This document shows positions 1-64,000 of a stretch of 64,000 nucleotides of DNA, piece after piece. The notes beneath the pieces were generated by a model. The model was given only the letters and a program-made list of their open reading frames with translations. It ran no database searches and was not told the origin of the DNA. Made by a program: the position numbers and the translations under genes. This DNA is from an uncultured Candidatus Binatia bacterium (GTDB lineage Bacteria; Desulfobacterota; Binatia; UBA9968; JAJDTQ01), in contig OZ251459.1 of NCBI GenBank assembly GCA_965242525.1, forward strand, positions 3,776,001 through 3,840,000. The letters run 5' to 3'. Positions within the stretch are counted from its first letter, which is position 1. Each line of letters opens with the position of its first letter.

Positions 1-3
1 GGG

Positions 4-1905
4 TCAGATGAACTCGGGATGGACCTCGATGTTCGCGTTGGCCTTCAGGTGCTCGATCAACTGCCGGAAGGCGCGTTGGCGCTTCTCATCGCGCAAGCGC
101 CGCGTCAGCTCTTCCTTCTCCCCGGCCAGGCCCGCGGGGTCGGCCTCCACCGTCTTCCTCAGCACCATGACGTACACGGAATCGCCCTGGACGTAGGCGG
201 TCTCGGCCACCGGTTTCTCCCCGGACAGGGTGAGCCCGCCGAGGGGCAGGGGAAGGAAACCGATCTCGGGTATCTCCGCCTGCTTGCGCGGGAACAGGCC
301 GGTGTCCTCCACGGTGAGGCCGTGGCCGGCCGCAACCTTGCCGAGGTCCGGCGATTCCCCGAGCTCCGCCAGGATGGCGTCCGCCCTGGACCGCGCCAGG
401 TCCCGCGCCTTCCTCCGGGTCAGCATCTCCTCCACCTTGTCCCGGACCTCTTCCAGGGGCGGGACCGCGGGCTCCACCCGCTCGGACACCTGCATGATGT
501 ACAGGGCGTCGGAAGCGGACACGATGGGGCCCACCCGGTCCGGTTTCAGGGAAAGGGCCGTGCGGTAGAACTCGTCCACGCCGCCGATCTCGTCCAGTCT
601 TTCGCCCGGGCTGAACAGCCGCGTCTCCGAGGTCCCGAGCCCCCGCTGCGAGGCCACTTCCGCCAACGGCGCCCCGTCCAGGACCCGTTCCCGGTCTTCC
701 TCCGCGGCGCGGGCGGCCCTGGCCCCGCCGCGCTCGCGCCTGAGGGCCTCGACGATCTCTTCGCGCACTTCCGCAAGCTCGACGGTCCCTTCCTCCTGCT
801 TCTCCACCGCCTTCAGCAGATGCAGACCGAGGGCGCTTTCCACCACTTCGCTGACCTCGCCCTCCGCCAGCGCGAACAGCGCCGTGTCCAGGGCCGGCGC
901 CAGTTGGCCCCGGCCCACGAAGCCCATGTCGCCCCCCTGGGCCGCGCTCTCGTCCCGGGAGTGCTGCCTGGCGAGCTCGGCGAAGTCGGCGCCCTCCTCG
1001 GCCTGTTTCCGGACGTCTTCGAGTTCCTTTCGCGCCTCTTCCCCGGCTTCCGGCGACGACTCTTGCGCCGGCGCGGGGATGAAGACCTGGCTGAACTTCA
1101 CCCTCTCCGGCCTGCGGAACCGGCGGTCGCGATAGACGTCGTAGTATGCCTGGACGTCCTCGTCGGTGACTTGGACATCCGCGGCGAAATGTTCCACCGA
1201 GTACGCCACGTAAGTGGCCTTGACCTTGAGGGGCTCCCGCAGCAGCCGCCCGTTCCGGTCGTAGTACTCCCGGATCTCCTCCTCATCGAGGGTCACCTCC
1301 CGGAGGAAGTCGTCGGTCTCCAGGCGAACGAAGTCCAGCGCGATCTCCTCGTTGTCCAGCCGGTAGCGCTCTTCCACCTCGGATGCCGTGACCGGCACCG
1401 AGTGTTGCACCAGGTCCCGGAGCTTTTGGATCACCAGCGCTTCGCGCTGCCGGGTCTCGAACTCGCCCGGAGTGAGCCCCTGTGCGCGCAACGCCCGTTG
1501 GTAAACTTCCTTGTCGAAACCGCCGCCGGCACGGAAGGCCGGGTTGCCCGCGATTCCGTCCGCCAGCTCCTCGTCGGTGACCCGCAAACCGAGTCCTCGG
1601 GCCGCCTGCAGCAACAGCCGCTGGTCGATGAGCTCGCCCAGCAACTGGCCCCTGAGGTTGAGGGCCTCGATGTCCGCGGGGGAGATCTGCCCTCCGGCCA
1701 ACTGCCGATAGGTTTGCAGCATCCGGTAGTAGTCGCGCTCCAGCTCCGTATAGGTGATCTTCTCCCCGTTCACCTGGGCGATGGTGACCACCTGGTCCTG
1801 TCCCCCCTGGGGACCCACGCCGACCATGACGAAGGCGAGCACGCCGACCCCGAGCAGGAGCAGCACCAGCCACGACCGTTTCCTCTTCCGCAGCACGTCC
1901 AGCAT
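4..1905 (-). CDS. ppiD: PpiD/SurA-family periplasmic chaperone / parvulin-type peptidyl-prolyl isomerase
   Basis: N-terminal TM anchor, SurA-N region (VNGEKIT...LIDQRLLLQAA), rotamase motif FAELARQHSRDESAAQGGDMG; ATG at 1905 with GAGGAG RBS. Confidence 0.88.
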   Translation of the reverse strand: MLDVLRKRKRSWLVLLLLGVGVLAFVMVGVGPQGGQDQVVTIAQVNGEKITYTELERDYYRMLQTYRQLAGGQISPADIEALNLRGQLLGELIDQRLLLQAARGLGLRVTDEELADGIAGNPAFRAGGGFDKEVYQRALRAQGLTPGEFETRQREALVIQKLRDLVQHSVPVTASEVEERYRLDNEEIALDFVRLETDDFLREVTLDEEEIREYYDRNGRLLREPLKVKATYVAYSVEHFAADVQVTDEDVQAYYDVYRDRRFRRPERVKFSQVFIPAPAQESSPEAGEEARKELEDVRKQAEEGADFAELARQHSRDESAAQGGDMGFVGRGQLAPALDTALFALAEGEVSEVVESALGLHLLKAVEKQEEGTVELAEVREEIVEALRRERGGARAARAAEEDRERVLDGAPLAEVASQRGLGTSETRLFSPGERLDEIGGVDEFYRTALSLKPDRVGPIVSASDALYIMQVSERVEPAVPPLEEVRDKVEEMLTRRKARDLARSRADAILAELGESPDLGKVAAGHGLTVEDTGLFPRKQAEIPEIGFLPLPLGGLTLSGEKPVAETAYVQGDSVYVMVLRKTVEADPAGLAGEKEELTRRLRDEKRQRAFRQLIEHLKANANIEVHPEFI

Positions 1906-2153
1906 GTCGAAAGACTCCTCCCGGCAGGGTGATCCACACGTTCGCATAGGCTCCGGCGGCCCCTTGCCGGGACGAGGGCGCGGGACCGCCGGCGGCGCGA
2001 ACCAGAGCCATTATAGGCGTCCGCCGCGGCCATGTGAAGGGGAGTCCTGCCGGGCCTCGGCGAACGCCGCTTTGCGGTGGGTTGGTGTTTGTGCCGCAAA
2101 TCGGTATCTGGTATCCTTGTCGGGTTCCACGTTTCGGTTGCGAGAGGGGTTGC

Positions 2154-3191
2154 ATGAGTTTTCTCAACAGGTTCTATGGTCTCGTCTCCAACGATCTGGC
2201 CATCGATCTGGGCACTGCGAACACCCTGATCTACGTCAAGAACGAGGGTGTGGTCTGCAACGAGCCCTCGGTAGTGGCGATACAGAAGAACGGACGCGGG
2301 GACAAGAAGGTCCTCTCCGTCGGCGCCGCCGCCAAGAGGATGCTCGGCCGCACGCCCGCGAGCATCATCGCCATTCGTCCGTTGCGGGACGGCGTGATCG
2401 CCGACTTCGAGACCACCGAGGCGATGCTCGAATACTTCATCAAGCAGGTCCACCGACGCCGCCCCCTGGTGCGCCCCCGGGTCATCGTCGGCGTTCCCTT
2501 CGGCATCACCGAGGTCGAGAAGCGGGCCGTCCGGGAATCCGCGGAGTCCGCGGGGGCCCGGGAGGTCTATCTCATCGAGCAGCCCATGGCCGCGGCCATC
2601 GGCTCGGGACTGCCCGTCACCGAGCCCTCCGGCAACATGATCGTGGACATCGGCGGGGGGACCACCGAGGTCGCGGTCATCTCCCTGGCGGGCATCGTCT
2701 TCTCCAAGTCCATCCGGGTGGGGGGCGACCGGCAGGACGAAGCCATCGCCCAGTTCATCAAGCGGCGCCACAACCTGATGATCGGGGAGCGGACCGCGGA
2801 GCTCATCAAGATCACCATCGGCTCGGCCTACCCCGGCGAGGAAGTCCGGACCATGGAGATCAAGGGTCGGGACATCGTGGCGGGCATACCCAAGACCGTC
2901 TTGATCTCCGACGACGAGATACGCGATTGCCTGCTGGACCCCGTGAACCAGATCATGGACGCCATTCGCGTCTCCCTGGAGCACACCCCTCCGGAGCTTG
3001 CGTCGGACATCGTCGATCGGGGCGTAGTGCTGGCCGGCGGCGGATCGTTGCTCAGGAACCTCGATTCGCTGATCAGCGAAGAGACCGGGCTCCCGGTGAC
3101 CCGGGCCACCGATCCCCTGACATCGGTGGTGATGGGAGCGGGCATGGCCCTGGACGAGATCGACCTGCTCAAGGACGTGGCGCTCAACTGA
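2154..3191 (+). CDS. mreB: Rod shape-determining actin MreB
   Basis: [27 protein letters not shown] and LAGGGSLL actin-fold motifs; first gene of the mre operon. Confidence 0.97.
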
Positions 3192-3207
3192 AAGGACGAA
3201 AGACAAC

Positions 3208-4194
3208 GTGCCGGAAGCCAGGGAAGGGAGAACTGCGGACCCGCCCCGGTCGTCGCAATACCCCGCCGACTACCACGAGCCGGACACCCGTTCGAGCAAG
3301 GCCGGCTTCCTGGCGGTATCGGCGCTGCGCCGGTACCGCATCCCCATCCACTGCCTGCTGACGCTGGCCCTGGCGTTCTACGTGGTCACCGTCTCGTCCA
3401 CCGCTCCGGGGGAACGGGACCCGGTGGTCCGGCTCCTGTCGTATTCCGTCAGGCCGCTCCAGAAAGCCCTCCACTCGGTGGGCGCCACCGTGCGCAGCCT
3501 GCAGGTCAACTACCTTGCCTTCAAGGACCTCTGGAACGAGAACCGGAGCCTGAAGAAACAGCTTGCCGCCCTGGCGGCCGAGCGCAACCGGCTCTTCGAG
3601 GCCAAGCTCGCCAACGACCGCCTGATGGACCTGCTGGAGATCAAGACCCGCATATTGCGGGAATCCGTGGCGGCCACGGTCACCGGCAACAGCGCCAGTA
3701 GTTGGTTCCGCACCATCACCGCGGACAAGGGCTTGGCGGACGGCATCCATCCGGGCATGGCGGTCATCACCCCGAGGGGGGTGGTGGGCAAGGTCGTGTC
3801 CGTGGACCGCGACACCGCCAAGGTGATGCTGTTGACGAACCACAAGAGCGGTCTCGACGTCATCACCCAGCGGACCCGGGTCCGCGGCATCGTCTCCGGG
3901 TCGGTGAGCGGGGAAGCCGTGGTCAAGTACATGGGCCGGAACGGAGACGTCCGTCCCGGCGACCGGCTCATTACCTCCGGGCTGGACGGGACCTTCCCCA
4001 AGGGACTCCTGGTGGGAACCGTCGCGGACGTGGGAGACAACGCCACCGGGCTCTTCCAGCGGGTGCGCATCTCGCTGGCGGTGGACCCGCTGGTGATGGA
4101 GGAGGTGCTGTTCATCTCCGACAAACCCAGGCCCGTGGTCTCCTCCACCCTGGACGACGAGGGGGAACGGGCCTCGCCTTCGGCTACCCCATGA
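3208..4194 (+). CDS. mreC: Rod shape-determining protein MreC
   Basis: TM + coiled coil, DKGLADGI and LITSGLDGTFPKGLLVGTV motifs; follows mreB; start uncertain. Confidence 0.93.
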   Translation: MPEAREGRTADPPRSSQYPADYHEPDTRSSKAGFLAVSALRRYRIPIHCLLTLALAFYVVTVSSTAPGERDPVVRLLSYSVRPLQKALHSVGATVRSLQVNYLAFKDLWNENRSLKKQLAALAAERNRLFEAKLANDRLMDLLEIKTRILRESVAATVTGNSASSWFRTITADKGLADGIHPGMAVITPRGVVGKVVSVDRDTAKVMLLTNHKSGLDVITQRTRVRGIVSGSVSGEAVVKYMGRNGDVRPGDRLITSGLDGTFPKGLLVGTVADVGDNATGLFQRVRISLAVDPLVMEEVLFISDKPRPVVSSTLDDEGERASPSATP

Positions 4195-4712
4195 AGGTGT
4201 CCCTGGTCTTCTTCGGCATCGGTCTGGTCTTCGTCCTCCTGCAGTCCACGACCCTGCATCTGGTCACCGGGACGCCGATCATCCCCGACCTCACCCTGAC
4301 CCTCTGCGTCTATTGGGCCATGAACCGGCCGCGGGCGGAAGCCGTGTGGGCCACGTTCCTGCTGGGATATACCGTCGACGTCCTGTCCAGCCCGGAACCC
4401 GGAGTGAACGCGTTCGCCTTCGCAGCGGTGTTCCTGGCGGCCTACCTGGTCTTCCGCTACATCTGGGCCACCGGGCCGGTGGCCGGCGTGGTGACCGTGT
4501 TCGCGGCCATATGGCTGAAGACGGGCGTGCTGCTGTTCGTTTCCCCGCTGTTCGAGCTGTCCGCGGACGCCTGGGCGGTGGTGGCCGGCGCGGTGCTGCA
4601 GGAGGCCCTCATCTCCGCGGCCCTGGCCCCGCCGCTGTTCCTGATGCTCCGCTCCATCCAGGTCCGCATGGAAACCGTGCGGAAGTCGCCTTCCCTCGAT
4701 GCCGCCTCGTAG
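4191..4712 (+). CDS. mreD: Rod shape-determining membrane protein MreD
   Basis: Hydrophobic ~173 aa with IIPDL motif; ATGA overlap with mreC; synteny. Confidence 0.88.
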   Translation: MKVSLVFFGIGLVFVLLQSTTLHLVTGTPIIPDLTLTLCVYWAMNRPRAEAVWATFLLGYTVDVLSSPEPGVNAFAFAAVFLAAYLVFRYIWATGPVAGVVTVFAAIWLKTGVLLFVSPLFELSADAWAVVAGAVLQEALISAALAPPLFLMLRSIQVRMETVRKSPSLDAAS

Positions 4713-6582
4713 GCCCAACGCCAGATCCCTGTCCGAGTTCCAACGACGAACACGCATCTTTGCGCTATTCGTCGTGCTGGCCTTCGTCTTCCTCACGCAC
4801 CGCCTCTGGGTGCTCCAGGTGCTGCAGGGCAACCACTACACCACCATGTCCGAGCACAACCGGATCCGGCTGGAACGCATCCCCGCGATCCGCGGCATGG
4901 TGTTCGACCGAAGCAACCGGCTGCTGATCAACAGCCGCCCGTCCTTCGACATACGGTACCTGCCCGACGAAACGGAGGAGCCGGAAGCCACCCTGCGGCG
5001 CCTCGCCGACATGGTGGACGGCGACGCGCAGAGCTTCCTGGCCGCGGCCGGCCGCGCCAGGGACTCCGAAGGCGTCACCCTGCTTCGTGACGTGGACTGG
5101 CCGTCGGTGGTGGCGGTGGAGACGCGCCGGCTGGACCTTCCGGGCGTGTCCGTGAGCGTCCGGGCCCGGCGCAGCTACCTGACCCGCGAGATGACGGCCC
5201 ACCTGCTCGGTTACCTGGGAGAGGTCAACGCCGGGCAGTTGCAGCAACTCCGCAAACGGGGCTACCGGCGCGGGGACGAGATCGGACAGTCCGGCCTCGA
5301 GAAGAGGTGGGAATGGCAGCTCGCCGGGCGCAGCGGGGTCGAAAAGGTGGAGGTGAACGCAACCGGCCAAAAGGTGCGCATGATCGACCGGCTCAAGGCC
5401 ACTCCGGGCCACAACATCGAGTTGACCCTCGACATGGAGGTCCAGCAGGTGGCCTATGATGCCTTGAAGGACAGGGAGGGCGCCATCGTCGTCCTGGAGA
5501 CGGACACCGGCGCGGTGGTGGCGATGGTGAGTTCTCCCGCGTTCGACCCCAACTCGTTCGCCCGGGGGTTGACTTCCGGGGAATGGCGTCAACTGATGGA
5601 CGACCGGGAGACCCCGCTGCACAACCGGGCGTTGCAGGGACAGTTTCCGCCGGGCTCGACCTTCAAGATCGTGACCGCGTTGGCCGCCCTGGAGGAAGGC
5701 GTCATCTCCACCGACCGGCGGCTGTTCTGCGGCGGCTCCTACGAGGTGGGAGACCGCGTCCTCCGGTGCTGGAACAAGTACGGACACGGCCACGTGGACA
5801 TGCACCAGGCCCTGGTGCAGTCCTGCGACGTTTACTTCTACCGGTTGGCCCAGCGGCTCGGCGTGGACAAGATCGCCCGGTACGCGCGCGGTTTCGGCTT
5901 CGGCGCGCCCACCGGCATCGAGCTCGACGGAGAAAGCCCCGGACTGGTCCCCGACCGGGCGTGGAAGAGGCGTCGTTTCGGCACCCCCTGGTACCCCGGC
6001 GAGACCCCGCTGGTGGCCATCGGGCAGGGTTTCCTCGGGGTCACCCCCCTGCAGATGGCGAGCCTGACCGCCACCGTGGCCAACGGCGGGACCGTGTATC
6101 GGCCGTGGTTCGTGCGCCGGGTGCTGTCGCCGGAAGGCCAGGTCATGGAAGAGTACGGCCCGGTGCGGAAGGCCACCCTGGAGATGAAGGACGAGAGCCT
6201 TGCGCTGGTGCGCCGGGCGCTCTTCGACGTGGTCCACCACCAGCGGGGCACGGGCAAGAGGGCGCGCTCGGAAGCTGTGGAGGTGGCCGGCAAGACCGGG
6301 ACCGCACAGGTGGTCCAGATGGTGGGGGAAGTGGTCAAGAGCGAGGACCTGCCCTACGAGGTCCGGGACCACGCGTGGTTCGTGGCCTACGCTCCGGCCA
6401 AGGACCCCAGGATCGCCGTCGTCGCCCTGGTGGAGCACGGCGGGCACGGCGGAGCCGCCGCGGCGCCCATCGCCAAGGAGGTCATCGAAGCCTATTTCCA
6501 CGTCGAAAGCGACGAAGAGGCGGATGGCGACATGGTCGTCCTGGCCGACGATACGAGCCTCCGGACCGCCCATGCAGATTGA
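4699..6582 (+). CDS. mrdA: Penicillin-binding protein 2
   Basis: PGSTFK (SxxK), SCD (SxN/D) and KTGT motifs; position in the mre operon. Confidence 0.95.
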   Translation: MPPRRPNARSLSEFQRRTRIFALFVVLAFVFLTHRLWVLQVLQGNHYTTMSEHNRIRLERIPAIRGMVFDRSNRLLINSRPSFDIRYLPDETEEPEATLRRLADMVDGDAQSFLAAAGRARDSEGVTLLRDVDWPSVVAVETRRLDLPGVSVSVRARRSYLTREMTAHLLGYLGEVNAGQLQQLRKRGYRRGDEIGQSGLEKRWEWQLAGRSGVEKVEVNATGQKVRMIDRLKATPGHNIELTLDMEVQQVAYDALKDREGAIVVLETDTGAVVAMVSSPAFDPNSFARGLTSGEWRQLMDDRETPLHNRALQGQFPPGSTFKIVTALAALEEGVISTDRRLFCGGSYEVGDRVLRCWNKYGHGHVDMHQALVQSCDVYFYRLAQRLGVDKIARYARGFGFGAPTGIELDGESPGLVPDRAWKRRRFGTPWYPGETPLVAIGQGFLGVTPLQMASLTATVANGGTVYRPWFVRRVLSPEGQVMEEYGPVRKATLEMKDESLALVRRALFDVVHHQRGTGKRARSEAVEVAGKTGTAQVVQMVGEVVKSEDLPYEVRDHAWFVAYAPAKDPRIAVVALVEHGGHGGAAAAPIAKEVIEAYFHVESDEEADGDMVVLADDTSLRTAHAD

Positions 6583-7669
6583 CCGCCGACTCATCGCCAG
6601 CTTCGACTGGCCCCTGTTCCTCCTGTCCGTGGCGCTGGCCGTGGTGGGGATCCTGACCATCTACAGCGCCAACTGCAACGCCAACGACGAATGCTCTCGT
6701 TACCTGGCCACCCGCCAGTCCTACTGGCTGGTCATCGGCGTGGCGTCCATGGCCGCGGCGTTCTCGGTGGATTACCAGCGGTTGGACCGTTGGACCTACC
6801 CCCTCTACGCCGCGGTCCTCGTCTTCCTCGCCCTGGTGCTCGCGGTCGGCACCACCAGCGGGGGAGCCCAGAGGTGGCTCGACCTGAAGGTCTTCCTGTT
6901 CCAGCCCTCGGAGTTCGCCAAGGTCGCGCTCGTGCTGCTGCTGGCCAAGACCCTGCGCCACTACGAGCCCGGCTATCCCCTGATGGACCTGTGGGCCCCT
7001 CTCCTGCTCTGTGCGCCGGTGCTCGCCCTGGTGCTGCTGCAGCCGGACCTGGGCACCGCGGTGCTGATCCTGCTCATCGCCGTGACCGTGGTCGTCATGT
7101 CCGGACTGCGCGGGCGGTCGTTGCTGTACCTGGCCGTTGCGGCCGTCGCCGCCCTGCCCGCGGGCTGGCAGTTCCTGAAGCCCTACCAGAAGACCCGCAT
7201 CTGGACCTTCATGAACCCCGAGTCGGACCCCCTCGGGGCCGGCTACCACGTGGTCCAGTCCAAGATCGCCATCGGCTCGGGCCAGGTCTGGGGCAAGGGG
7301 TACCTGCAAGGAAGCCAGAACCGGCTGGAGTTCCTCCCCGAGCAGCATACGGACTTCGTCTTCTCCGTGTTCGCCGAGGAGTGGGGGTTCTCCGGCTGCG
7401 TGCTGCTGCTCGCCGGCTACGTGCTGCTGATCCTCCTCTCGCTCAGGGCGGTGCGGCGGGCCCAGGACCGCTTCGGGGCGCTGCTGGCCACGGGCATGGG
7501 GGCCATCCTGTTCTGGCAGTTCACCATCAACATCGGGATGGTGACCGGGCTCCTGCCCGTGGTGGGGATTCCGCTGCCGCTCCTGAGCTACGGAGGGTCG
7601 TCGCTGGTGACGACCCTGGTGGCGGTGGGCCTGCTCATCAGCGTGAGCATGAGACGCTACCCCCGTTAG
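6572..7669 (+). CDS. rodA: Rod shape-determining SEDS glycosyltransferase RodA
   Basis: GAQRWL, FQPSEFAK, LQPDLGTA, PEQHTDF and PLLSYGGSS motifs. Confidence 0.96.
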   Translation: MQIDRRLIASFDWPLFLLSVALAVVGILTIYSANCNANDECSRYLATRQSYWLVIGVASMAAAFSVDYQRLDRWTYPLYAAVLVFLALVLAVGTTSGGAQRWLDLKVFLFQPSEFAKVALVLLLAKTLRHYEPGYPLMDLWAPLLLCAPVLALVLLQPDLGTAVLILLIAVTVVVMSGLRGRSLLYLAVAAVAALPAGWQFLKPYQKTRIWTFMNPESDPLGAGYHVVQSKIAIGSGQVWGKGYLQGSQNRLEFLPEQHTDFVFSVFAEEWGFSGCVLLLAGYVLLILLSLRAVRRAQDRFGALLATGMGAILFWQFTINIGMVTGLLPVVGIPLPLLSYGGSSLVTTLVAVGLLISVSMRRYPR

Positions 7670-7738
7670 CCCGCGCCCGGACCCGGGCCAGGGAACGTCT
7701 GGACAATACCGCCCCGGGTTCCCTCTCTCCCGCCCCTT

Positions 7739-7764
7739 CGGCCATGACCGGAAGGCAGGGAGGC
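7739..7764 (+). repeat. 26-bp direct repeat, copy 1 (CGGCCATGACCGGAAGGCAGGGAGGC)
   Basis: Identical to 8772-8797. Confidence 0.85.
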
Positions 7765-7787
7765 GGCTCGGCTTGAAGGCCGTTCGG

Positions 7788-7816
7788 TTGACGGCTATTC
7801 TATCGTCAGCGACGAT
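7788..7816 (+). promoter_or_regulatory. Putative sigma70 promoter with overlapping palindromic operator for the TA module
   Basis: TTGACG-N17-GACGAT; inverted repeat ATCGTC-agc-GACGAT at 7802-7816 overlaps the -10 box. Confidence 0.4.
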
Positions 7817-7835
7817 GGACGGAGGCTGTGAAGGC

Positions 7836-8303
7836 ATGAACGCACTCGAAGAATACGCAGATCCCGTTGTCGTGCCAGCCAGCGAGCCGGTCAGACTTGC
7901 ACGGCTCATGGCGTTGACGACTTCCGAAGGGTTCGACGACGTGGCGTTGGCCCGGCGGGTGGCGGACGGACTGCCCACCTCAGTGGTGAAAGAGTTCGCC
8001 GGATTGCTCGGTCGTTCCCGAATCATCGGCCCGGTCGTTCCCGAGGCCACGTTCCGGCGGCTCGAAAGGCGCGGGAAGCCCTTGCCGCGGGAACACAGCG
8101 AACGCATCTACGAGCTGGGACGGGTGATCGATGCCGTAGGACGCGCGTTCCACGGGGACGTGGAACGCATCGACCGTTTCCTCGAGCGTCCGCATCCGTT
8201 GCTGGACGGCGCTACGCCCCTGGACATGGCCCGCTCCTGTTCGGCCGGCGCCCATGCCGTGTTGAACCTGCTGCGCCGCGCCGAAGCGGGCGTTGCAGTG
8301 TGA
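7836..8303 (+). CDS. Xre/MbcA/ParS-type antitoxin (RES-Xre TA system)
   Basis: VADGLP...VPEATFRR N-terminal part and C-terminal FLERPHPLLDGATPLD...VLNLLRRAEAG pattern; adjacent RES remnant. Confidence 0.85.
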   Translation: MNALEEYADPVVVPASEPVRLARLMALTTSEGFDDVALARRVADGLPTSVVKEFAGLLGRSRIIGPVVPEATFRRLERRGKPLPREHSERIYELGRVIDAVGRAFHGDVERIDRFLERPHPLLDGATPLDMARSCSAGAHAVLNLLRRAEAGVAV

Positions 8304-8367
8304 CGCACGCGCTCACACGCTACCGCAACAGCCTCCAAGTGATGAACACGTTATATCCGGCGTGGGT

Positions 8368-8539
8368 GTGACACCTGCTCGCACCCTCCCCGAAACCCTC
8401 ACGGCCTACCGGATCGGCGACCTCGGTGGTCGCACGAATGGAACGAAACGTCGTCATCAACGCAAACCACCCGGACTTCCCGCGCATCCGACACGGCATC
8501 GAAACCCGCGTCTGGTGGGACCAACGGCTTTTCCGTTGA
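8368..8539 (+). pseudogene. RES-domain toxin remnant with large internal deletion and frameshift
   Basis: N-terminus TLTAYRIGD joined directly to the RES C-terminus SVVARMERNVVINANHPDF...VWWDQRLF in another frame. Confidence 0.8.
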
Positions 8540-8611
8540 GCTACGAACCGATGAGGAACCCCTGAACAATCGAGACATCCGGGATGGATTCCCTCACCCT
8601 GACCATCCTGT

Positions 8612-8654
8612 CCCCGTTCGTCCTGAGCGTAGCGAAGCGAAGTCGAAGGACGCG
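8612..8654 (+). repeat. MITE/REP-like core repeat (CCCCGTTCGTCCTGAGCGTAGCGAAGCGAAGTCGAAGGACGCG)
   Basis: Near-identical copies at about 10 intergenic sites; TIR-like GGAACCCCTGAACAAT at 8555. Confidence 0.9.
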
Positions 8655-8771
8655 AGCTCGGCATCGACGTGGACGGCGTCCTCCGGGACATGAGCGCCCG
8701 CGGCGCGCAGTCCATCCTCTCGGTATTGACCCCGCGGGGTCCCCTCGTTAGGGTGGTACAGGACACAGGAC

Positions 8772-8797
8772 CGGCCATGACCGGAAGGCAGGGAGGC
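8772..8797 (+). repeat. 26-bp direct repeat, copy 2
   Basis: Identical to 7739-7764. Confidence 0.85.
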
Positions 8798-8829
8798 CGT
8801 TCAGCCGGGAACGGCCGAGGGAGATGGAA

Positions 8830-9249
8830 ATGGGCGAAATCGCGGTCAACGTCGTGTTGGAGAATACGGGAGACCGGGCATTTTTCGAGCGAGGGCACGG
8901 CCAGGAATCCGATATCCGCCGCACCAGCGTCGAAGCCATCGTCGATACGGGAGCGGTCATGACGTTCCTGCCCCAGAACGTCGTCGAGGGTCTCGGGATA
9001 CGCAACCGGGGGACCGCGACCGTGACCTATGCGGACGAGCGCAAGGAGGAACGACCCATAGCGGGTCCCGTGACCCTGCACGTCTGCAACCGCTTCATGA
9101 ACACCGATTGCGTCGTCGGGCCTCCGCTCAGCGAGCCGCTGGTTGGCCAGATCGTCCTCGAAGCGCTTGACCTGATCGCGGATTGCACGAACCGCACCCT
9201 GACCCCGCGCCCCGAGTCGCCGGACTACCCTCTGATCAAGGTGAAATGA
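8830..9249 (+). CDS. Clan AA (retropepsin-like) aspartic protease
   Basis: AIVDTGA catalytic motif, YADER, PLVGQIVLEALDL; alternative start at 8824. Confidence 0.85.
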   Translation: MGEIAVNVVLENTGDRAFFERGHGQESDIRRTSVEAIVDTGAVMTFLPQNVVEGLGIRNRGTATVTYADERKEERPIAGPVTLHVCNRFMNTDCVVGPPLSEPLVGQIVLEALDLIADCTNRTLTPRPESPDYPLIKVK

Positions 9250-9324
9250 TTCCAGTTCGGCCACTGAATAGTAGAGACGAGAATCTCAAATTAAGCAAAC
9301 AACTTCACTTTAACGAGGTCATTG

Positions 9325-11670
9325 ATGAAAACCAAAACAGACAATAATGAACCATGCCCGCAAGTATTTGCTGCATTTCCGAGCAAACCACCGGAATTAT
9401 ACGATACTGTTAGGCGTGCGATTGGGAAAGCAGATAGTTCTGACAGTCAGTTAAGTTTTCATGCATGGCCGGAGAGCGATATTGCGGGACGGCCATTAAG
9501 CCAACCAATAGTGAGTGGTATAGAGAACGCCGCATTTGTTGTCGCCGATGTCACCATACTCAATTTCAACGTGACATATGAAATAGGATTTGCTATCGGT
9601 ACAAAGCGGCGTGTGTATCTTATTCGTAATCAAACCTTGAGGCAGGATGATGACAGTATTTCGAGGGTAGGCATTTTCGACACACTGGGGCATGTTGGAT
9701 ATGGCGACTCATTGGAATTAGCTAGGATTTTGACGTCAGGCATCGATCAAACACCCTTGGAGACCAATTTTCCACTGGACCAAAAAACGCCTGTCTATAT
9801 CCTAGAAACACCGTACCGGAACGACGATATGGGATACATTGTATCGCGAACGAAAAAAGCAAGACTTCAGTATCGAAGTTTCAATCCGTCTGAAGAAGTA
9901 AGAATGGCAGCGATCGACAGCGTAAAGCATGTAGCTAGTTCTCATGGTGTTATCTTGCCGTTGCTATCAACGGCGATGCGAGACGCCAGTATTCACAATA
10001 TCCGTGCGGCGTTCGTTGCCGGCTTAGCTCACGGAATGAGAAAACCGACGCTTATTTTGCAGGGTCAAGAGGGACCTGTGCCTTTAGATGTTCGAGATTT
10101 TGTGAAGAGCTACCGACACTTGAATGAAATCGACGAATACATACAGCAATTTGCTTTGGAAGTAGTTGACTCAATGCAAAATGTGGAACCGGCTGCGACA
10201 CCGACTAGGGATACGCTCGCACGATTAACTATCGGTGATCCAATGGCGGAGAATGAGTTTCAGATCTTAGATAATTATTATCTTCGACGCGACGAGTTTG
10301 GTCGATCTATCCGCGGGGAAGTCAACATGGTTGTTGGAAGGAAGGGATCAGGGAAGACAGCCTTGTTTTCCCAGGTTCGTAACGAACTCAGGCGAGACAC
10401 CTCTCGGATTGTGGTCGATCTCAAGCCAGAGGGCTATCAATTGGTCAAGCTAAAGGAGTTTGTGCTCGATCACCTCACTGGTGGAGCCAAGGAGCACTTG
10501 ATTACAGCCTTCTGGGAGTATCTCTTACTCCTGGAAGTCGCCTATAAGCTTCTTGAGAAGGACCAGACTCGCTATATGCGAGATCATGATATACATCCTC
10601 ACTACAAGAAACTACAGGATACCTACCAGAAATCTCCAAATGTAATATTGGGCGACTTCTCTGAACGACTTCGTGAGTTATCATCCCACGTCTCAGATGA
10701 GTACTACGCAAAGGCCCAAAAATACAACGACGGCCGCCTAACATCAGACGAGATCACCGAGGTTTTACATTCTAGAAATATTAAGGAACTTCGAGGAAAC
10801 ATTTCTCGCTATCTGGAGTACAAGGCAGGAGTATGGATTCTATTTGATAACCTGGATAGAGGCTGGAATGTTCCTCGTCCTACAACTAGCGATATTTTAA
10901 TCTTACGTTGCCTCATGGATGCAGGCCGGAAAATTCAGCGAGAAATGCAGCGAGAGGGGCACGATTTTCACTGTGTGGTGTTCATTAGGAATGACGTCTA
11001 TCAGTTGCTAATGAACCAAAGCCCTGATTTTGGCAAAGAGATGCGCGTATCACTTGATTGGAGTGACGCAGAAGTACTCAGGGAAGTCATCAGGCTACGA
11101 CTTGTTTACAATGGATTTCCGTCAGAGACAAAGTTTAGTGTCGTTTGGCCGAAAATCTGTATAAGTCACTACAGAGGGGAAGAGACGTCTCAGTATATGA
11201 TTGATCGCTGTTTGATGCGTCCACGAAATCTATTGAAAATCCTGAATCACTGCAAGGGCTCTGCGGTGAACTTAGGGCACGATCGCATTGAAGCTGACGA
11301 TATAAAGAAAGGAATACTTAGCTATTCATATGATCTATTGATCGAAGCCAGTCAGGAATTGGCAAACATTGATCCACAAGCTGAGGATGTTATTTATCGT
11401 TTTATTGGAGAGAGCTGGAGTTTTTCCGAGGGTGAGATGCTAGAGCTTTTGAAGCAACATGATTTACGAGAAGATCAGTGTGATTCGGTATTAACTTTTC
11501 TCCTCTATTTTGGCTTTCTCGGTATTCGAGTTGATAATGATGATCCTCTATACATTTTTCATGTTGGATACGACATGAAACAATTACAGATGCGTATAGA
11601 AAAGAACAAACATCATCTGAACTACACGTTGAACCCGGCTTTCTGGCCTGCGCTAGGCGTTGGCCCGTAA
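9325..11670 (+). CDS. Tandem NDT/TIR-like domains fused to an Sll1717-like P-loop ATPase (putative defence protein)
   Basis: FVVADVT..NFNVTYEIGFA motif; GDPMAENE; Walker A GRKGSGKT (10336-10359); Walker B ILFDNLD; visibly lower GC than the flanks. Confidence 0.7.
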   Translation: MKTKTDNNEPCPQVFAAFPSKPPELYDTVRRAIGKADSSDSQLSFHAWPESDIAGRPLSQPIVSGIENAAFVVADVTILNFNVTYEIGFAIGTKRRVYLIRNQTLRQDDDSISRVGIFDTLGHVGYGDSLELARILTSGIDQTPLETNFPLDQKTPVYILETPYRNDDMGYIVSRTKKARLQYRSFNPSEEVRMAAIDSVKHVASSHGVILPLLSTAMRDASIHNIRAAFVAGLAHGMRKPTLILQGQEGPVPLDVRDFVKSYRHLNEIDEYIQQFALEVVDSMQNVEPAATPTRDTLARLTIGDPMAENEFQILDNYYLRRDEFGRSIRGEVNMVVGRKGSGKTALFSQVRNELRRDTSRIVVDLKPEGYQLVKLKEFVLDHLTGGAKEHLITAFWEYLLLLEVAYKLLEKDQTRYMRDHDIHPHYKKLQDTYQKSPNVILGDFSERLRELSSHVSDEYYAKAQKYNDGRLTSDEITEVLHSRNIKELRGNISRYLEYKAGVWILFDNLDRGWNVPRPTTSDILILRCLMDAGRKIQREMQREGHDFHCVVFIRNDVYQLLMNQSPDFGKEMRVSLDWSDAEVLREVIRLRLVYNGFPSETKFSVVWPKICISHYRGEETSQYMIDRCLMRPRNLLKILNHCKGSAVNLGHDRIEADDIKKGILSYSYDLLIEASQELANIDPQAEDVIYRFIGESWSFSEGEMLELLKQHDLREDQCDSVLTFLLYFGFLGIRVDNDDPLYIFHVGYDMKQLQMRIEKNKHHLNYTLNPAFWPALGVGP

Positions 11671-11746
11671 TTGCCCACCGCTGATTCTTGATGAAGCCAC
11701 CTTCCGGTTTCCCCAGGGAAAAGAAGACGGCCATATGCCGATAGAA

Positions 11747-14700
11747 TTACATTTGTCGCGATACTGCCTCTCCCTGGAGTTTCTCGCCATCGTTAAGGGT
11801 TGAAAAGGATGTTCGGGTTGTAGCTAATAGTATCGTCCTAATCCGTCTTGCGGTATCGGTAAAGTGCTGGACTTCCTCTGGCCACAGCGGGCGGCCGAGG
11901 ATGTCGCGTTCGCGGTAGGAGAGCCATTTCTTGAGGACTTGGTAGCCGCCGAGTTTGTAGTTCCAGACCGCGGCGGGGACGTTGCGCCAGAAGGCGCGGT
12001 CGTTGAAGTACACGTCGAGCGTCGTGTCACCGAGGGCAGGGAGCGTATCGCGCATGGCGACGCGTTCGTCCAGTGTAAAAGCACGTTCGACGATCCGGCC
12101 TTGGCCAGGCATGACCGCGTCGCCGGTTCCGTAGTGGCCCCAGCCGGTGGTGAGGGCGAAGTTGTCGCCGGTCATGTTGCGCCCGTCCGTGGTGGCGGGC
12201 ACGGCGATGGCGGTTATCTCCGGGCGTAACGCGCCCGTGGTGACGCCGGAGACCGGCGTCTCAAGGTCGAGCAGGGCTGCGAGTTGGCGGCCCCGGGCGG
12301 CGGAGCGGGCGAGCGCATCAGCCACGTGGCTGTCCGGAAAGGCAGGACTTTGTTCGGTTGTGGGCGGGCGCCCCGCGGTCCCGGGAGCATGCCAGCCGGG
12401 AAGCGGGATGCGTGGGTACTCCATGCGGAGCGCCCCGGCGTTGGCCTCCCGGTAGGCGGGATCGTGAAGGGTGGCGAGGACGTGATGGAACAGGTCCTCG
12501 ACGCCAAGGCCGAGGCGTTTGAGGTAGCGTTCCGCCACGCCTGAAATGTTGGGGCGGCGGGTCTCGATAGTATTGTTTTCGGTACTTTCGTCGTTGCGAA
12601 GGTAAGCGGAAAAGAAACAAGTCGCATTCCCTATCAAATCATGACAACCGAGATGATCGGTCACACAGGCTCGTGGTTCAGCCGCTCCCTTTTGCGGCCG
12701 TTTGTTGAACGAGAGCCACAAATTTCCTGCGAAAACGTGCGGGCGATAATCCGCTCGCTTCTCGTCCAGCAGTTTCGTCTCCGCTTCCCAATACACCCAC
12801 CGATGGTCGAACGGGCGATACGCGAATCGAATGAACCCGGACTCGTCTGGGCCGCCCCGCGCAAGCAACGTCTCCCGGACAGCGCGCGGGTCGAACCGTG
12901 CCGTGGTCTTCATCACCGCGGGATAGCGCCGGGCGATCTCCTCATGGCTCAGGGCAGGGTCGAAGTAGTCCGTGATGCGCGCCTTCAGCCGTTCGAGGTC
13001 GGTATCGACGAGAAACCCGTCGCGGCTGGTCTTGACCCCAGGGAAGGACACCGGGAACAGCTCCGGCAACGCCGGCCAGTCGAACCAGTCCTCGCTCACC
13101 GCCGTTTGCACGAACGGCAGGCCCAGGGGCAGGAGCGGCGACACCTCGGCATACACCGCGTCCGGCGCCGCTTCCGCGGTTTCCAGCAACTCCTCCCGCT
13201 TCGCCTGACCCCACAGATGGCGGAAACCCACCGCTTCCGCCGGCGCATGGTCCGCCTTGCGCACCAGCGTCGCTATCGCCGTCCCCACCTGGATCCCCAC
13301 AGGGTCCCCTTCCGTCGAAAAGATGCTCGGGTCCGGCGTCCCGTCCGGCGCTACCTTCCCGGTCTTGTACTTGTCACCGTTCAGGCAGTCGATGCGCACC
13401 GCGTCGAACACTTCCAGGTACCGTTCCCGCATCCCCGTGAACGACAGGCCATCGAGCCACGAGTAGTTGGAGATGAAGCAGACCACGCCACGACCGGTCT
13501 TCTCCGCGATGCGCCGTTCCGCCATGCGGAAGAAGCGCACGTACAGGTCGTTCAACCCCTGTCCCTCCGGCCTTCGTACCCGCTTCGTCCTTCGGTAGGA
13601 TTCCGACAGTTCCCGCTCCTCGTCCACCGCCATGCCGGCAAAGCCGTTGTAGGGAGGGTTGCCCAGGATCACCAGGATGGGCCTGTCCTGTTTCACCCGC
13701 TCCGCCCGGTCCCGCTCTTCCTCCAGCTCGGGGAAGGGCAGCGGCTTGATGGTGTGCGGCTCCCAGCCGGTCAAGGCGTTGGTGAGGAAGACCCCGGGCC
13801 GTTCCTCCCCGTCATCCTTCAGGGGCGCGTCCAGGTCCTGCATGGTCAGTCCCACTTGCAGGTGAGCCACCACGAAGGGAGCGGGCATGATCTCGAAACC
13901 GAACACCCGCTCGGTGGCCGCCTGCTTCACCCGCGCCCCGGCCAACGCTCCCAGGCCGCGGCCTTCCAGGTTGGCGGCGATGCGGCGCAAGACCTCTGCC
14001 AGGTAGGCCCCGGTGCCGCAGCACGGGTCCAGCACATAGACGTTCTCCGCAGCCAGCCCCTCGGCAATGCCCAGGTCGTCCTTCAAGGCCCGGTCCACGC
14101 GGGTCACCATGTAGCGCACCACTTCGGAAGGGGTGTACCAGACGCCCAGTTGCTTGCGCAGGTCGGGGTCGAAGGCTTCGAGGAAGGGTTCGTAGAAATA
14201 GGGCACGGCCTCGCCTTCGTTGAAGCGGGCGAAGAAGGCCGCGTGGTCCACCCGGTCGAGTGCAGCGGCGGTCCAGTTCAGGACCTCGACGAGACCCAGC
14301 GGCTGCAGGCGGCCGGGGTCGGATAGTTGCTGGAACAACGCTCGGAGCACCGGCGCGCGCAGGTGCCATACCGCATCATGCCAATTGAAGCGGGCGGGAC
14401 GCCCGCGTTCCCAGGGGGGAGACGTTGGCAGGGACGTTCGGACTGCGGCCCTTGCCCACAGCACCCAGGCGGAGAAGACGCCGTAGAACAGCGTCTGCAC
14501 CAGGGTCGAACGGAAGAAGCGCGCGCCTTTCTCTCCCTCGAAGCGCACTCCCAACGCCTCTTCCAGCGCCTTGCGTACCGCCTCCAACGAGGGGGCGTCG
14601 CCCGCAGCCTCGACACGGGCCAAGCCGTCCCGGGCATAGGAGGCCAGCAGCCAAGCCAAGTCCCTGGGTTCGGTCAACGCTGCCCGATGCGACAGTGCCC

Positions 14701-15235
14701 GGCACAGGTACTCGCCCAACCCCGCGCCGACTTCCCGGGCAAAGATGCGGGGATGCTCCAACTTGCGGTGGAAGTCGTCCGCGCTTTCCGCCAGCCGGAA
14801 GGTTTCGAGCTTCGCCGGACGACCTGCCGCGTCTTCGCCCACCAACACGAAGTCGCGGGTGTTGGTCACCAGCACCAGCCGGTAGCGGCCCCGATAGCGG
14901 CTTACCTGACCGCCCGCTGCCGTGAGCCATGCGTCGTCGTCCGCGGCCTTCACTTCCACCACACCGCGTTCCGGCGTCTGGCCTTCGCGCGGTTGGCCCC
15001 GCTGGACTTGCTTCGCTGCGTAGAGGCCGAAGTCGGGATGGCCCGCGCCCTGGTCGGCAAGCTCCTGGACGCAGAACACCTTGGGCTTGAGGGCTGCGCC
15101 CGCGGCGTTCAGCAGGTTCGCCAGCGGTCCGTAGCTGGACCGCTCCCCGGTGGCGCCGCCCGAAGCTCGCACCCGACCCAAGTCGGCAAAATAGGTCTCT
15201 ACCGCTATGATCAGGTTCACGTTCGCTGCCATCAT
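11747..15235 (-). CDS. Single-chain restriction-modification enzyme (Type IIG/ISP-like N6-adenine MTase with N-terminal PD-(D/E)xK nuclease and C-terminal specificity domain)
   Basis: HPDFGL...VEVK; GVWYTP; VLDPCCGTG (motif I); GNPPY (motif IV); YRPFD and GGYQVLKKWL typical of the type ISP C-terminal domain; no helicase motifs seen. Confidence 0.85.
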   Translation of the reverse strand: MMAANVNLIIAVETYFADLGRVRASGGATGERSSYGPLANLLNAAGAALKPKVFCVQELADQGAGHPDFGLYAAKQVQRGQPREGQTPERGVVEVKAADDDAWLTAAGGQVSRYRGRYRLVLVTNTRDFVLVGEDAAGRPAKLETFRLAESADDFHRKLEHPRIFAREVGAGLGEYLCRALSHRAALTEPRDLAWLLASYARDGLARVEAAGDAPSLEAVRKALEEALGVRFEGEKGARFFRSTLVQTLFYGVFSAWVLWARAAVRTSLPTSPPWERGRPARFNWHDAVWHLRAPVLRALFQQLSDPGRLQPLGLVEVLNWTAAALDRVDHAAFFARFNEGEAVPYFYEPFLEAFDPDLRKQLGVWYTPSEVVRYMVTRVDRALKDDLGIAEGLAAENVYVLDPCCGTGAYLAEVLRRIAANLEGRGLGALAGARVKQAATERVFGFEIMPAPFVVAHLQVGLTMQDLDAPLKDDGEERPGVFLTNALTGWEPHTIKPLPFPELEEERDRAERVKQDRPILVILGNPPYNGFAGMAVDEERELSESYRRTKRVRRPEGQGLNDLYVRFFRMAERRIAEKTGRGVVCFISNYSWLDGLSFTGMRERYLEVFDAVRIDCLNGDKYKTGKVAPDGTPDPSIFSTEGDPVGIQVGTAIATLVRKADHAPAEAVGFRHLWGQAKREELLETAEAAPDAVYAEVSPLLPLGLPFVQTAVSEDWFDWPALPELFPVSFPGVKTSRDGFLVDTDLERLKARITDYFDPALSHEEIARRYPAVMKTTARFDPRAVRETLLARGGPDESGFIRFAYRPFDHRWVYWEAETKLLDEKRADYRPHVFAGNLWLSFNKRPQKGAAEPRACVTDHLGCHDLIGNATCFFSAYLRNDESTENNTIETRRPNISGVAERYLKRLGLGVEDLFHHVLATLHDPAYREANAGALRMEYPRIPLPGWHAPGTAGRPPTTEQSPAFPDSHVADALARSAARGRQLAALLDLETPVSGVTTGALRPEITAIAVPATTDGRNMTGDNFALTTGWGHYGTGDAVMPGQGRIVERAFTLDERVAMRDTLPALGDTTLDVYFNDRAFWRNVPAAVWNYKLGGYQVLKKWLSYRERDILGRPLWPEEVQHFTDTARRIRTILLATTRTSFSTLNDGEKLQGEAVSRQM

Positions 15236-15457
15236 CCCGGATCCACCACCAAAAAGGGGAGCACCTCGTTGGCGCCCGCAGTGGAGCGGGCCAAGATGGA
15301 GTTGCAAGAGAGAAGAACCATCACCAACGAGGTGCAAGTATCAAGAGGCAAGGACTGTTGGGAATCCAGTACCGGGAAGAGAAGGATGGTGGACGAGTAT
15401 GTGGGGATGTGAGCGGGGGGACAGTGTTGGCGAGACAGCCGGAGGCGTCCAGTACCA

Positions 15458-15688
15458 TCAGCGTGATTCTCGTTCTTCGCGGAGGACGTCGGCAGGCGAA
15501 CGGTCGAGCAAAACCTCGGGTTGCTCGGCGATGGTCCGAAGCAGTTCCTGGCGGCTCGGCCGCGAGAGGGACTTCTCGATTTCTCGCAGGACGTAGAGGG
15601 ACATGGACACGCCCTCCATGGCCGCACGGGCTTTCAACCGACGGTGCAGCGCATCCGGGACGTTACGGACCTGGATCATCGTTGCCAT
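15458..15688 (-). CDS. FitA/VapB-like ribbon-helix-helix antitoxin
   Basis: IQVRNVPDALHRRLKARAAMEGVSMS RHH signature; stop overlaps an MVLDAS VapC-like stub. Confidence 0.85.
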   Translation of the reverse strand: MATMIQVRNVPDALHRRLKARAAMEGVSMSLYVLREIEKSLSRPSRQELLRTIAEQPEVLLDRSPADVLREERESR

Positions 15689-15694
15689 GCAGCA

Positions 15695-15723
15695 AGTATG
15701 AAAACTTGCAAATCGTATGTCAA
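15695..15723 (-). promoter_or_regulatory. sigma70 promoter, probably giving a leaderless antitoxin mRNA
   Basis: TTGACA-N17-CATACT on the minus strand; ATG starts 7 nt after the -10 box; no SD. Confidence 0.65.
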
Positions 15724-15749
15724 CTCGCTTCGGCGGCAGAGTCGGGAGA

Positions 15750-16001
15750 GCGTCCTTCGACTTCGCTTCGCTACGCTCAGGACGAACGGAGGGTTATGGA
15801 TTCCCGCTTTCGCGGGAATGACAGAGGGTGGGCGTCTGCGGAATGACGGGGAGGGGGTATCCGTGACGCCAAACCGAGGACGGCATGGTCGGAATGGGAG
15901 GAAATCCCACCTCATCGCGGGGTGAGGAGGGTCACGTGAGGGAATACATCTCTCCGTGACTCCGTTGTTCAGGGTTTCCTTGACCGTTGTTCAGAGTTTC
16001 C
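15750..16001 (-). repeat. Repeat cluster: MITE core (15750-15789), ATTCCC-N8-GGGAAT palindrome (15798-15822), two TIR-like ends (15964-15979 and ~15986-16001)
   Basis: Direct sequence match to the other copies. Confidence 0.8.
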
Positions 16002-16011
16002 CCGGCGGGGT

Positions 16012-16335
16012 TCAGGCCATGGCCTTGTCGATCTCGCTCACCAAGCGGGCCTTGGGGGCCGCGCCCACGACCTGGCCCGAAAGCTCGCCCTGCTTGAAGA
16101 TCATGAGGTTGGGGATCCCCCGCACGCCGTAGCGGCCGGGCGTCTCGGGGTTCTCGTCCACGTTGATCTTCACGACCTTGAGCCTGCCGTCGTACTCTTG
16201 GGCCAGCTCTTCCAGCACCGGCGCAATGGACTTGCACGGGCCGCACCACGGCGCCCAGAAGTCCACCAGCACCGGCACCGGCGCCTGGATCACCTCGGCT
16301 TCGAAGTCGTTGTCCGCTATGTGGGATATGGCCAT
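16012..16335 (-). CDS. trxA: Thioredoxin
   Basis: [12 protein letters not shown] active site, 107 aa. Confidence 0.97.
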
Positions 16336-16398
16336 CGAGAGTGTCTCCTTCCGTTCCGTCGATGCGACGTCGTGTGACGTGTCCGAGCCGCCAAGCCG

Positions 16399-17889
16399 CT
16401 AGATTTCCCGGAGCAGGTTCAGGATCGTGCGTACGCCGAAACCCGTTCCCCCTTTCGGGCATATGGGGCGCTCCTTGGCAGCGAACGCGGGTCCGGCGAT
16501 GTCCAGGTGCGCCCAGGGGGTCTCCCCCACGAACTCTTGCAGGAACAGGGCCGCGGTGACGGCGCCGGCCGAGCCGCCGCCCACGTTCTTGATGTCCGCC
16601 ACCTGGCTCTTGATGTCCTCGCGGTACTCGGCCGCGAGAGGCAAACGCCAGAGGCCTTCGCCCGCGTCCCGGCCGCACGCGATGAGCTTGTCCGCGAGCT
16701 CCTCGTCGTTGCTGAAGAGTCCCGCCAGCTCGTTGCCCAGAGCCACGATGCAGGCGCCCGTGAGGGTGGCGAGGTCGATGATGCAGTCGGGCTTCTCGCG
16801 GGCCGCCAGCAACAGCGCGTCCGCGAGTATGAGCCGCCCTTCGGCGTCGGTGTTCACGACCTCCGCGGTCTTGCCGTTGGGGTAGCGGATGACGTCCCCG
16901 GGTTTCTGCGCGCCGCCGCCGGGGAGGTTGTCCGTGGCCGGGGCCATGCCCACCACTTCGGCGTTGGGCGCCAGATCGGGCAGCGCGCTCATGACGCCGA
17001 TGACCGCGGCGGCCCCCGCCATGTCCAGCTTCATGGTCTCCATGGAGCGCGCCGTCTTGAGGGAAAGTCCGCCGGAGTCGAAGGTGATCCCCTTGCCGAT
17101 GAGGACCACCTTCTTGCGGGGCTTGCCCCCGGGCCGGTAGCGCATACGGATGAACCGGGGCTCCTCCCGGCTTCCCCGGTTGACCGCCAGCAGGCCCGCC
17201 AGCTTCAACTGCTCGATCCTCCTCCGGCCCCACACATCGACCTTCAGCCCCTCGCCGCGGCAATGGGCCGCGGCCTGCTCCGACAGGTAGCTCGCGGTGG
17301 CCGAGGACGGCGGCTCGTTCACCAGGTCCCGGGCCAGGCAGACGGCCGACGCGGTGGCCTTGGCGCTCCTCAGGGCCCGGGCCAACGCGCTGTTCCTCCC
17401 GGACGAGGTCCGTCCGAGCACCAGCGTGCGCAGTCGTCCCGAGTGGTTGCCGTTGGACCTGTACCGGGTGAAGCGGTAGGCGTTGAGGAGGGCGCCCTCG
17501 GCCGCCGCGCCCGCCACCGGTTCGGTCTCCCGGTCCGGCGGCAGCAGGAAGACCGCCTCGTCGGCCCACAGGCGCCCGGCCTCCCTGGCGGTGACGGCCC
17601 CGGCCACGCGCCAGGCATGGATCCCCCCTTGGGGTCCGTCCTCTTCCTGCTTGCCGACCCCCACCAGCAACACGTGGGCGGCCGGCAGCAGGCCGTGGGT
17701 GGCCGCCAGCAGCGAGGTCCCGCGTCTGCCGGCGAATCCGCTCTTCTTGGCCAACGCGCGGAGCCGGCCCTGGAGCGGACCGTCGAGGCTCGGCGCGAGG
17801 CTTTCCTCGAAGCCCCCGTCCGTGACCGGCACGGCCAGCAGCGCGGTCTTGACCTGCGCCGGAGCGACTTCTCTCAGCCTGGTTTCCAT
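16399..17889 (-). CDS. pepA: Leucyl aminopeptidase (M17)
   Basis: GKGITFDSGG, MKLDMAG, NTDAEGRL and HLDIAG motifs. Confidence 0.96.
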   Translation of the reverse strand: METRLREVAPAQVKTALLAVPVTDGGFEESLAPSLDGPLQGRLRALAKKSGFAGRRGTSLLAATHGLLPAAHVLLVGVGKQEEDGPQGGIHAWRVAGAVTAREAGRLWADEAVFLLPPDRETEPVAGAAAEGALLNAYRFTRYRSNGNHSGRLRTLVLGRTSSGRNSALARALRSAKATASAVCLARDLVNEPPSSATASYLSEQAAAHCRGEGLKVDVWGRRRIEQLKLAGLLAVNRGSREEPRFIRMRYRPGGKPRKKVVLIGKGITFDSGGLSLKTARSMETMKLDMAGAAAVIGVMSALPDLAPNAEVVGMAPATDNLPGGGAQKPGDVIRYPNGKTAEVVNTDAEGRLILADALLLAAREKPDCIIDLATLTGACIVALGNELAGLFSNDEELADKLIACGRDAGEGLWRLPLAAEYREDIKSQVADIKNVGGGSAGAVTAALFLQEFVGETPWAHLDIAGPAFAAKERPICPKGGTGFGVRTILNLLREI

Positions 17890-17898
17890 GGACTTGGG

Positions 17899-18474
17899 TC
17901 AGAAGCGGTGAGGGGTCCGAATGAGGTTCATGAACTCGCTGCGGGTCTTCTCCTGGGTCTGGAAGGCGCCGAGGAGGGCGCTGGTGATGATGGTGGAGTT
18001 CTGTTTCTGCACGCCGCGCATGCGCATGCACATGTGCTCGGCTTCCATCACCACGCCGGCGCCCAGCGGGTCGATGCGTTCCATGATCGTCTGGGCGACC
18101 TGGTTGGTGAGCCGCTCCTGGACCTGGAGGCGGTGGGCGTAGGCGTCCACCAGCCGCGCGAGCTTGGAGACCCCCACGATCTTGTGGCGCGGGATGTAGG
18201 CCACGTGGGCCTTGCCGTGGAAAGGCAGCATGTGGTGCTCGCAGAGGGAGTAGAAGTCGATGTCCTTCTCGACGATCATCTCCTGGTAGTCTTCGGCGAA
18301 CAGCGCGCCGTTGATGATGTCGTCCGGGTCCTCGCGGTAGCCGCTGGTGAGGAACTCCCAGGCCGCGGCCACCCGCGCCGGCGTCTTCTGGAGACCTTCC
18401 CGGTCCGGGTCTTCCCCGAGGGTCGTCAGTATGGCCCGGACGTGCGCTGCGAGGGAATCCACGGGTTTCTCCAT
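17899..18474 (-). CDS. folE: GTP cyclohydrolase I
   Basis: [38 protein letters not shown]. Confidence 0.97.
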
Positions 18475-18585
18475 GCGGTCGGCAGGTCTCGGAAGGGACA
18501 CCGGGGCAACTTAGCATCTGCCCCAAGGCCGGTCAAATCCACGCCCGGAATTGTGGTTGGCCCCGGAACCCCTTAGAATGGAGCC

Positions 18586-20991
18586 ATGGTCAAGCCGCCC
18601 GTCATCGCAACCGGGGACGACGACTCCCACCTGGTAACCTTCGAGGAGATCAGCCGGTTCGTCGAAGAGGCCGAAGACCTGCCGGGATGCCTCAACAGCA
18701 TCACGGGCATCGTGGCCAAGCGCATGCAGACCGAGGTCTGCTCGGTCTATCTGCTCGACCCCGAAAGCGACCGGCTGACCCTCAGCGCCACCCGGGGCCT
18801 GGACCAGGCCGCGGTGGGCCGGGTTTCCATGAGCGTCGGCGAAGGCCTGGCGGGACTGGTGGTGGAGACGCGGCAGCCCGTGATGGTCACGGACGCGCCG
18901 GCGCACCCGCGCTTCCTGTACTTCCCGGAGACCGGCGAGGAACGCTACCACTCCTTCTTCGCCGTCCCCGTCAGCAGCCAGAAGACGCCCATCGGCGTGC
19001 TGGTGGTGCAGACCTCGCGTCCGCGGGAGTTCACGCCCCAGGAAGCCAGGCTCCTCAAGGCCATATCGGCCCAGGTGTCCACCATCATCCTGCACGCCCG
19101 CCTGGTGGACTCGCTCAAGGACAAGGAACGCGAGCGCAAGCAGTCCCGCCAGCGCATGGTCACCGCGCTGAAAAGGCTCAGGTCCTACGAGGGGCGGGGC
19201 AAGGAGCGCACCAGCGAGCCCCCGAGGAAGTTCCGCAGCCGTTTGACCGGGCTCGCCGCCTGCCCCGGTTTCGCCTACGGCAAGGCCCACATCCTGCAAC
19301 GGCGCATCGACCTGGCCGCCATCGAGAGGACCCGGGCCGCGGACCCCCGGGCGGAGGTCGCGCTCTTTCGCTCCGCGGTGCAACGCTCCGCGGCCCAGAT
19401 GGAAGAGATCAAGACCCGCATGACCGCCCTCATCTCCGACGAGGCGGGCGCCATCCTGGACGTGCACCGGCTGATCCTGAACGACCCCGTGCTGCAGGAC
19501 GAGATCGAGAGTCGGATCCTCGAAGAGGGGCTGACGGCCTACTATGCGGTCAGCGACGTCTTCCGCCGGCACATGCGCACCGTGAGCGAAGTGGATGACC
19601 GGTACCTGAAGGAGCGCACCGCGGACATCCGCGACGTGGCCGAGAGGCTGCTGGACAACCTTTCCGGCTCCGGGGACCGGCGCCTCGTGGCCCCGGAGGA
19701 ACGGGCCGTCCTGGTGGCCGAAGACCTGTCCCCCGCGGACCTGGCGCTCATCGAAGGGGACCTGTTCCAGGGCATCGTGCTGGCCACCGGCGGCGTCACC
19801 TCCCACGCCTCGCTCTTGGCCAAGTCCTTCGAGATCCCCACGGTGGTGGCCGCGGAGTCGCTGCTGGAAAGCGTCCGGAAAGAGGACTCGCTGATCGTCG
19901 ATGGCAACTCCGGGGTCGTGTTCGTCAACCCCAACAAGGAGATCGTGGACGAGTACGCCCGGCTGGAGCGCCACTACCTCGCCGTCAACCGCGAGCTCGA
20001 CGAGATGCGGGACCTGCCGGCCGAGACCACCGACGGGCACCGGGTCCGCCTGCTCGCGAACATGGGACTGCTCACCGACATCCGGTTCGCGCAGGTCCAC
20101 GGGGCCGAGGGCATCGGCCTGTACCGCACCGAGATCCCGTTCCTCGCCTACCACGACTTCCCCACCGAGGCCCAGCAGTTCGCGCTCTACCAGCGGGTGG
20201 TGGAAGGCATGGCGGGCAAGCCCGTGACCATCCGCACCCTCGACATCGGCGCCGACAAGTACCCTCCCTACGTGAGCGTCGCCCGTTCCGAGCCCAACCC
20301 GTTCCTCGGATGGCGCTCCATCCGCATCTCCCTGGAGGTGTCGAAGACGTTCGAGATGCAGCTCCGGGCCATACTGCGCGCGGGGGCGCTGGGGCCGGTG
20401 CGGCTGCTGATCCCCATGGTCTCGAGCCTGGAGGAGATCCTCCGGGTCAAGGCCATGGTGCGCGAGGCGAAGGCGGACCTGGCCCGCCTCCGCCTCCCCT
20501 TCGATGCGGACATGGAAACGGGGATCATGATCGAGGTGCCGTCCGCGGTGCAGGTGGCCCACCGGTTGTTGGATGAGGTGGACTTCGTCAGCATCGGGAC
20601 CAACGACCTGATCCAGTACCTGCTGGCGGTGGACCGCGGCAACCGCAAGGTGGCCTCGCTCTACGAGCCCTTCCACCCCGCGGTCCTCTCCGCCCTCCAC
20701 CAAGTCATCCGGGCCGCCAAGGACAAGGGCAAGCGGGTGGCCATGTGCGGCGAGATGGCCGGGGACCCGCTGTCCACCCTGCTGTTGATGGGCATGGGGC
20801 TCGAAGAGTTCAGCATGGAGTCCCTGTCCATCCCCGTGGTCCGGAAGCTGGTGCGCTCGGTGAGCTACGAGAGGGCCGGCGCCATCGGACGCACCGCCCT
20901 CCGGATGGACAGGGTGGACGAGATCAAACGCTACCTGTTCAGCGAGATGCGCGCCCTGGGCTTGGTGGAGCTGCTGGAGCTCTACCGCTAG
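18586..20991 (+). CDS. ptsP: GAF-domain phosphoenolpyruvate-protein phosphotransferase (EI-Ntr-like)
   Basis: N-terminal GAF; GGVTSHASL phospho-His; GIGLYRTE; EPNPFLGWR; SIGTNDLIQY. Confidence 0.93.
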   Translation: MVKPPVIATGDDDSHLVTFEEISRFVEEAEDLPGCLNSITGIVAKRMQTEVCSVYLLDPESDRLTLSATRGLDQAAVGRVSMSVGEGLAGLVVETRQPVMVTDAPAHPRFLYFPETGEERYHSFFAVPVSSQKTPIGVLVVQTSRPREFTPQEARLLKAISAQVSTIILHARLVDSLKDKERERKQSRQRMVTALKRLRSYEGRGKERTSEPPRKFRSRLTGLAACPGFAYGKAHILQRRIDLAAIERTRAADPRAEVALFRSAVQRSAAQMEEIKTRMTALISDEAGAILDVHRLILNDPVLQDEIESRILEEGLTAYYAVSDVFRRHMRTVSEVDDRYLKERTADIRDVAERLLDNLSGSGDRRLVAPEERAVLVAEDLSPADLALIEGDLFQGIVLATGGVTSHASLLAKSFEIPTVVAAESLLESVRKEDSLIVDGNSGVVFVNPNKEIVDEYARLERHYLAVNRELDEMRDLPAETTDGHRVRLLANMGLLTDIRFAQVHGAEGIGLYRTEIPFLAYHDFPTEAQQFALYQRVVEGMAGKPVTIRTLDIGADKYPPYVSVARSEPNPFLGWRSIRISLEVSKTFEMQLRAILRAGALGPVRLLIPMVSSLEEILRVKAMVREAKADLARLRLPFDADMETGIMIEVPSAVQVAHRLLDEVDFVSIGTNDLIQYLLAVDRGNRKVASLYEPFHPAVLSALHQVIRAAKDKGKRVAMCGEMAGDPLSTLLLMGMGLEEFSMESLSIPVVRKLVRSVSYERAGAIGRTALRMDRVDEIKRYLFSEMRALGLVELLELYR

Positions 20992-21154
20992 GCGCCTGCC
21001 TGCCCGAAACCGCCAACGGCGTGACGACTCGGCCGCGCCCGTTGACACCCTCCCGCCCGTCCGTTCCCTTCCCGCCCTGCGCCAAGTAGCCGCAGCCTCT
21101 GGATTATCCGTCGGCGCCGCGGGATGGCACGGCCGTTGCTCCCTTGGTGCCGGC

Positions 21155-21895
21155 ATGAAGAAGGCATCTCCCTGCACCGAGTCGGGCGGCTTTCCCCCCG
21201 CGGAAGGAAACGATCCCGGGGAACACGTGGTCACCGCCTACCTTCCCCTGGTGAGGCGAATGGCCCGCCAACTCCACCGCCGGCTGCCGGCCAACACGGA
21301 CCTCGAAGCGCTGGTGCACTCCGGCGTGGTCGGCCTGCTGGAAGCCGCGGAGCGGTTCGACCCCGACCGGGGCGTGTCGTTCTACGTGTACGCCCGGCAC
21401 CGCATCTACGGCGAGATGATCCAGTGCCTGCGCTCCCTGGACTGGGTGAGCCGGTCCATCCGCGCCTGGGGGCGCCGGGTCGCCGCGGCCCGCAGGCGCC
21501 TGGCCCGGGACCTCTGCCGCGAAGCCACTTCCGAAGAGCTGGCGCACGAGCTGTCGGTGTCGTTGGAGGCCTACCACAAGATCAACTACCGGGTCAGCGA
21601 GTACGGGTGGATGAGCCTCGACGACCCGTCGCAGCACCTCGTGCTCGAAGGGAACGCCCAGGGACAGGGGATCTACCAGGACCCGCTGGACTTCGTGGAG
21701 CGCCGCGACCTGGTGGAGAAGCTGAAACGGGCGGTGGCGCAGCTTCCGGAACGCGAACGGCTGGTGGTCACCCTGCGCCACTACCGGGAACTCAAGTTCA
21801 GGGAGATCGGCGAAGGGCTCGGAGTGACCGAGGCGCGGATTTGCCAGATCTACGTGCAAGCGCGCAAACGGCTCCGGCAGGCCCTGGACCATTGA
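21155..21895 (+). CDS. FliA/WhiG-family (sigma-28-like) RNA polymerase sigma factor
   Basis: GLLEAAERFDP, RSLDWVSRSIR, region 4 EIGEGLGVTEARICQI. Confidence 0.88.
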   Translation: MKKASPCTESGGFPPAEGNDPGEHVVTAYLPLVRRMARQLHRRLPANTDLEALVHSGVVGLLEAAERFDPDRGVSFYVYARHRIYGEMIQCLRSLDWVSRSIRAWGRRVAAARRRLARDLCREATSEELAHELSVSLEAYHKINYRVSEYGWMSLDDPSQHLVLEGNAQGQGIYQDPLDFVERRDLVEKLKRAVAQLPERERLVVTLRHYRELKFREIGEGLGVTEARICQIYVQARKRLRQALDH

Positions 21896-21978
21896 GCCGC
21901 GCCGCCGCGCCTGCGGCGGAGGGGAAACGCCGCCCGCAACGGAGCCCGCGGCTCACGGGCCGCCCGCCCCGGGGGTGG

Positions 21979-23346
21979 TCAGCCGTCCGCCTTCAGGACG
22001 GCGATCTCGTCCTCGATGACCTGCCGTCTCGGCGAGTCCGGCGGGTATTGCTGGGCGGCGCGCTCCAGCGAGCCGACCGCCTTGCCGGTCTCGTCCCGCA
22101 GCAGGTGGAACTGCGCCAGGTAGTAGTGGGCCTTGCCCGGCTGGTTCAGCTTGCGGTAGGCGTAACCCAGGCGCCGGGCCGCCTCGGGCCAGAAGGACGC
22201 GAGCTGGCGCGCCCTCAGGTAGGAACGGACCGCCTGCCGGAAGCGCGATTGCCTCTCGAACAGGCGCCCCTGGTACAGGTGGGTGACCGGGTCGTCGGGT
22301 TCGCGCTCCAGCATGGCCTCGAAGGCCGCGTGGGCCCTGGAGGGTTCGCCGGTTCGGCTGTACGCCCGTCCCAGGTCCCGGTGCACGCTCGGCAGGGACG
22401 GGTCCAGCCGCGCCGCCCGCTCGAGCATGTCCCGCGCCGCGCGCCACCGGCCGGTGGCGGCGTAGGCCGCGCCCAGCAGATGCGCCGGCGCGGCCGCTTG
22501 CGGGTCCTTTTCATGGGCCTTCTTCCGACGCTCGACCACCGCGTTCGGCTCGCTTCGCAACTCGATCAGGAGCTTCAGGCGTTCGACGCCGTCGGCGCCC
22601 TTGAACCGCGGACGGGTGAGCCCGAGGCCCCGGATGGAAGCGGCCATGTTGGCGATCCGCTGCTCGGTCAGTGGGTGGGACATGAGGTAGGTGGGGGTTC
22701 CCACCGGGTTCAGGAGCTTCTCGCGGTACAGCTTCTCCATGAAGTCCACCGCGGCCTGGGGGTCGTAACCCGCCCGCGCGAGGTAGCCGACCCCCAGGTT
22801 GTCGGCCTGCTCCTCCATCTGCCGACTGAACTCCAGTTGCCGCGTCATGGAGATCGCCGGCGCGGCCAGGACCGCAGGCCCCAGGACCGGGGCCAGGAAC
22901 ACCCCCAGCATTCCCAGGAGCACGGTCTCGTCCGGCGCGGCCAGGGCGGCGAAGTGCCGCGCGTTCACGTGGACGATCTCGTGGGCCACCACCGACGCCA
23001 ACTCGTCGGTGCTCTCCACCTTCTGGATCAGCCCCGAGTGGAGGAAGATGTTCCCGCCGGGGACCGCAAAGGCGTTGGTGGAGGCGTCCTCCACCACGAA
23101 GAACCGGTACGGGTACCGGGTGTTGCCCACCGCGTCGAGGATACGGCGGCCGATGCGATCCACGTACAGCTCGATCTCGGGGTCCTCGATGAACTTGAGA
23201 CGTTTCCGGGCCTCCCGGCGGATCTCGCGGCCGATGCGGATCTCTTCTTCCTGGGAAAGGGCATGGACGGGGGGAACGCGCAGGCCTGCCGCCGCGCACC
23301 CCGCGACCACCAGCGCCGCGACCCAGCAGTGGAAGGCCCTCCGCAT
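21979..23346 (-). CDS. M48 metalloprotease with TPR repeats (BepA/YfgC-like)
   Basis: NAFAVPGG, AHEIVH (HExxH), FSRQMEEQAD, SHP; C-terminal TPRs; signal-like N-terminus. Confidence 0.9.
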   Translation of the reverse strand: MRRAFHCWVAALVVAGCAAAGLRVPPVHALSQEEEIRIGREIRREARKRLKFIEDPEIELYVDRIGRRILDAVGNTRYPYRFFVVEDASTNAFAVPGGNIFLHSGLIQKVESTDELASVVAHEIVHVNARHFAALAAPDETVLLGMLGVFLAPVLGPAVLAAPAISMTRQLEFSRQMEEQADNLGVGYLARAGYDPQAAVDFMEKLYREKLLNPVGTPTYLMSHPLTEQRIANMAASIRGLGLTRPRFKGADGVERLKLLIELRSEPNAVVERRKKAHEKDPQAAAPAHLLGAAYAATGRWRAARDMLERAARLDPSLPSVHRDLGRAYSRTGEPSRAHAAFEAMLEREPDDPVTHLYQGRLFERQSRFRQAVRSYLRARQLASFWPEAARRLGYAYRKLNQPGKAHYYLAQFHLLRDETGKAVGSLERAAQQYPPDSPRRQVIEDEIAVLKADG

Positions 23347-23428
23347 GTCTCGAAGTCTATCCGACCCCCCGGAACGGGTCAATACGCCGGCCGCGGCCTC
23401 GCGGAGCGGCAAGGGCCGGCCGCTCCGA

Positions 23429-25510
23429 TCAGTCCCAACCCAGCCAGACGAACAGGTCCCCGGGCGGGAAGGGCAGATGGAGCATCATGTCGAAGATGCC
23501 GGCAAAGAAGAGGTAGGCCACCGCGGTCAGGACCACGGAGACGAGCCAGCCCTCCCGGGCGCCGAGCTTGAGGTAGAGGAAGGTCGCCACCAGCGACGAC
23601 CACACGAACCCGATGAGCCATATGGAGAGGAAGAACCCCACCACCCAGGCGCCGATGGCAAGGGTCCGCCTGCGGGTCTCCGCGGGCGGGATCTCCTCGA
23701 CATCCTCCACCCCCTCCTCCCCGTGGACCACCACCCTGGACCGGGTCATGATCTCCTTCCCGAACACCGCCAAGCTGACGGCGAAGGCCGGAAGCCCGAT
23801 GATGAGCGGGAACAGGGCCGCGCGCTCCTCGTCCGCGCCGAAGCCGAAGAAGCACTCGCGCAGCACGTAGGCGAACAGCGCGACGAAACACAGGGCGAAG
23901 ACCCCGTTGGCCACGCGCTCGTTGCGCGAGACCGCCTCCGTGGTCTTGGTGATCCCGGGCACTGCGAAAGCGGCTTCGTGGCGCTCGGCCCGCTTCCGTT
24001 CCCGGTAGGCCTGGAACAGGGGGTAGAACAGCCCGGCGAGGATGAGCAACATGATGACCAGCACCCCCGGCCGCAGCAGGAACCCGGCCCCATAGACCTT
24101 GGTCGCGATGAAGAGGTTGTTCTCCGCGATGCCGCCGAGGACGAGACCCAGCAGCAGCGGCGGCCGCTGCCAGTCGAACTTGACCATCAGCCACCCCACC
24201 AGCCCGAACACCAGCACCATGACGATGTCCCCGAACGCATTGTTGACGGCGAAGCCGCCCAGGTAGATCAGCATCAGGAGGAACGGGATCAGGTAGGTCC
24301 CCTTGACGAACGTGATCCTCGCCAAGTGGTTCAGGAACAGCAGGCACACCGCGACCGTGATGACGTTTGAGACGACGATGATCCAGACGAAGGAGAACGT
24401 CAGGTCCAGGTGCTTCTCGGGGTCGAGCAGGTCCGGCCCCGGCACGATGCCCTGGATGATGAAGGCCCCCAGCAGTATGGCCATGGAGACGCTGCCGGGC
24501 ACGCCGAAGGCGATGGTCGGCACCAGCGAGCCGCCCTCCTTGGAGTTGTTGGCGGCGCCGGGTCCGAGGACGCCCTCGATGGCGCCCTTGCCGAAGCGGT
24601 CCTTGTCCCCGGGCGAGCTCTGCACCGCGTGGGCGTAGGCCACCCACTGGGCCGGCCCGCCCCCGAGTCCCGGAATGAGGCCGATGTAGGAGCCGATGGC
24701 GCTGCACGACAGCACCAGCTTCCAGTGGCGGAAGGTGTCGATGACGCCCTGCATGACGCCGCCCAGCTTGCCGGTGGACTGGCGCGCGATGCTGGTCCCC
24801 TGGACCGACAGGTCGATGATCTCGGGGATGGCGAACAGGCCCACGGTCACCGACACCAGCGAAAGGCCGTCCCAGAGGAACAGCGCCGCGTCTTCGCCGA
24901 TGACCGGATCGAGGGTGAAGCGCGGCACGCTCTCGATGGGGTCCAGGCCGATGGTGGAGAGGACGAGCCCGAAAGCGCCGGTGCACAGGCCCTTGAGGAT
25001 GTTGCCGCCGCTCAGGGACGCCACGAAGGTGATCCCCAGCAGGGCGAGCATGAAGAACTCCGAGGAGCCGATGGAAAGCACCAGCGGCTGGACGATGGGT
25101 ATGGCCAGGGCCAGGGCGAAGGCGCCGAAGACGGCCCCCACCAGCGAGCTCATGAGCGCGGCCCCCAGGGCGCGGCCGGCTTCGCCCTTCTTGGCCATGG
25201 GGTGGCCGTCCACGATGGTGGCCGCGGTGATGCCTTCGCCAGGCACGCCGAAGAGGATCGAGGTGATGTCCCCGGTGGTGGCGGTCACCGCGTTCGAGCC
25301 CAGGAGGAACGCGAACGCGGTGGTGGGGTCCATCTTGTAGATGAACGGCAGCATGAGCGCCAGCGTGGTGGCCCCGCCGAGTCCGGGCAGGATGCCCACC
25401 ACGAAACCGATGGCGATGCCGATCAGCATGAAGATGAACGGGTCCTGCCCCGCGGCGGTGAACGGCAGGATGTTGGCCAGGCCGGCGAAGAACGAGTGGA
25501 AATGGTCCAT
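23429..25510 (-). CDS. Tripartite tricarboxylate transporter TctA with C-terminal TctB-like fusion
   Basis: GILPGLG, SILFGVPGE, DGHPMAKKG, AANNSKEGG; extra ~160-aa membrane C-terminus ending LPFPPG. Confidence 0.88.
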   Translation of the reverse strand: MDHFHSFFAGLANILPFTAAGQDPFIFMLIGIAIGFVVGILPGLGGATTLALMLPFIYKMDPTTAFAFLLGSNAVTATTGDITSILFGVPGEGITAATIVDGHPMAKKGEAGRALGAALMSSLVGAVFGAFALALAIPIVQPLVLSIGSSEFFMLALLGITFVASLSGGNILKGLCTGAFGLVLSTIGLDPIESVPRFTLDPVIGEDAALFLWDGLSLVSVTVGLFAIPEIIDLSVQGTSIARQSTGKLGGVMQGVIDTFRHWKLVLSCSAIGSYIGLIPGLGGGPAQWVAYAHAVQSSPGDKDRFGKGAIEGVLGPGAANNSKEGGSLVPTIAFGVPGSVSMAILLGAFIIQGIVPGPDLLDPEKHLDLTFSFVWIIVVSNVITVAVCLLFLNHLARITFVKGTYLIPFLLMLIYLGGFAVNNAFGDIVMVLVFGLVGWLMVKFDWQRPPLLLGLVLGGIAENNLFIATKVYGAGFLLRPGVLVIMLLILAGLFYPLFQAYRERKRAERHEAAFAVPGITKTTEAVSRNERVANGVFALCFVALFAYVLRECFFGFGADEERAALFPLIIGLPAFAVSLAVFGKEIMTRSRVVVHGEEGVEDVEEIPPAETRRRTLAIGAWVVGFFLSIWLIGFVWSSLVATFLYLKLGAREGWLVSVVLTAVAYLFFAGIFDMMLHLPFPPGDLFVWLGWD

Positions 25511-25746
25511 GCCTTGGTCTTCGGGGGTCGAGGGTTCGAGTCGAAACGGAAGAGCGTCGTGCCCGCGTCAGCCCAGGGGGCCCGCGGGCGGTCACCCGTC
25601 ATGGGAGAGGTAATGGACTGGCCTTTATCGCGTAAATCCGGGAACCTGTCAAGCGCGGCCCCGGGTTTCGGGAAAGCCCGCGCCGCCCGCGGACCGGCTA
25701 CCCTGGCGCGGACGGCGGGGACGGAGACGCGGCCCTCCGGGCCGGT

Positions 25747-26181
25747 TCACGGCGGTCCGGACGCCAGCGACTCGTAGCTCGCGCCCTCGCCGTTCTCCCG
25801 GCTCACCGGAAGCCCCAGGCCGGCCCAGCCTTCGGCCACCACCTGCCCGTAAGGGTCGCGCAGGCCGCCGAACCCGCCGCGGACGCTGGCCACGTCCCGG
25901 TAACCCTGCCGCTCCAGCAGGTTTGCCGCATTGACGGACCGGGGTCCCGCCTGGCAGCCGAGCATCAGCTTCCGGTCCCTGGGGAAATGCTTCGCCACCA
26001 CGTCGAGGAAGTCCGGGTTGTATACCATGCCCTGGGCGGGGTCGTGGAACGCGATGGGGATGTTGACGGCCCCTTCGGGATGGCCCGCGGCGAACTCCTC
26101 CACCGTGCGCACGTCGATGTACACGCTTTCGGCGTCCTGCCGCAGGGCGTCGCATGCCTCCTGGGGCGAAATCTCTTTCAC
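25747..26181 (-). CDS. Rhodanese-like domain protein
   Basis: IDVRTVEEFAAGHPEGAVNIP; CQAGPRS active loop. Confidence 0.9.
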   Translation of the reverse strand: MKEISPQEACDALRQDAESVYIDVRTVEEFAAGHPEGAVNIPIAFHDPAQGMVYNPDFLDVVAKHFPRDRKLMLGCQAGPRSVNAANLLERQGYRDVASVRGGFGGLRDPYGQVVAEGWAGLGLPVSRENGEGASYESLASGPP

Positions 26182-26200
26182 GGTCCTCCCTCCTCGGTCT

Positions 26201-26974
26201 TCACATGCCCATGACGTTGTAACCCGCGTCCACGTGCACCGTTTCCCCGGTGACGCCGCTCCCCAGGTCGCTGGCCAGATAGACCGCGGTCCTGCCGATC
26301 TCCGCGGGGTCCACGTTGCGCTTGAGCGGCGCGCGCTCGCTGGCGTAGCGGAGCATGTCCCGGAACCCGGCGATGCCGGCCGCGGCCAAGGTCTTCACCG
26401 GGCCCGCGGAGATGGCGTTGACCCGGATCCCCTCCGGGCCCAGGTCGTAAGCCAGGTAGCGGACGCTCGCCTCCAGGGCCGCTTTCGCCACGCCCATGAC
26501 GTTGTAGTTGGGGACCACCTTCTCGGACCCCATGTAGGTCAGGGTCACCACCGAGCCGGCGCGCCCCTTCATCAGCCCGGCGGCGTGGCGCGTCAGCGCC
26601 ACCAGCGAATAGCTGCTGATGTCCAGCGCGGTGTGGAACCCCGCGCGCCCGGTCTGCAGGTAGGGTCGGGACAGGTCTTCCTTGTCGGCGTAGGCGATGG
26701 CGTGGATCAGGATGTCGAGACCTTCCCAGCGGCGGCCCACCTCCTCGAAGACCGCCTCGATCTCTTCGTCCCGGGTGACGTCGCACGGCAGCACCAAGTC
26801 CGAGCCGATGCCTTCCGCCAGCGGCCTCACGCGCTTCTCCAGGACTTCGCCGGCGTAGGTGAAAGCGAGCTCCGCCCCCTGGGCGTGCAGCTCCCGCGCC
26901 ACCGCCCAGGCAATGCTCCGGTCGTTGGCCACGCCGAAGATCAACGCCTTCCTGCCCGCAAGGATTCCGGCCAT
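26201..26974 (-). CDS. fabI: Enoyl-ACP reductase
   Basis: GVANDRSIA, YNVMGVAKAALE, VNAISAGPVKTLA. Confidence 0.96.
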   Translation of the reverse strand: MAGILAGRKALIFGVANDRSIAWAVARELHAQGAELAFTYAGEVLEKRVRPLAEGIGSDLVLPCDVTRDEEIEAVFEEVGRRWEGLDILIHAIAYADKEDLSRPYLQTGRAGFHTALDISSYSLVALTRHAAGLMKGRAGSVVTLTYMGSEKVVPNYNVMGVAKAALEASVRYLAYDLGPEGIRVNAISAGPVKTLAAAGIAGFRDMLRYASERAPLKRNVDPAEIGRTAVYLASDLGSGVTGETVHVDAGYNVMGM

Positions 26975-27600
26975 TTCCGCTCCCTCGCCTCCTCCGCCCT
27001 GGAGGACGGCTGTTTCAGCCCCCTTTGCCAGAGGTGCTCCGTCTCCCCCAGGTTCGCGCCCACCCATCGCCCGAGGACGAAGAACAGGTCGCTCAACCGG
27101 TTGACGTAGCGGAGGGGCCACTCGCCTACGGTCTCCAGCCGCGACAGCCGGAGGATCTCCCGCTCGGCCCGCCGGCACACCGTGCGGCACTGGTGCAGTT
27201 GCGCGCTGACGGGTCCGCCTCCGGGCAGCACGAACGACTCCAGCGGCCGAAGCTCCTTCTGGCGCTCGTCCATGATCCGTTCGAGCCGGGCCACCTGCTC
27301 CCCGCCCATTCGGTGCATGCCCTCGTGGACGAAATCCTCCGGCGTAGCGAGCTCGCCGCCCAGGTCGAAGAGCTCCTGCTGGACGTCCCGGAGCACCGCG
27401 TCGAGCCCGCGGCGCAGTTCAGGCGTCCCCTTCCCTTCCCGGTTCCACGCCCGGGCCAGGCCCACCACCGCGTTGAGCTCGTCGATGGCGCCGTATGCCT
27501 CGATCCTGGCCGAGTCCTTGGGCGCGCGCTTGCCGCCCACCAGGGCGGTGGTTCCGTCGTCGCCGGTGCGCGTATAGACGCGGTTGATCCTGATGGCCAT
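26941..27600 (-). CDS. PduO-type ATP:cob(I)alamin adenosyltransferase
   Basis: VYTRTGDDGTT, AYGAIDELN, FVLPGG, RTVCRRAER, NRLSDLFF. Confidence 0.93.
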   Translation of the reverse strand: MAIRINRVYTRTGDDGTTALVGGKRAPKDSARIEAYGAIDELNAVVGLARAWNREGKGTPELRRGLDAVLRDVQQELFDLGGELATPEDFVHEGMHRMGGEQVARLERIMDERQKELRPLESFVLPGGGPVSAQLHQCRTVCRRAEREILRLSRLETVGEWPLRYVNRLSDLFFVLGRWVGANLGETEHLWQRGLKQPSSRAEEARERKWPESLRAGRR

Positions 27601-27936
27601 CCCGAAAACCCCGACAGCGCTCAGGGTACAGGCTTCGAGGGAAAAATGCGAACCACGGGATGGATGCGAACCACGGGACCGTCCGATGCAGGACGCCGCC
27701 GGAGGGAGAGCGTGATTCCAACGGGGAACGACACCGGAGGAGGGGCGGCACGGGAAGACGAGGGGCGATGAAGGGTGGCGATGGAAGGGGGGCGATGGCG
27801 CGGACCATCGCCCATGCCGGTTCCCCGAAACCGTCACCGCGGGGGGAGGAGTGGACTCCATCCCCCCGCCTCCGCGCGCCCCGACGACGGATCCTCACCT
27901 GCCGTTGGGGTCACCGTCCTCCGGACGTAGAGTATG

Positions 27937-28230
27937 TCAGTATGTCGTGTCGAATCCGAGCGACTCCATTTCCGGCGCAGTGCCGGACTCCAACGCATCC
28001 GCCGCGGCGCCGATCAGGTCGGCCACCGAATCGTCCGAATCGCTCGTGCAGCCACAGCCGCAACCACACCCGCAGCCGCAGCCACATCCGCACCCACAAC
28101 CGCAACCGCACCCACAGCCGCATCCGCATCCGCAACCGTGGATCTCCAGATCCAGGTCTTCGTCACGGGCGTCGAGCAGCCATGTGGTCGCCGCGGCGCC
28201 GGCCAAGTCGGAATCGTTGATGGTTTGCAT
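27937..28230 (-). CDS. 97-aa acidic peptide with a (Gly-Cys)15 core; putative RiPP precursor or metal-binding peptide
   Basis: AAGGAG RBS before ATG; repeat at 28048-28137 uses mixed synonymous codons; non-repetitive acidic flanks. Confidence 0.75.
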   Translation of the reverse strand: MQTINDSDLAGAAATTWLLDARDEDLDLEIHGCGCGCGCGCGCGCGCGCGCGCGCGCGCGCTSDSDDSVADLIGAAADALESGTAPEMESLGFDTTY

Positions 28231-28443
28231 CTCTCGTTCTCCTTCCGTGTCGTGTTGTGGTCCAAAGCCCGCCTACACAGGAAAAGATCGACCGGTGGGG
28301 GGTGGACTTTAGCGGCGACCCCACCCGCGGGAGCGATTTTCCGCGCGGCCCGGGAGCCCGGCCCACGGGTCCGCGGACGTCAGGGAACGGACCGGGACCC
28401 CGGCCCTCTTCCCTGTCGGGCGCCCGAGGTGTTAGAAGGAGGC

Positions 28444-28884
28444 GTGGCGTCCACCCGCACACGGGTCGTCCTGGTCCTGCTGGGGCTGACCGTCCTTACG
28501 GGCTGCCTCCGGGAGGAGGAGATGAAGATGGTCTATGCCCAACGCTGTGCGAGCTGCCACGGCCCGGGCGGGAGGGGCGACGGTCCCGTGGTCCGGGCGC
28601 TCTCGGTGAAGGCGCCGGACTTCCGCGACACGGTGGCCAAACTGGACGTGATCGAGATCCGCCGCATCATCAAGGAGGGCAAGGGCATCATGCCGGCCTT
28701 CCGGCCGGTCCTGGAGAAGCACCAGATCCAGGACATGGTGCGCATGGTGCGGATGCTGAGCATGGAGGGGCGCGAGACCGAATGGTGGGAGAGGTTCGAG
28801 CCTCTCGTCTGGGCCCACTGCTCGGTGCCCTGGCAGTACGTGTACGAGTACCCCGCCCCGGGCAACGACAAGGGGAAACCCTGA
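28444..28884 (+). CDS. Monoheme cytochrome c lipoprotein
   Basis: AAGGAGG RBS + GTG; lipobox LTGC; CASCH heme motif; GKGIMPAF axial Met. Confidence 0.85.
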   Translation: MASTRTRVVLVLLGLTVLTGCLREEEMKMVYAQRCASCHGPGGRGDGPVVRALSVKAPDFRDTVAKLDVIEIRRIIKEGKGIMPAFRPVLEKHQIQDMVRMVRMLSMEGRETEWWERFEPLVWAHCSVPWQYVYEYPAPGNDKGKP

Positions 28885-29188
28885 ACGATCATCCCCGTTC
28901 GTCCTGAGCCTGGCGCCCTGTTCTTGTCATGCACGGCGAATATGTCCCGCGCCGCATCTCTGCTGACAGAGCGACTGTTACAGGGTACTGGCAACAATTA
29001 ACCCCGTTCGTCCTGAACCTGGTGAAGCATCCGTCCTGAGCTTGGCGCAGCATCCCCGTTCGTGCTGAGGTAGCACGAAGCATCCCCGTTCGTCCTGAGC
29101 GTAGCGAAGCGAAGTCGAAGGACGCGCTCGAAGGACGCGCTTTCCCGCAAGGAGAGGGAGTCCGGGCCGGAACGGATCGGACGTTCCG
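28874..29188 (+). repeat. MITE-derived region with several partial tandem copies of the core and one full core (29084-29126)
   Basis: GGAAACCCTGAACGAT end followed by repeated CATCCCCGTTCGTCCTGAGC-like units. Confidence 0.8.
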
Positions 29189-29206
29189 GGGGATCGTAAC
29201 GCAGTG

Positions 29207-30529
29207 TCAGGCGGCCGCGCCCGCAGGCGCCGGTCCCAGCGGGGGCGCCGCCTTCCTGGGCCGGATGCCCAGGGCGAACGCCGCGGCCATGAGTCCCATC
29301 CACCCACCGGCGAAGAACGCCATCTCGTATTCGCCCACGTAGTCGTAGAGCAGGCCGCCGCCGTTGGCCATCAGGGAACCGCCTATCTGGTGCGCCAGGA
29401 AGATCCAGCCGTAGATCCGCCCGATGGACTGCTTGCCGAAGGTCTGGCCCGCGATGGCGACCACCGGGGGAACGGTGGCGAACCAGTCGAGCCCATAGAC
29501 GACGGTGAAGATGAAGAGCCCGGGCACGTCGGTCACGAACGTCAGGTAGAAGAGCGCCGCTCCCCGCAGCGTGAACACCGCGGCGATGAGCTTCCGCGGG
29601 TCCACCTTGTCGGTCAACCATCCGGAGAACAGGGTGCCGACGATGTTCAGGCCTCCCATGACCGCCATGGCTGTGGCCACCGTGGCCGCCTCGAATCCGC
29701 GCTCCAGCGCGTGCGGCAGCAGATGGGTCCCGATGAGCCCGTTGGCGGTGCCGCCGCAGATGGAGAAGACCCCGCACAGGAGCCAGAAAGTGGGGGTCTT
29801 GACCGCGTCCCGGATGCCCATGACCCGGCCTACGGGCTTCGGGGCGTCCGTATTCGGCCCTGCCGGGGCGGGTTCGGCCCCGGGTCCCTCGTCGTAGGGC
29901 TCCAGCCCCACGTCCCCGGGTTTGTCGCGCATGAACATCCACACCAGCACCGCGGCAGCGGCGGTGCAGGCCACTAGCACGTTCGTGCCCGTGCGCCAGC
30001 CGACGTAGGCGACCAGCGCCAGCATGAACGGGATGAAGACGATCTGTCCCGAGGAGCTGCCGCTGCTGAGGATGCCCACCGCGAGTCCGCGCCGGGCGTT
30101 GAACCACCGATGCGCCACGGAAGCGGAGAGCACGCCGGACATGCCGCCGGCCCCGAGCCCCACCATGACTCCCCAGGTGAGCCAGAACTGCCACAACTCG
30201 TTCACGTAAGTGGCGCTGTACAGCCCCCCGGAGAGCAGGATCAGCGAGGTCAGCATCACCCGGCGCGGCCCGTACTTGTCGAGGATCCAACCCACCACCG
30301 GGGCGGCGACCCCGTAGAGCAGGAGGTTGATGGAAATCCCGAAGGTGATGGCGAACCGGGACCATCCGAAGTCCGCTTCGAGGGGATGGATCAGCACGGT
30401 GGGGACCACGCGGATGCCGGCCCCGTTGAAGCTGGAGAAGAAGGTGACGGCCACGATGAGCCACCCGTAATGGAAGGGCAGCGAGATGGGCGGGCGCGGC
30501 TTGGCCTGGGGGTTCCCGGGATAGTCCAT
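29207..30529 (-). CDS. MFS transporter
   Basis: About 12 hydrophobic helices; GWILDKYGPRR motif A; WFNARRGLAVG. Confidence 0.92.
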   Translation of the reverse strand: MDYPGNPQAKPRPPISLPFHYGWLIVAVTFFSSFNGAGIRVVPTVLIHPLEADFGWSRFAITFGISINLLLYGVAAPVVGWILDKYGPRRVMLTSLILLSGGLYSATYVNELWQFWLTWGVMVGLGAGGMSGVLSASVAHRWFNARRGLAVGILSSGSSSGQIVFIPFMLALVAYVGWRTGTNVLVACTAAAAVLVWMFMRDKPGDVGLEPYDEGPGAEPAPAGPNTDAPKPVGRVMGIRDAVKTPTFWLLCGVFSICGGTANGLIGTHLLPHALERGFEAATVATAMAVMGGLNIVGTLFSGWLTDKVDPRKLIAAVFTLRGAALFYLTFVTDVPGLFIFTVVYGLDWFATVPPVVAIAGQTFGKQSIGRIYGWIFLAHQIGGSLMANGGGLLYDYVGEYEMAFFAGGWMGLMAAAFALGIRPRKAAPPLGPAPAGAAA

Positions 30530-30611
30530 TGGATCTCACTTTCCGGGGGAGCGGGGAGACGGGGGAAACGAAGGTCCCTGCGAAGGCCCCGTCCCCGTCC
30601 CCCGGTCCCGG

Positions 30612-31589
30612 CTATTTCGGCAACGCGTCGCGCATGGCCTGGGTGTATTTGGTGTAGCTCTTGACGTAGTTGTCCAGGTCGCTCTCCGCGGCCTTGGAGT
30701 CCCCCGGCACGATGGGGCTCTTGGACTTGGCCAGGAACTCCCGGTATTCCGGATCGTTCATGGCCTTGACGAAGAGGTCCTCCAGGATCTTCTTCCGGTC
30801 GTCCGGCAGACCCGGTGGCGCCACGATGCTGCGGCCCACGTAGAGGCGGAGGTCGATGCCCTTCTCCTTTGCCGTCGGGGTGTCCGGAGCGTTGACCGGC
30901 CTCTGGTCGTGCAGGTGCAGGACCGGCCTCACGTCGCCCGACTTGATGTAGGAGGCGGTGGTGGGGTGGTCGATGGGCTGGAGATAGACGTCGAAGTCGT
31001 TCCGGATCATGGCCGGTATGCCCTCGCTGGTGCCGCGGTACCCGGACACCACGTCCATCTTGATGCCGAGCTCCCTGGCCGCCACGAACGTGGGGATCCA
31101 GCGCGACACGCCGATGCCCTCCACGCCCCACTTCACGCGGTCCGCCTTCTGGAGGTCTTCGAGGGTGTGGAAACGGGAGTCCTTGCCGACGATGAGGCTG
31201 TAGGGCTCGGCTCCCACCCGCGCGATGTAGGTGAACTTGGTGACGTCGTAGCCGGTCTTCTCGGCGCCGCTGATCAACTGCTTGCCGAGCATGCCGTCGG
31301 TGAACAGGTGGCCCAGGGTGTAGCCGTCGGGCCTCGCCTTGTACATGGCCACCGTGCCGATGACCAGTCCGCCGCCGGTGATGTTCTTGACCACGATATG
31401 GACGCCCTCGGGCAGGTACTTCCTCATGGTCCTGCCAATGGCCCGGGCCAGCCGGTCGAACCCGCCGCCGGGAGACCCCGCGACGATGATGGTGATGTTC
31501 TTCTTCGGGAAGTCGGCAGCCGCAACGGTCCTCGACTGCGCCAAGCCCACCAGGGCCGCCAGCAATGTCAACGCAACCCATTTCCTCAT
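30612..31589 (-). CDS. Tripartite tricarboxylate transporter substrate-binding protein (TctC/Bug)
   Basis: Signal peptide; FPKKNITIIV..SPGGGFD; ARPDGYTL; AAGGAGG RBS. Confidence 0.92.
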   Translation of the reverse strand: MRKWVALTLLAALVGLAQSRTVAAADFPKKNITIIVAGSPGGGFDRLARAIGRTMRKYLPEGVHIVVKNITGGGLVIGTVAMYKARPDGYTLGHLFTDGMLGKQLISGAEKTGYDVTKFTYIARVGAEPYSLIVGKDSRFHTLEDLQKADRVKWGVEGIGVSRWIPTFVAARELGIKMDVVSGYRGTSEGIPAMIRNDFDVYLQPIDHPTTASYIKSGDVRPVLHLHDQRPVNAPDTPTAKEKGIDLRLYVGRSIVAPPGLPDDRKKILEDLFVKAMNDPEYREFLAKSKSPIVPGDSKAAESDLDNYVKSYTKYTQAMRDALPK

Positions 31590-31866
31590 GACGTCCTCCT
31601 TGTCCGTGGCTTCGCACCCGCCCGATTCCCGGGATTCCCGAGGTTTCGGGATTCCCAAGAGAAACACCATCCGGGAAGGTGTTGTCAAACCCTATTCTCG
31701 CGGGGGGTTCTTGCGCAGGTCCTCGGACCGCCCCGGAACGGGAGGCCGTCGGCCCGGCGTGGCGCGGCTGTCCGGCAGGGGTTCGCCCCCCGATCCGGCG
31801 AGAGTCAGGCAAGGAAACCCCGGACGATCCGGCAAGAGCAAGGCAAGGAAACCCCGGACGACGATT

Positions 31867-31909
31867 CCCCGTTCGTCCTGAGCGTAGCGAAGCGAAGTCG
31901 AAGGACGCG
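31867..31909 (+). repeat. MITE core repeat, preceded by duplicated GGCAAGGAAACCCCGGACGA ends
   Basis: Sequence match; the 20-bp end is duplicated at ~31808 and ~31842. Confidence 0.85.
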
Positions 31910-31924
31910 CTTATCGCCATCCGC

Positions 31925-32167
31925 TCAAGTGAAGTCCGGCGGTTCGCGTATCGGATCCCGCGGGGGCAGTTGCAGTTCCACTCCGCCCAAGGGGGCGAAG
32001 CGGGCGCGTATGGCTTGCGCCAAGTTCTCCGGCTCGGTCCGGGGCCGGACCGCATCCCGCAAGATGATCCGCGCTTCTTCCTCCATGGAATGGCCCCGCT
32101 CGGCCGCCCGCATTCGGAGCCGGGCCTTCACACTGTCTTCGAGGTTTCGGACCGTGATACTCGCCAT
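31925..32167 (-). CDS. FitA-like ribbon-helix-helix antitoxin (no toxin follows)
   Basis: MASITVRNLEDSVKARLRMRAAERGHSMEEEAR...GGVEL; GGAGG RBS. Confidence 0.88.
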   Translation of the reverse strand: MASITVRNLEDSVKARLRMRAAERGHSMEEEARIILRDAVRPRTEPENLAQAIRARFAPLGGVELQLPPRDPIREPPDFT

Positions 32168-32212
32168 AGCCTGCCCTCCATCGCTTGGAAGACAACTTTC
32201 GATGAGCGCGAG

Positions 32213-32593
32213 ATGTCTCCTGAACTGGTCCATTCAAAACGCCACGCGGATGCCCATGCTCCGAATCGTCCCGATGAACAATACGAATATCTGTCCTGTC
32301 AAGAAGGCGGAACGGGACAACTGGACCGCATGTTCAGGGAACCTGGCGACAAACGCGCCAAGTCCCTCGAGCGAATCATCCGGAACAGGATGGTATATCT
32401 GGCAGTCTTCTACAGGAACGAACAGACAAGGTGCAAATGCATCTATGAAATGGATCCCGCGGTCGTGCTCAAAGAGACCGGACGCCAGCTCGATCAAAGC
32501 AGAAACGTCATCTCCCACGTGGGATTCTCCGAAGCCTGGGCAAGGCAGAACGGCCGCGTCGTCTATACCAATCCTTCCTTCGAACCTCGGTAG
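32213..32593 (+). pseudogene. Probable 5'-truncated restriction-endonuclease-like fragment (PvuII-like pattern)
   Basis: DA...QYEYLS, YLAVF..., IYEMDP, ...QNGRVVY; lower GC; no clear RBS. Confidence 0.4.
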
Positions 32594-32739
32594 CGAACGG
32601 GACAGGCTCCGAACGGAATCCGTGGCGACGGAAATCGGGGATGATGCCCGGGCTCGCAACATGGCCGCGCATGTGGTAGGTTGCGGCAACTTCGAGTTCA
32701 TTCCGCACTTCGACGACTATCGTAACGCAGGGAGGCCAT

Positions 32740-33543
32740 ATGCACTGGGGTATGGAGAACAGACTGGCGCGCATCATCCGACCCGAGGATGGGCGCTGTG
32801 TGATGCTGGCGGTGGACCACGGCTACTTCCTCGGTCCCACCAGTGGGCTGGAGCAACCGCGGGAGACCATCGAGCCGCTGCTGCCCCACGCCGACGCCAT
32901 CATGCTCACCCGCGGGGTGCTGCGGAACGCGGTGGACGCGGCCATGCCGGCGCCGGTGGTGCTGCGGGTGTCCGGAGGAACGAGCATCCTCAAGGAACTC
33001 TCCAACGAGGACATCACCGTGTCCATCGAGGACGCCATCCGGCTCAACGTCTCCGCCATGGCGCTGTCCATCTTCGTGGGCTCCGAGTACGAGAAGGAGA
33101 CCCTGGTGAGCCTGGCGCGGCTGGTGGACGAGGGCGAGCGCTACGGCATTCCCGTGCTCGCGGTCACCGCGGTGGGCAAGGACATGGCGCGGGACGAACG
33201 CTACCTGGGTCTGTCCTGCCGCATCGCTGCGGAGCTCGGCGCCCACTTCGTCAAGACCTACTACTGCGAGGACTTCGAGAACGTGGTGGATAGCTGCCCC
33301 ATCCCGGTGATCGTGGCCGGCGGCAAGAAGACCCCGGAGACGGAGGCGTTGCAGCTCACCCGGAACGCGGTGGACCACGGCGCGGTGGGGGTCGATATGG
33401 GCCGGAACATCTTCCAGTCCGACGCCCCCGCGGGAATGATCCGGGCGGTTCGGGCCATCGTCCACGACGATGCCTCGGTCGAGGAGGCCTACGGGATCTA
33501 CGAGTCTTCGAGGCCCTCCGCGGCGGAGCGGGCCGCGGGTTGA
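32740..33543 (+). CDS. LsrF-like class I aldolase/thiolase (DhnA family)
   Basis: MHWGMENRL, LAVDHGYFLGP, VKTYY, IVAGGKK, VDMGRNIFQ. Confidence 0.9.
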   Translation: MHWGMENRLARIIRPEDGRCVMLAVDHGYFLGPTSGLEQPRETIEPLLPHADAIMLTRGVLRNAVDAAMPAPVVLRVSGGTSILKELSNEDITVSIEDAIRLNVSAMALSIFVGSEYEKETLVSLARLVDEGERYGIPVLAVTAVGKDMARDERYLGLSCRIAAELGAHFVKTYYCEDFENVVDSCPIPVIVAGGKKTPETEALQLTRNAVDHGAVGVDMGRNIFQSDAPAGMIRAVRAIVHDDASVEEAYGIYESSRPSAAERAAG

Positions 33544-33652
33544 CCCGGGGCCCGACGCCGATGGGGCGGCTTCGCTGACGGACACGTCGGCGCACGGCCG
33601 CCAGGACCTCCCTCGCGCCGCCGGACCCCGGCCCGGACTTCGGGAACGAGCC

Positions 33653-34681
33653 ATGCGCGTCGCCATGTACTACAGCAACGACGACGTCCGGGTGGAGGAG
33701 GCGCCGGTTCCCTCCGCGGGCCCGGGCGAGTTGCTGCTCCGGGTCCACGCCAGCGGCATCTGCGGCACCGACGTGCTGGAATGGTACCGTCGCAAGCAGG
33801 CGCCGGTGGTGCTCGGACACGAGGTGGCCGGCGAAGTAGCCGAGGTCGGACCCGGAGTCGAGGCTTTCGCCCCCGGCGACCGCATCGTCGCCACCCACCA
33901 CGTCCCCTGCCAGGACTGCCGCTACTGCCGTTCCGGGCACGCCTCCGTGTGCCAGCTCATGCGGCAGACCCGCTTCGACCCCGGAGGCTTTGCCGAGTAC
34001 CTGAAGCTGGCAAAGGCCAACGTGGATTCCGGCGCCTTCCTCCTTCCCGACTCCCTGTCCTTCGTGCAGGGCTCGTTCGTGGAGCCGCTGGGCTGCGTGG
34101 TCCGGGCATGGGACCATGCGCGCGCCCCCGTGCAGGAGACCGTGCTGGTCATGGGCGCCGGCATCGCCGGCCTGCTGCACGTCCAACTGGCCCGGAGCCG
34201 CGGCGTGAAGACCCTGGCGGCCACGGACTTGAACGAAGAGCGCCTGCGTCTCGCCCGGTCCCTGGGCGCGCACGAGGCCATCCCTGCCGGGGACGACGTA
34301 CCCGCGCGCCTGCGGGAGGCGAGCGGCGGACGGCTGGCGGACCTGGTGGTCGTGTGCACCGGGGCGGCCCCGGCCATCCGGCAGGCGTTCCAATGCGTGG
34401 AGCGCGGCGGCACGCTGCTCTTCTTCGCCTCCGCCCCCGAAGGGCAAGCGGTGCCCGTGCCGTTGTACGAGATGTGGCGCGACGAGGTGAGGCTCGTCAC
34501 CTCCTACGGGGCAAGCCCACAGGACCTGGAGAAAGCCGTCGAGCTACTGGCGGGGGGAAAGGTCCTGGTGGACCGCCTCGTTACCCATCGACTGGCGCTG
34601 GCCGAGACGGGGAAGGGGTTTCAACTGGTGGCCAACGCGCGGGACTCGCTCAAGGTCATCATCGAGCCCCAGCGGACCTGA
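33653..34681 (+). CDS. Zn-dependent medium-chain alcohol/polyol dehydrogenase
   Basis: GICGTD, LGHEVAG, CxxCxxC structural Zn site, GAGIAG. Confidence 0.92.
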   Translation: MRVAMYYSNDDVRVEEAPVPSAGPGELLLRVHASGICGTDVLEWYRRKQAPVVLGHEVAGEVAEVGPGVEAFAPGDRIVATHHVPCQDCRYCRSGHASVCQLMRQTRFDPGGFAEYLKLAKANVDSGAFLLPDSLSFVQGSFVEPLGCVVRAWDHARAPVQETVLVMGAGIAGLLHVQLARSRGVKTLAATDLNEERLRLARSLGAHEAIPAGDDVPARLREASGGRLADLVVVCTGAAPAIRQAFQCVERGGTLLFFASAPEGQAVPVPLYEMWRDEVRLVTSYGASPQDLEKAVELLAGGKVLVDRLVTHRLALAETGKGFQLVANARDSLKVIIEPQRT

Positions 34682-34697
34682 CGGTCCGCGGTCCGGG

Positions 34698-34904
34698 TCA
34701 CTCGGTCTCCGGTGCTTCCGGCCGCGCTTCCCTGACCTTGCCCGCGGCCACCTCGCGCAGGGCCACGACGATCTCGCGGTTGTCCGACTCCACCAGGGGC
34801 TTGGCGCCCTTGAGGAGCTGCTTGGTCCGGCCGGAGGCCAGCATCACCAGCTTGAAGCGGTTGGCCACTTGGTCGAGACAGTCTTCCACGGTAATTCGCG
34901 CCAC
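34698..34904 (-). CDS. rpoZ: RNA polymerase omega subunit
   Basis: (M)[17 protein letters not shown]...ALREVA; GGAGG RBS + GTG. Confidence 0.95.
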
Positions 34905-34969
34905 TTCATGCCCTCCGACTACGCGGGCAGCGCGCCGGACCGGGAGCGAAGCCCGGTTCCGACCGGCCG

Positions 34970-36007
34970 CTACGCCATGCTCCGCTGCTCCGGCAGGCCT
35001 TCCTGCTCCGGGGTCTCGACCTCGAACCCCATGTCCTCGATCATCCGGTGGGCGTCCGAGGCGGCTTGGCCCGACATGGTAAGGTAACCGTTGACGAATA
35101 GGGAGTTGGCCGGGTACAGGCTCAGGGGCTGTAGCGAACGCAGGTTCACCTCCCGGCCGCCCGCCACCCGTATCTCCTTGCTCGGGTTGACCAGACGGAA
35201 CAGGCACAGCACCTTGAGGCAGTACTGGGGCGTCAGGTTCGACCGGCCTTCCATGGGGGTTCCGGGTATGGCGTGCAGGAAATTGACCGGGATGGAATCC
35301 ACGTCCAGCTCGCGCAAGGACACCGCCAAGTCCACCACGTCCTCGTCCTGCTCCCCCAGGCCGACGATGCCGCCGCCGCACGTGGACAGCCCCGCGGCCT
35401 TGACGTTCTCCAGTGTAGCCACGCGGTCGTCGTAGGTATGGGTGGAGCAGATCTCCGGGTGGTAGCGGCTGCTGGTGTTCAGGTTGTGGTTGATCCGCTC
35501 GACGCCGGCCTCCTTGAGGATCCGCGCCTTGGATTCCGTGAGCAGCCCCATGCAGGCGCACACGTTGATGGGCACCCGGCGCTTGATCTCCGCCACGGCC
35601 TCGGCCATCTTCTCGGTCTCCCGGAGGGTCGGACCGCGGCCGCTGTTCACCAGGCAGAAGCGCATGGCGCCCGACTCCCTGGCCCTGACCGCGGCCTCCA
35701 CCAGCACGTCCTTGGCCAGGAACGGGTACTTGTCGATGTCCGCCCCGGAGACCGACGACTGGGAGCAATAGCCGCAGTCCTCCGGACAGAGTCCGCTCTT
35801 GGCGTTCATCAGCACGTGGATCTGCACCTTCTTGCCGAAGTAGCGGTAGCGGACGCGGAACGCCGCCTCGATCAGCTCCGGCAGCCGTTCGTCGGCGCCG
35901 TGGATGACCGACTTCATCTCCTCGGGCGACAGCAGCATCCCGTCGAGGGCCTTCTCCGCGAGGGCCGCGTACCTCGGCTCCGCCGTGCTCGGCTCCACCA
36001 TGTTCAT
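34970..36007 (-). CDS. bioB: Biotin synthase
   Basis: [17 protein letters not shown] radical SAM motif, NHNLNT, SIPVNFL, RVAGGRE; start 36007 or 36001. Confidence 0.95.
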
Positions 36008-36093
36008 GGGGCTTTCGTGTAACATGGAGGGTGGGAACTTGCAACCGGCGGCCCGCAGGGACGCGCGCCCGGCCGGAAGGCTCCCGGGGCGCC

Positions 36094-36582
36094 TCATCCC
36101 ACGAAGAGCGTGAAGACCGCGCCGCTCTGGTTGGATACCCGTCTGGGACGCAGCAACCGCGGCTCGGGAGACAGCGCGCTCCGCGCGATCTCCCAGTTGG
36201 TCTGGGGCAACGGCTCCAGGGCGCGGATCTCCTCCAGCGACAGGTACGCCGCCCGGTCCACCTCGCGCCGGTCCGGCTCGGGCTCCGCGGTCAGACCCCT
36301 GAGCAGCAGCACCACGTAGAGGCTGTTGCCGGACCCCGGGTCGAACCGGCTGCGCACCCCCAGCACGCCTTCGACCTCGGCCTCCACCCCCGCTTCCTCG
36401 GCCACCTCCCGGACCACCGCGGCCTCCACGGTCTCGTCCGGCTCCACGAACCCTCCGGGCACCTGCCAGTTGCCGCGGCCGCGCCGGGACGCGCGCCGGA
36501 CCAGGAGCAGGCGCCCCTCCCGCACCACCGCGCCGCCGACCCCGACGTTGTACCCCTCGTTGTAGCGCTCCGGTATCGCCAT
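36094..36582 (-). CDS. NUDIX hydrolase
   Basis: [24 protein letters not shown] Nudix box. Confidence 0.92.
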
Positions 36583-36700
36583 GCCGTCCTTTCCGCCCGC
36601 GGGGAGCCGTCCGCAATTCGGTTCCGAGGCTCCGGCATGTTATACCTTGGCCCCGGAACGCGAGTCCAGCAGCGCCGGACCGGCCGGCGGAGAAGCATCC

Positions 36701-37447
36701 ATGGTCGATGCCCTGGGCTGGCGGCGGAAGTTCGCCGTCATCGCCCCGTCCACGAACACCTCGGTGCAGCCCGAGTTCGACGACATGAGGCCGCGGGGAG
36801 TGACCAACCACTTCGCGCGGATTTGGATACCGGACGACCCCATCCGGGACGACGGGGACTTCGAGCAACTGATGCGGAACATCCGCGCCGAGGTGGACAA
36901 CGCCATCGACCGGGTGATGACGTGCCGGCCCGACTACCTCATCATGGGCATGTCCTCCGAAACCTTCTGGGACGGGGCCGAGGGCAGCCGGCGGCTGCTG
37001 GCGTCGGTGGAGGATCGGGCGGGGGTCCGCGCGGCCATGGGGTCGTACGCGTCGCTGGCCGCCCTGGAGGCCTACGGCGGCATCGAGCGCATCGCGGTGG
37101 TCACGCCGTACATGCCCGTCGGAGACGCCCAGGTGGCGCGCTTCTTCACCGACTGCGGGTATCGGGTGGTGCGCCTCAAGGGGCTCCGGTGCGAGAGCCC
37201 GGTGCAGATCGCCCACGTGCCCGCGGACACCCTGCGGGCCGCGGTGCTGGAGGTGGACGGCGACGACGTGGACGCGGTGGTCCAGGTGGGCACGAACCTG
37301 GCCATGGTCCGGCTGGCCGACGAAGCCGAGCGCCGGCTCGGCAAGCCGGTCATCGCCATCAACGCGGCCATCTACTGGTACGCCCTGCGGCAGAACGGGC
37401 TGTCGGACCGACTCCGGGGATTCGGCGGGTTGCTGGCGCGGTTCTGA
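36701..37447 (+). CDS. Asp/Glu racemase superfamily protein (maleate isomerase / arylmalonate decarboxylase-like)
   Basis: IAPSTNTSVQPE, IAVVTPY, VGTNL, KPVIAINAA. Confidence 0.82.
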   Translation: MVDALGWRRKFAVIAPSTNTSVQPEFDDMRPRGVTNHFARIWIPDDPIRDDGDFEQLMRNIRAEVDNAIDRVMTCRPDYLIMGMSSETFWDGAEGSRRLLASVEDRAGVRAAMGSYASLAALEAYGGIERIAVVTPYMPVGDAQVARFFTDCGYRVVRLKGLRCESPVQIAHVPADTLRAAVLEVDGDDVDAVVQVGTNLAMVRLADEAERRLGKPVIAINAAIYWYALRQNGLSDRLRGFGGLLARF

Positions 37448-37471
37448 ACCGGGAAGGATGCGGGAACGCTC

Positions 37472-38263
37472 ATGGAGCCGACGGTCTATCGAGTCCCCGG
37501 GTGGGAGTCGGAACCCGGTCTGGCGCACGGGTTTCTGGGCCGGGGCGGCGGCCACAGCCAAGGCGCGTACGCGGGCCTCAACCTCTCCTTCGACGTGGGC
37601 GACGACCCCCGGGCGGTCAAGGACAACTACTGCCGCATGAAGGGCGCGGCGGGCATGCGCGGCGCGCGGCTGGTCACCATGCGGCAACGGCACGGCGACG
37701 CCGTCATCGACGTGGCCGAGGCGCGCAAGCACGCCGGCGACGGGGACGCCATGGCCACCGCCGCCCCGGGGGTGTTCCTGGGCGTGCTCACCGCGGACTG
37801 CGCCCCCATCCTGTGCTGGGCGCGCACAACGCGGGGGAGGCTCGCCGCGGTGGTCCACGCGGGCTGGCGCGGGACTCTGGCCGGGTTGGCGGCCAAGATG
37901 GTGCGGCACATGGAAGGCCGTTACGGCGCCGCGCCCCAACACCTGTGGTGGGCCCTGGGACCCACCGTGGGAGACTGCTGCTACGAGGTCGGCCGCGACG
38001 TTGCCGAACCCCTGGTGCGGACCTGGGGCGAGAAGGCGGAGTCCTCGCTCCGGCGCGCGGACGGCAGGACCTTCCTCGACCTGAGGAAGTTGAACGCCGC
38101 GCTCCTCCTGGCCGCGGGCGTGCCCGCGGAGCGGATCGCTTCGGTAGGTCCCTGCACCGCGTGCAACCCCGCGGCGTTCTTCTCCTACCGCAGGGAATCG
38201 CGCAAGGGCGCCGGCCCCACCGGACGCCAATCCAGCTTCATCGGGTGGTCGGAACCCCCGTGA
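37472..38263 (+). CDS. pgeF: Peptidoglycan editing factor PgeF / YfiH family
   Basis: HGF, QRHG, TADCAPIL, VHAGWRG, CCYEVG, FFSYRR. Confidence 0.92.
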   Translation: MEPTVYRVPGWESEPGLAHGFLGRGGGHSQGAYAGLNLSFDVGDDPRAVKDNYCRMKGAAGMRGARLVTMRQRHGDAVIDVAEARKHAGDGDAMATAAPGVFLGVLTADCAPILCWARTTRGRLAAVVHAGWRGTLAGLAAKMVRHMEGRYGAAPQHLWWALGPTVGDCCYEVGRDVAEPLVRTWGEKAESSLRRADGRTFLDLRKLNAALLLAAGVPAERIASVGPCTACNPAAFFSYRRESRKGAGPTGRQSSFIGWSEPP

Positions 38264-38284
38264 CCCCGCAAACGAAGGCCCGAA

Positions 38285-38687
38285 GGAAACCCTGAACGAT
38301 GGCGCTTCAGGAATTCGTGTGGATTGCGACACTCCCCATCCCGTCATTCCCGCGAAAGCCCCGTCTCGTGATTCCCGCGGACGCCCACCCATCGTCATTC
38401 CCGCGAAAGCGGGAATCCAGACCCTGCGAGCAAACCCCATGGCCCCTGTATGGGAGATTTGTACAACGAGAGCGAGGAAAGCGGATGGATTCCCGCCCCC
38501 GCTTCCGCGAGGACATGCTTTCGCGGGAATGACGGGGGCAGGCATGTGCGGGAATGACGAGGCGGGGCGTCTGCGGAGCAATGACGGCGTGACCCCTTTC
38601 CCTCCTACCTTACCCACACGAAAGCCGGAAGAACCTGAACGATTACCTCCCGTTCGTCCTGAGCGTAGCGAAGCGAAGTCGAAGGAC
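38285..38687 (+). repeat. Repeat cluster: TIR-like end (38285), several GTCATTCCCGCGAAAGCGGGAATCC palindromes, MITE core (38649-38687)
   Basis: Direct sequence matches. Confidence 0.85.
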
Positions 38688-38693
38688 CCGCGT

Positions 38694-38723
38694 TTGACAA
38701 GTCCCCCTCGTTTCTCTTAGGAT
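38694..38723 (+). promoter_or_regulatory. sigma70 promoter for a small stand-alone transcript
   Basis: TTGACA-N18-TAGGAT. Confidence 0.7.
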
Positions 38724-38755
38724 AGGGGCCAGCAGGGAAAGGAGGTGGTCAAAAC

Positions 38756-38794
38756 ATGAGTGATTTATGTAGCTGCGAGGTGACTGAGACCTAG
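38756..38794 (+). CDS. Putative 12-aa peptide MSDLCSCEVTET
   Basis: Strong SD AAAGGAGGTG upstream of the ATG. Confidence 0.4.
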   Translation: MSDLCSCEVTET

Positions 38795-38845
38795 GCTCTC
38801 TAGCCTTTCGGAATTGAGGGTCTGGTCAATTCCGGCAGTACACCG

Positions 38846-38881
38846 AGCCTTGGCTGGCCAACGCGCCAGCCAAGGCTTTTT
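38846..38881 (+). terminator. Intrinsic terminator
   Basis: Perfect 13-bp stem AGCCTTGGCTGGC/GCCAGCCAAGGCT followed by a T tract. Confidence 0.85.
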
Positions 38882-38889
38882 CATTTTCG

Positions 38890-39014
38890 GGAAGTCTGTT
38901 CAACTCCGGCTCGAACTCCCTCTCCCCAGGGGAAAGCGCATCCTTCGACTTCGCTACGCTCAGGATGAACGGGGTTGGTTGTTCAGAGAACGGGGTTCGT
39001 TGTTCAGGGTTTCC
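38890..39014 (-). mobile_element. Degenerate MITE copy (reverse orientation)
   Basis: TGTTCAGGGTTTCC end at 39001-39014; core variant at 38932-38974; degenerate other end GGAAGTCTG. Confidence 0.7.
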
Positions 39015-39089
39015 CGAGGAGTCTCCCTGCGAGAACGCCAAAGACCTGCCCGGCGCCCATGGTCGGTTCCGCGGCGCGCTGCGCGGGGA

Positions 39090-39701
39090 TCAGCGCGGAG
39101 GCTCTTCGTGCCGTGTCAACGCGAAGGCCGCGGCGTTCCGCACCCGGGCGTCGGGGTCGCTTGCGGCCGCGCTCCGAAACGCGTCCAGGGCTGCGGCGCC
39201 GACCTCCGGGGCCTTGGCCAGGCTGGTGACCACCGCGACCCGCACCAGCGGCTCCGGGTCCCGGACGGCGCCGAGCAGCGCGTCCGCAAGTCCGGTCCCG
39301 GCCGCGCCCATGTCCCGCAGGCAGTACACCGCCATGCGCCGCTGGGTCGCGGAGCCGCGGCGCAGCAGCCCTTGCAGGCGCTCCCGGACTTCGGGATAGC
39401 GCTTGCCCAGATCGGTGAGCAGGAGCTGCGTGGCCCATCGAAGGTCCTGGTCGCCGCTCCCGAGGCCGCCGGCGAGCACTTCGAGGCAGAGCGCGGACGG
39501 GCGGGCGATCCGTCCGAGGGCGTAGGCGACGGACCACCGGGGCCGGGCGCGCAGCCGCCGGTCGAGGGCCTCGGCCACCCCCGGGACCTCCGCGGCCAGG
39601 GCCACCAGCCCCTCCACCGCGCCGCGGACCGCGGCCTTGTCGTTCTGCTGCAACGCATCGAGCAACGGTCCCACGGGCGGGTCCGGCGTCCTGTCCTGCA
39701 T
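39090..39701 (-). CDS. HEAT-repeat protein
   Basis: Repeated DPEPLVRVAVVTSL / DPDARVRNAAAFAL units. Confidence 0.8.
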   Translation of the reverse strand: MQDRTPDPPVGPLLDALQQNDKAAVRGAVEGLVALAAEVPGVAEALDRRLRARPRWSVAYALGRIARPSALCLEVLAGGLGSGDQDLRWATQLLLTDLGKRYPEVRERLQGLLRRGSATQRRMAVYCLRDMGAAGTGLADALLGAVRDPEPLVRVAVVTSLAKAPEVGAAALDAFRSAAASDPDARVRNAAAFALTRHEEPPR

Positions 39702-39720
39702 GGCCGGGGGAGGGGCGGCG

Positions 39721-40542
39721 CTAACGCGCCGCCCGCGTCAAGTCCCGCAACCGGGCGGGGTAATCGGTGACGATGCCGTCGACCCCCATGGCCAGGAGCT
39801 CCTGCATCTCTTCCAATTCGTTGACGGTCCACACGTGGACCTCCACGCCCCGCTCGTGCGCGGCCGCCACGGACGCCGGGGTGACCAGCTCCCTGCCCTC
39901 GTACCGCCGCGGTATCTGCATGGCCTGGCCCGCGGACTCCGACCGCGGCTCCCGCCCGGACCACAGGGCGGCCATGAAAGCCCGGATCTCGCCCATGGCG
40001 AACCCCGTGGCCACGGACAGCCCGCGGCCGTGGACGGCCTTGCGAACGGCGTGCATCACCGAGTCGTCCTGGGCCGCCACCAGCACCTGCGGCGCTCTCC
40101 GGAACTCCTCCACGAGGTCCACCAGGGTCTCGACGCCCGGCGGCGACAACGCCTTGATCTCGACCGTGGCCCGGGCCCGGGGAAAGTCGGAGAAGAACTC
40201 CCGGAGGGTCGGGATGCGAATCCCCCGGCCGCGGAACGGGTGGGTCGAGCCGTGGTCTTGGGTGAACCGGAACCCGGCGTCGAGACGCTGCAACTCGGAC
40301 AACCGCATCTCCCGAACGGCCCCGGCGCCGTCGGTGGTCCGTTGCACGGTCTCGTCGTGGATGACCACGACTTCGCCGTCGCGGGTCTCGTGGACGTCCA
40401 ACTCGATGAACGCCGCCCCCTCCTCCAGCGCGCGGGCAAAGGAGGCCAGGGTATTTTCCGGCATGGAGCCCGCGGCCCCGCGATGCCCGCCGACCCTGGG
40501 CCGGGGGCCGGAGAAGAACGGATGGGATGAATATCCCGTCAT
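39721..40542 (-). CDS. Glycerophosphodiester phosphodiesterase
   Basis: GHRGAAGSMPENT, ELDVHETRDGEVVVIHD, VWTVN, GVDGIVTDYP. Confidence 0.93.
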   Translation of the reverse strand: MTGYSSHPFFSGPRPRVGGHRGAAGSMPENTLASFARALEEGAAFIELDVHETRDGEVVVIHDETVQRTTDGAGAVREMRLSELQRLDAGFRFTQDHGSTHPFRGRGIRIPTLREFFSDFPRARATVEIKALSPPGVETLVDLVEEFRRAPQVLVAAQDDSVMHAVRKAVHGRGLSVATGFAMGEIRAFMAALWSGREPRSESAGQAMQIPRRYEGRELVTPASVAAAHERGVEVHVWTVNELEEMQELLAMGVDGIVTDYPARLRDLTRAAR

Positions 40543-40700
40543 GGTTGGGCCTCGAAGGAACCGATCCGGGGCGTTCCTTGAAATTTTGCTCTGCTGCGCC
40601 TATGATTCATGGGCTCGTTTCTTCGAGTCTCATGGTTCGGAGACCATTGGCATTGATAACCGTGCCGACCTTTCCCGGTCAAGAGATGGAAGCATCCAAC

Positions 40701-41023
40701 CTGCGCGCCCCGGCGCCTTCTCTCTGGATTCCCGCTTTCGCGGGAATGACGGAGTCCGGCAGCCTGCGCGCTGCGGCGCTTTCTCTCCGGATTCCCGATT
40801 TTGCGGGCATGACGGGGTTCGGCAGCCCGTGCGCCGAGGCGCCTTCTCCGTGGATTCCCGCTTTCGGAAACCCTGAACGATTATCCCCGTTCGTCCTGAG
40901 CGTAGCGAAGCGAAGTCGAAGGACGCGCTTTCCCACAGGGAGAGAGGGTTCGAGCCGGAATCGTCCAGGGTTTCCTTTCGCGGGGATGACGGGGTCCGGC
41001 AGCCTGCGCGCTGCGGCGCCTTC
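40701..41023 (+). repeat. Tandem 63-bp units each carrying an ATTCCC-N8-GGGAAT-type palindrome; unit 3 is interrupted by a MITE
   Basis: Units start at 40701, 40764, 40827 and 41004 (40827+63+114). Confidence 0.85.
40866..40975 (+). mobile_element. 110-bp MITE with 17-bp TIRs and a 4-bp TSD (TTTC)
   Basis: GGAAACCCTGAACGATT ... AATCGTCCAGGGTTTCC (16/17 match); TTTC at 40862-40865 and 40976-40979. Confidence 0.88.
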
Positions 41024-41077
41024 GGCGAGGCGGGGAGCGGCCGCGGGCCGCGGGAACGCGGCAGGCGAGGGGCGTAC

Positions 41078-42628
41078 ATGGCCGTAGAGGACCGGCTTCT
41101 CCGACTGAAGGAGCTCGACCGCCGCGCGCAACTGGGCGGCGGCGAGTTGCGCATTCGCCGGCAGCACAACGAGGGGAAGCTGCTTGCCCGGGAACGCCTG
41201 GAGCTCCTCCTGGACCCGGGCAGCTTCGTGGAGATGGACCGCCTGCGCACCCACGAATGCACCGACTTCGACATGCAGGACAACAAGATCCCGGGCGACG
41301 CGGTGGTCACCGGCGCCGGCGCCATCGATGGCCGCAACGTCTTCGTCTATGCCCAGGACTTCACCGTGTTCGGGGGGAGCCTGAGCGGTGTGGTGGCGGA
41401 CAAGATCTGCAAGGTCCAGGAACTGGCCATGAAGAACGGCGCTCCCGTCCTTGGCATCAACGATTCCGGGGGGGCGCGCATCCAGGAGGGCGTGGTGAGC
41501 CTGGACGGCTACGCCCGCATCTTCGCCAACAACGTCATGGCCTCGGGGGTGGTGCCGCAGATCTCCGCCATCATGGGACCCTGCGCCGGCGGCGCCGTCT
41601 ATTCCCCGGCCATCACCGACTTCATCTTCATGACCCGCAACACCGGGTACATGTTCATCACCGGACCCGACGTCATCAAGACCGTGACCCACGAGGAAGT
41701 CACGAAGGAGCAGTTGGGCGGGGCGGAGACCCACACCGGCAAGAGCGGAGTGGCCCATTTCTCCGCGGACGACGACAAGGAGTGCCTGCTCATGATGCGC
41801 GAGCTCATGAGCTTCCTGCCCGGCAACAACCTGGAGGAGCCGCCGTTCCATCCCACCGAGGACGACCCCAACCGGCGCGACCAGCGCCTGCGGCACGTGG
41901 TGCCGGAGAACCCCAACCTGCCCTACGACATGAGGGACGTCATCGGCTCGGTGGTGGACGAGGGGTACTTCTTCGAGGTCCACAGGGAGTTCGCCCCCAA
42001 CATCGTGGTGGCGTTCGCGCGGTTGGGAGGACGGACGGTGGGGATCGTCGCCAACCAGCCGGCGCACCTGGCGGGCTGCCTGGACATCGACGCCTCGGTG
42101 AAGGCGGCCCGGTTCGTGCGGTTCTGCGACTGCTTCCACATCCCGGTGGTCACCTTCGTGGACGTCCCCGGCTTCCTCCCCGGCATCAACCAGGAGTACG
42201 ACGGCATCATCCGGCACGGCGCCAAGCTGCTGTTCGCGTACGCGGAGGCCACGGTGCCGAAGATCACCGTCATCACCCGCAAGGCCTACGGCGGCGGCTA
42301 CATCGTCATGGCGAGCAAGTTCCTCCGGGGCGACATCAACCTCGCGTACCCGGGCTCGGAGATCGCGGTGATGGGGCCCGAAGGGGCCATCAACATCGTC
42401 TTTCGCAACGAGCTCAAGGAGGCCAAGGACGAGAAGAAGGCCCGGCAGCGGCTGGTGGAGGACTACCGCAGGATGTTCGCCAACCCGTTCCGGTCCGCGG
42501 AACTCGGCAACCTGGACGCCATCATCGTCCCCGAGGACACCCGCCCGACGCTCGTTCGTTCGCTGGAGATCCTGAAGAAGAAGCGCGAGAACAACCCCCC
42601 CAGGAAGCACGGCAACATCCCCCTCTGA
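41078..42628 (+). CDS. pccB: Acyl-CoA (propionyl-CoA-like) carboxylase carboxyltransferase beta subunit
   Basis: [46 protein letters not shown]. Confidence 0.92.
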
Positions 42629-42678
42629 GCGCGGGGACGCCGACGAAGCGGGCCTTCACCGAGGGGAACCGTCCGACC

Positions 42679-44217
42679 ATGTTCAAACGGATACTGGTGG
42701 CCAACCGCGGCGAGATCGCCGTCCGCATCATCCGGGCGTGCCGCGAGCTGGACATCCAGAGCGTGGCGGTTTACTCCGAGGCCGACCGGGAGGCGCTCCA
42801 CGTCAAGTACGCGGACTACTCCTATCCGGTAGGCCCTGCCCCGTCCGCGGAAAGCTACCTGCGCATCGACCGGATCATCGACGCGGCCCGGAAGAGCCGG
42901 GCGGAGGCCATCCACCCGGGCTACGGTTTCCTCGCCGAGAACCCGGCCTTCGCCCGGGCCTGCGAGGAGGCGGGCATCGTCTTCCTCGGTCCGGCCCCCG
43001 ACGTCATCAAGCAGATGGGCGACAAGGTCCACGCCCGGGCGCTCATGAAGAAGGCGGGGGTGCCGGTGATCCCGGGCTCGGACGACATACTCAACTCCGA
43101 GGACGAGGTGCTGGAGACCGCGGAGGCCATCGGCTACCCCTGCGTGCTCAAGGCCGTGGCCGGCGGCGGCGGCAAGGGGCTGCGCCTGGTGGAGTCGAGC
43201 AAGGAGGTGCGCTCGGCCTTCCGCGCGGTGCGCTCCGAGGCCGCGGCGTCCTTCGGCGACTCCCGGCTCTACGTGGAGAAGTTCCTCCAGCGGTGCCGCC
43301 ACGTGGAGGTGCAGCTCCTGGCCGATACCCACGGCAAGGTGCTGCACCTGTTCAACCGGGAATGCTCCATACAGCGGCGCCACCAGAAGATCATCGAGGA
43401 GTGCCCCGCCCCGGGCATCGACGCGCGGATCCAGAAGGTCATGGGCAAGACCGCGGCCCAGGGGGCCAAGGCGCTGCACTACACGGGCGTGGGCACCATG
43501 GAGTTCCTGGTGGACCGGAACCGTAACTTCTACTTCCTGGAGATGAACACCCGCCTGCAGGTGGAGCACGCCATCACCGAGCGGGTGGTGGGCATCGACT
43601 TGGTGAAGGCGCAGATCAACGTGGCCTCGGGGGAGCGCCTGCCCTGGTCGCAGCGCCAGATCCGGGCCACGGGCCACGCCATCGAGTGCCGCATCTACGC
43701 CGAGGACCCGGAGACCGACTTCATGCCCTGTCCGGGAAAGATCGAAGGACTGCGGCTGCCCGAGGGGTTCGGCATCCGCAACGACTGCGGGGTGTATGAG
43801 GGCGCCGAGATCCCCATCCACTACGACCCCATGATCGCCAAGCTCATCGTCTGGGGCGAGGACCGGGTGGAGGCCATCCGGCGGCTGAAACGGGCCCTGC
43901 GCGAGTATCAGGTCCGGGGCGTCAAGACCAACATCTCCTTCCACCAGTGGATGCTGCGCCACCCCCGGTTCATCGAAGGCGAGCTCCATACCGGCTTCGT
44001 GGACGAGCAGCGGCCTTTCATGGCCATGGAGGAGGTCTATCCGGACCGGCACGTGGCGCTGGCGTCCGCGGCCATCGTGGCCCTGCACCGGGACCAGGAA
44101 CGGGCGCTCCGGCTGGTGGAGAAGGGGGCCGCGGAGAAGTCCGAGTGGCGGGAGGCCGGACGGAGGGAGGCGCTCCGCATCGACTCCGGCGGGTCGAGCC
44201 CGGGGCGGGGTTGGTGA
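42679..44217 (+). CDS. Biotin carboxylase subunit of acyl-CoA carboxylase
   Basis: MFKRILVANRGEIA, HPGYGFLAEN, GGGGKG, ECSIQRRHQK, FLEMNTRLQVEH. Confidence 0.95.
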   Translation: MFKRILVANRGEIAVRIIRACRELDIQSVAVYSEADREALHVKYADYSYPVGPAPSAESYLRIDRIIDAARKSRAEAIHPGYGFLAENPAFARACEEAGIVFLGPAPDVIKQMGDKVHARALMKKAGVPVIPGSDDILNSEDEVLETAEAIGYPCVLKAVAGGGGKGLRLVESSKEVRSAFRAVRSEAAASFGDSRLYVEKFLQRCRHVEVQLLADTHGKVLHLFNRECSIQRRHQKIIEECPAPGIDARIQKVMGKTAAQGAKALHYTGVGTMEFLVDRNRNFYFLEMNTRLQVEHAITERVVGIDLVKAQINVASGERLPWSQRQIRATGHAIECRIYAEDPETDFMPCPGKIEGLRLPEGFGIRNDCGVYEGAEIPIHYDPMIAKLIVWGEDRVEAIRRLKRALREYQVRGVKTNISFHQWMLRHPRFIEGELHTGFVDEQRPFMAMEEVYPDRHVALASAAIVALHRDQERALRLVEKGAAEKSEWREAGRREALRIDSGGSSPGRGW

Positions 44218-44220
44218 CCC

Positions 44221-44724
44221 GTGGCGTTCATCGCAAAGTTCGGCGGCCAGACCTCGGTGGTGCGGATCACCGAGACCCGCAAGTCCCTCTACCGGGTGGT
44301 GGTGGACGGGCACGAGTTCACGGTGGACGGGAGGAGGACGGGCCGGAACAACTACTCGCTGTTGATCGACAACCGTTCCTTCGAGGTGGACGTGGACACC
44401 ACGGAGGACGAATACCGCGTGCTGCTCGACGGCAGGACCTACCGCATCCGCATGTCCGACGAGCGCCAAGTCCGCGTGGGCGACCGGCAGTCCGGCGTCG
44501 AGGTGTCCGGTCGGCAGGAGATCCGCGTCCCCATGCCCGGCAAGGTGGTGGCGGTGCTGGTGAACGAGGGGGACACGGTGGCCAAGGGCCAGGGCCTGGT
44601 GATCGTCGAGGCCATGAAGATGGAGAACGAGATACGCGCGCCAAGCAACGGCGAGGTCCGGGAGATCCGCATCAAGGCCGAGGAGTCCGTGGAAGCCGGA
44701 CAGGTGCTGGCGGTGGTGGAATAG
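44221..44724 (+). CDS. Biotin carboxyl carrier protein
   Basis: PMPGKV, EAMKMENE biotinylation motif. Confidence 0.93.
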   Translation: MAFIAKFGGQTSVVRITETRKSLYRVVVDGHEFTVDGRRTGRNNYSLLIDNRSFEVDVDTTEDEYRVLLDGRTYRIRMSDERQVRVGDRQSGVEVSGRQEIRVPMPGKVVAVLVNEGDTVAKGQGLVIVEAMKMENEIRAPSNGEVREIRIKAEESVEAGQVLAVVE

Positions 44725-44758
44725 ACGGTTCCCGCCGGGCTGTTCCTTCTCCCTTTAT

Positions 44759-44801
44759 CCCCGTTCGTCCTGAGCGTAGCGAAGCGAAGTCGAAGGACGC
44801 G
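44759..44801 (+). repeat. MITE core repeat
   Basis: Sequence match; lies between convergent genes. Confidence 0.88.
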
Positions 44802-44806
44802 CTTTC

Positions 44807-45565
44807 CTATTCCTCTTTTCCCTCCTCCTCCTCCGTCTTCCGCCCCACGAAATACACCAGCACGATGGTGAGACCGTAGAGCGCCGTCAACGGCAGCGCC
44901 AGCAGCACCTGCGAGACCACGTCGGGCGGCGTGAGCACGGCGCCCAGCACGACGATTCCCAGGAACGCGTAGGGGAACCGGCGCATCATCATGCGGTGGT
45001 CGATGAACCCGACCCGGGCCAGGAAGACCCCCGCCACCGGCAACTCGAACACGACCCCGAAGGCCAGCATGAGCCGGGCCGAGAAGGACAGGTACTCGCT
45101 CACGCGGATGGCCGGGCGGACGTCGAGATGCTGGTACTGGTCCAGGAAGAACCGGTACCCCACGTCGAATATGACCACGTAGCAGAAGCCGGCTCCGAGC
45201 ACGAAGCACACCGTGCCGAACCCTACGAAACCCCTGGCGTAACGCCGCTCGTGGCCGTAGAGGCCGGGGGCCACGAACCTCCAGGCGTGCCACAGCAGCA
45301 CGGGCAGCGACACGAACAGCGCGGCCACGAACGCCACCTTCAGCTTCGCGAAGAACGCCTCCGCCACGCCGGTGCCGATGACGGTGAGGCCGGAGGCCTC
45401 CAGCCGGAGCAGCGGCGCGGTCATGAAGGCGATGAGCCGGTCTGCCACGGCGTAGCAGAGGAGGAACGCCGCCAGCACGGCCGCAGAGCACCTGATGAGT
45501 CGAGAGCGGAGTTCCTCCAGGTGCGCCGTCAGCGGCATGCTGGCGTCGTTCGACGGGTCAGCCAT
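44807..45565 (-). CDS. tatC: Twin-arginine translocase TatC
   Basis: HLEELRSRL, WRFVAPGLY, FGVVFELP, LTPPD. Confidence 0.96.
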   Translation of the reverse strand: MADPSNDASMPLTAHLEELRSRLIRCSAAVLAAFLLCYAVADRLIAFMTAPLLRLEASGLTVIGTGVAEAFFAKLKVAFVAALFVSLPVLLWHAWRFVAPGLYGHERRYARGFVGFGTVCFVLGAGFCYVVIFDVGYRFFLDQYQHLDVRPAIRVSEYLSFSARLMLAFGVVFELPVAGVFLARVGFIDHRMMMRRFPYAFLGIVVLGAVLTPPDVVSQVLLALPLTALYGLTIVLVYFVGRKTEEEEGKEE

Positions 45566-45622
45566 GTGCAACGAGTCCGGAAGGGTCGGGAAGCATGGGC
45601 CGGAGCCGGGGAGGACCCGCGC

Positions 45623-45913
45623 TCACTCTTTCCGGGCGGGGCCGCCCGCGGGAGACGGAGGCGCGGCATCGGCTTCCGCGCCTTCCCCGGCCGCTTCTCC
45701 GGCCGGCTTGGCGTCCGCGTCGCCGGTCTCGGGCGGGGCCTCCAGCTCGTCAGCGGCGGCCTGCATTTCCCGCTTCACGTCGTCCGTGGTGCGGCGGAAC
45801 TCGGCGAGACCCCGCCCCAGGGAGCGTGCGATCTCCGGCAGTTTCTTGGGCCCCAGGACGATCAGGGCCACCGCCAGGATCAAGAGCAGCTCCGGCATTC
45901 CGATACCAAACAT
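45623..45913 (-). CDS. Twin-arginine translocase TatA/TatB-family subunit
   Basis: [33 protein letters not shown]. Confidence 0.93.
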
Positions 45914-46039
45914 TGCGACTCCCGGGGGCGCGTGCAACGGACCCGCGCGGCGTCGGCAGACGCTCCACGGTCCGTCCGTTACGGGCCACTAGGCTAGGAC
46001 ATTTGCGGGAGCGAGTCAAAGAGCTGCCCTACGAGGGAT

Positions 46040-46068
46040 TTGATTGACAACCCAACCCCTTGTAAGCT
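46040..46068 (+). promoter_or_regulatory. Possible sigma70 promoter for island 2
   Basis: TTGATT-N17-TAAGCT upstream of AGGAG RBS and GTG 46087. Confidence 0.4.
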
Positions 46069-46086
46069 GGAAGCAGGAGAGAGACC

Positions 46087-49000
46087 GTGCCGAACTCGTT
46101 GACGGATCCCATGGAAGTATTCACCGGCGTGCTTGAAGACAAGCGGCCGCTGGTGCTGTTCGCCGGCCAGAGTCTCGACACGGCCAGCGACGCCATACTT
46201 GGAACGCTCCTTGCCCGACTTGGCTGCGCGGAGCGCGGCGCTGGATGGCGAGCAGCCATCGAGCAGGGCATGGGTGCATCCGACATGGAGTGGCTGTCCG
46301 AACGGTTCGACCGAAGCGTGCCATCCGACCCCGCCTCCCGAATTTTCGACGTCCCATGGAGCGCGGTGTTCACCTCGTCCATCGACCCCCACTTTGCGCG
46401 GCGGTTCGAGACCCGCGGGCGGCAGCCCGAGCCGGTGCTTTCCAAGGATGCCTACCCGAGGGTTCCTCGTAGCCGTTCGAGGCCGCCAATCCACTATCTC
46501 TTCGGTAAAGCCGACGAAACCGTAGATGAGGCGCGGGCGCCCGGAAGTCAAGGCAGTCTGACGCGCCGCCTCAGCCTTCACGCCACGGCGCTGGTCAACC
46601 GTATTGCGGAAACTGCGACTGTAGGCGGCCTGGTGGTCATAGCCGGCTACGACCCGATTGGGGATTGGCTGCCGATGGACTCCCTGTTGGCGCCCTTGTA
46701 TGGCCAGGCCGGCCCCAAGGTCCTGTGGTTCGGCCGTGCCGACAAACCGGACTCGGACCTCGCTGACGAGATGCTGGTGTCGGGGTCGCTCGTGGTGACG
46801 CCGGAGACCCTGACGAGCGCAATCGCACAGCTCGAACTCCGCGGCGTGCTCGATGTTGCAGGATCCGCTGCCCCGGACGAGCCGGGCATGGTGTCCATCG
46901 CCAAGGGGGCGGTACTGGACATCACGCCTGCCCTGCGGCTCCGAGTGGAGGCTTCGGCGTCCATCGTCGATGACACATGGACGGAAGAGCCGGAGTCACT
47001 GGACGGTTTCGAGTTGTATGGCGCCTTTCGCCGATTCCACGGCGCCCTTGGCAACTTCAGGTCGCTGGTGGAGGGGGTGGCGCGCGGGTTTGCGGTAGAA
47101 CGCGAGTTCGAGCGTACCCTTTGGAATACGGTGGAGAAAAAGCTGGATCGGCTTCGGCAACCCGACTCCGACGACGTGGTCGTCCTGCACGGGCAGTCAG
47201 GCGCCGGAAAGAGCATCGCGCTTGCGCGGTTGACCCGGAGGATCCGTCGTGAGCGGTGCCTGCCTGTTCTGGCGGCGACGAACCGGATACCCCATCCCCA
47301 GGACGTCGAAGCATTCTGTCAGGAATCCGAGCGCTTGGGGGCCACGACGGTTCTGGTCTGTGACTCTAGCCAACCTCCACAACGCTATGAGGACCTGGCG
47401 TCCGCCTTGCGGAGTCGTGGACGGCGGTTGCTCATTGTCGGCACGTGCTATCGCCTCCCCGACAGGAGCCGTTCGAATCGACTAGTAGAGGCGCCAGCCC
47501 ACGTCTCGGAGGCCGAGATGGCGGCGTTCACAGAACTGTCGAACAGGTTCGACTTGCCCCCTGACATCGCTGATACCGACACGAACTCCATTTTCGCCAT
47601 GCTGTACCGCCGATTGTCCGTCTCGCGCCATCGGCTTGCGGCTGGCGTGTCATCGGAAGCGCGAGCGGCCGAAGGTATGGTGCGGGAGCGGGCGAGGCAT
47701 GCGCCGCGGCCCGCCGCCAACCTTTCTCCCATCGCACTACAGCTAATCAAACTGGGCATCCTCAGCGAGACTTCGCCCTTGTTCGAAGATGATGAAAGGC
47801 TTGCAGCTTCGGGCTTGGACGAGGCTGGACGGTTGATCGATTACGTCATGGCCGCTGGACGGCTGAACAGCGCCATGCCTGTCAACCTCCTGTTTCGGGT
47901 TCTGGGCCACGCCAGCGGATTGCACTCGGACCAGTTCAGCCATCTTCTGGGGGATCTCGATCTCTTCCGTTGGAGACAGGATGAAGAAGGGTCAGACTTC
48001 CTGATCGCTCCACGCATACAACTGGAGGCCGATCTCATATGCAGACGGCGGCTGACGCCGGAACAGGAAATCGAACGGTTGATCGAATTGATCCGCGGTG
48101 TCAGACCTGGAGTGGATCGAGGGAACGAAAAGTCATTCCTACTCGACCTGATGTTCAAGCTGGATCGTAATGGACCAAGAAAAGATGCATACGGTTGCGG
48201 CTACCTGCGGTTTGCCAACGCGCTCAAGGAATTGCGGGAACAGAACGGCATATTCGATGCGGACATCGTCTTACGTGAATGTGCGTTACGATGCCATGCC
48301 GTAGTCCGATCACAAAGCGATCCTGACGTAGATGGAACCGACGATGAACGGCTGGCCATCCTGGATGAGGCCCGCGATACCATCGAAACGACCCTGCGTA
48401 CGATCGACGAGAGGAAACTTCGGGTATCCAGAAGGACGAAGCAAAGCCTCGTTACGGAGCGTTCGACAATATACGGACTCCTCGCCGTTCAGCGTGCACA
48501 GTCCGGCGGCGGGGATTTCTGGTCGGACTATCTCGCCGCCAGAGTAGCGAGCGAGACAGCCCTGGGACTGGGCGGGAACACCTACCCCATCGACATCGCC
48601 CTCTGGACGGCGACGGACGTGCTCGAATGGAAGAAAGGCGAACTGTCGGACGCACAACGAGCCGAGGTATTGGCCGACCTGTATGCAACCATCGACTATG
48701 CAGACTGTGTGTTCAGGGTGAAGGAAGTGTTAAAGGTAAATGCACCGAATACCAAGGCCCCGAACGGCTTGCAGGAAGACAGTGGACCGGACGAGGGCTC
48801 GGTCGCTCCGAATCAAAAGGACTATCTGAAGCGTCGCACCCGTGTTGCATACGCGTTGGGCGACGCGAGAATGAGCAATGAAACGCTGGCCGCATTGGAA
48901 AGCGTCGCACCCGAGGCCGCAACCTTTCTCATTGCAAGGCGGCAGGCAGAGGCAGTCTATGGGAGCGCGCCGCCTTTCAACGGAGAGACCCGCAGCATCG

Positions 49001-49581
49001 CAGCGAAGGCGGCCGACTACCTGTCCGGTCGAAACGACGCCGGAATCTCGCTGGACGACCGTTGCCTCCGTCTCTGGCTCAGGTTGCGATGGGCGCAGGC
49101 AACCGGCGAGCGCCTGATGTTCGACCATCGCGGCCGTACTCCCGCGGACACGGGTCAGATCACCGAGTTGCTCAAGGTCGTAGGCGACCTCAATGAACAG
49201 GCCGGCGCCGATGCACGCAACCGGGAACGGTTCCTCGAAGCGGTGTTGTGCTGGCTCCTCAAAGATACCAGCCACGCGATCAAGATGTGGCAGTCGTTGT
49301 CGCAGGACACCGATTATGAGGACCCATCACGCGTGAAACGATGGCTCGTGCAGACGGACGCCAGCGGTTCTCCGCGTCGATTCCAGGGACGGGTCGAAGC
49401 GAAAGGCGAGGACAACTGGCGAGTTCGAGTGGAAGGCATCGGGAGGCCGATCCTGTTGCGAGGACAGGATTTCCCGAACGAGGACCTAGCCCATGGCCGG
49501 GAACTGCGGGAGATTGGCATCGCCTTCAGCTACACCGGCCCCATTGCTGATCCGCTCTCACGTCCAATGCGGGGACGATGA
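46087..49581 (+). CDS. Large P-loop NTPase (STAND-like) with degenerate SIR2-like N-terminus, helical region and OB-like C-terminus; putative antiphage sensor
   Basis: LVLFAGQ / VFTSSID / HYLFG / VIAGYD follow the SIR2-like motif order; Walker A GQSGAGKS (47191-47214); Walker B VLVCD; beta-rich C-terminus ending IAFSYTGPIA. Confidence 0.65.
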   Translation: MPNSLTDPMEVFTGVLEDKRPLVLFAGQSLDTASDAILGTLLARLGCAERGAGWRAAIEQGMGASDMEWLSERFDRSVPSDPASRIFDVPWSAVFTSSIDPHFARRFETRGRQPEPVLSKDAYPRVPRSRSRPPIHYLFGKADETVDEARAPGSQGSLTRRLSLHATALVNRIAETATVGGLVVIAGYDPIGDWLPMDSLLAPLYGQAGPKVLWFGRADKPDSDLADEMLVSGSLVVTPETLTSAIAQLELRGVLDVAGSAAPDEPGMVSIAKGAVLDITPALRLRVEASASIVDDTWTEEPESLDGFELYGAFRRFHGALGNFRSLVEGVARGFAVEREFERTLWNTVEKKLDRLRQPDSDDVVVLHGQSGAGKSIALARLTRRIRRERCLPVLAATNRIPHPQDVEAFCQESERLGATTVLVCDSSQPPQRYEDLASALRSRGRRLLIVGTCYRLPDRSRSNRLVEAPAHVSEAEMAAFTELSNRFDLPPDIADTDTNSIFAMLYRRLSVSRHRLAAGVSSEARAAEGMVRERARHAPRPAANLSPIALQLIKLGILSETSPLFEDDERLAASGLDEAGRLIDYVMAAGRLNSAMPVNLLFRVLGHASGLHSDQFSHLLGDLDLFRWRQDEEGSDFLIAPRIQLEADLICRRRLTPEQEIERLIELIRGVRPGVDRGNEKSFLLDLMFKLDRNGPRKDAYGCGYLRFANALKELREQNGIFDADIVLRECALRCHAVVRSQSDPDVDGTDDERLAILDEARDTIETTLRTIDERKLRVSRRTKQSLVTERSTIYGLLAVQRAQSGGGDFWSDYLAARVASETALGLGGNTYPIDIALWTATDVLEWKKGELSDAQRAEVLADLYATIDYADCVFRVKEVLKVNAPNTKAPNGLQEDSGPDEGSVAPNQKDYLKRRTRVAYALGDARMSNETLAALESVAPEAATFLIARRQAEAVYGSAPPFNGETRSIAAKAADYLSGRNDAGISLDDRCLRLWLRLRWAQATGERLMFDHRGRTPADTGQITELLKVVGDLNEQAGADARNRERFLEAVLCWLLKDTSHAIKMWQSLSQDTDYEDPSRVKRWLVQTDASGSPRRFQGRVEAKGEDNWRVRVEGIGRPILLRGQDFPNEDLAHGRELREIGIAFSYTGPIADPLSRPMRGR

Positions 49582-50453
49582 CCCCCATCGAGCTCAGCAA
49601 CCTCTACCAAACGCTTCGCACTCGCGTTTCCATCCACTGCCCGGACGGTTGCGCCGAGATCTCACTGCGGTTGCCATCCGATTTCGACGGTGAGTTGGCG
49701 TTCTATCGTCTGGTCATGTGGGGACATGCCCTCGTCAACGAAGCGGCTAGGGTCCCCCTTGCCTTCCTCGCGAAGTTGCCGCCGCTCAAGGCCAACCGTT
49801 CGTTCCGCGACGAAACGTCCCGATTGCGAACCTACCTGACCCACAACCTGGGTCTCAACAAGGCGCGGGATCAGGGGACTCACGCCTTCGTTCATCGTTG
49901 GTTCAGGGAGGCGTGCGAGTACGGCAGTCCCGAGGGCGCCGCCCATTACGCCGCTTGTTGTGACTGCCTCGCCGGCAGGCTTCGGGAATTGCTCGACGGC
50001 GCGATTGCGGCCTGCGACCTGCTCGATGATCCGGAGGATGGTCCAAGACTCGTTGCCGACCTCAGGGGACGCCTGGAAGTCGATTGGGAAGCGTCTCGTT
50101 TCGATCCGCTGGTCGAGAAGTGCTCGGTCCGATTGGGCGATCCGGGCATCAACCTGAAGGGGCTCCGCGGAATGCATCTCGAAAAGTGGCGCCAAACGCT
50201 TTCTCAAGCCGACGAGAACGAACGCGAGCGCGTCCTCGAACAGCGAATCGAAGCCGATCTTCTGGCGGCCATTGGCGATGCCCTGCCCCGGACCGTCCGG
50301 GAGAAGCTGCAACGGGTCGCCGCAAGCGCCGAGGCGACTGTCGCGGCGCTGCTCCTGTTGCGTGAGGCCCGGCGCCTCGGCGCGATGTCGCTGCCGCAGA
50401 TCATCGATTTCGTCAGTTCCCAAGCCACGGGACTTGACGGATCCGAAGCCTGA
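49578..50453 (+). CDS. Hypothetical helical protein with an RxxxxH (HEPN-like) motif
   Basis: ATGA overlap with the upstream NTPase; RTYLTH at 49827-49844. Confidence 0.6.
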   Translation: MTPIELSNLYQTLRTRVSIHCPDGCAEISLRLPSDFDGELAFYRLVMWGHALVNEAARVPLAFLAKLPPLKANRSFRDETSRLRTYLTHNLGLNKARDQGTHAFVHRWFREACEYGSPEGAAHYAACCDCLAGRLRELLDGAIAACDLLDDPEDGPRLVADLRGRLEVDWEASRFDPLVEKCSVRLGDPGINLKGLRGMHLEKWRQTLSQADENERERVLEQRIEADLLAAIGDALPRTVREKLQRVAASAEATVAALLLLREARRLGAMSLPQIIDFVSSQATGLDGSEA

Positions 50454-50735
50454 GCTTGCCGTCTGCTCGTAATCGAAGTTTTATGAAATAACTCCAACCC
50501 ATTGATTTTACTAACTTTTGTTACCATCAACCGTCCTTTCTCCTCAAAGGGAAAGTGACGCCGCGGGTGCCGTAGGAAGCACATGGGCGCGCCCGGATCC
50601 GTTCAGGGTCAAGGTAGGGGAGAGAGGAAACGCCGTCTTGGGCCATCCTGAGAGACTGGGAGGTGTCTCTGGGGGTCAGGGTTGGCTGCTAGTACTTTGA
50701 CCCCGCGTGCCGCATGGTGGTAAAGTAGGCGGAAC

Positions 50736-51770
50736 ATGCCTCGTTCCGCCATCGTGGCCGACCCCGTGTTCCTGAAGCACGAACCCGGCCCGCACCATCC
50801 CGAGAACCCGCAACGTCTCAGGACCCTGCTGGACCTCGCCCACGAGGTGGCGGAGGGGAGCGCGGACTTCGAGTTGCTGCCGCTGCGCGCCGCGGTGCAG
50901 GAAGAACTGGAGTTGTGCCATGGCGCGGGCTACATCGACCTGGTGCGCTCCACCTCGGAGCACAACCGGTTCGCGCTGGACGGGGACACCGTCACCTGCC
51001 GGGACTCGTTCGGCGTGGCGCTCATGGCGGTGGGAGGGTTCCTGCAGATGCTCGACGCCCTGGCCGCGGGCGATTACCGCAACGGCTTCACCCTGGTCCG
51101 GCCTCCCGGCCACCACGCGCTGCGGGACCGGGGCATGGGGTTCTGCCTGTTCAACACCGCGGCCATCGGCGCCCGGTACTTGCAGAAGGTCCACGGCGCC
51201 CGGCGGGTGGCGGTGGTGGACTGGGACGTGCACCACGGCAACGGCTCCCAGGACGCCTTCTACGACGATCCCTCGGCGCTGTTCCTGTCCACGCACCAAT
51301 ACCCTTACTACCCCGGCACCGGAGCGGTGGACGAAGCGGGCCGCGGCAAGGGGGAAGGTTACACCGTGAACGTGCCCCTTCCCGCGGGGTGCGGCGACGA
51401 CGAGTACTTGGCGGTGTTCCGGGAGGTGGTGGTCCCGGTGGTCGAAGGCTACGGCCCCGACTGGCTGCTGGTGTCCGCGGGCTTCGATTCCCACCGGGCC
51501 GACCCCCTCGGGGCCATGAACGTCACCGAGCAGGGCTTCGGCGTCATGGCCGACGCGCTCCTGGAGCTTGCCCGGAAGCACGCAGGCGGCAGGGTCGCGT
51601 TCCTGCTGGAGGGCGGCTACGACCTTTCGGCCCTCCGCAACTCCGTGGCCGCGGTGCTGGAACGCATGAAGTCGGACGGGACCTCCGCCGCGGACGTCCG
51701 GGACGCCGACGGAGGACGCATCGACGCGCGCATCCGGGAGGTGCTCCGGGTCCGGGAAAGGTACGGGTAG
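50736..51770 (+). CDS. Histone deacetylase-family (class II-like) amidohydrolase
   Basis: [40 protein letters not shown]. Confidence 0.94.
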
Positions 51771-51822
51771 GGGCTACGGGCAGGGCGCGCCCCGGAGGCG
51801 GCGCGGCCCCGAGATACACGAC

Positions 51823-53076
51823 ATGGGAAACCGCAACGGACGCAGAGTGGTCGTTACCGGCATGGGGATGTTGACTCCCCTGGGTATCGGGGTGGAAGCC
51901 AACTGGGAAGCCATACGGGCGGGACGCTCGGGCATCGGCCCCATCACCCGGTTCGACGGCGTCGAGTCGTTCTCGAGCCGGATCGCCGGCGAGATCGACG
52001 GCTTCGAACCCCAGGACTTCATCGATGCGAGAGAAGTCAAGAAGATGGACCTGTTCATGCAGTACGCCATGGCCGCGGCCCAACTGGCGGTGGAGGACGG
52101 CGGCTTCTCGGTCAGCGACGACGAGGCGTTTCGCGCCGGGGCCATCGTGGGCGTGGGGTTCTGCGGCATCTCTACCATCGAGCACTACTACGAGGTCTAT
52201 CTGAAGCAGGGTCCGCGCAAGATATCCCCCTTCTTCATCCCCAAGGTCATCTCGAACCTGGCGCCGGGCCAGATCGCCATCCGTTACGGCCTGAAGGGGG
52301 TCAACTGGACGCCCACCTCCGCGTGCGCGTCGGGCAACAACGCCCTGGGAGAGGCGTTCCGGCTGATCCGGGAAGGACTGCAGGACGCGGTCATCGCCGG
52401 CGGCGCCGAGGCCGCCACCACCCCCCTGGGAGTGGGAGGGTTCAGCGCCATGAAGGCCCTGTCCACGCGCAACGACGAACCGGAACGGGCCAGCCGCCCC
52501 TTCGACAAGGACCGGGACGGCTTCGTCATCGCGGAAGGCGCGGGCATCCTGGTGCTGGAAGAGCGGGAACGCGCCGTGCGCCGGGGCGCCCGGATCTACG
52601 CGGAGATGGTCGGCTACGGCACCAACGGGGACGCCTACCACATCACCTCCCCCTCGCCGGAGGGCGAAGGGGCCGCCCGCTGCATGGCGCTGACCCTGGA
52701 AGACGCGGGCGTCGACCCGGCCGACGTGGACTACGTCAACGCCCACGGCACCTCCACGCCCTACAACGACGCCAACGAGACCGCGGCCATCAAGCAGGTA
52801 TTCGGCGACCATGCCCGGGACCTGCCGGTGAGCTCCACCAAGTCCATGACCGGCCATCTCCTGGGCGCGGCCGGGGCGGTGGAGGCCATCTACAGCGTGC
52901 TCGCGCTGCACCACGGAGTGCTGCCGCCCACCATCAACTACCACACGCCCGACCCGGAATGCGACCTCGACTACGTACCCAACGAGCCCCGCGACGCGGC
53001 CATCCGGGTGGCCCTTTCCAACTCCTTCGGATTCGGCGGCACCAACGCGTGCATCCTGCTCAGGAAGGCATCATGA
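51823..53076 (+). CDS. fabF: 3-oxoacyl-ACP synthase II
   Basis: [46 protein letters not shown]. Confidence 0.96.
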
Positions 53077-54068
53077 CACCAACAGCACCGCGAAGCGTCA
53101 TACTGGGCACGGGCTCCGCCGTTCCCTCCACGGTGGTCACCAACGACGACATCGCCAGGATCGTCGATACCAGCGACGAGTGGATCACCACCCGCACGGG
53201 CATCAAGGAACGGCGGGTGCTGGAGCAGGACCAGGCCGGCTCGGACCTTGCGCAGCGCGCTTCGGAGTTGGCGCTGGAAGACGCCGGCCTCCGGGCCGAC
53301 GAACTCGAAGCCATCATCGTCGGCACCTGCACGCCGGACTACATGTTCCCCAGCCTGGCCTGCGTCCTCGAAGCCAAGCTGGGGGCCAGGGAGGTGTTCT
53401 CGTTCGACGTGAACGCCGCCTGCTCGGGGTTCCTGAACGCGCTTTCGGTGGGCGACATGTTCATCCGGTCCGGGCGGGTGCGCAACACGCTGGTGGTGGG
53501 CAGCGACGTGCTGAGCCGCTTCCTGGACTGGCAGGACCGCAGCACCTGCATCCTCTTCGGCGACGCGGCCGGGGCCGCGGTGCTGGGCGCCGCGGACGAC
53601 GGGGACCGGGGCATCCTCAGCACCCGGCTGCAGACCGACGGCTCCTACGCCGAGACCCTCTACATACGGGCCGGGGGCGCCAAGCGGCCGGCCACCGCGG
53701 AGACCGTGGAGAACCGCGAGCATTCCATCTACATGAACGGCAAGGAGGTCTTCAAGGTGGCGGTCCGGTCCATGGAGGAGATCAGCCGCCGGGTCCTCGA
53801 CGAAGCCCGGCTGTGCGTGGACGACGTGTCCCTGGTGGTCCCCCACCAGGCCAACCGGAGGATCATCGCCGCCCTGGCCTCCCGGCTCGGCATCCCCATG
53901 GAGAAGGTCATCGTCAACGTGCACCGGTACGGCAACACCTCCGCGGCGTCCGTGCCCGTGGCCCTGGACGAGGTCCGCCGGGAGGGCCGCATCGCTCCCG
54001 GCGACGTGGTCCTCCTCAACGCCTTCGGCGCCGGCTTCGCCTGGGGCGCTTCCGTCATCCGGTTCTGA
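53073..54068 (+). CDS. fabH: 3-oxoacyl-ACP synthase III
   Basis: [37 protein letters not shown]; ATGA overlap with fabF. Confidence 0.95.
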
Positions 54069-54101
54069 CCCCGCGCCCCTGCCGGAACCCGCGTCCCTCC
54101 C

Positions 54102-54968
54102 GTGATCCCGGCCGAAGCCTTCGCGCTCGCCTGCGGGCTCTTCACCGCCGTCAACCTGACCCTGCTCAAGAAGGGGATGGCCCACGGCAACCCCGTCACC
54201 GCCATCGTCGTCTCCCTGGCCATCAACGTGGTGACCTTCTGGAGCTTCGTCTTCGTGGCGCTCCCCGTGGACGAGATCCTGCGCCCCGAACTGTTGCTCT
54301 TCGTGCTGGTGGGCCTCATCCAGCCCGGCGGCACCCGTTTCCTCGCCTACGTCAGCGTCGAGAAGGTGGGCGTGGCGGTCACTGCGCCGCTGCGGGCCAC
54401 CACTCCGCTGTTCTCTTCCCTGCTGGCCATCGCGGTCCTGGGCGAGCAGCTCACTCCCTCGGTGGCCGCGGGCACGGCCCTGGTGGTATGCGGCGTCGCC
54501 CTGCTCAGCATGAGGGAGGAGAAGACCGGCGCATGGCGCAACGTCTTCGTCGCCCTGCCGTTGCTGAGCGCGTTCGTGGCCGGCTCCACCCAGGTCATCC
54601 GCAAGATCGGCCTGGCCCGGATCGCCCTGCCCATCCTGGGCGCCGCGGTGACCACCGGAACGTCCTTCGTCGCGGTGGCGCTGTCCCTGCTGGTCTCGCG
54701 GAAATGGTCCATGGTCCGGTTCGACCGCGCCTCCCTGGGCTATTTCGTCCTGGCCGGCTGCGCGGTGACCCTGGGCGTCGCCAGCGTCTATATGTCCCTG
54801 TACCTGTCGGACGTGGTCATCGTGGCGCCGCTGGCGAGCCTCAGCCCGCTCTACAGCCTGGCCCTCTCCGCATTGTTCCTGCGCGAGGTCGAGGTCATCA
54901 CCGTCCGCCGCGTGGCCGCGGCCGCCCTCATCGTCCTGGGAGTCGTGCTCATCACCGCGCTGCGGTGA
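54102..54968 (+). CDS. EamA/DMT family transporter
   Basis: Two repeats of about 5 TM helices; LGEQLT / FLREVE. Confidence 0.88.
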   Translation: MIPAEAFALACGLFTAVNLTLLKKGMAHGNPVTAIVVSLAINVVTFWSFVFVALPVDEILRPELLLFVLVGLIQPGGTRFLAYVSVEKVGVAVTAPLRATTPLFSSLLAIAVLGEQLTPSVAAGTALVVCGVALLSMREEKTGAWRNVFVALPLLSAFVAGSTQVIRKIGLARIALPILGAAVTTGTSFVAVALSLLVSRKWSMVRFDRASLGYFVLAGCAVTLGVASVYMSLYLSDVVIVAPLASLSPLYSLALSALFLREVEVITVRRVAAAALIVLGVVLITALR

Positions 54969-54972
54969 ACCG

Positions 54973-55080
54973 GGAACTCCGAACGACCATCCCCTTTCAT
55001 CCTGAGCGTAGCGGCCAACTCCCCCGTTCGTCCTGAGCGTAGCGAAGCGAAGTCGAAGGACGCGCTTTCCCACAGGGAGA
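54973..55080 (+). repeat. MITE copy with partial core duplication (full core at 55022-55064)
   Basis: Sequence match. Confidence 0.85.
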
Positions 55081-55172
55081 GGTTGGGAAGTGGCCGCGGA
55101 TCCGGCAGGAGGGGGCCGCGGGTGTTGAAAATCCGCGCCCGCCGGGTCACATTCCGCTACCGGGAGGTGGCC

Positions 55173-55805
55173 ATGAGACAGGTACTGAGCGAGCACGTGC
55201 CCTACAACAGCGGTTGGGTCAGGGACCTCGGGAAGGGGCAGGTCATCCGCATCATCGGGACCACCACCGTGGACTTCCTGGTGCTGGACCGGCACAACCT
55301 GCGGGAGAGGTTCGACCAGGCCCGCACCAAGGTCTATAACGGCAAGATCTTCCTGAGCACCGGCGACAAGCTCATGTCCCGGGACAACCGGCACTTCATG
55401 ACCATACTGGCGGACACCTTCGAGGAAGGGACCCACGACCTGCAGAAGGGCATGTGCAGCGGCCGCCGCTTCCGGCTCGCCAAAGAGGAGGGCCGGCTGC
55501 GGGAGTACTACCACCGGGACTACGACGACGGCGAGATCCCGGACCACGGCTGCTGGGAGAACCTGTCCGGGGTGCTCGCGCCTTACGGCATCGCCCCGGA
55601 GGACGTCCCGAGCCCGTTCAACATCTTCCAGCACATGATCATCGACGGCAGGACCGGGCTCATGCAGCACACGAGCATCCGGCCGAAGACCCCGGCCCAC
55701 GTGGACCTGCGCGCGGAGAGGGACCTGCTGGCGGCCTTCAGCGCGTGCCCGGACATGCCCGTGGGGGGCAAGCCGGTGGACGTGGAGATCTTCGAAGAGG
55801 ATTGA
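55173..55805 (+). CDS. Urea carboxylase-associated family protein (DUF1989)
   Basis: GQVIRI...VDF, ERFDQART, HDL...C, HGCWENL, PFNIF, AFSACP. Confidence 0.85.
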   Translation: MRQVLSEHVPYNSGWVRDLGKGQVIRIIGTTTVDFLVLDRHNLRERFDQARTKVYNGKIFLSTGDKLMSRDNRHFMTILADTFEEGTHDLQKGMCSGRRFRLAKEEGRLREYYHRDYDDGEIPDHGCWENLSGVLAPYGIAPEDVPSPFNIFQHMIIDGRTGLMQHTSIRPKTPAHVDLRAERDLLAAFSACPDMPVGGKPVDVEIFEED

Positions 55806-55823
55806 GGCGGCGGGGTACGGGAC

Positions 55824-56492
55824 CTACTCGAACCCCATGCGGCGGCCCCAGTTGGCGGGGTCCTTGAGGAAATCGACGATATGGTCCCTGCTCTCGTCCG
55901 AGAAGAATCGGGTCTCCGCGCCCGCGCTCAGCACGTCGTCCCAGTTGGACAAGGTGTGGAGGCCGATCTCGTGGTCGGCGAGGTTCTTCTTCCCCTCGTG
56001 CAGGTCCAGCTCGTCGGAGCTGTACTCGAAGACGCAGAGGCAATGGGTGATCCGCGCCTTCTGCGCGCGGACGCCGATGTTGAACCGGAGCTTGCTGAAC
56101 CCGTCGGTCACCAGGTCTTCCACCAGAGTGACCCGCTGGCCCTCGCCCAGGACCCCTTCGATCTGGTTGGTCTGCCCGTAGCCCTTGGGGTTCTTGCGGA
56201 TGTAGATCATGGGCTTGCGCAGGTAGTGGGACACGAAGGCGGCGTACGGGATGCCCGCGGTCTCCCCGCCGGCCACCACGTCCATGTTGTCGAGGCCGAT
56301 GTCACGGCGCGCGATCTGGGCCAACGCCTCCAGAATCTCGTCCCGCGCCTCCGGGAAGGACAGCAGCCGCCGGCAGTCGATATAGACCGGCGACACCCTG
56401 CCCGAGACGAACACGAACGGCCGATCCCGATATACCTGGATGGATTGCGTGCTCAGCAGTAGCTGGGCGATTCTCTTTCCGGTCTCGGACAT
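55824..56492 (-). CDS. pyrE: Orotate phosphoribosyltransferase
   Basis: SGRVSPVYIDCR, AGGETAGIP, YIRKNPKGYG, LVEDLVTDG. Confidence 0.92.
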   Translation of the reverse strand: MSETGKRIAQLLLSTQSIQVYRDRPFVFVSGRVSPVYIDCRRLLSFPEARDEILEALAQIARRDIGLDNMDVVAGGETAGIPYAAFVSHYLRKPMIYIRKNPKGYGQTNQIEGVLGEGQRVTLVEDLVTDGFSKLRFNIGVRAQKARITHCLCVFEYSSDELDLHEGKKNLADHEIGLHTLSNWDDVLSAGAETRFFSDESRDHIVDFLKDPANWGRRMGFE

Positions 56493-56552
56493 GGTTCCGT
56501 GGATAGCGGTCAGCAGTAATGTCTGAAAAGTGCCGGCTTCCCTGTGGAAAGG

Positions 56553-56613
56553 GCGTCCTTCGACTTCGCTTCGCTACGCTCAGGACGAACGGAGGAGGTT
56601 GTTCGGGGTTTCC
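56553..56613 (-). repeat. MITE core repeat with a TIR-like end
   Basis: Reverse-complement match; GTTGTTCGGGGTTTCC end. Confidence 0.85.
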
Positions 56614-56729
56614 GTCTGCCCCAACTGCCGGTGGGCTTATAGCACGGCCCTTGTCCCGTTGCCAACCGTTGTTTCCGGCCGCTTTCCTTTGTTACCATGC
56701 AGGGCGCTTCGGACCTTTCGAGTGGATGG

Positions 56730-57989
56730 ATGGAAGTCCCCGGGATCAACGAGGAGAGGCTCCTCCGGGACCTCAACGCGGTGTCGCGCATCGGGTTGGG
56801 CGAGGGCGGCTCGGTCACGCGGCTGGCGTTCTCGGCCCATGAGATGCGAGCCCGGCAACTGCTGGTCCACCTGATGCGCCGGGCCGGCCTCCATGTCCGC
56901 GTGGACGCGGTGGGCAACGTCTTCGGGCGCCTGCCCGGGACCCGGGAAGGACCCGCGGTGCTGGCCGGGTCGCACCTCGATTCCGTGGTCCGGGGGGGGA
57001 GGTTCGACGGCCCGGTGGGGGTCATCGGCGCCCTCGAAGCGGTCAGGACCCTCAAGGAAAACGACGTGCGGCTGCCCGCGCCGCTGGAGAGCGTCTGTTT
57101 CGTGGGGGAGGAATCCAGCCGTTTCGGGTTCGCCACCCTGGGCAGCAGCCTGGTGGCGGGCGAGGTCGCCATGGACGACTTCGCCAACGCGGTGGACGCC
57201 AACGGCGCCCGCCTGGAAGACGTGCTTGCGGGTCTGGGCGTCCACCGGGAGAATCTGGACTCCCTGAAACGCGACCCCGGGACCGTCAAGGCATACTTCG
57301 AGCTCCACGTCGAGCAGGGTCCCGTCCTCGAGTCCCGGCGGAAGAAGGTCGGGGTGGTCACCGCCATCGCCGCGCCGCGCCGGTTCCGGGTGGTCTTCCA
57401 CGGCCATACGGACCACAGCGGCGCCACTCCCATGGAGATGCGCAAGGACGCCCTGGTGGCCGCGGCGCGCCTCATCACCTGCGTGGACGAGGTGTGCCGG
57501 GAACACGCGGCCAGGGACCGGGGCGGGGTGGTGGGCACCGTGGGCGCGGTCGAGGTGGAGCCGGGGGTCATCAACGCCATACCCGGAAGGGTGGAGCTCC
57601 TGGTGGACGTGCGCAGCGTGGTCGCCGCGTCCAAGCGGAAGGCGGCAAGGCGGATCGAGGGCCAGGCGCGGCGTATCGCCCGGGAGCGGGGCATGGAGGT
57701 CGAGATACGGACCATCCGGGACGAGGACCCGGTGGCGCTGCACCCGCGGTCGATCGCGCTCGTCCGCTCCGCCTGCGAGGAAAGAGGCGTCCCCTTCGAG
57801 GTCATGCCCTCGGGCGCGGGCCACGACGCCATGCAGATGGCCAAGGTCACGCCCACCGGCATGATCTTCATCCCCAGCGTGGACGGGGTGAGCCACAACC
57901 CCGCGGAATGGACCGACCCGGAGGACGTCTGCCTGGGGACCCAGCTCCTGGCGGACACCCTCGCGCGAGCCGCTCATGCCACGATCTGA
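56730..57989 (+). CDS. M20 Zn amidohydrolase, hydantoinase/carbamoylase family (N-carbamoyl-amino-acid / allantoate amidohydrolase-like)
   Basis: GSHLDSV, GGRFDG, EESSRF, ELHVEQGPVLE, SGAGHDA, SHNPAE. Confidence 0.92.
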   Translation: MEVPGINEERLLRDLNAVSRIGLGEGGSVTRLAFSAHEMRARQLLVHLMRRAGLHVRVDAVGNVFGRLPGTREGPAVLAGSHLDSVVRGGRFDGPVGVIGALEAVRTLKENDVRLPAPLESVCFVGEESSRFGFATLGSSLVAGEVAMDDFANAVDANGARLEDVLAGLGVHRENLDSLKRDPGTVKAYFELHVEQGPVLESRRKKVGVVTAIAAPRRFRVVFHGHTDHSGATPMEMRKDALVAAARLITCVDEVCREHAARDRGGVVGTVGAVEVEPGVINAIPGRVELLVDVRSVVAASKRKAARRIEGQARRIARERGMEVEIRTIRDEDPVALHPRSIALVRSACEERGVPFEVMPSGAGHDAMQMAKVTPTGMIFIPSVDGVSHNPAEWTDPEDVCLGTQLLADTLARAAHATI

Positions 57990-58542
57990 ACCGAAGAAGA
58001 ACAAGCCGACGAGGAAACCGACGAAGAGGACCCTCGGCGGGGCCGGCGTCAAGAGGCTCCTCGCGGGCCTTGCCGCGCGCATATGGGAGGATCTCGGGGA
58101 CGCCCGCTCCCTGGCCTTCGTCGGCGTGCGGACCCGGGGCCCGGTCCTGGCCCGGCGGGTGGCCGGCGTCCTGGAGGAAAAACACGGCCTGGCGGTTCCC
58201 GTGGGGGACCTCGACGTCGCCCTGTACCGCGACGACCTGGACGCGCTGCTGCCCAAGGGACGCATCGACGCCACGAGGGTCCCTTTCGACGTCGCCGACA
58301 AGACCCTGGTCCTGTTCGACGACGTGCTCCATACCGGGCGCACCGTCCGCGCCGCCCTGGACCACCTCATGGCCTTGGGGCGGCCCAGGGCCGTCTTCCT
58401 CGCCGTCCTCGTGGACCGCGGCGGACGGGAGCTTCCCGTCGAGGCGCGCTTCGTCGGAAAGAAGGTCGAGTTGCCCGAGGGAGGAGACGTGCGGGTGAGG
58501 CTGGCGGAGACCGACCGGGTGGACGAAGTGGTGGTGTCCTGA
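57976..58542 (+). CDS. pyrR: PyrR-like bifunctional regulator / uracil phosphoribosyltransferase
   Basis: GVRTRG, LDVALYRDD, DDVLHTGRTVRAA, LVDRGGRELP. Confidence 0.85.
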   Translation: MPRSEPKKNKPTRKPTKRTLGGAGVKRLLAGLAARIWEDLGDARSLAFVGVRTRGPVLARRVAGVLEEKHGLAVPVGDLDVALYRDDLDALLPKGRIDATRVPFDVADKTLVLFDDVLHTGRTVRAALDHLMALGRPRAVFLAVLVDRGGRELPVEARFVGKKVELPEGGDVRVRLAETDRVDEVVVS

Positions 58543-58660
58543 CGGCCCCGGCAACCCGGCCGTACCCCTTGGCCGTTACCGCTTGACATTATGGCCGCAA
58601 TAGTCGTAGAAGGCACGGTTTGATCGTTCTCGGCCCTCTTTCCCGCGCCCATCGGAGCCC

Positions 58661-59491
58661 ATGAACAACGCACCGGAACTACCCGTGGAAAGCGCCCAGG
58701 ACCCGTCGTTCGCGGCGTCCCTGAAGGGCGTCTATGACCGCCACCGCATCGGGCTCAATTTCTGCGTCTCCATGGCGCTGGCCTTGGCGCTGTGGGAGTT
58801 CGTGGACTACGTCTTCAACGACCCGGACTTCTTTACCGGACCCGTCGCGGTGATCATCGAGTACGGGGTCCTGGTCCAGGAACCGCGATTCTGGGAGCAC
58901 ATCCGGTACAGCGGCACCGAGTTGATCTACGGCTTCAGCTTGGCCGTGGGACTGGGAGTCTTCATCGGCGCGGCGGTGGCCTTCAGCCGCACCCTGGACG
59001 AGATGTTCTCGCCCATACTCGTGGGACTCTACGCCACCCCGCGTTCGGTGGCGGCGCCGCTGTTCATCATCTGGCTGGGTCTCGGCATCGCCTCGAAGGT
59101 CGGGGTCATCACCCTTGCCTCGGTCTTCCCCGTGATCATCAATACCCAGGCCGGCATCAAGAACGTCCAGGGCGAGTTCCGCATGCTGGGGCGGGCCTTC
59201 AACGTCTCCTTCTGGTCCATGCTGGTGAAGATCATCGTGCCGGGGTCGCTGCCGTTCCTGATCGCGGGGCTGAGGCTCGGCTACTCGCGGTCCGTGGTCA
59301 CCATCATGGTGGCGGAGCTCTTCGGGGCCGAGGCCGGGATCGGCTACATGATCGACCACGCCACCCAGACGTTCCACGTGGCGGAGATGATGGTGGGCAT
59401 CTCGCTCCTGACCATGATGGGCATCGCCGGCAACGAGATCCTGAAGTTCATCGAGCGGTGGGCCACCCCCTACCGGAAGACCCTGGTCTGA
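58661..59491 (+). CDS. ABC transporter permease (NitT/TauT family)
   Basis: PLFIIWLGLG, FPVIINT, PGSLP, VAEL. Confidence 0.9.
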   Translation: MNNAPELPVESAQDPSFAASLKGVYDRHRIGLNFCVSMALALALWEFVDYVFNDPDFFTGPVAVIIEYGVLVQEPRFWEHIRYSGTELIYGFSLAVGLGVFIGAAVAFSRTLDEMFSPILVGLYATPRSVAAPLFIIWLGLGIASKVGVITLASVFPVIINTQAGIKNVQGEFRMLGRAFNVSFWSMLVKIIVPGSLPFLIAGLRLGYSRSVVTIMVAELFGAEAGIGYMIDHATQTFHVAEMMVGISLLTMMGIAGNEILKFIERWATPYRKTLV

Positions 59492-59506
59492 GTCGAAGGC
59501 GGACCG

Positions 59507-60292
59507 ATGGAAGTCCTGAAGAACCTGTACGAAACGCAGCGCAGGTGGATCAACGCCGTGATCGGCCTTGCCATCGTCACGGCCTTCTGGTCGTTCGCCA
59601 ACTGGCAGGTGAACAGCGAGCTGTTCTTCGTGGGGCCGTGGCGGGTGGTCACCTACACCTGGCAGATCTTCGCCAGCGGCGAGATCCTGGACGACCTGCG
59701 CATCAGCGGCATCGAGTTCTTCTGGGGCTACGGCGTGGCCGCGGCCGCGGGCATCGGCTTCGGCATGGTCTTCGGCATCAGCCGGATCTTCCGGGAGTTC
59801 TTCGACCCCTGGCTCAGCGCCCTCTACGCCACGCCGTCGGTGGCCCTGGCCCCGCTCATCATCATCTGGTTCGGCGTGGACCTGACCGCCAAGATCGTCA
59901 TCGTGCTCATCACCGCGGTGATCCCCATCGTCCTGAACACCTATACCGGGGTGATGAGCGTGGGCAAGGAGTTCCAGACCCTGGCCAACTCGTTCTGCAT
60001 CCCCAGGAACCAGATCCTCTACAAGATCCTCATCCCCGGTTCGCTGCCCTACATCGTGACCGGCCTCCGTCTCGGCATCTCCCGGGGGATCGTGGGAGTG
60101 GTGGTGGGCGAGTACTTCGGCGCCCACGCCGGGCTGGGCTACCAGTTGTTCAAGGGGCTGGACACCTACAACATGCCCCTCATGATGTCGTGCGCCGCCA
60201 TGCTCGCAGGCACCGGCGTGGTCTTCAACCAGGTCATCCTCGTGGTGGAGCGGTGGATGGCGCCGTGGCGTGACAGCCAGTTACAGGAGTAG
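59507..60292 (+). CDS. ABC transporter permease (NitT/TauT family)
   Basis: PSVALAPLIIIWFG, PGSLPYIVTGLRLG. Confidence 0.9.
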   Translation: MEVLKNLYETQRRWINAVIGLAIVTAFWSFANWQVNSELFFVGPWRVVTYTWQIFASGEILDDLRISGIEFFWGYGVAAAAGIGFGMVFGISRIFREFFDPWLSALYATPSVALAPLIIIWFGVDLTAKIVIVLITAVIPIVLNTYTGVMSVGKEFQTLANSFCIPRNQILYKILIPGSLPYIVTGLRLGISRGIVGVVVGEYFGAHAGLGYQLFKGLDTYNMPLMMSCAAMLAGTGVVFNQVILVVERWMAPWRDSQLQE

Positions 60293-60295
60293 TCC

Positions 60296-61087
60296 GTGTC
60301 GTCGTCGATCCAGGTAGAACAGATACACAAGGTGTTCATCAAGCCCACCGGGGAGACCGTCCATGCCGTGGGAGGCATCGACATGGACCTCCGGCCGGGG
60401 ACGTTCTATTCGTTCGTGGGACCCAGCGGCTGCGGCAAGACCACGCTGCTGCACATGATCCACGGCCTGCTGCCTCCCACCAAGGGCCGCGTGCTCCTCA
60501 ACGGGGATGAGGTCACCGGCCCGACCCCCAACAAGGCGGTGGTGTTCCAGCAGGCCCTGCTGCTGCCGTGGCGCAACGTCACCGACAACATCAAGTTCGG
60601 CATCGAGAACGACCGCGGCAAGTCCTCCACCGAGAAGCGGGAGATCTGCGACAAATACACGCAGATCGTCGGGCTGCGGGGTTTCGAGGGCCACTACCCC
60701 CACGAGCTTTCCGGCGGCATGCAGCAGCGGGTGAACCTTGCCCGCGCCTTGGCCGTGGACCCGGAAATCCTCCTGATGGACGAGCCCTTCGCCTCGCTGG
60801 ACGCCCAGACCCGCCTGCTCATGCAGGAGGAGCTCCAGCGCATGGTGGACTGGAAGAACTCCGGCAAGATCGTCATCTTCGTGACCCACGACATCGAGGA
60901 GGCCGTGTTCCTCTCGGACGTGGTGTTCTGCTTCAGCTTCCGGCCGGGGCGGATCATGAAGGAGATCAAGGTGCCCTTCCCCACGCCCCGGACCCTGCGG
61001 GTGAAGGAAGAGGCGGAGTTCCTGCAGATCAAGCACGACATCTGGGAGCTGTTGGCGGACGAGGCGCGCAAGGCCATGGAGGAATGA
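60296..61087 (+). CDS. ABC transporter ATP-binding protein (NitT/TauT family)
   Basis: GPSGCGKT, LSGGMQQR, LLMDEPF, VTHD. Confidence 0.95.
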   Translation: MSSSIQVEQIHKVFIKPTGETVHAVGGIDMDLRPGTFYSFVGPSGCGKTTLLHMIHGLLPPTKGRVLLNGDEVTGPTPNKAVVFQQALLLPWRNVTDNIKFGIENDRGKSSTEKREICDKYTQIVGLRGFEGHYPHELSGGMQQRVNLARALAVDPEILLMDEPFASLDAQTRLLMQEELQRMVDWKNSGKIVIFVTHDIEEAVFLSDVVFCFSFRPGRIMKEIKVPFPTPRTLRVKEEAEFLQIKHDIWELLADEARKAMEE

Positions 61088-61214
61088 ACGGACGCGCGCC
61101 GCAACGCCGACCCGCAGGAACCCCCATCGAACGGGCGAGGATGAAGCAGTAGGGACGTCGAACGGCATGGCTGCCAACGTCATTCGGAGCAGCCCCCAAC
61201 CAGGGAGGAGAACG

Positions 61215-62237
61215 ATGAAGTCCAGGTGTATCGCAAAGGGAATCGTCGCCGCCTTCGTAGGCGCGGCGCTGTCATGGGGCGGTCCGGCGCTCGCGCTGGA
61301 GAAGCTCCGCATCCCGGTGGCGCAGACCAACTCCACCACCGCGCTGGTGGAACAGGTGGCCATCAACAAAGGCTGGTTCAAGGAGATCGGATACGACGCC
61401 AAGGTCTATTCGGTGTCGGGCGGCGAGCAAGCCGCGGTCCTGGCGCTGGAAAGGGGCCAGCTCCCGTTCTTCGGCTCGGACGACAACATCCCGCTGGCCA
61501 TTCGCCCGGGCAGCAACATCCGCATCGTCGGCACCGAGGTCAACACGCTGCCGTACTGGCTGGTGGGCGGAAAGCACGTCAAGTCCTACAAGGACCTGCC
61601 GCGGCCCGTGAAGGTCGGCATCAGCTCGCCCACCTCGTCCAACGTCTATGTGTCCCTCAAGCTGCTGCAGGCGGCCGGCATCCCGGAGAAGGACACCCGC
61701 CTGGTCAAGGTCGGCGGATCGTCGGCGCGGCTGGCGGGGGTGAAGGCCGGCAAGATCGACGTGGGTTCGCTGACGTTCGGCAAGATGCTGGTGGCCCGGG
61801 AAGCGGGGTTGACCGTCCTCGGCGGCGCGGAACAGTTCGCCAAGGAGTACGCCTTCCTGCAGCTCGCCATGAACAAGAACTACATCAAGGACGAGCCGGA
61901 AAAGGCCACCGCCATCTTCGGCACGCTCATTCGCGGCTGCGCCTACGTGAACGACCCCAAGAACGGGGAAGATGTGGTGGACATCTATACCAGGGTGATG
62001 CGCAACAAGCCGCACATCGCCAAGCAGATGTACGAGATCGAGGTCCTGGAGCAGGGGAGCATACCGGACCGGTGCCAAGCCACCGCAAAGGGGATCCAGG
62101 CGTACATCGATTCGGCCTTCTGGACCAAGTCCATCCCGGCCGACACCAAGGTCCCGCCCATCGACCAGATCATGATGCAGGACTTCTACGACAAGGCCCT
62201 GGCCTGGTACAACAACAAGGGCTGGATGAAGAACTAG
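61215..62237 (+). CDS. ABC transporter substrate-binding protein (NMT1/SsuA-like)
   Basis: Signal peptide, KGWFKEIG, GGSSARLAG; GGAGGAG RBS. Confidence 0.85.
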   Translation: MKSRCIAKGIVAAFVGAALSWGGPALALEKLRIPVAQTNSTTALVEQVAINKGWFKEIGYDAKVYSVSGGEQAAVLALERGQLPFFGSDDNIPLAIRPGSNIRIVGTEVNTLPYWLVGGKHVKSYKDLPRPVKVGISSPTSSNVYVSLKLLQAAGIPEKDTRLVKVGGSSARLAGVKAGKIDVGSLTFGKMLVAREAGLTVLGGAEQFAKEYAFLQLAMNKNYIKDEPEKATAIFGTLIRGCAYVNDPKNGEDVVDIYTRVMRNKPHIAKQMYEIEVLEQGSIPDRCQATAKGIQAYIDSAFWTKSIPADTKVPPIDQIMMQDFYDKALAWYNNKGWMKN

Positions 62238-62269
62238 GCCGGACGGTCCGCGCCTTCGGCCTGCCGGAA

Positions 62270-62313
62270 AAAGGGCTCCTCCCGATGCCGCGAGACATCG
62301 GGAGGAGCCCTTT
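62270..62313. terminator. Bidirectional intrinsic terminator
   Basis: Long stem AAAGGGCTCCTCCCGATG / CATCGGGAGGAGCCCTTT between convergent genes. Confidence 0.85.
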
Positions 62314-62340
62314 CTTCATGGAGCGTCTCCCCGGACGGGC

Positions 62341-63543
62341 CTACGCCAGCATCCGGAGCGCGGCCGCGGCATAGACCCGCGCCGCCCGGCGCAACTGCTC
62401 GATCGGGACCACCTCGCTGTCGGTGTGGGCGAACGCCAAGTCTCCGGGACCGAACATGACGGTCTCGATGCCCTTCTCGTTCAGGTAGCCGGCGTCCAGC
62501 GCCGCGGGGAAGTAGATGGGCGGCCCGGTCTCTCCGGCCATCTCGCGCGCCGCGGCGAGGGCCGCGGCCACCGCGCTGTCCGCCGGGACCTCCGCGGGGT
62601 ACATGAAGTCCCCTTGCGCCGCCTCCGCCCGCCACGGCTGCATGTCCGCCAACGCCCGCGATATGGCACCCAACGCCTCCCCGGGGTCCTCGCCCGGAAG
62701 CAGGCGCCGGTCCAGCGTGAGGCGGCAACGGTCCTGGATGGTGTGCAGGATGTCGGGGCCGCTCTCGATGCGGGTGGCCACCAGGGTGGCCTTGCCCAGG
62801 GCCGGGTGCTCGATGCCGTCCACCAAGCCGTCCAGGCGCTCCAAGACCGCGCGGGCGCCGTCCACCGCGTTGACCCCGGCCCACGGCGTGCTGCTGTGGC
62901 ACGACTTGCCGCGCACTTCCACCTCCACGTCGATCCTCCCCTTGTTGCCCAGGCAGACCCGGTTGCCCGTGCCCAGGCCCACGATCCCGTGGTGCGCCGC
63001 AAGGCCTTCCTCCTCGACCATGTGCCGGGCCGCAAGGTGCCGTCCCGTCTCCCCGGCAACGCTCACCGCCAGCACCAGCGGCCGCGCCAGACGACGCCCC
63101 GAGCGCCGCACCGCGGCCGCGGCCGCCATCATGGCCGCCAAGGCAGCCTTCTGCTCGCAGCCTCCCCTTCCCCACACGCACGGCCCCTGGAGCCCGTAGG
63201 GCTCCCCCGGGACGACCTTTCCCGAAAAGGGATCCGGCATGGAGCCGGCCGGAAAGGTCATGGCGTAGCCCATGAAGAGCAGTCCTTCCGCGGCCTCCCC
63301 CGGGTCTCCGTCCAGCCGCCAGAGCAGGTTGCCCATGCCGTCGGTGCGGGGCGCCGTGCCGGTGAGCGCTTCGAGCCTCGGAGCCGCCACGCGAGCCACG
63401 AAGTCCCTGACAGCGGGGTCGGCTTCCATGAGTTCCGTGTGCACCGACGGGACCCGCAGCAATTCGGTGAACAGCGCGTCCACCTCCGCATCCGCGACGT
63501 TCTCGTGGGCCAGGCGATAGGCTTGCCTCGCGTCCATGCTCAT
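62341..63543 (-). CDS. M20/ArgE-DapE-like peptidase/deacylase
   Basis: VWGRGG, GKSCHSS, GVNA, DRRLLPGE, FGPG..AH; several canonical metal ligands appear substituted. Confidence 0.8.
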   Translation of the reverse strand: MSMDARQAYRLAHENVADAEVDALFTELLRVPSVHTELMEADPAVRDFVARVAAPRLEALTGTAPRTDGMGNLLWRLDGDPGEAAEGLLFMGYAMTFPAGSMPDPFSGKVVPGEPYGLQGPCVWGRGGCEQKAALAAMMAAAAAVRRSGRRLARPLVLAVSVAGETGRHLAARHMVEEEGLAAHHGIVGLGTGNRVCLGNKGRIDVEVEVRGKSCHSSTPWAGVNAVDGARAVLERLDGLVDGIEHPALGKATLVATRIESGPDILHTIQDRCRLTLDRRLLPGEDPGEALGAISRALADMQPWRAEAAQGDFMYPAEVPADSAVAAALAAAREMAGETGPPIYFPAALDAGYLNEKGIETVMFGPGDLAFAHTDSEVVPIEQLRRAARVYAAAALRMLA

Positions 63544-63820
63544 CCGTCCCGTAACTCGAAGGTCTCCCCCGCACAGGCTGTCCCCGGCCGGGTTCCGGGG
63601 AGCCAGTCTATGGCGCGAGCGCCTTGGAGTAAAGGCCGGACGGTCCTCGAAGACGACATTGTTCCGGCGACGACCCGGGGATGCCGACGACGCCCATGGG
63701 CGCCCCCGGCTCCACGGGGCGCGCGGCCCGGTTCCGCTTGCTTTCGACAAAGGCTTCTGTTAGCGTGGGGCCAGTCGAGCCAATCGTCAATCCCAACCGC
63801 AAAGCCTCGAGGGAGCGCAC

Positions 63821-64000
63821 ATGTTTACCGACAAGGTCGAGCTCAAGGACTTCGAGAAGATGGACCCGGAGTACCAGGACCTGCTGAAGCGGGTGCTGGC
63901 CATCCAGTGCGACTGCGAGATCGGCGGGCCGCACCTCTACCTGGAGGACATGCTCCCCAAGGCGCCGTCGAAGCTGGACCAGCTCGTGGTGGCGCGCACC
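63821..64000 (+). CDS. Partial (5' end) ferritin-like di-iron protein, PaaA/BoxB-type aromatic-CoA epoxidase-like
   Basis: MFTDKVELKDFEKMDPEYQDLLKRVLAIQCDCEIGG...APS; GGGAG RBS; runs off the window. Confidence 0.55.
   Translation, partial: MFTDKVELKDFEKMDPEYQDLLKRVLAIQCDCEIGGPHLYLEDMLPKAPSKLDQLVVART

Follow-up and report, generated by a model that had tools for sequence, protein, structure and literature searches.

Among peptide-modifying enzymes, the multinuclear non-heme iron oxidases (MNIOs) form one of the largest groups and one of the least explored, and their known Cys-rich substrates are copper chelators exported by the Sec route. According to passages of PMC12668002, enzymes of the BufB, HvfB and FonB types turn Cys into 5-thiooxazoles in copper-binding 'captophorins', the precursors of which are of DUF2282, Lys-Cys or Cys-Lys types, and for FonB, a 5-thiooxazole-forming relative, a Cys-Gly dyad is preferred. 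Passages of PMC12452194 state that in usual MNIO clusters the gene for a partner protein most often comes next after the MNIO gene, and that partners lacking the DUF2063 signature ('PME-type 2') pair with precursors having no signal peptide. The same source describes a group, 'adjamnio-I', with 100 putative precursors of 122–293 aa and 8–21 Cys, encoded in the order precursor, MNIO and PME-type 2.

Here we compare with these systems an ORF of 97 aa found in a window of 64,000 nucleotides, this being the whole stretch of DNA that was analysed. We consider it reasonably probable that the gene encodes a short-form, leader-dependent precursor for a new clade of MNIO acting in trans, as a member of a family restricted to one genus. 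In the MNIO literature we came upon no account of a (Gly-Cys)n precursor, though its supplementary material may contain one, and neither type I secretion nor HlyD was mentioned among the best matches of the search of that literature; in the main text of PMC12452194 the terms ABC transporter, TauD, Binat- and prolyl are all absent. Searching for literature on Binatia together with RiPPs gave only unrelated work, as judged by title and abstract start.

A conserved gene family with an alternating Cys core

The original prediction described an ORF of 97 aa preceded by AAGGAG and encoding an acidic leader, a (GC)15 repeat in mixed codons and an acidic follower, all of which is borne out by the sequence and the ORF list (Table 1). 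The start codon is ATG, the leader ends with DEDLDLEIH and the 15 Gly-Cys pairs follow each other without interruption, such that every core Cys except the last precedes a Gly. The whole peptide has 17 Asp and Glu residues vs a single Lys or Arg. In the core, TGC is used 10 times, TGT 5 times, GGC 5 times, GGT 4 times and GGA and GGG 3 times each; its DNA is an imperfect period-6 array of 15.2 copies with 76% matches (Tandem Repeats Finder), and the protein repeat is perfect. The leader has a G+C content of 0.68, 0.39 and 0.81 at the first, second and third codon positions, respectively.

Table 1. Positions of features in and around the 97-aa ORF, numbered from the first nucleotide of the window
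Feature	Position	Strand	Description and basis
Shine-Dalgarno-like AAGGAG	28239..28244	-	At -14..-9, 8 nt upstream of ATG
97-aa ORF, including stop codon	27937..28230	-	Short-form leader-(X-Cys)n member; ORF list and homologs
Acidic 31-aa leader	28138..28230	-	Codons 1–31; conserved, presumed recognition part; invariant residues, synonymous changes
(Gly-Cys)15 core	28048..28137	-	Codons 32–61; presumed modification site; repeat finding, alignment
Acidic 36-aa tail	27940..28047	-	Codons 62–97; weakly constrained; alignment, codon comparison with L004
8-nt tandem duplication (AGTATGTC x2)	27931..27946	.	Holds the stop codon; Tandem Repeats Finder

The peptide has no hydrophobic segment, with no window of 19 residues reaching a Kyte-Doolittle value of 1.6, and hydropathy windows gave no sign of a Sec signal peptide, the leader maximum being 0.36. 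Scanning it against Pfam and NCBIfam with E values up to 10 returned chance rows only (keratin-associated and FEA1-related lipoprotein models), and the relationship to FxLD or thiopeptide leaders that had been proposed found no support there. Rfam gave no match within 27300–28900, and neither promoter- nor terminator-like sites were found in 27500–28700. The ORF has a cytochrome c gene on one side and a cobalamin adenosyltransferase gene on the other. An MFS gene beside it, which clustered with those lying upstream of the precursor gene in seven loci, was considered as a mark of synteny and rejected, because its identity to them is only 27–28% and its true orthologs are located elsewhere, at C1:26-30 kb. 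This DNA of 65–70% G+C has 57 ORFs of at least 40 aa in 8 kb, so an open frame alone proves little and the case for a real gene rests on conservation among relatives.

Such relatives were found, and the label of an orphan peptide could not be upheld. Among 5.8 billion proteins, a word-indexed search picked up 14 relatives. When one genome of each prokaryotic species was scanned for the pattern, 44 matches were obtained, of which 17 were confirmed as loci, and a profile search of 1.84 billion protein representatives gave 22 matches at E ≤0.001. The window's own genome encodes a paralog, P0016 (190 aa, G000:C1:1579205-1579774), with the leader ..TTWLLDARDEDLDLEtH and a core of 15 units in which some Gly are changed to Asp, Glu or Ser and every Cys is kept; a third, weak match in that genome (E 0.116) was discarded as a shadow frame within another gene. 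The leader consensus, ..W.L....DLDLE[IV]H-GCGCGC, is nearly invariant and leads into an (X-Cys)n core; M1, W17, L19, L26, D27, E29, H31 and the first GCGCGC are found in 19/19 aligned members. In 16 of 18 members the core comprises 22–34 residues with 11–16 Cys at alternate positions, and over these 18 the residue between the Cys can be G, S, A, D, N, E or T. All 19 family members examined have an SD-like motif (GGAG, GAGG or AGGA) starting at -16 to -6.

Closer relatives allowed a comparison codon by codon. The ortholog L004 is 88% identical, has a (GC)14 core and is flanked by the same genes as in the window; its codons differ by 4 synonymous and 1 non-synonymous changes in the leader, by zero non-synonymous changes in the core and by 2 synonymous vs 9 non-synonymous changes, plus indels, in the tail. 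Two other studies yielded contigs in which the repeat has lost 6 nt in frame, the deletions differing from one another. Among related strains, all four SNPs in leader and core fall at third codon positions, including those at 28159 and 28168 in the leader, and 4 of 7 SNPs in the tail fall at first codon positions; strain indels outside the ORF have lengths that are not multiples of three. As third-position changes of GGN are first-position changes on the antisense strand, no plus-strand frame can account for these changes. The original prediction had allowed that a plus-strand QP/HP or AATA frame might be the conserved one; this did not occur, and it is the minus-strand Gly-Cys frame that is conserved. 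Selection on the protein, proposed from the mixed codons, thus agrees with the synonymous changes in leader and core and with the Cys positions kept in this frame, and homologs of different repeat length, which had been suggested as a check, were also found, the leader being kept while the core varies. We conclude from these comparisons of sequence that the gene is real and conserved, with its Gly-Cys frame under selection.

The 17 loci, all from MAGs, are recorded as Candidatus Binatia (13), Thermodesulfobacteriota bacterium (2) and Deltaproteobacteria bacterium (2). The stretch was found in 11 runs, none of which is listed as RNA and some of which are recorded as sponge metagenomes. With a leader-core profile, 1/401 genomes of a phylum sample matched, this being the window's own genome, compared with 26/401 genomes of a class sample, each with 1–3 copies. 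Within the class sample, the family was found in 25/26 genomes of the window's own genus and in 0/374 others.

An MNIO cluster in relatives and in the window's own genome

For analysis of gene neighbourhoods, the genes of relatives were called by codon-position G+C and the ORFs were clustered and scanned with Pfam and NCBIfam. At locus L020 (genome G591) the next gene after the precursor, in the same orientation, encodes a PF05114 MNIO of the MbnB/TglH/ChrH family (E 3.9e-70); then come genes for a partner protein of 261 aa, a HlyB-type ABC transporter, a HlyD adaptor, a TauD-family dioxygenase, an SDR and an S9 peptidase of the prolyl-oligopeptidase family. Whole-genome searches with the MNIO led to two further loci, of which L023 (G636) has seven genes after the precursor that are identical in kind and order to those of L020, and L024 (G644) has the order precursor, S9, MNIO, partner, ABC, HlyD and TauD, with a degenerate second copy present. 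These are 3 of the 25 peptide-bearing genomes of the genus, a low number of directly adjoining precursor and MNIO genes that counts against our favoured reading.

In seven other loci the order is precursor, small membrane protein, HlyD and TauD, and in seven loci the precursor and the small membrane protein are followed by an S9 peptidase; L018, a short form of 72 aa, lies immediately upstream of HlyD-TauD without a membrane-protein gene. The HlyD beside the precursor is the only HlyD ortholog of the genome (67–73% identity) in G648, G756, G672 and G516, in which the ABC ortholog (76–79%) instead lies beside the MNIO, 58–80 kb from the precursor. This split arrangement was seen in 4/5 genomes tested, HlyD staying with ABC and MNIO in G562. 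The halves of the exporter are thereby divided between enzyme locus and precursor locus, which ties the two loci together.

An MNIO ortholog of at least 76% identity is encoded in 24/26 genomes of the genus, and other MNIO matches in the class are at most 40% identical, among the matches listed; the tally of 262/401 genomes with MNIO matches in the class includes G600, G474, G595, G731 and G570, all outside the genus and none of them drawn on for a specific claim. Genome G468 (2.7 Mb, 98% complete) is without precursor, MNIO and partner and has only distant relatives of TauD and S9, and in G718 (76% complete) precursors are present and no MNIO was found. Since the co-occurrence is confined to one genus of close kin, this pattern is suggestive and does not constitute a statistical test.

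With regard to the type of MNIO, the best NCBIfam models were BufB with 203.3 bits (cut-off 310) and HvfB with 177.3 bits (cut-off 360), both above the ApyH, ChrH and MbnB models; for the MbnB equivalog the scores were 40.8 and 46.2 bits vs a cut-off of 325. The closest solved relative is 3bww, and TglH (8hci) is a distant sequence match (E 3.7e-18). For the partner, an AlphaFold model with a pLDDT of 86 matched in Foldseek TglI (8hi7_A, E 1.6e-5), NGO1945 (3dee, E 1.2e-3) and, more weakly, MbnC (7dz9_C, E 0.15). The partner stays below the cut-off of Pfam DUF2063 (17–21 bits vs 27.2), the 261-aa protein of L020 being likewise a sub-threshold match, and five relatives that were scanned gave 13.9–21.3 bits. 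A partner without DUF2063 together with a precursor without signal peptide fits the PME-type 2 pattern, as far as the published passages define it. Many relatives of the partner carry precomputed PF26136 assignments. Complex prediction using MNIO, partner and residues 1–45 of the peptide gave scores of 0.70–0.73, with 0.00 for two controls using unrelated peptides and 0.64 for a control in which the MNIO was replaced; these scores are taken neither for nor against the proposal.

The window's own genome, which is 98.96% complete, has a single MNIO, at C1:381956-382747, in an uninterrupted cluster of MNIO, partner (C1:381091-381894), ABC (C1:379263-381107), HlyD, TauD and SDR genes at C1:0.376-0.383 Mb, the products being 58–80% identical to their L020 counterparts. 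The S9 ortholog lies apart from the cluster, at 1.199 Mb, and no homolog of the small membrane protein was found in this genome. The precursor gene, at C1:3.80 Mb, is 3.4 Mb from the cluster and has no related neighbour gene, which again counts against our reading; with precursor and enzyme cluster unlinked in this genome, processing would have to occur in trans. We found neither a Cys-rich small ORF near the MNIO of this genome nor a bufferin-type DUF2282 precursor anywhere in it. A coarse genome-wide scan for Cys-rich ORFs gave 105 candidates, of which the richest 25 were almost all shadow frames, the exceptions being the window's peptide, a ferredoxin-like protein and a zinc-ribbon-like protein. 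The two leader-core genes hence appear to be the only visible candidates for substrates of the MNIO in this genome.

A RiPP precursor modified in trans had been one of the two proposals made in the original prediction, with YcaO and lanthionine-type enzymes among the expected modifiers. The precursor proposal is the reading that we favour, with the MNIO as candidate enzyme in place of the others, as the genome had 0 PF02624 (YcaO) matches, where control genomes gave matches, and 0 PF05147 matches for a LanC-like cyclase. The second proposal, that of a metallothionein or phytochelatin mimic, would have the peptide unmodified and binding Cu, Zn or Cd through free thiolates, with the MNIO serving another substrate. 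It would agree with 15 alternate Cys in a very acidic peptide without signal sequence and with a gene unlinked to the enzyme in its own genome, but a thiolate cluster needs no leader of 31 aa with seven invariant residues ending ..E[IV]H before GCGCGC. It also leaves unexplained the adjacency of MNIO, partner and exporter in three genomes, the linkage seen in the split operons and the fusion of the module to toxin-like domains (see below), no other candidate substrate was found for the only MNIO of the genome, and no metallothionein family was matched in Pfam or NCBIfam with E up to 10. We therefore regard such a metal binder as very unlikely and retain the MNIO precursor as the preferred reading.

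As for removal of the leader, the ABC transporter was considered as leader peptidase and rejected: no Peptidase_C39 match was obtained for the ABC transporters of relatives at E 0.001, the N-terminal domain of these looking, by eye, like the non-catalytic HlyB type, and the ABC of the window's own genome is without the N-terminal domain found in clusters of the adjacent type. Cleavage sites of the double-glycine type have a usual spacing that ..EIHGC.. does not fit, and cleavage of that type was dropped as a candidate.

Long forms, short forms and their C-terminal regions

Most members of the family have 140–310 aa, with the core followed by a D/E/S-rich stretch and then by one of several unrelated C-terminal regions, at least four kinds of which occur behind one and the same N-terminal module. 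In 13 loci this region has a Gly/Ala-rich hydrophobic segment between two Cys, and a gene for a small membrane protein with 2–4 hydrophobic segments adjoins all of these (13/13) and none of the others (0/5); a protein atlas search with this neighbour gave only unnamed small membrane proteins. A further type, represented by P0016 and L005, has a Sel1-repeat neighbour gene, and L020, L024 and P0242 have Ala/Glu-rich helical regions. The region of P0237, P0243 and P0244 contains conserved S.HYSGDAIDL and H.HIE motifs, which give a weak hint of LAS-type zinc peptidases; in Pfam it matched HH_signal only (E 0.021), its model had a pLDDT of 51, VIA-align gave Z values of at most 5 with Hedgehog-N and Zn DD-peptidase tied among unrelated rows, and a PDB sequence search gave nothing. 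No known toxin family was identified in the C-terminal regions of the long forms. As judged from sequence and gene arrangement, the layout of the long forms resembles that of bacteriocins or polymorphic toxins with immunity genes.

The occurrence of the same N-terminal part before unrelated C-terminal regions, as in polymorphic toxins, could also be understood if leader and Cys stretch were a mere secretion or trafficking module for HlyB/HlyD, with the MNIO acting elsewhere or on long forms only and the window's copy being a carrier without cargo. The consistent membrane-protein neighbour of the Gly/Ala-rich loci and the adjoining of HlyD to the precursor in several genomes would be in line with this. 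The module nevertheless co-occurs with an MNIO and with a partner having a peptide-binding fold, and precursor, MNIO and partner stand in the order that passages of PMC12452194 give as usual for MNIO clusters. Type I substrates, moreover, normally carry their signal at the C-terminus, as stated for example in passages of PMC5018854. A role purely in secretion thus seems to us distinctly improbable, and an N-terminal module that is modified by the MNIO is preferred.

Short forms of about 70–110 aa recur, with about 12/50 matches of the class sample lying in open frames of at most 111 aa. The short form of the window has neither a toxin-like C-terminal domain nor an immunity-like neighbour, and the ..LGFD.. 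at the end of its tail (..SLGFD..) recurs at the opening of the C-terminal domain in P0016 and L005 (..SMGFDP..); the gene may hence descend from a truncated long form. In a related strain, that of run X4, the 8-nt duplication is present as a single copy (8 nt missing at 27931), whereby the tail would read on past the stop. Could the gene then be a decaying stub of a P0016-type long form, having lost its C-terminal domain and with leader and core no longer in use? Such a history would account for the shared motif, for a tail that is nearly free to change, for a stop codon placed inside a duplication that one related strain is missing and for the lack of any related gene beside the ORF. Against this, leader and core are intact in L004 and in two further strains, the changes in the latter being only synonymous, the repeat changes its length in in-frame steps of 6 nt, and a strong SD-like motif is kept. 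The recurrence of short forms, together with the position of L018 upstream of HlyD-TauD, furthermore makes the domain-less form look like a regular class. Decay is accordingly judged to be unlikely, and we take the gene to be a functional short-form precursor in what follows.

Proposed pathway and comparison with known systems

In the pathway that we propose for this short-form precursor, the partner of the genome's single MNIO would bind the acidic leader of 31 aa, and the MNIO would oxidise the Cys of the (Gly-Cys)15 core. Judging from BufB and HvfB, the nearest relatives that have been characterised, the Cys would probably become 5-thiooxazoles, or possibly oxazolone-thioamides, yielding a poly-heterocyclic and thiol-rich chain that would probably chelate copper. 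Export of the product would fall to the HlyB/HlyD type I system, the genes of which adjoin that of the MNIO, and further tailoring or removal of the leader may be the task of the TauD dioxygenase, SDR and S9 peptidase of the complete clusters. Long-form paralogs carry variable toxin-like C-terminal domains on the same leader and core, in company with immunity-like neighbours. As the MNIO scores below the cut-offs of both BufB and HvfB, oxidative heterocyclisation of the core Cys is an extrapolation from a sub-threshold relative, and our confidence in the exact chemistry and in metal binding is lower than that in the link to the MNIO. No precedent for fifteen adjacent modifications on alternate residues was found in the literature.

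Carrying the proposal further, and with considerable doubt, we can picture a poly-thiooxazole metallophore, made by the MNIO, which the long forms would keep attached to a killing domain as a 'Trojan horse' metallophore-bacteriocin, exported by the type I system and accompanied by a neighbouring immunity gene. The killing domain would be pore-forming, cell-wall-degrading or of other kind, and short forms such as that of the window would be the free metallophore. If this were true, sponge symbionts would possess modified polymorphic toxins of a new class, with the densest MNIO-modified core known.

The family would in any case extend the substrates of MNIO enzymes in several respects, with a leader that is no signal peptide, a core built purely of dipeptide repeats that offers as many as 16 target Cys, a type I route of export and fusion of the module to interchangeable toxin-like domains. 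It raises the question whether processing by an MNIO can extend to every second residue over a stretch of 30, and it points to a possible system for competition or metal handling in uncultured sponge-associated Binatia. The comparison of related genomes, finally, can assign precursors to enzymes that are encoded megabases away.

Captophorins/bufferins, oxazolin and fontiphorin, which are made with a BufB, HvfB or FonB MNIO and a DUF2063-RRE partner, share with the present family a Cys-rich precursor tied to an MNIO, with a partner gene following. For captophorins and bufferins the likeness includes BufB and HvfB being the best models for the MNIO studied here, the Cys-Gly sequence and the possibility of many repeated Cys motifs per protein. 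However, four features that define bufferins/captophorins were looked for here and none was found, for which reason the present family is not counted among them. The MNIO scores below both cut-offs and the partner is without DUF2063 signature; an acidic leader takes the place of the Sec signal peptide; the core is an (X-Cys)n stretch without Lys, in contrast to the EGKCG, DUF2282 or Cys-Lys arrangements of captophorins. The genes that accompany the MNIO encode HlyB/HlyD, TauD, SDR and S9 peptidase, compared with DoxX in the captophorin systems. In addition, the precursor genes of the present family frequently lie at a distance from the enzyme gene, and fusion of the precursors to toxin-like domains is frequent.

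Pearlin (TglHI) and methanobactin (MbnBC) are similar in using partners other than DUF2063 proteins and leader-dependent precursors without signal peptide, and the partner model is nearest to the TglI fold, with MbnC also among its matches. These two systems have one or two target Cys, compared with 11–16 here, and in relation to methanobactin the MNIO is far below the MbnB cut-off (41–46 bits vs 325).

Siderophore-microcins have a metal chelator attached to a toxin, and in these or in polymorphic toxins a constant module is combined with a killing domain, an adjacent immunity gene and export of the ABC/HlyD type. The present family, known from genes, differs in that its constant module is N-terminal, ribosomally made and Cys-rich, with an MNIO as candidate modifier. 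TOMM precursors of the heterocycloanthracin type have Cys-Xaa-Xaa repeats and require a YcaO cyclodehydratase; in these precursors, too, Cys recur at regular intervals among small residues in a long array behind the leader, but with a period of 3 vs 2 here, and the genome studied here has no YcaO.

The adjamnio-I precursors, which we could compare by their published description only, resemble L020, L023 and L024 in length, number of Cys, gene order and type of partner. The 97-aa short form of the window, encoded in trans, differs from them in falling outside the length range given in that description, and the adjamnio-I group could overlap with the long forms of the family presented here.

Transporter and long-form precursors

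The HlyB-type ABC transporter of the cluster around the multinuclear non-heme iron oxidase (MNIO) gene in the window's own genome (G000:C1:379263-381107) begins at about position 114 of the HlyB model and, when compared with the transporter at the related locus L020 (L020:12395-14797), is without the N-terminal C39-like domain, which is found in clusters with an adjoining precursor.

With regard to the long forms, a gene for a Sel1-repeat protein comes after that of the paralog P0016 on the same strand, and this pair, which recurs at locus L005, may represent a second type of toxin-immunity-like pair. The long forms P0237, P0243 and P0244, being metagenome representatives, carry invariant S.HYSGDAIDL and H.HIE motifs in their C-terminal domain, which gave a weak match to Pfam HH_signal (E 0.021) and, in VIA comparison, Z values <=5.

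Features in the window and position of the long-form paralog
Feature	Position	Strand	Setting or basis
14-nt tandem repeat, 2.7 copies	window 27762-27798		inside the 330-nt spacer from the peptide ORF to the cobalamin adenosyltransferase gene
Interspersed element, ~45 nt	window 29085-29130; partial copies over 28885-29200		intergenic, between cytochrome c and MFS genes
102-aa ORF, starts MASITVRNLEDSVKARLR..	window 31925-32233	minus	
Predicted tripartite tricarboxylate transporter genes (a large TctA-like membrane protein and a binding protein of TctC type)	window 23429-25510, 30612-31688		translated ORFs read by eye
P0016, long-form paralog, 190 aa	G000:C1:1579205-1579774 (L002:1231-1800)	minus	

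Repeats near the peptide gene

One unit of the tandem repeat in the spacer 3' of the peptide gene was absent from one related strain. The interspersed element gave about 690 matches across the 4.23-Mb genome (blastn, E 1e-5 or better), looks like a REP/MITE-type repeat, and also precedes the MNIO gene (at roughly 10950-11300 in L022); the recurring strings seen in many shadow ORFs are a product of this element.

Neighboring genes and likeness to known families

Judged from translated ORFs read by eye, the predicted tricarboxylate transporter genes would flank the peptide region; no connection to the peptide was seen. The 102-aa ORF presumably resembles ribbon-helix-helix antitoxins of the FitA/VapB kind, and the C-terminal domain shared by P0237, P0243 and P0244 is possibly a zinc peptidase of the LAS type, a reading based on the weak Pfam match and the low VIA values.

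Follow-up and report, generated by a model that had tools for sequence, protein, structure and literature searches.

A two-gene SAMD9/Avs5-like STAND module with a separate gene for a putative RNA-directed effector

We propose that two overlapping genes in the 64,000-nt stretch of DNA analysed here (the window) form a split SAMD9/Avs5-like conflict or defence system, most likely anti-phage, whose RNA-directed effector is encoded by a gene of its own; we give this reading a probability of about 0.5. Gene 1 encodes an nSTAND5-type STAND NTPase with an N-terminal SIR2_2-like fold, gene 2 probably acts on RNA, and the two-gene module was acquired horizontally. Most likely, the pair is an undescribed variant of bacterial anti-phage immunity. 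An initial annotation had arrived at a similar picture, which the dead SIR2 domain, the STAND core, the conserved pairing, the invariant Rx4H motif and the lack of a PADLOC match support, whereas the HEPN-like fold suggested for gene 2 was not recovered. That earlier reading comprised neither the SAMD9 parallel, nor the CCA-enzyme-like tail of gene 2, nor the TIR and PNP fusions described below. The features of the locus are:

46087..49581, plus strand: gene 1, SAMD9/Avs5-like STAND NTPase of 1164 aa with a GTG start (ORF, homologs, fold search)
46087..47076, plus strand: inactive SIR2-like (iSIR2) alpha/beta domain, aa 1-330 (alpha/beta pattern of the model, neighbours of homolog P0399)
46372..46386, plus strand: TSSID, aa 96-100, counterpart of SIR2 TTNYD with Ser at the catalytic Asn position (register against PDB sirtuins 9v12/9v0g)
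46468..46488, plus strand: RSRSRPP, aa 128-134, basic motif invariant in the window's clade (38/38 close homologs)
46495..46506, plus strand: YLFG, aa 137-140, counterpart of SIR2 K-x-H-G with Phe or Leu at the catalytic His position (aligned to VIKFHG of 9v0g)
47101..47451, plus strand: P-loop NTPase core, nSTAND5 type, aa 339-455 (PF25199, model strands)
47191..47214, plus strand: Walker A GQSGAGKS, aa 369-376 (sequence, conservation)
47350..47364, plus strand: Walker B VLVCD, aa 422-426, D426 nearly invariant
47452..48051, plus strand: poorly modelled region, aa 456-655 (pLDDT mostly <50), presumed site of the STAND helical and winged-helix subdomains
48064..49311, plus strand: helical-repeat (TPR-like) region, aa 660-1075, putative sensor (model, fold search)
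49339..49554, plus strand: beta domain of five strands at the C-terminus, aa 1085-1156, OB-like from its position (model, collinearity with SAMD9)
49578..49581, plus strand: ATGA start/stop overlap, indicative of translational coupling
49578..50453, plus strand: gene 2, all-helical partner of 291 aa, putative effector (ORF, model)
49578..49916, plus strand: N-terminal four-helix core with the invariant triad, aa 1-113 (model helices 3-20, 39-64, 74-88 and 96-113)
49740..49742, plus strand: codon of E55, invariant acidic residue in helix 2 (conservation, model)
49827..49844, plus strand: RTYLTH (Rx4H), aa 84-89, holding R84 and H89 (conservation, model)
49938..50276, plus strand: middle helical domain, aa 121-233, five helices without a family assignment (model, pLDDT about 86-98)
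50283..50429, plus strand: small helical module at the C-terminus, aa 236-284, a degenerate version of the tail of CCA-adding enzymes, PF13735 (family Pfam matches)
50454..50735, no strand: AT-rich spacer behind the pair, probable downstream end of the insert (GC falls to 0.60)

Both ORFs come from the ORF listing of the window, and their start codons (GTG for gene 1, ATG for gene 2) are consistent with the N-termini of their homologs. The pair has a GC content of 0.620 versus 0.665 elsewhere in the window, and GC3 values of 0.71 and 0.74 versus 0.90-0.94 in four flanking genes. Pfam identifies TatC and TatA_B_E upstream and Hist_deacetyl downstream, which confirms that a lower-GC pair is inserted between tatA/B and the deacetylase gene. 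The proposed ATGA coupling can be read directly in the letters, and a 4-nt overlap is also seen in the coordinates of 21 of 25 related loci; likewise, all motifs listed by the initial annotation (TSSID, YLFG, GQSGAGKS, VLVCD, AFSYTGPIA and RTYLTH) lie where it had placed them. The sole sigma-70-like site found (50697-50726) sits in the spacer behind the pair and faces the deacetylase gene.

Gene 1, for which 448 homologs were found at E<=1e-3, consists of a SIR2-like domain, a STAND NTPase, helical repeats and a beta domain. Its predicted structure is only moderate (pLDDT 70, pTM 0.48). A fold search with this model against the PDB gave five matches at E<=1e-3, headed by SAMD9 (9zjv_A; E=1.6e-13, probability 1.00, 1304 alignment columns) and an Avs5 filament (9nc9_D; E=6.1e-7), with TM-scores to the two that are low (0.15-0.23); TPR-type proteins occupy the lower ranks. 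The PF25199 model (precomputed as PF25199.2 for P0123, the window's own gene 1 protein) scores 31.2 bits in this protein against a cutoff of 34, which 6 of 10 homologs reach. The core strands are modelled at residues 364-368, 394-397, 421-426 and 448-453, and H368, G369, Q370, S371, G372, G374 and K375 around Walker A are invariant in 14 diverse homologs. Helices then run unbroken from residue 660 to 1075 (pLDDT 75-94), except for a low-confidence gap at 880-906, and are followed by five strands (1099-1106, 1111-1115, 1121-1124, 1139-1148 and 1151-1156; pLDDT 76-87), with AFSYTGPIA at residues 1146-1154. The Walker A/B STAND NTPase, the long helical region and the beta-rich tail proposed earlier are thus all present, and the whole-protein fold matches SAMD9 and Avs5. 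Per-residue variability discloses no hypervariable sensor in gene 1 but unusually high conservation over the full length; the most variable stretch is 871-900, within the helical repeats, and residues 481-510 are also among the most variable. The only sequence match of the beta domain is a non-significant one (E=0.44) to a region of PAN, which we take to hold its OB domain. The domain is collinear with SAMD9, which ends in an OB domain (PMC13600222).

The SIR2-like nature of the N-terminal domain is apparent from homolog P0399 (47% identical), whose structural neighbours in the ESM Atlas belong to SIR2_2 families in 9 of 10 rows (TM 0.60-0.69). At the sequence level, Pfam iSirtuin is found in one of ten homologs (E=0.005), and no SIR2_2 or other Pfam SIR2 model matches the window protein or the homologs searched. 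Weak alignments to PDB sirtuins set TSSID against TTNYD and YLFG against KFHG. In 15 of 15 aligned homologs position 98, that of the catalytic Asn, is S, T or G, and the position of the catalytic His is F or L. Judged by these alignments, the SIR2 catalytic residues have been lost from gene 1, as had been claimed. The domain holds the best conserved stretch of the protein, residues 91-120, and its G27, Q28, T96, D100, R112 and R128 are invariant. R128, the first residue of RSRSRPP, is also invariant in the diverse homolog sets, and this motif overlaps a model segment (117-129) with pLDDT <50.

The two genes are strictly linked and co-inherited. A gene 2 sequence lies directly downstream of gene 1 in 26 of 27 related loci from at least eight phyla, and in the 27th the contig ends inside gene 1. 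Pairwise identities of the two proteins correlate with r=0.987 over 105 locus pairs and with r=0.963 over the 21 distant pairs alone, and each of the 6 well-supported branches in the tree of gene 2 is found again in that of gene 1. The expectation that the pair would co-occur elsewhere is therefore borne out. The pair has also spread horizontally: its distribution is patchy with phyla intermixed, sister pairs across phyla have support of 99-100, its GC is lower than that of its flanks in 16 of 19 loci, and decayed copies exist (an internal deletion in L025, frame breaks in L014). Defence or mobile-element genes adjoin it within three ORFs in 7 of 18 loci, namely PtuA, a GajB-like helicase with a type III methyltransferase, or DUF499/HmaC in three, and transposase, integrase, resolvase or Rha genes in five. 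At the remaining 11, as in the window, no such gene occurs within this distance and the neighbours are housekeeping genes; in the Latescibacterota loci such neighbours recur from genome to genome, with MR_MLE on the upstream and PhyH on the downstream side. Searches of plasmids and phages returned no matches to the pair. No PADLOC model matches it either, in line with its having been put forward as undescribed. PADLOC hits to mad3, mad8 and AriA at a neighbour in locus L001 were discounted as cross-hits to an ABC-transporter ATPase beside MlaE.

Gene 2 belongs to a family of 623 representatives at E<=1e-3, and its predicted model is confident and, as anticipated, all-helical (pLDDT 89.9, pTM 0.80). 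In 115 diverse relatives, with a mean column identity of 30%, only E55, R84 and H89 are invariant. An Rx4H motif by itself is unremarkable in so Arg-rich a protein (at least one occurs in 53% of 5000 shuffles, mean 0.70, and a second one at residue 97 is unconserved), and that at residues 84-89 is significant solely through conservation, because R84 and H89 are kept in 115 of 115 relatives. In the model, E55, R84 and H89 are placed where HEPN catalytic residues sit, and the position of the Rx4H agrees with the description of HEPN domains in PMC3710099; the acidic motif upstream, however, reads E-x2-[RK] in this family versus Ex3[KR] in the HEPN survey. The proposed HEPN fold was not recovered. 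The model has no PDB match at E<=1e-3 (best E=0.85; TM no higher than 0.21 in the matches listed) and none in the viral structures of BFVD, and no HEPN structure is among the matches listed from either. Pfam reports HEPN in one of 24 family members only (HEPN_Swt1, E=0.13); the 115 relatives match 63 families, and none of the 25 listed is HEPN. hhalign of the gene 2 profile against the HEPN toxin RnlA gives a probability of 0.2%. Since no HEPN structure or Pfam family matches, membership of gene 2 in HEPN is unproven, and its likeness consists of sequence and topology hallmarks only.

Most relatives of gene 2 end in a second recognizable element. PF13735 is matched by 61 of the 115 (best E=7.2e-7), and the family profile aligns with the C-terminus of human TRNT1 at E=0.012; in the window protein neither PF13735 nor any other Pfam family matches the C-terminus, and the module has low pLDDT. 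In CCA-adding enzymes this tail has a tRNA-binding role. Among nine matches of atypical length examined, of 150 listed, three are fusions in which TIR_2 (P0265 and P0365) or PNP_UDP_1 (P0328) is appended to a complete gene 2 module, in which the Arg/His motif is retained and position 55 is still acidic.

These observations can be accommodated in the following model. Gene 1 would be an ATP-binding STAND switch that senses its trigger through the helical repeats and the C-terminal beta domain, while its SIR2-like domain, devoid of NADase residues, would provide a platform for assembly or docking, the role that this domain plays in SAMD9. Gene 2, its translation tied to that of gene 1 by the ATGA overlap, would be the output, with a Glu/Arg-x4-His site arranged as in HEPN-type metal-independent RNases. 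The combination of a HEPN-like site with, in most relatives, a CCA-enzyme-like tail suggests that gene 2 cleaves tRNA or another RNA once the assembly of gene 1 allows it; translation in the infected cell would thereby stop. We infer that the two proteins bind each other, that gene 1 activates gene 2, that gene 2 is an RNase aimed at tRNA, and that the pair responds to a trigger and serves defence. Counting against this reading are the lack of a significant structural relative or HEPN family match of gene 2, its E-x2-[RK] motif and the degenerate CCA tail in the window, as well as the housekeeping neighbours, the lack of plasmid or phage matches and of a hypervariable sensor, the low TM-scores and the moderate gene 1 model.

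The best structural match, human SAMD9/SAMD9L (PDB 9zjv), is an antiviral STAND protein with the same domain order as gene 1 (SIR2-like, NOD/P-loop, helical repeats, C-terminal beta domain) and, like it, a non-catalytic SIR2-like domain. In SAMD9, according to PMC13600222, this domain lacks the NAD lid, is unlikely to bind NAD, and mediates SIR2/SIR2 and OB/SIR2 contacts required for activity. SAMD9 carries its effector, an N-terminal tRNase (AlbA_2), on the same chain together with a SAM domain, whereas gene 1 has none and is followed by a separate gene; the two share 12% identity and a TM of 0.22, with no similarity detectable at the sequence level. The second-best match, Avs5 (AVAST type 5, EfAvs5, PDB 9nc9), likewise starts with a SIR2-type domain and continues with a STAND NTPase and helical repeats, and its Walker A Lys and Walker B Asp (K379 and D426 in EfAvs5, PMC11897194) are close in numbering to K375 and D426 of gene 1. 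Avs5, however, is a single gene with an active NADase SIR2, and N141A abolishes EfAvs5 defence (PMC11897194), whereas the gene 1 family is without the Asn and His equivalents; gene 1 moreover exceeds Avs5 by about 300 residues, has a beta domain at its end, comes with an obligatory partner gene and matches nSTAND5 rather than the nSTAND3 reported for PaAvs5 (PMC12931631). Bacterial SAMD9-like STANDs, Avs9 and Avs6, share the SAMD9 core with gene 1. PMC12680541 names AlbA_2, not the SIR2-like domain, as the Avs9 effector and PNP as that of Avs6, and attributes killing by SAMD9 and Avs9 to a tRNase-type domain at the N-terminus; by these descriptions, the N-terminally fused effectors set Avs6 and Avs9 apart from the pair, whose candidate effector is the separate gene 2 of a different, unmatched fold. 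Canonical SIR2_2 + nSTAND_NTPase5 proteins have the same N-terminal fold and NTPase family as gene 1 (TM 0.61-0.65, ESM Atlas rows 4 and 10; one cluster of 271 members has SIR2_2 in 98% and nSTAND5 in 67%) but, unlike gene 1, are still matched by the SIR2_2 Pfam model, presumably because they are still active. HEPN domains of the Swt1-like (Abi2/Swt1) clade fused to STAND-ATPase, TPR and S1 domains, of the Npun_F6454 type (Table 1 of PMC3710099), resemble the pair in joining an RNase-type module with Rx4H to a STAND NTPase, to helical repeats and to an OB-type domain, though, compared by description, in one fused chain without a SIR2-like domain. PrrC and RloC offer a functional analogy only, that of an Rx4H RNase controlled by an NTPase: PMC3710099 describes tRNA cutting during phage infection by an ATPase-governed HEPN RNase, with, in distinction to the pair, another ATPase class and fused proteins.

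It is conceivable, if unlikely, that gene 2 is a non-nuclease adaptor or regulatory subunit of the STAND protein whose Glu/Arg/His site binds a ligand, for instance a nucleotide or the end of an RNA, killing being left to TIR or PNP where these are fused and to another factor elsewhere. The absence of any detected HEPN or other nuclease fold or family would fit, as would the typical effector domains appended in P0265, P0365 and P0328 and a CCA-tail module more suggestive of binding than of catalysis. Yet only three fusions were found in the sample, most members therefore having no other candidate effector; three invariant polar residues at 30% mean column identity are an active-site pattern, with a topology that agrees with the HEPN active site; and gene 1 has lost its own effector residues and thus needs another output.

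We regard it as distinctly unlikely that the pair is instead a cellular RNA/tRNA surveillance or stress-response module that employs a STAND switch outside immunity. The conserved housekeeping neighbours in the window and the Latescibacterota loci suggest stable vertical inheritance, both proteins are highly conserved (52-90% identity among aligned gene 1 homologs), and neither a hypervariable region of gene 1 nor a presence on plasmids or phages was found. Patchy cross-phylum distribution with well-supported sister pairs, GC and GC3 values atypical for the host, and defence or mobile genes at 7 of 18 loci argue against such a role and count for a conflict system; decayed copies, antiviral proteins as the closest structural relatives, and TIR and PNP fusions typical of conflict systems speak against surveillance as well. 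Very unlikely, in our view, is a toxin-antitoxin-like arrangement in which the SIR2-like domain is still the business end, as a sensor of NAD or ADP-ribose-type ligands or as a non-canonical catalyst, with gene 2 as its inhibitor or immunity partner. The retained SIR2 fold, the conservation peak, the invariant residues, and the existence of canonical SIR2_2 + nSTAND5 proteins as likely ancestors would all be consistent with it. However, the Asn whose change abolishes EfAvs5 defence (N141A, PMC11897194) has no counterpart in gene 1, where all 15 homologs have S, T or G instead; F or L stands in place of the His, Pfam SIR2 models do not match, NAD binding by the corresponding SAMD9 domain is described as unlikely (PMC13600222), and the invariant triad of gene 2 would be left without an explanation.

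Both genes that the initial annotation had placed at 46087-50453 proved to be ORFs on the same strand with exactly these boundaries, and every motif quoted for either of them was located at its residue position. The stop codon of gene 1 and the start codon of gene 2 overlap in the tetranucleotide ATGA (49578-49581), as read directly in the sequence, and the features of the locus are as follows.

46087-49581, + strand: gene 1, ORF with a GTG start, 1164 aa
49578-50453, + strand: gene 2, ORF with an ATG start, 291 aa
50454-50735: AT-rich spacer of 282 bp following gene 2, the GC content of the region being otherwise about 67%

The pair sits among housekeeping genes and is compositionally foreign to the window. 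Biotin carboxylase, BCCP, TatC and TatA/B/E are encoded on its upstream side, while a gene of the histone deacetylase family and one for FabF lie downstream. Its GC content is 0.620 versus 0.665 in the rest of the window, and GC3 amounts to 0.71 and 0.74 in genes 1 and 2, respectively, whereas four genes nearby have values of 0.90-0.94. The pair is not flanked by any noteworthy direct repeats, no tRNA gene was found in the window and no Rfam family was matched in its 44-52 kb interval; thus, no mark of an integration site was found. The 282-bp spacer may be a scar that the insertion left on its downstream side. When the interval 45800-50800 was scanned for sigma-70-like sites, the only one detected lay within this spacer (50697-50726), facing the deacetylase gene, so that no such promoter was found upstream of gene 1; neither was a terminator found after gene 2.

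Co-occurrence of the two genes in other genomes, which the initial annotation had proposed as a check, is amply borne out. A word-indexed homolog search returned 448 matches to gene 1 and 136 to gene 2, and an exhaustive profile search with gene 2 retrieved 623 representatives (50% identity clusters) at E<=1e-3, 476 of them at E<=1e-10, the best 150 of the 623 being the relatives inspected. The gene 2 family spans at least eight phyla. Scanning species-representative genomes gave 27 loci, which by record title belong to Binatia, Latescibacterota, Acidobacteriota, Gemmatimonadota, Chloroflexota, Myxococcota and alpha-, beta- and gammaproteobacteria, and in 25 of these a gene 2 homolog lies immediately 3' of gene 1. 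As for the other two, the contig of L027 ends inside gene 1, and L025 (a Caldilineaceae MAG, 4100-6492) retains gene 1 residues 3-764, with a frame break in gene 1, joined straight to the last ~38 residues of gene 2, i.e. it is a decayed copy with an internal deletion. With this remnant included, gene 2 sequence is present in 26 of the 27 loci and none contradicts the linkage. Judging from coordinates, the 4-nt start/stop overlap is kept in 21 of the 25 loci, the other junctions being an 11-nt gap (L001), a 4- or 7-nt overlap (L011), a 1-nt overlap (L020) and abutting genes (L024). Both genes of the Latescibacterota locus L014 (10001-14037) carry frame breaks, which could reflect either pseudogenisation or sequencing error.

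The pair is a co-inherited unit that has spread horizontally. Over 105 locus pairs, the pairwise identities of gene 1 and those of gene 2 show a correlation of r=0.987, which is r=0.963 when the seven distant loci are taken alone; by this sequence measure the two genes co-diverge. Quick maximum-likelihood trees of 22 intact pairs, with SH-aLRT as the only support measure, contain the same two main clades of 15 and 7 rows for either gene, and each of the six branches that have good support with gene 2 is also found with gene 1. At the same time, a Myxococcota locus and a Chromatiaceae locus are sisters across phyla with a support of 100, as are a Chloroflexota locus and a gammaproteobacterial one with a support of 99 in the gene 1 tree, and the five Pseudomonadota rows require four changes on the tree. 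The GC content of the pair is below that of its flanks in 16 of 19 loci (mean difference -0.045).

The genomic company that the pair keeps was surveyed over three ORFs on each side in 18 of the 27 loci (102 ORFs). Strong defence-gene matches occur in three of them. In L019 (12077-15374), Septu PtuA (5e-132), a mad2-like methyltransferase and an SNF2-type helicase adjoin the pair; in L021 (7096-10197), it is adjoined by a DUF499/HmaC-type ATPase (1e-205); and L018 carries a type III methyltransferase together with a GajB-like/NERD-UvrD helicase. L019 and L021 look like defence islands, and other uncharacterised genes may reside there. Mobile-element genes accompany the pair in five of the 18 loci (IS110 in L002, an integrase fragment in L013, IS4 in L018, Rha/resolvase/RNase H in L020 and IS66 in L024), such that defence or mobile-element genes are found in seven; the remaining 11 have ordinary metabolic neighbours, as does the window. 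Loci of the Latescibacterota type have MR_MLE and PhyH as common neighbours, which suggests that the pair, once acquired, was inherited vertically. PADLOC matches on a neighbour in L001 were discounted, since they fall on an ABC-transporter ATPase. In tblastn searches, no match was obtained in plasmids with gene 1, gene 2, the L020 gene 1 or P0304, or in phages with gene 1; the plasmid matches of P0265, a gene 2 relative, arise only through its TIR part. That the pair is undescribed by known models also held: PADLOC-DB v2.0.0 gave no family for either protein at E<=1, and thus no Avs match, and NCBIfam gave none.

Gene 1 is a STAND protein that resembles SAMD9 and Avs5 and whose SIR2 domain is retired. 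Its AlphaFold2 model (14-sequence alignment, pLDDT 70.2, pTM 0.48) is of moderate quality, and at the level of domains it is clear, with the following segments.

aa 1-330: alpha/beta domain
about aa 360-455: P-loop core
aa 456-655: poorly modelled stretch
aa 660-1075: helical-repeat region, confidently modelled
aa 1099-1156: five-stranded beta domain

A Foldseek comparison of this model with the PDB yielded five matches at E<=1e-3, the best being human SAMD9 (9zjv_A; E=1.6e-13, probability 1.00, 1304 columns) and the second an Avs5 filament (9nc9_D; E=6.1e-7, probability 1.00, 1010 columns), while helical-repeat proteins of the TPR type make up most of the other three and of the lower ranks. 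The TM-scores are low (0.15-0.23, with 0.15/0.21 for Avs5), which is expected of multi-domain proteins in different conformations. Neither SAMD9 nor Avs5 was detected by sequence in profile searches of the PDB, with no SAMD9 chain at E<=10; these searches, carried out with full-length gene 1, its N-terminal domain and its C-terminal 230 aa, gave P-loop similarity as their only significant result, besides sub-threshold sirtuin and PAN matches. The PAN match (E=0.44, non-significant) is the sole sequence match of the last domain, which has no Pfam match either, and it covers the region that we take to hold the OB domain of PAN. A putative OB identity of this domain is suggested by its position and strand count.

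The P-loop region is the only part of the window's gene 1 that Pfam recognises. Its score against PF25199 (nSTAND_NTPase5) is 31.2 bits, below the gathering cutoff of 34, which six of ten homologs reach (34.0-41.5 bits), and the precomputed label PF25199.2 is attached to the window's own protein (P0123) and to most homologs; judged by these scores, nSTAND5 membership holds for the family and is borderline for the window sequence. Walker A (GQSGAGKS, aa 369-376) and Walker B (VLVCD, aa 422-426) are both intact and, in the homolog alignment, Walker A is invariant, K375 included, and D426 of Walker B nearly so.

The most conserved portion of gene 1 is aa 1-330, for which a SIR2-like domain with changed catalytic positions had been proposed, and this description stands: the SIR2 fold is kept and the NADase residues are gone. 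The domain carries a motif series (GQ at 27-28, A-x-F-T-x-x-x-D-P at 93-101, hYLFG at 136-140, G-Y/F...DW at 187-194) in the order of SIR2_2 proteins. The fold was called on the homolog P0399 (47% identical to gene 1) together with the whole-protein matches to SAMD9 and Avs5; nine of the ten Atlas structural neighbours of P0399 are SIR2_2 families (TM 0.60-0.69 over 247-285 residues), and clusters joining SIR2_2 to nSTAND5 are among them. Alignment of the domain profile with PDB sirtuins sets TSSID against TTNYD and YLFG against KFHG, at E-values below significance (0.55-0.71), and position 139 falls on the His of VIKFHG in 9v0g (E=0.71, not significant). With Pfam SIR2_2 (PF13289), neither the window protein nor any of ten homologs gave a match at E<=1; one of these homologs matched the iSirtuin family PF24403 (‘Inactive Sirtuin’; E=0.005). 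The His of the K-x-H-G motif of SIR2 NADases is catalytic, and every aligned homolog has F or L at the corresponding position (139). At the position (98) of the catalytic Asn, which the EfAvs5 study reports to be essential in that protein (N141A; PMC11897194), each of the 15 aligned diverse homologs has S, T or G. A word-based search with the N-terminal profile among proteins of 181-606 aa found no stand-alone SIR2 protein, its matches being fragments of the same family. A separate observation concerns the heptapeptide RSRSRPP (aa 128-134; 46468-46488), which shows no variation among 38 close homologs, R128 also being invariant in diverse homolog sets; it overlaps a segment of the model (117-129) with pLDDT below 50, and this conserved basic loop might contact nucleic acid or a partner.

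The initial annotation had further proposed that gene 2 encodes a HEPN-like partner with the Rx4H motif RTYLTH. Taken by itself, this motif is weak evidence since 53% of shuffles of the gene 2 sequence contain one; conservation, on the other hand, changes its weight. In an alignment of 115 diverse representatives with a mean column identity of 30% and an identity to the query down to 17%, no columns other than E55, R84 and H89 are invariant, and the R84-x4-H89 motif is thereby present in all 115 relatives. Thr directly follows the Arg in 109 of them, and Asn and Leu follow the His in 97 and 103. The AlphaFold2 model of gene 2 is confident (pLDDT 89.9, pTM 0.80) and all-helical, with E55 in helix 2 (39-56), R84 at the end of helix 3 (74-88) and H89 as the first residue of the loop 89-95, which precedes helix 4 (96-113). 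Two relatives, P0322 and P0333, have an insertion of ~85 residues, assigned to no Pfam family, between helices 2 and 3 and just upstream of the Rx4H helix.

In the HEPN survey, the Rx4-6H motif has the same layout as in gene 2, and a second acidic residue is placed in helix 2, where E55 lies (PMC3710099). The residue after the Arg is described there as polar and mostly N, D or H; the Thr of gene 2 is polar and lies outside these three. The acidic residue of HEPN helix 2 is typically found in the context Ex3[KR] (PMC3710099), and the spacing in gene 2 is E-x2-[RK], 87 of the 115 members having R or K at position 58. Searches for the fold itself were negative. With gene 2 as the query, Foldseek found nothing significant in the PDB (best E=0.85; the query being the whole 291-aa model and not its 113-aa core alone) or among viral models (BFVD, best E=0.35), with no HEPN protein among the matches listed in either case; the window's gene 2 matches no Pfam, NCBIfam or PADLOC family; and PDB profile searches with it returned nothing significant, a borderline match to a CCA tail being the only one. 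A Pfam HEPN family was matched by one of 24 family members (HEPN_Swt1, E=0.13), and none is present among the 25 families listed of the 63 that the 115 members match. An RnlA-type cluster is the nearest named one for a gene 2 homolog in the Atlas; its score is just 0.76, and since the family profile aligned to E. coli K-12 RnlA by hhalign with a probability of 0.2%, an RnlA-type HEPN was rejected. Of the HEPN proposal, the Rx4H motif and the topology are therefore retained and a structural or profile match is wanting, and because the layout comes without such a match we call gene 2 HEPN-like in predicted active-site layout only, its fold being unassigned.

The C-terminal part of gene 2 offers a different clue. 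PF13735 (tRNA_NucTran2_2, the C-terminal domain of CCA-adding enzymes) is matched by 61 of the 115 members over their last ~60 residues (best E=7.2e-7), at no more than 21.9 bits in the individual members viewed, below the 27-bit cutoff, and the family profile matches the C-terminus of human TRNT1 at E=0.012. The tail of CCA-adding enzymes contacts tRNA. The window's own gene 2 does not match PF13735. In its clade the CCA-tail-like module is degenerate, retaining L236 and P237 but not the Gly-x-Asp and Pro-Gly-Pro positions, and this part of the model has low confidence. In L022, a 405-aa gene 2 homolog (13426-14640) has its last ~110 residues tandemly repeated, the CCA-tail-like module included. 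Other relatives join a complete gene 2 module to a C-terminal TIR_2 (P0265, P0365) or PNP_UDP_1 domain (P0328), with the Arg/His motif kept and position 55 acidic in all three; TIR and PNP domains are typical effectors of conflict systems. In P0299, which reads as a single ORF, gene 2 is fused to the C-terminal part of a gene 1 homolog.

With respect to known systems, gene 1 shares the overall SIR2-NOD-repeat fold with Avs5 (9nc9_D) and, by its model and the 9zjv_A match, the core order of SAMD9, namely SIR2-like, STAND NTPase, TPR and OB, the last putatively, by position and strand count. Avs5, however, is a single polypeptide with an active N-terminal SIR2 NADase, whereas the pair has lost the catalytic residues and has a conserved second gene; and SAMD9 has an N-terminal AlbA_2 tRNase, whereas gene 1 begins directly with the SIR2-like domain and shows no detectable sequence homology to SAMD9 in PDB profile searches. 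The pair is thus neither Avs5, having two genes and no active SIR2, nor of the SAMD9 family proper, lacking both AlbA_2 and sequence homology; by analogy, it would work like Avs5, Avs9 and SAMD9. A fused HEPN, STAND, TPR and S1 protein, which Table 1 of the 2013 HEPN survey places under Swt1-like HEPN domains (PMC3710099), is a conceptual precedent for it.

The pair comprises a STAND switch with intact nucleotide-binding motifs and a partner that is obligatory, coupled to it in translation and marked by an invariant Glu/Arg/His site, and we consider it to be a conflict or defence system with a probability of about 0.7. That gene 2 is the output of the pair is somewhat less certain and still rather probable. 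According to the respective studies, ATP binding and filament formation via the SIR2 and NOD domains turn on the effector of EfAvs5 (PMC11897194), and the SIR2-like domain of SAMD9 is unlikely to bind NAD, its SIR2/SIR2 and OB/SIR2 contacts are required for antiviral activity and the tRNase is flexibly attached at the N-terminus (PMC13600222). The corresponding place in the gene 1 architecture is empty and the partner is co-translated, and the simplest reading would be that gene 2 docks on the assembled N-terminal platform of gene 1. Once docked, it could be activated by proximity or by dimerisation; HEPN RNases work as dimers. That gene 2 is a metal-independent RNase, of the HEPN type or HEPN-like, falls a little short of even odds, and RNA, possibly tRNA, as the target is more tentative still. 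The full combination, in which gene 2 is a metal-independent RNase of unrecognised fold (a HEPN whose divergence puts it beyond the reach of Foldseek and HMMs, or a convergent Glu/Arg-x4-His site), is aimed at tRNA by its tail and becomes active when it docks to the dead SIR2 domain, is on balance unlikely. If this RNase reading were true, the pair would be a bacterial two-piece version of the SAMD9 logic of ‘sense, then cut tRNA’, and it would be evidence that SIR2 domains can give up NADase duty to become a platform for recruiting the effector.

STAND and Avs proteins are the bacterial counterparts of the NLR immune receptors of animals and plants, and mutations in SAMD9 and SAMD9L cause disease. 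In the Avs papers cited here, the effector is fused at the N-terminus (PMC11897194, PMC12680541). In the present family, by contrast, the in-built SIR2 NADase appears to have been inactivated, with the output transferred to a protein of unmatched fold that has its own gene. The literature searched contained no published description of the pair, and the 589-clade supplementary tables of the 2026 STAND survey, which classes clades by in-protein effector domains or context, may list its clade (PMC12803255). If confirmed, the pair would represent a new effector class with a testable three-residue active site and a bacterial model for the non-catalytic SIR2-like domain of human SAMD9/SAMD9L, and it would mean that STAND surveys by in-protein effector domain miss split systems. 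As to the source record, the window's gene 1 is present in the protein collection at 100% identity (P0123), and the best entry for gene 2 is just 90% identical, which suggests that gene 2 was left unannotated there or was called with another start.
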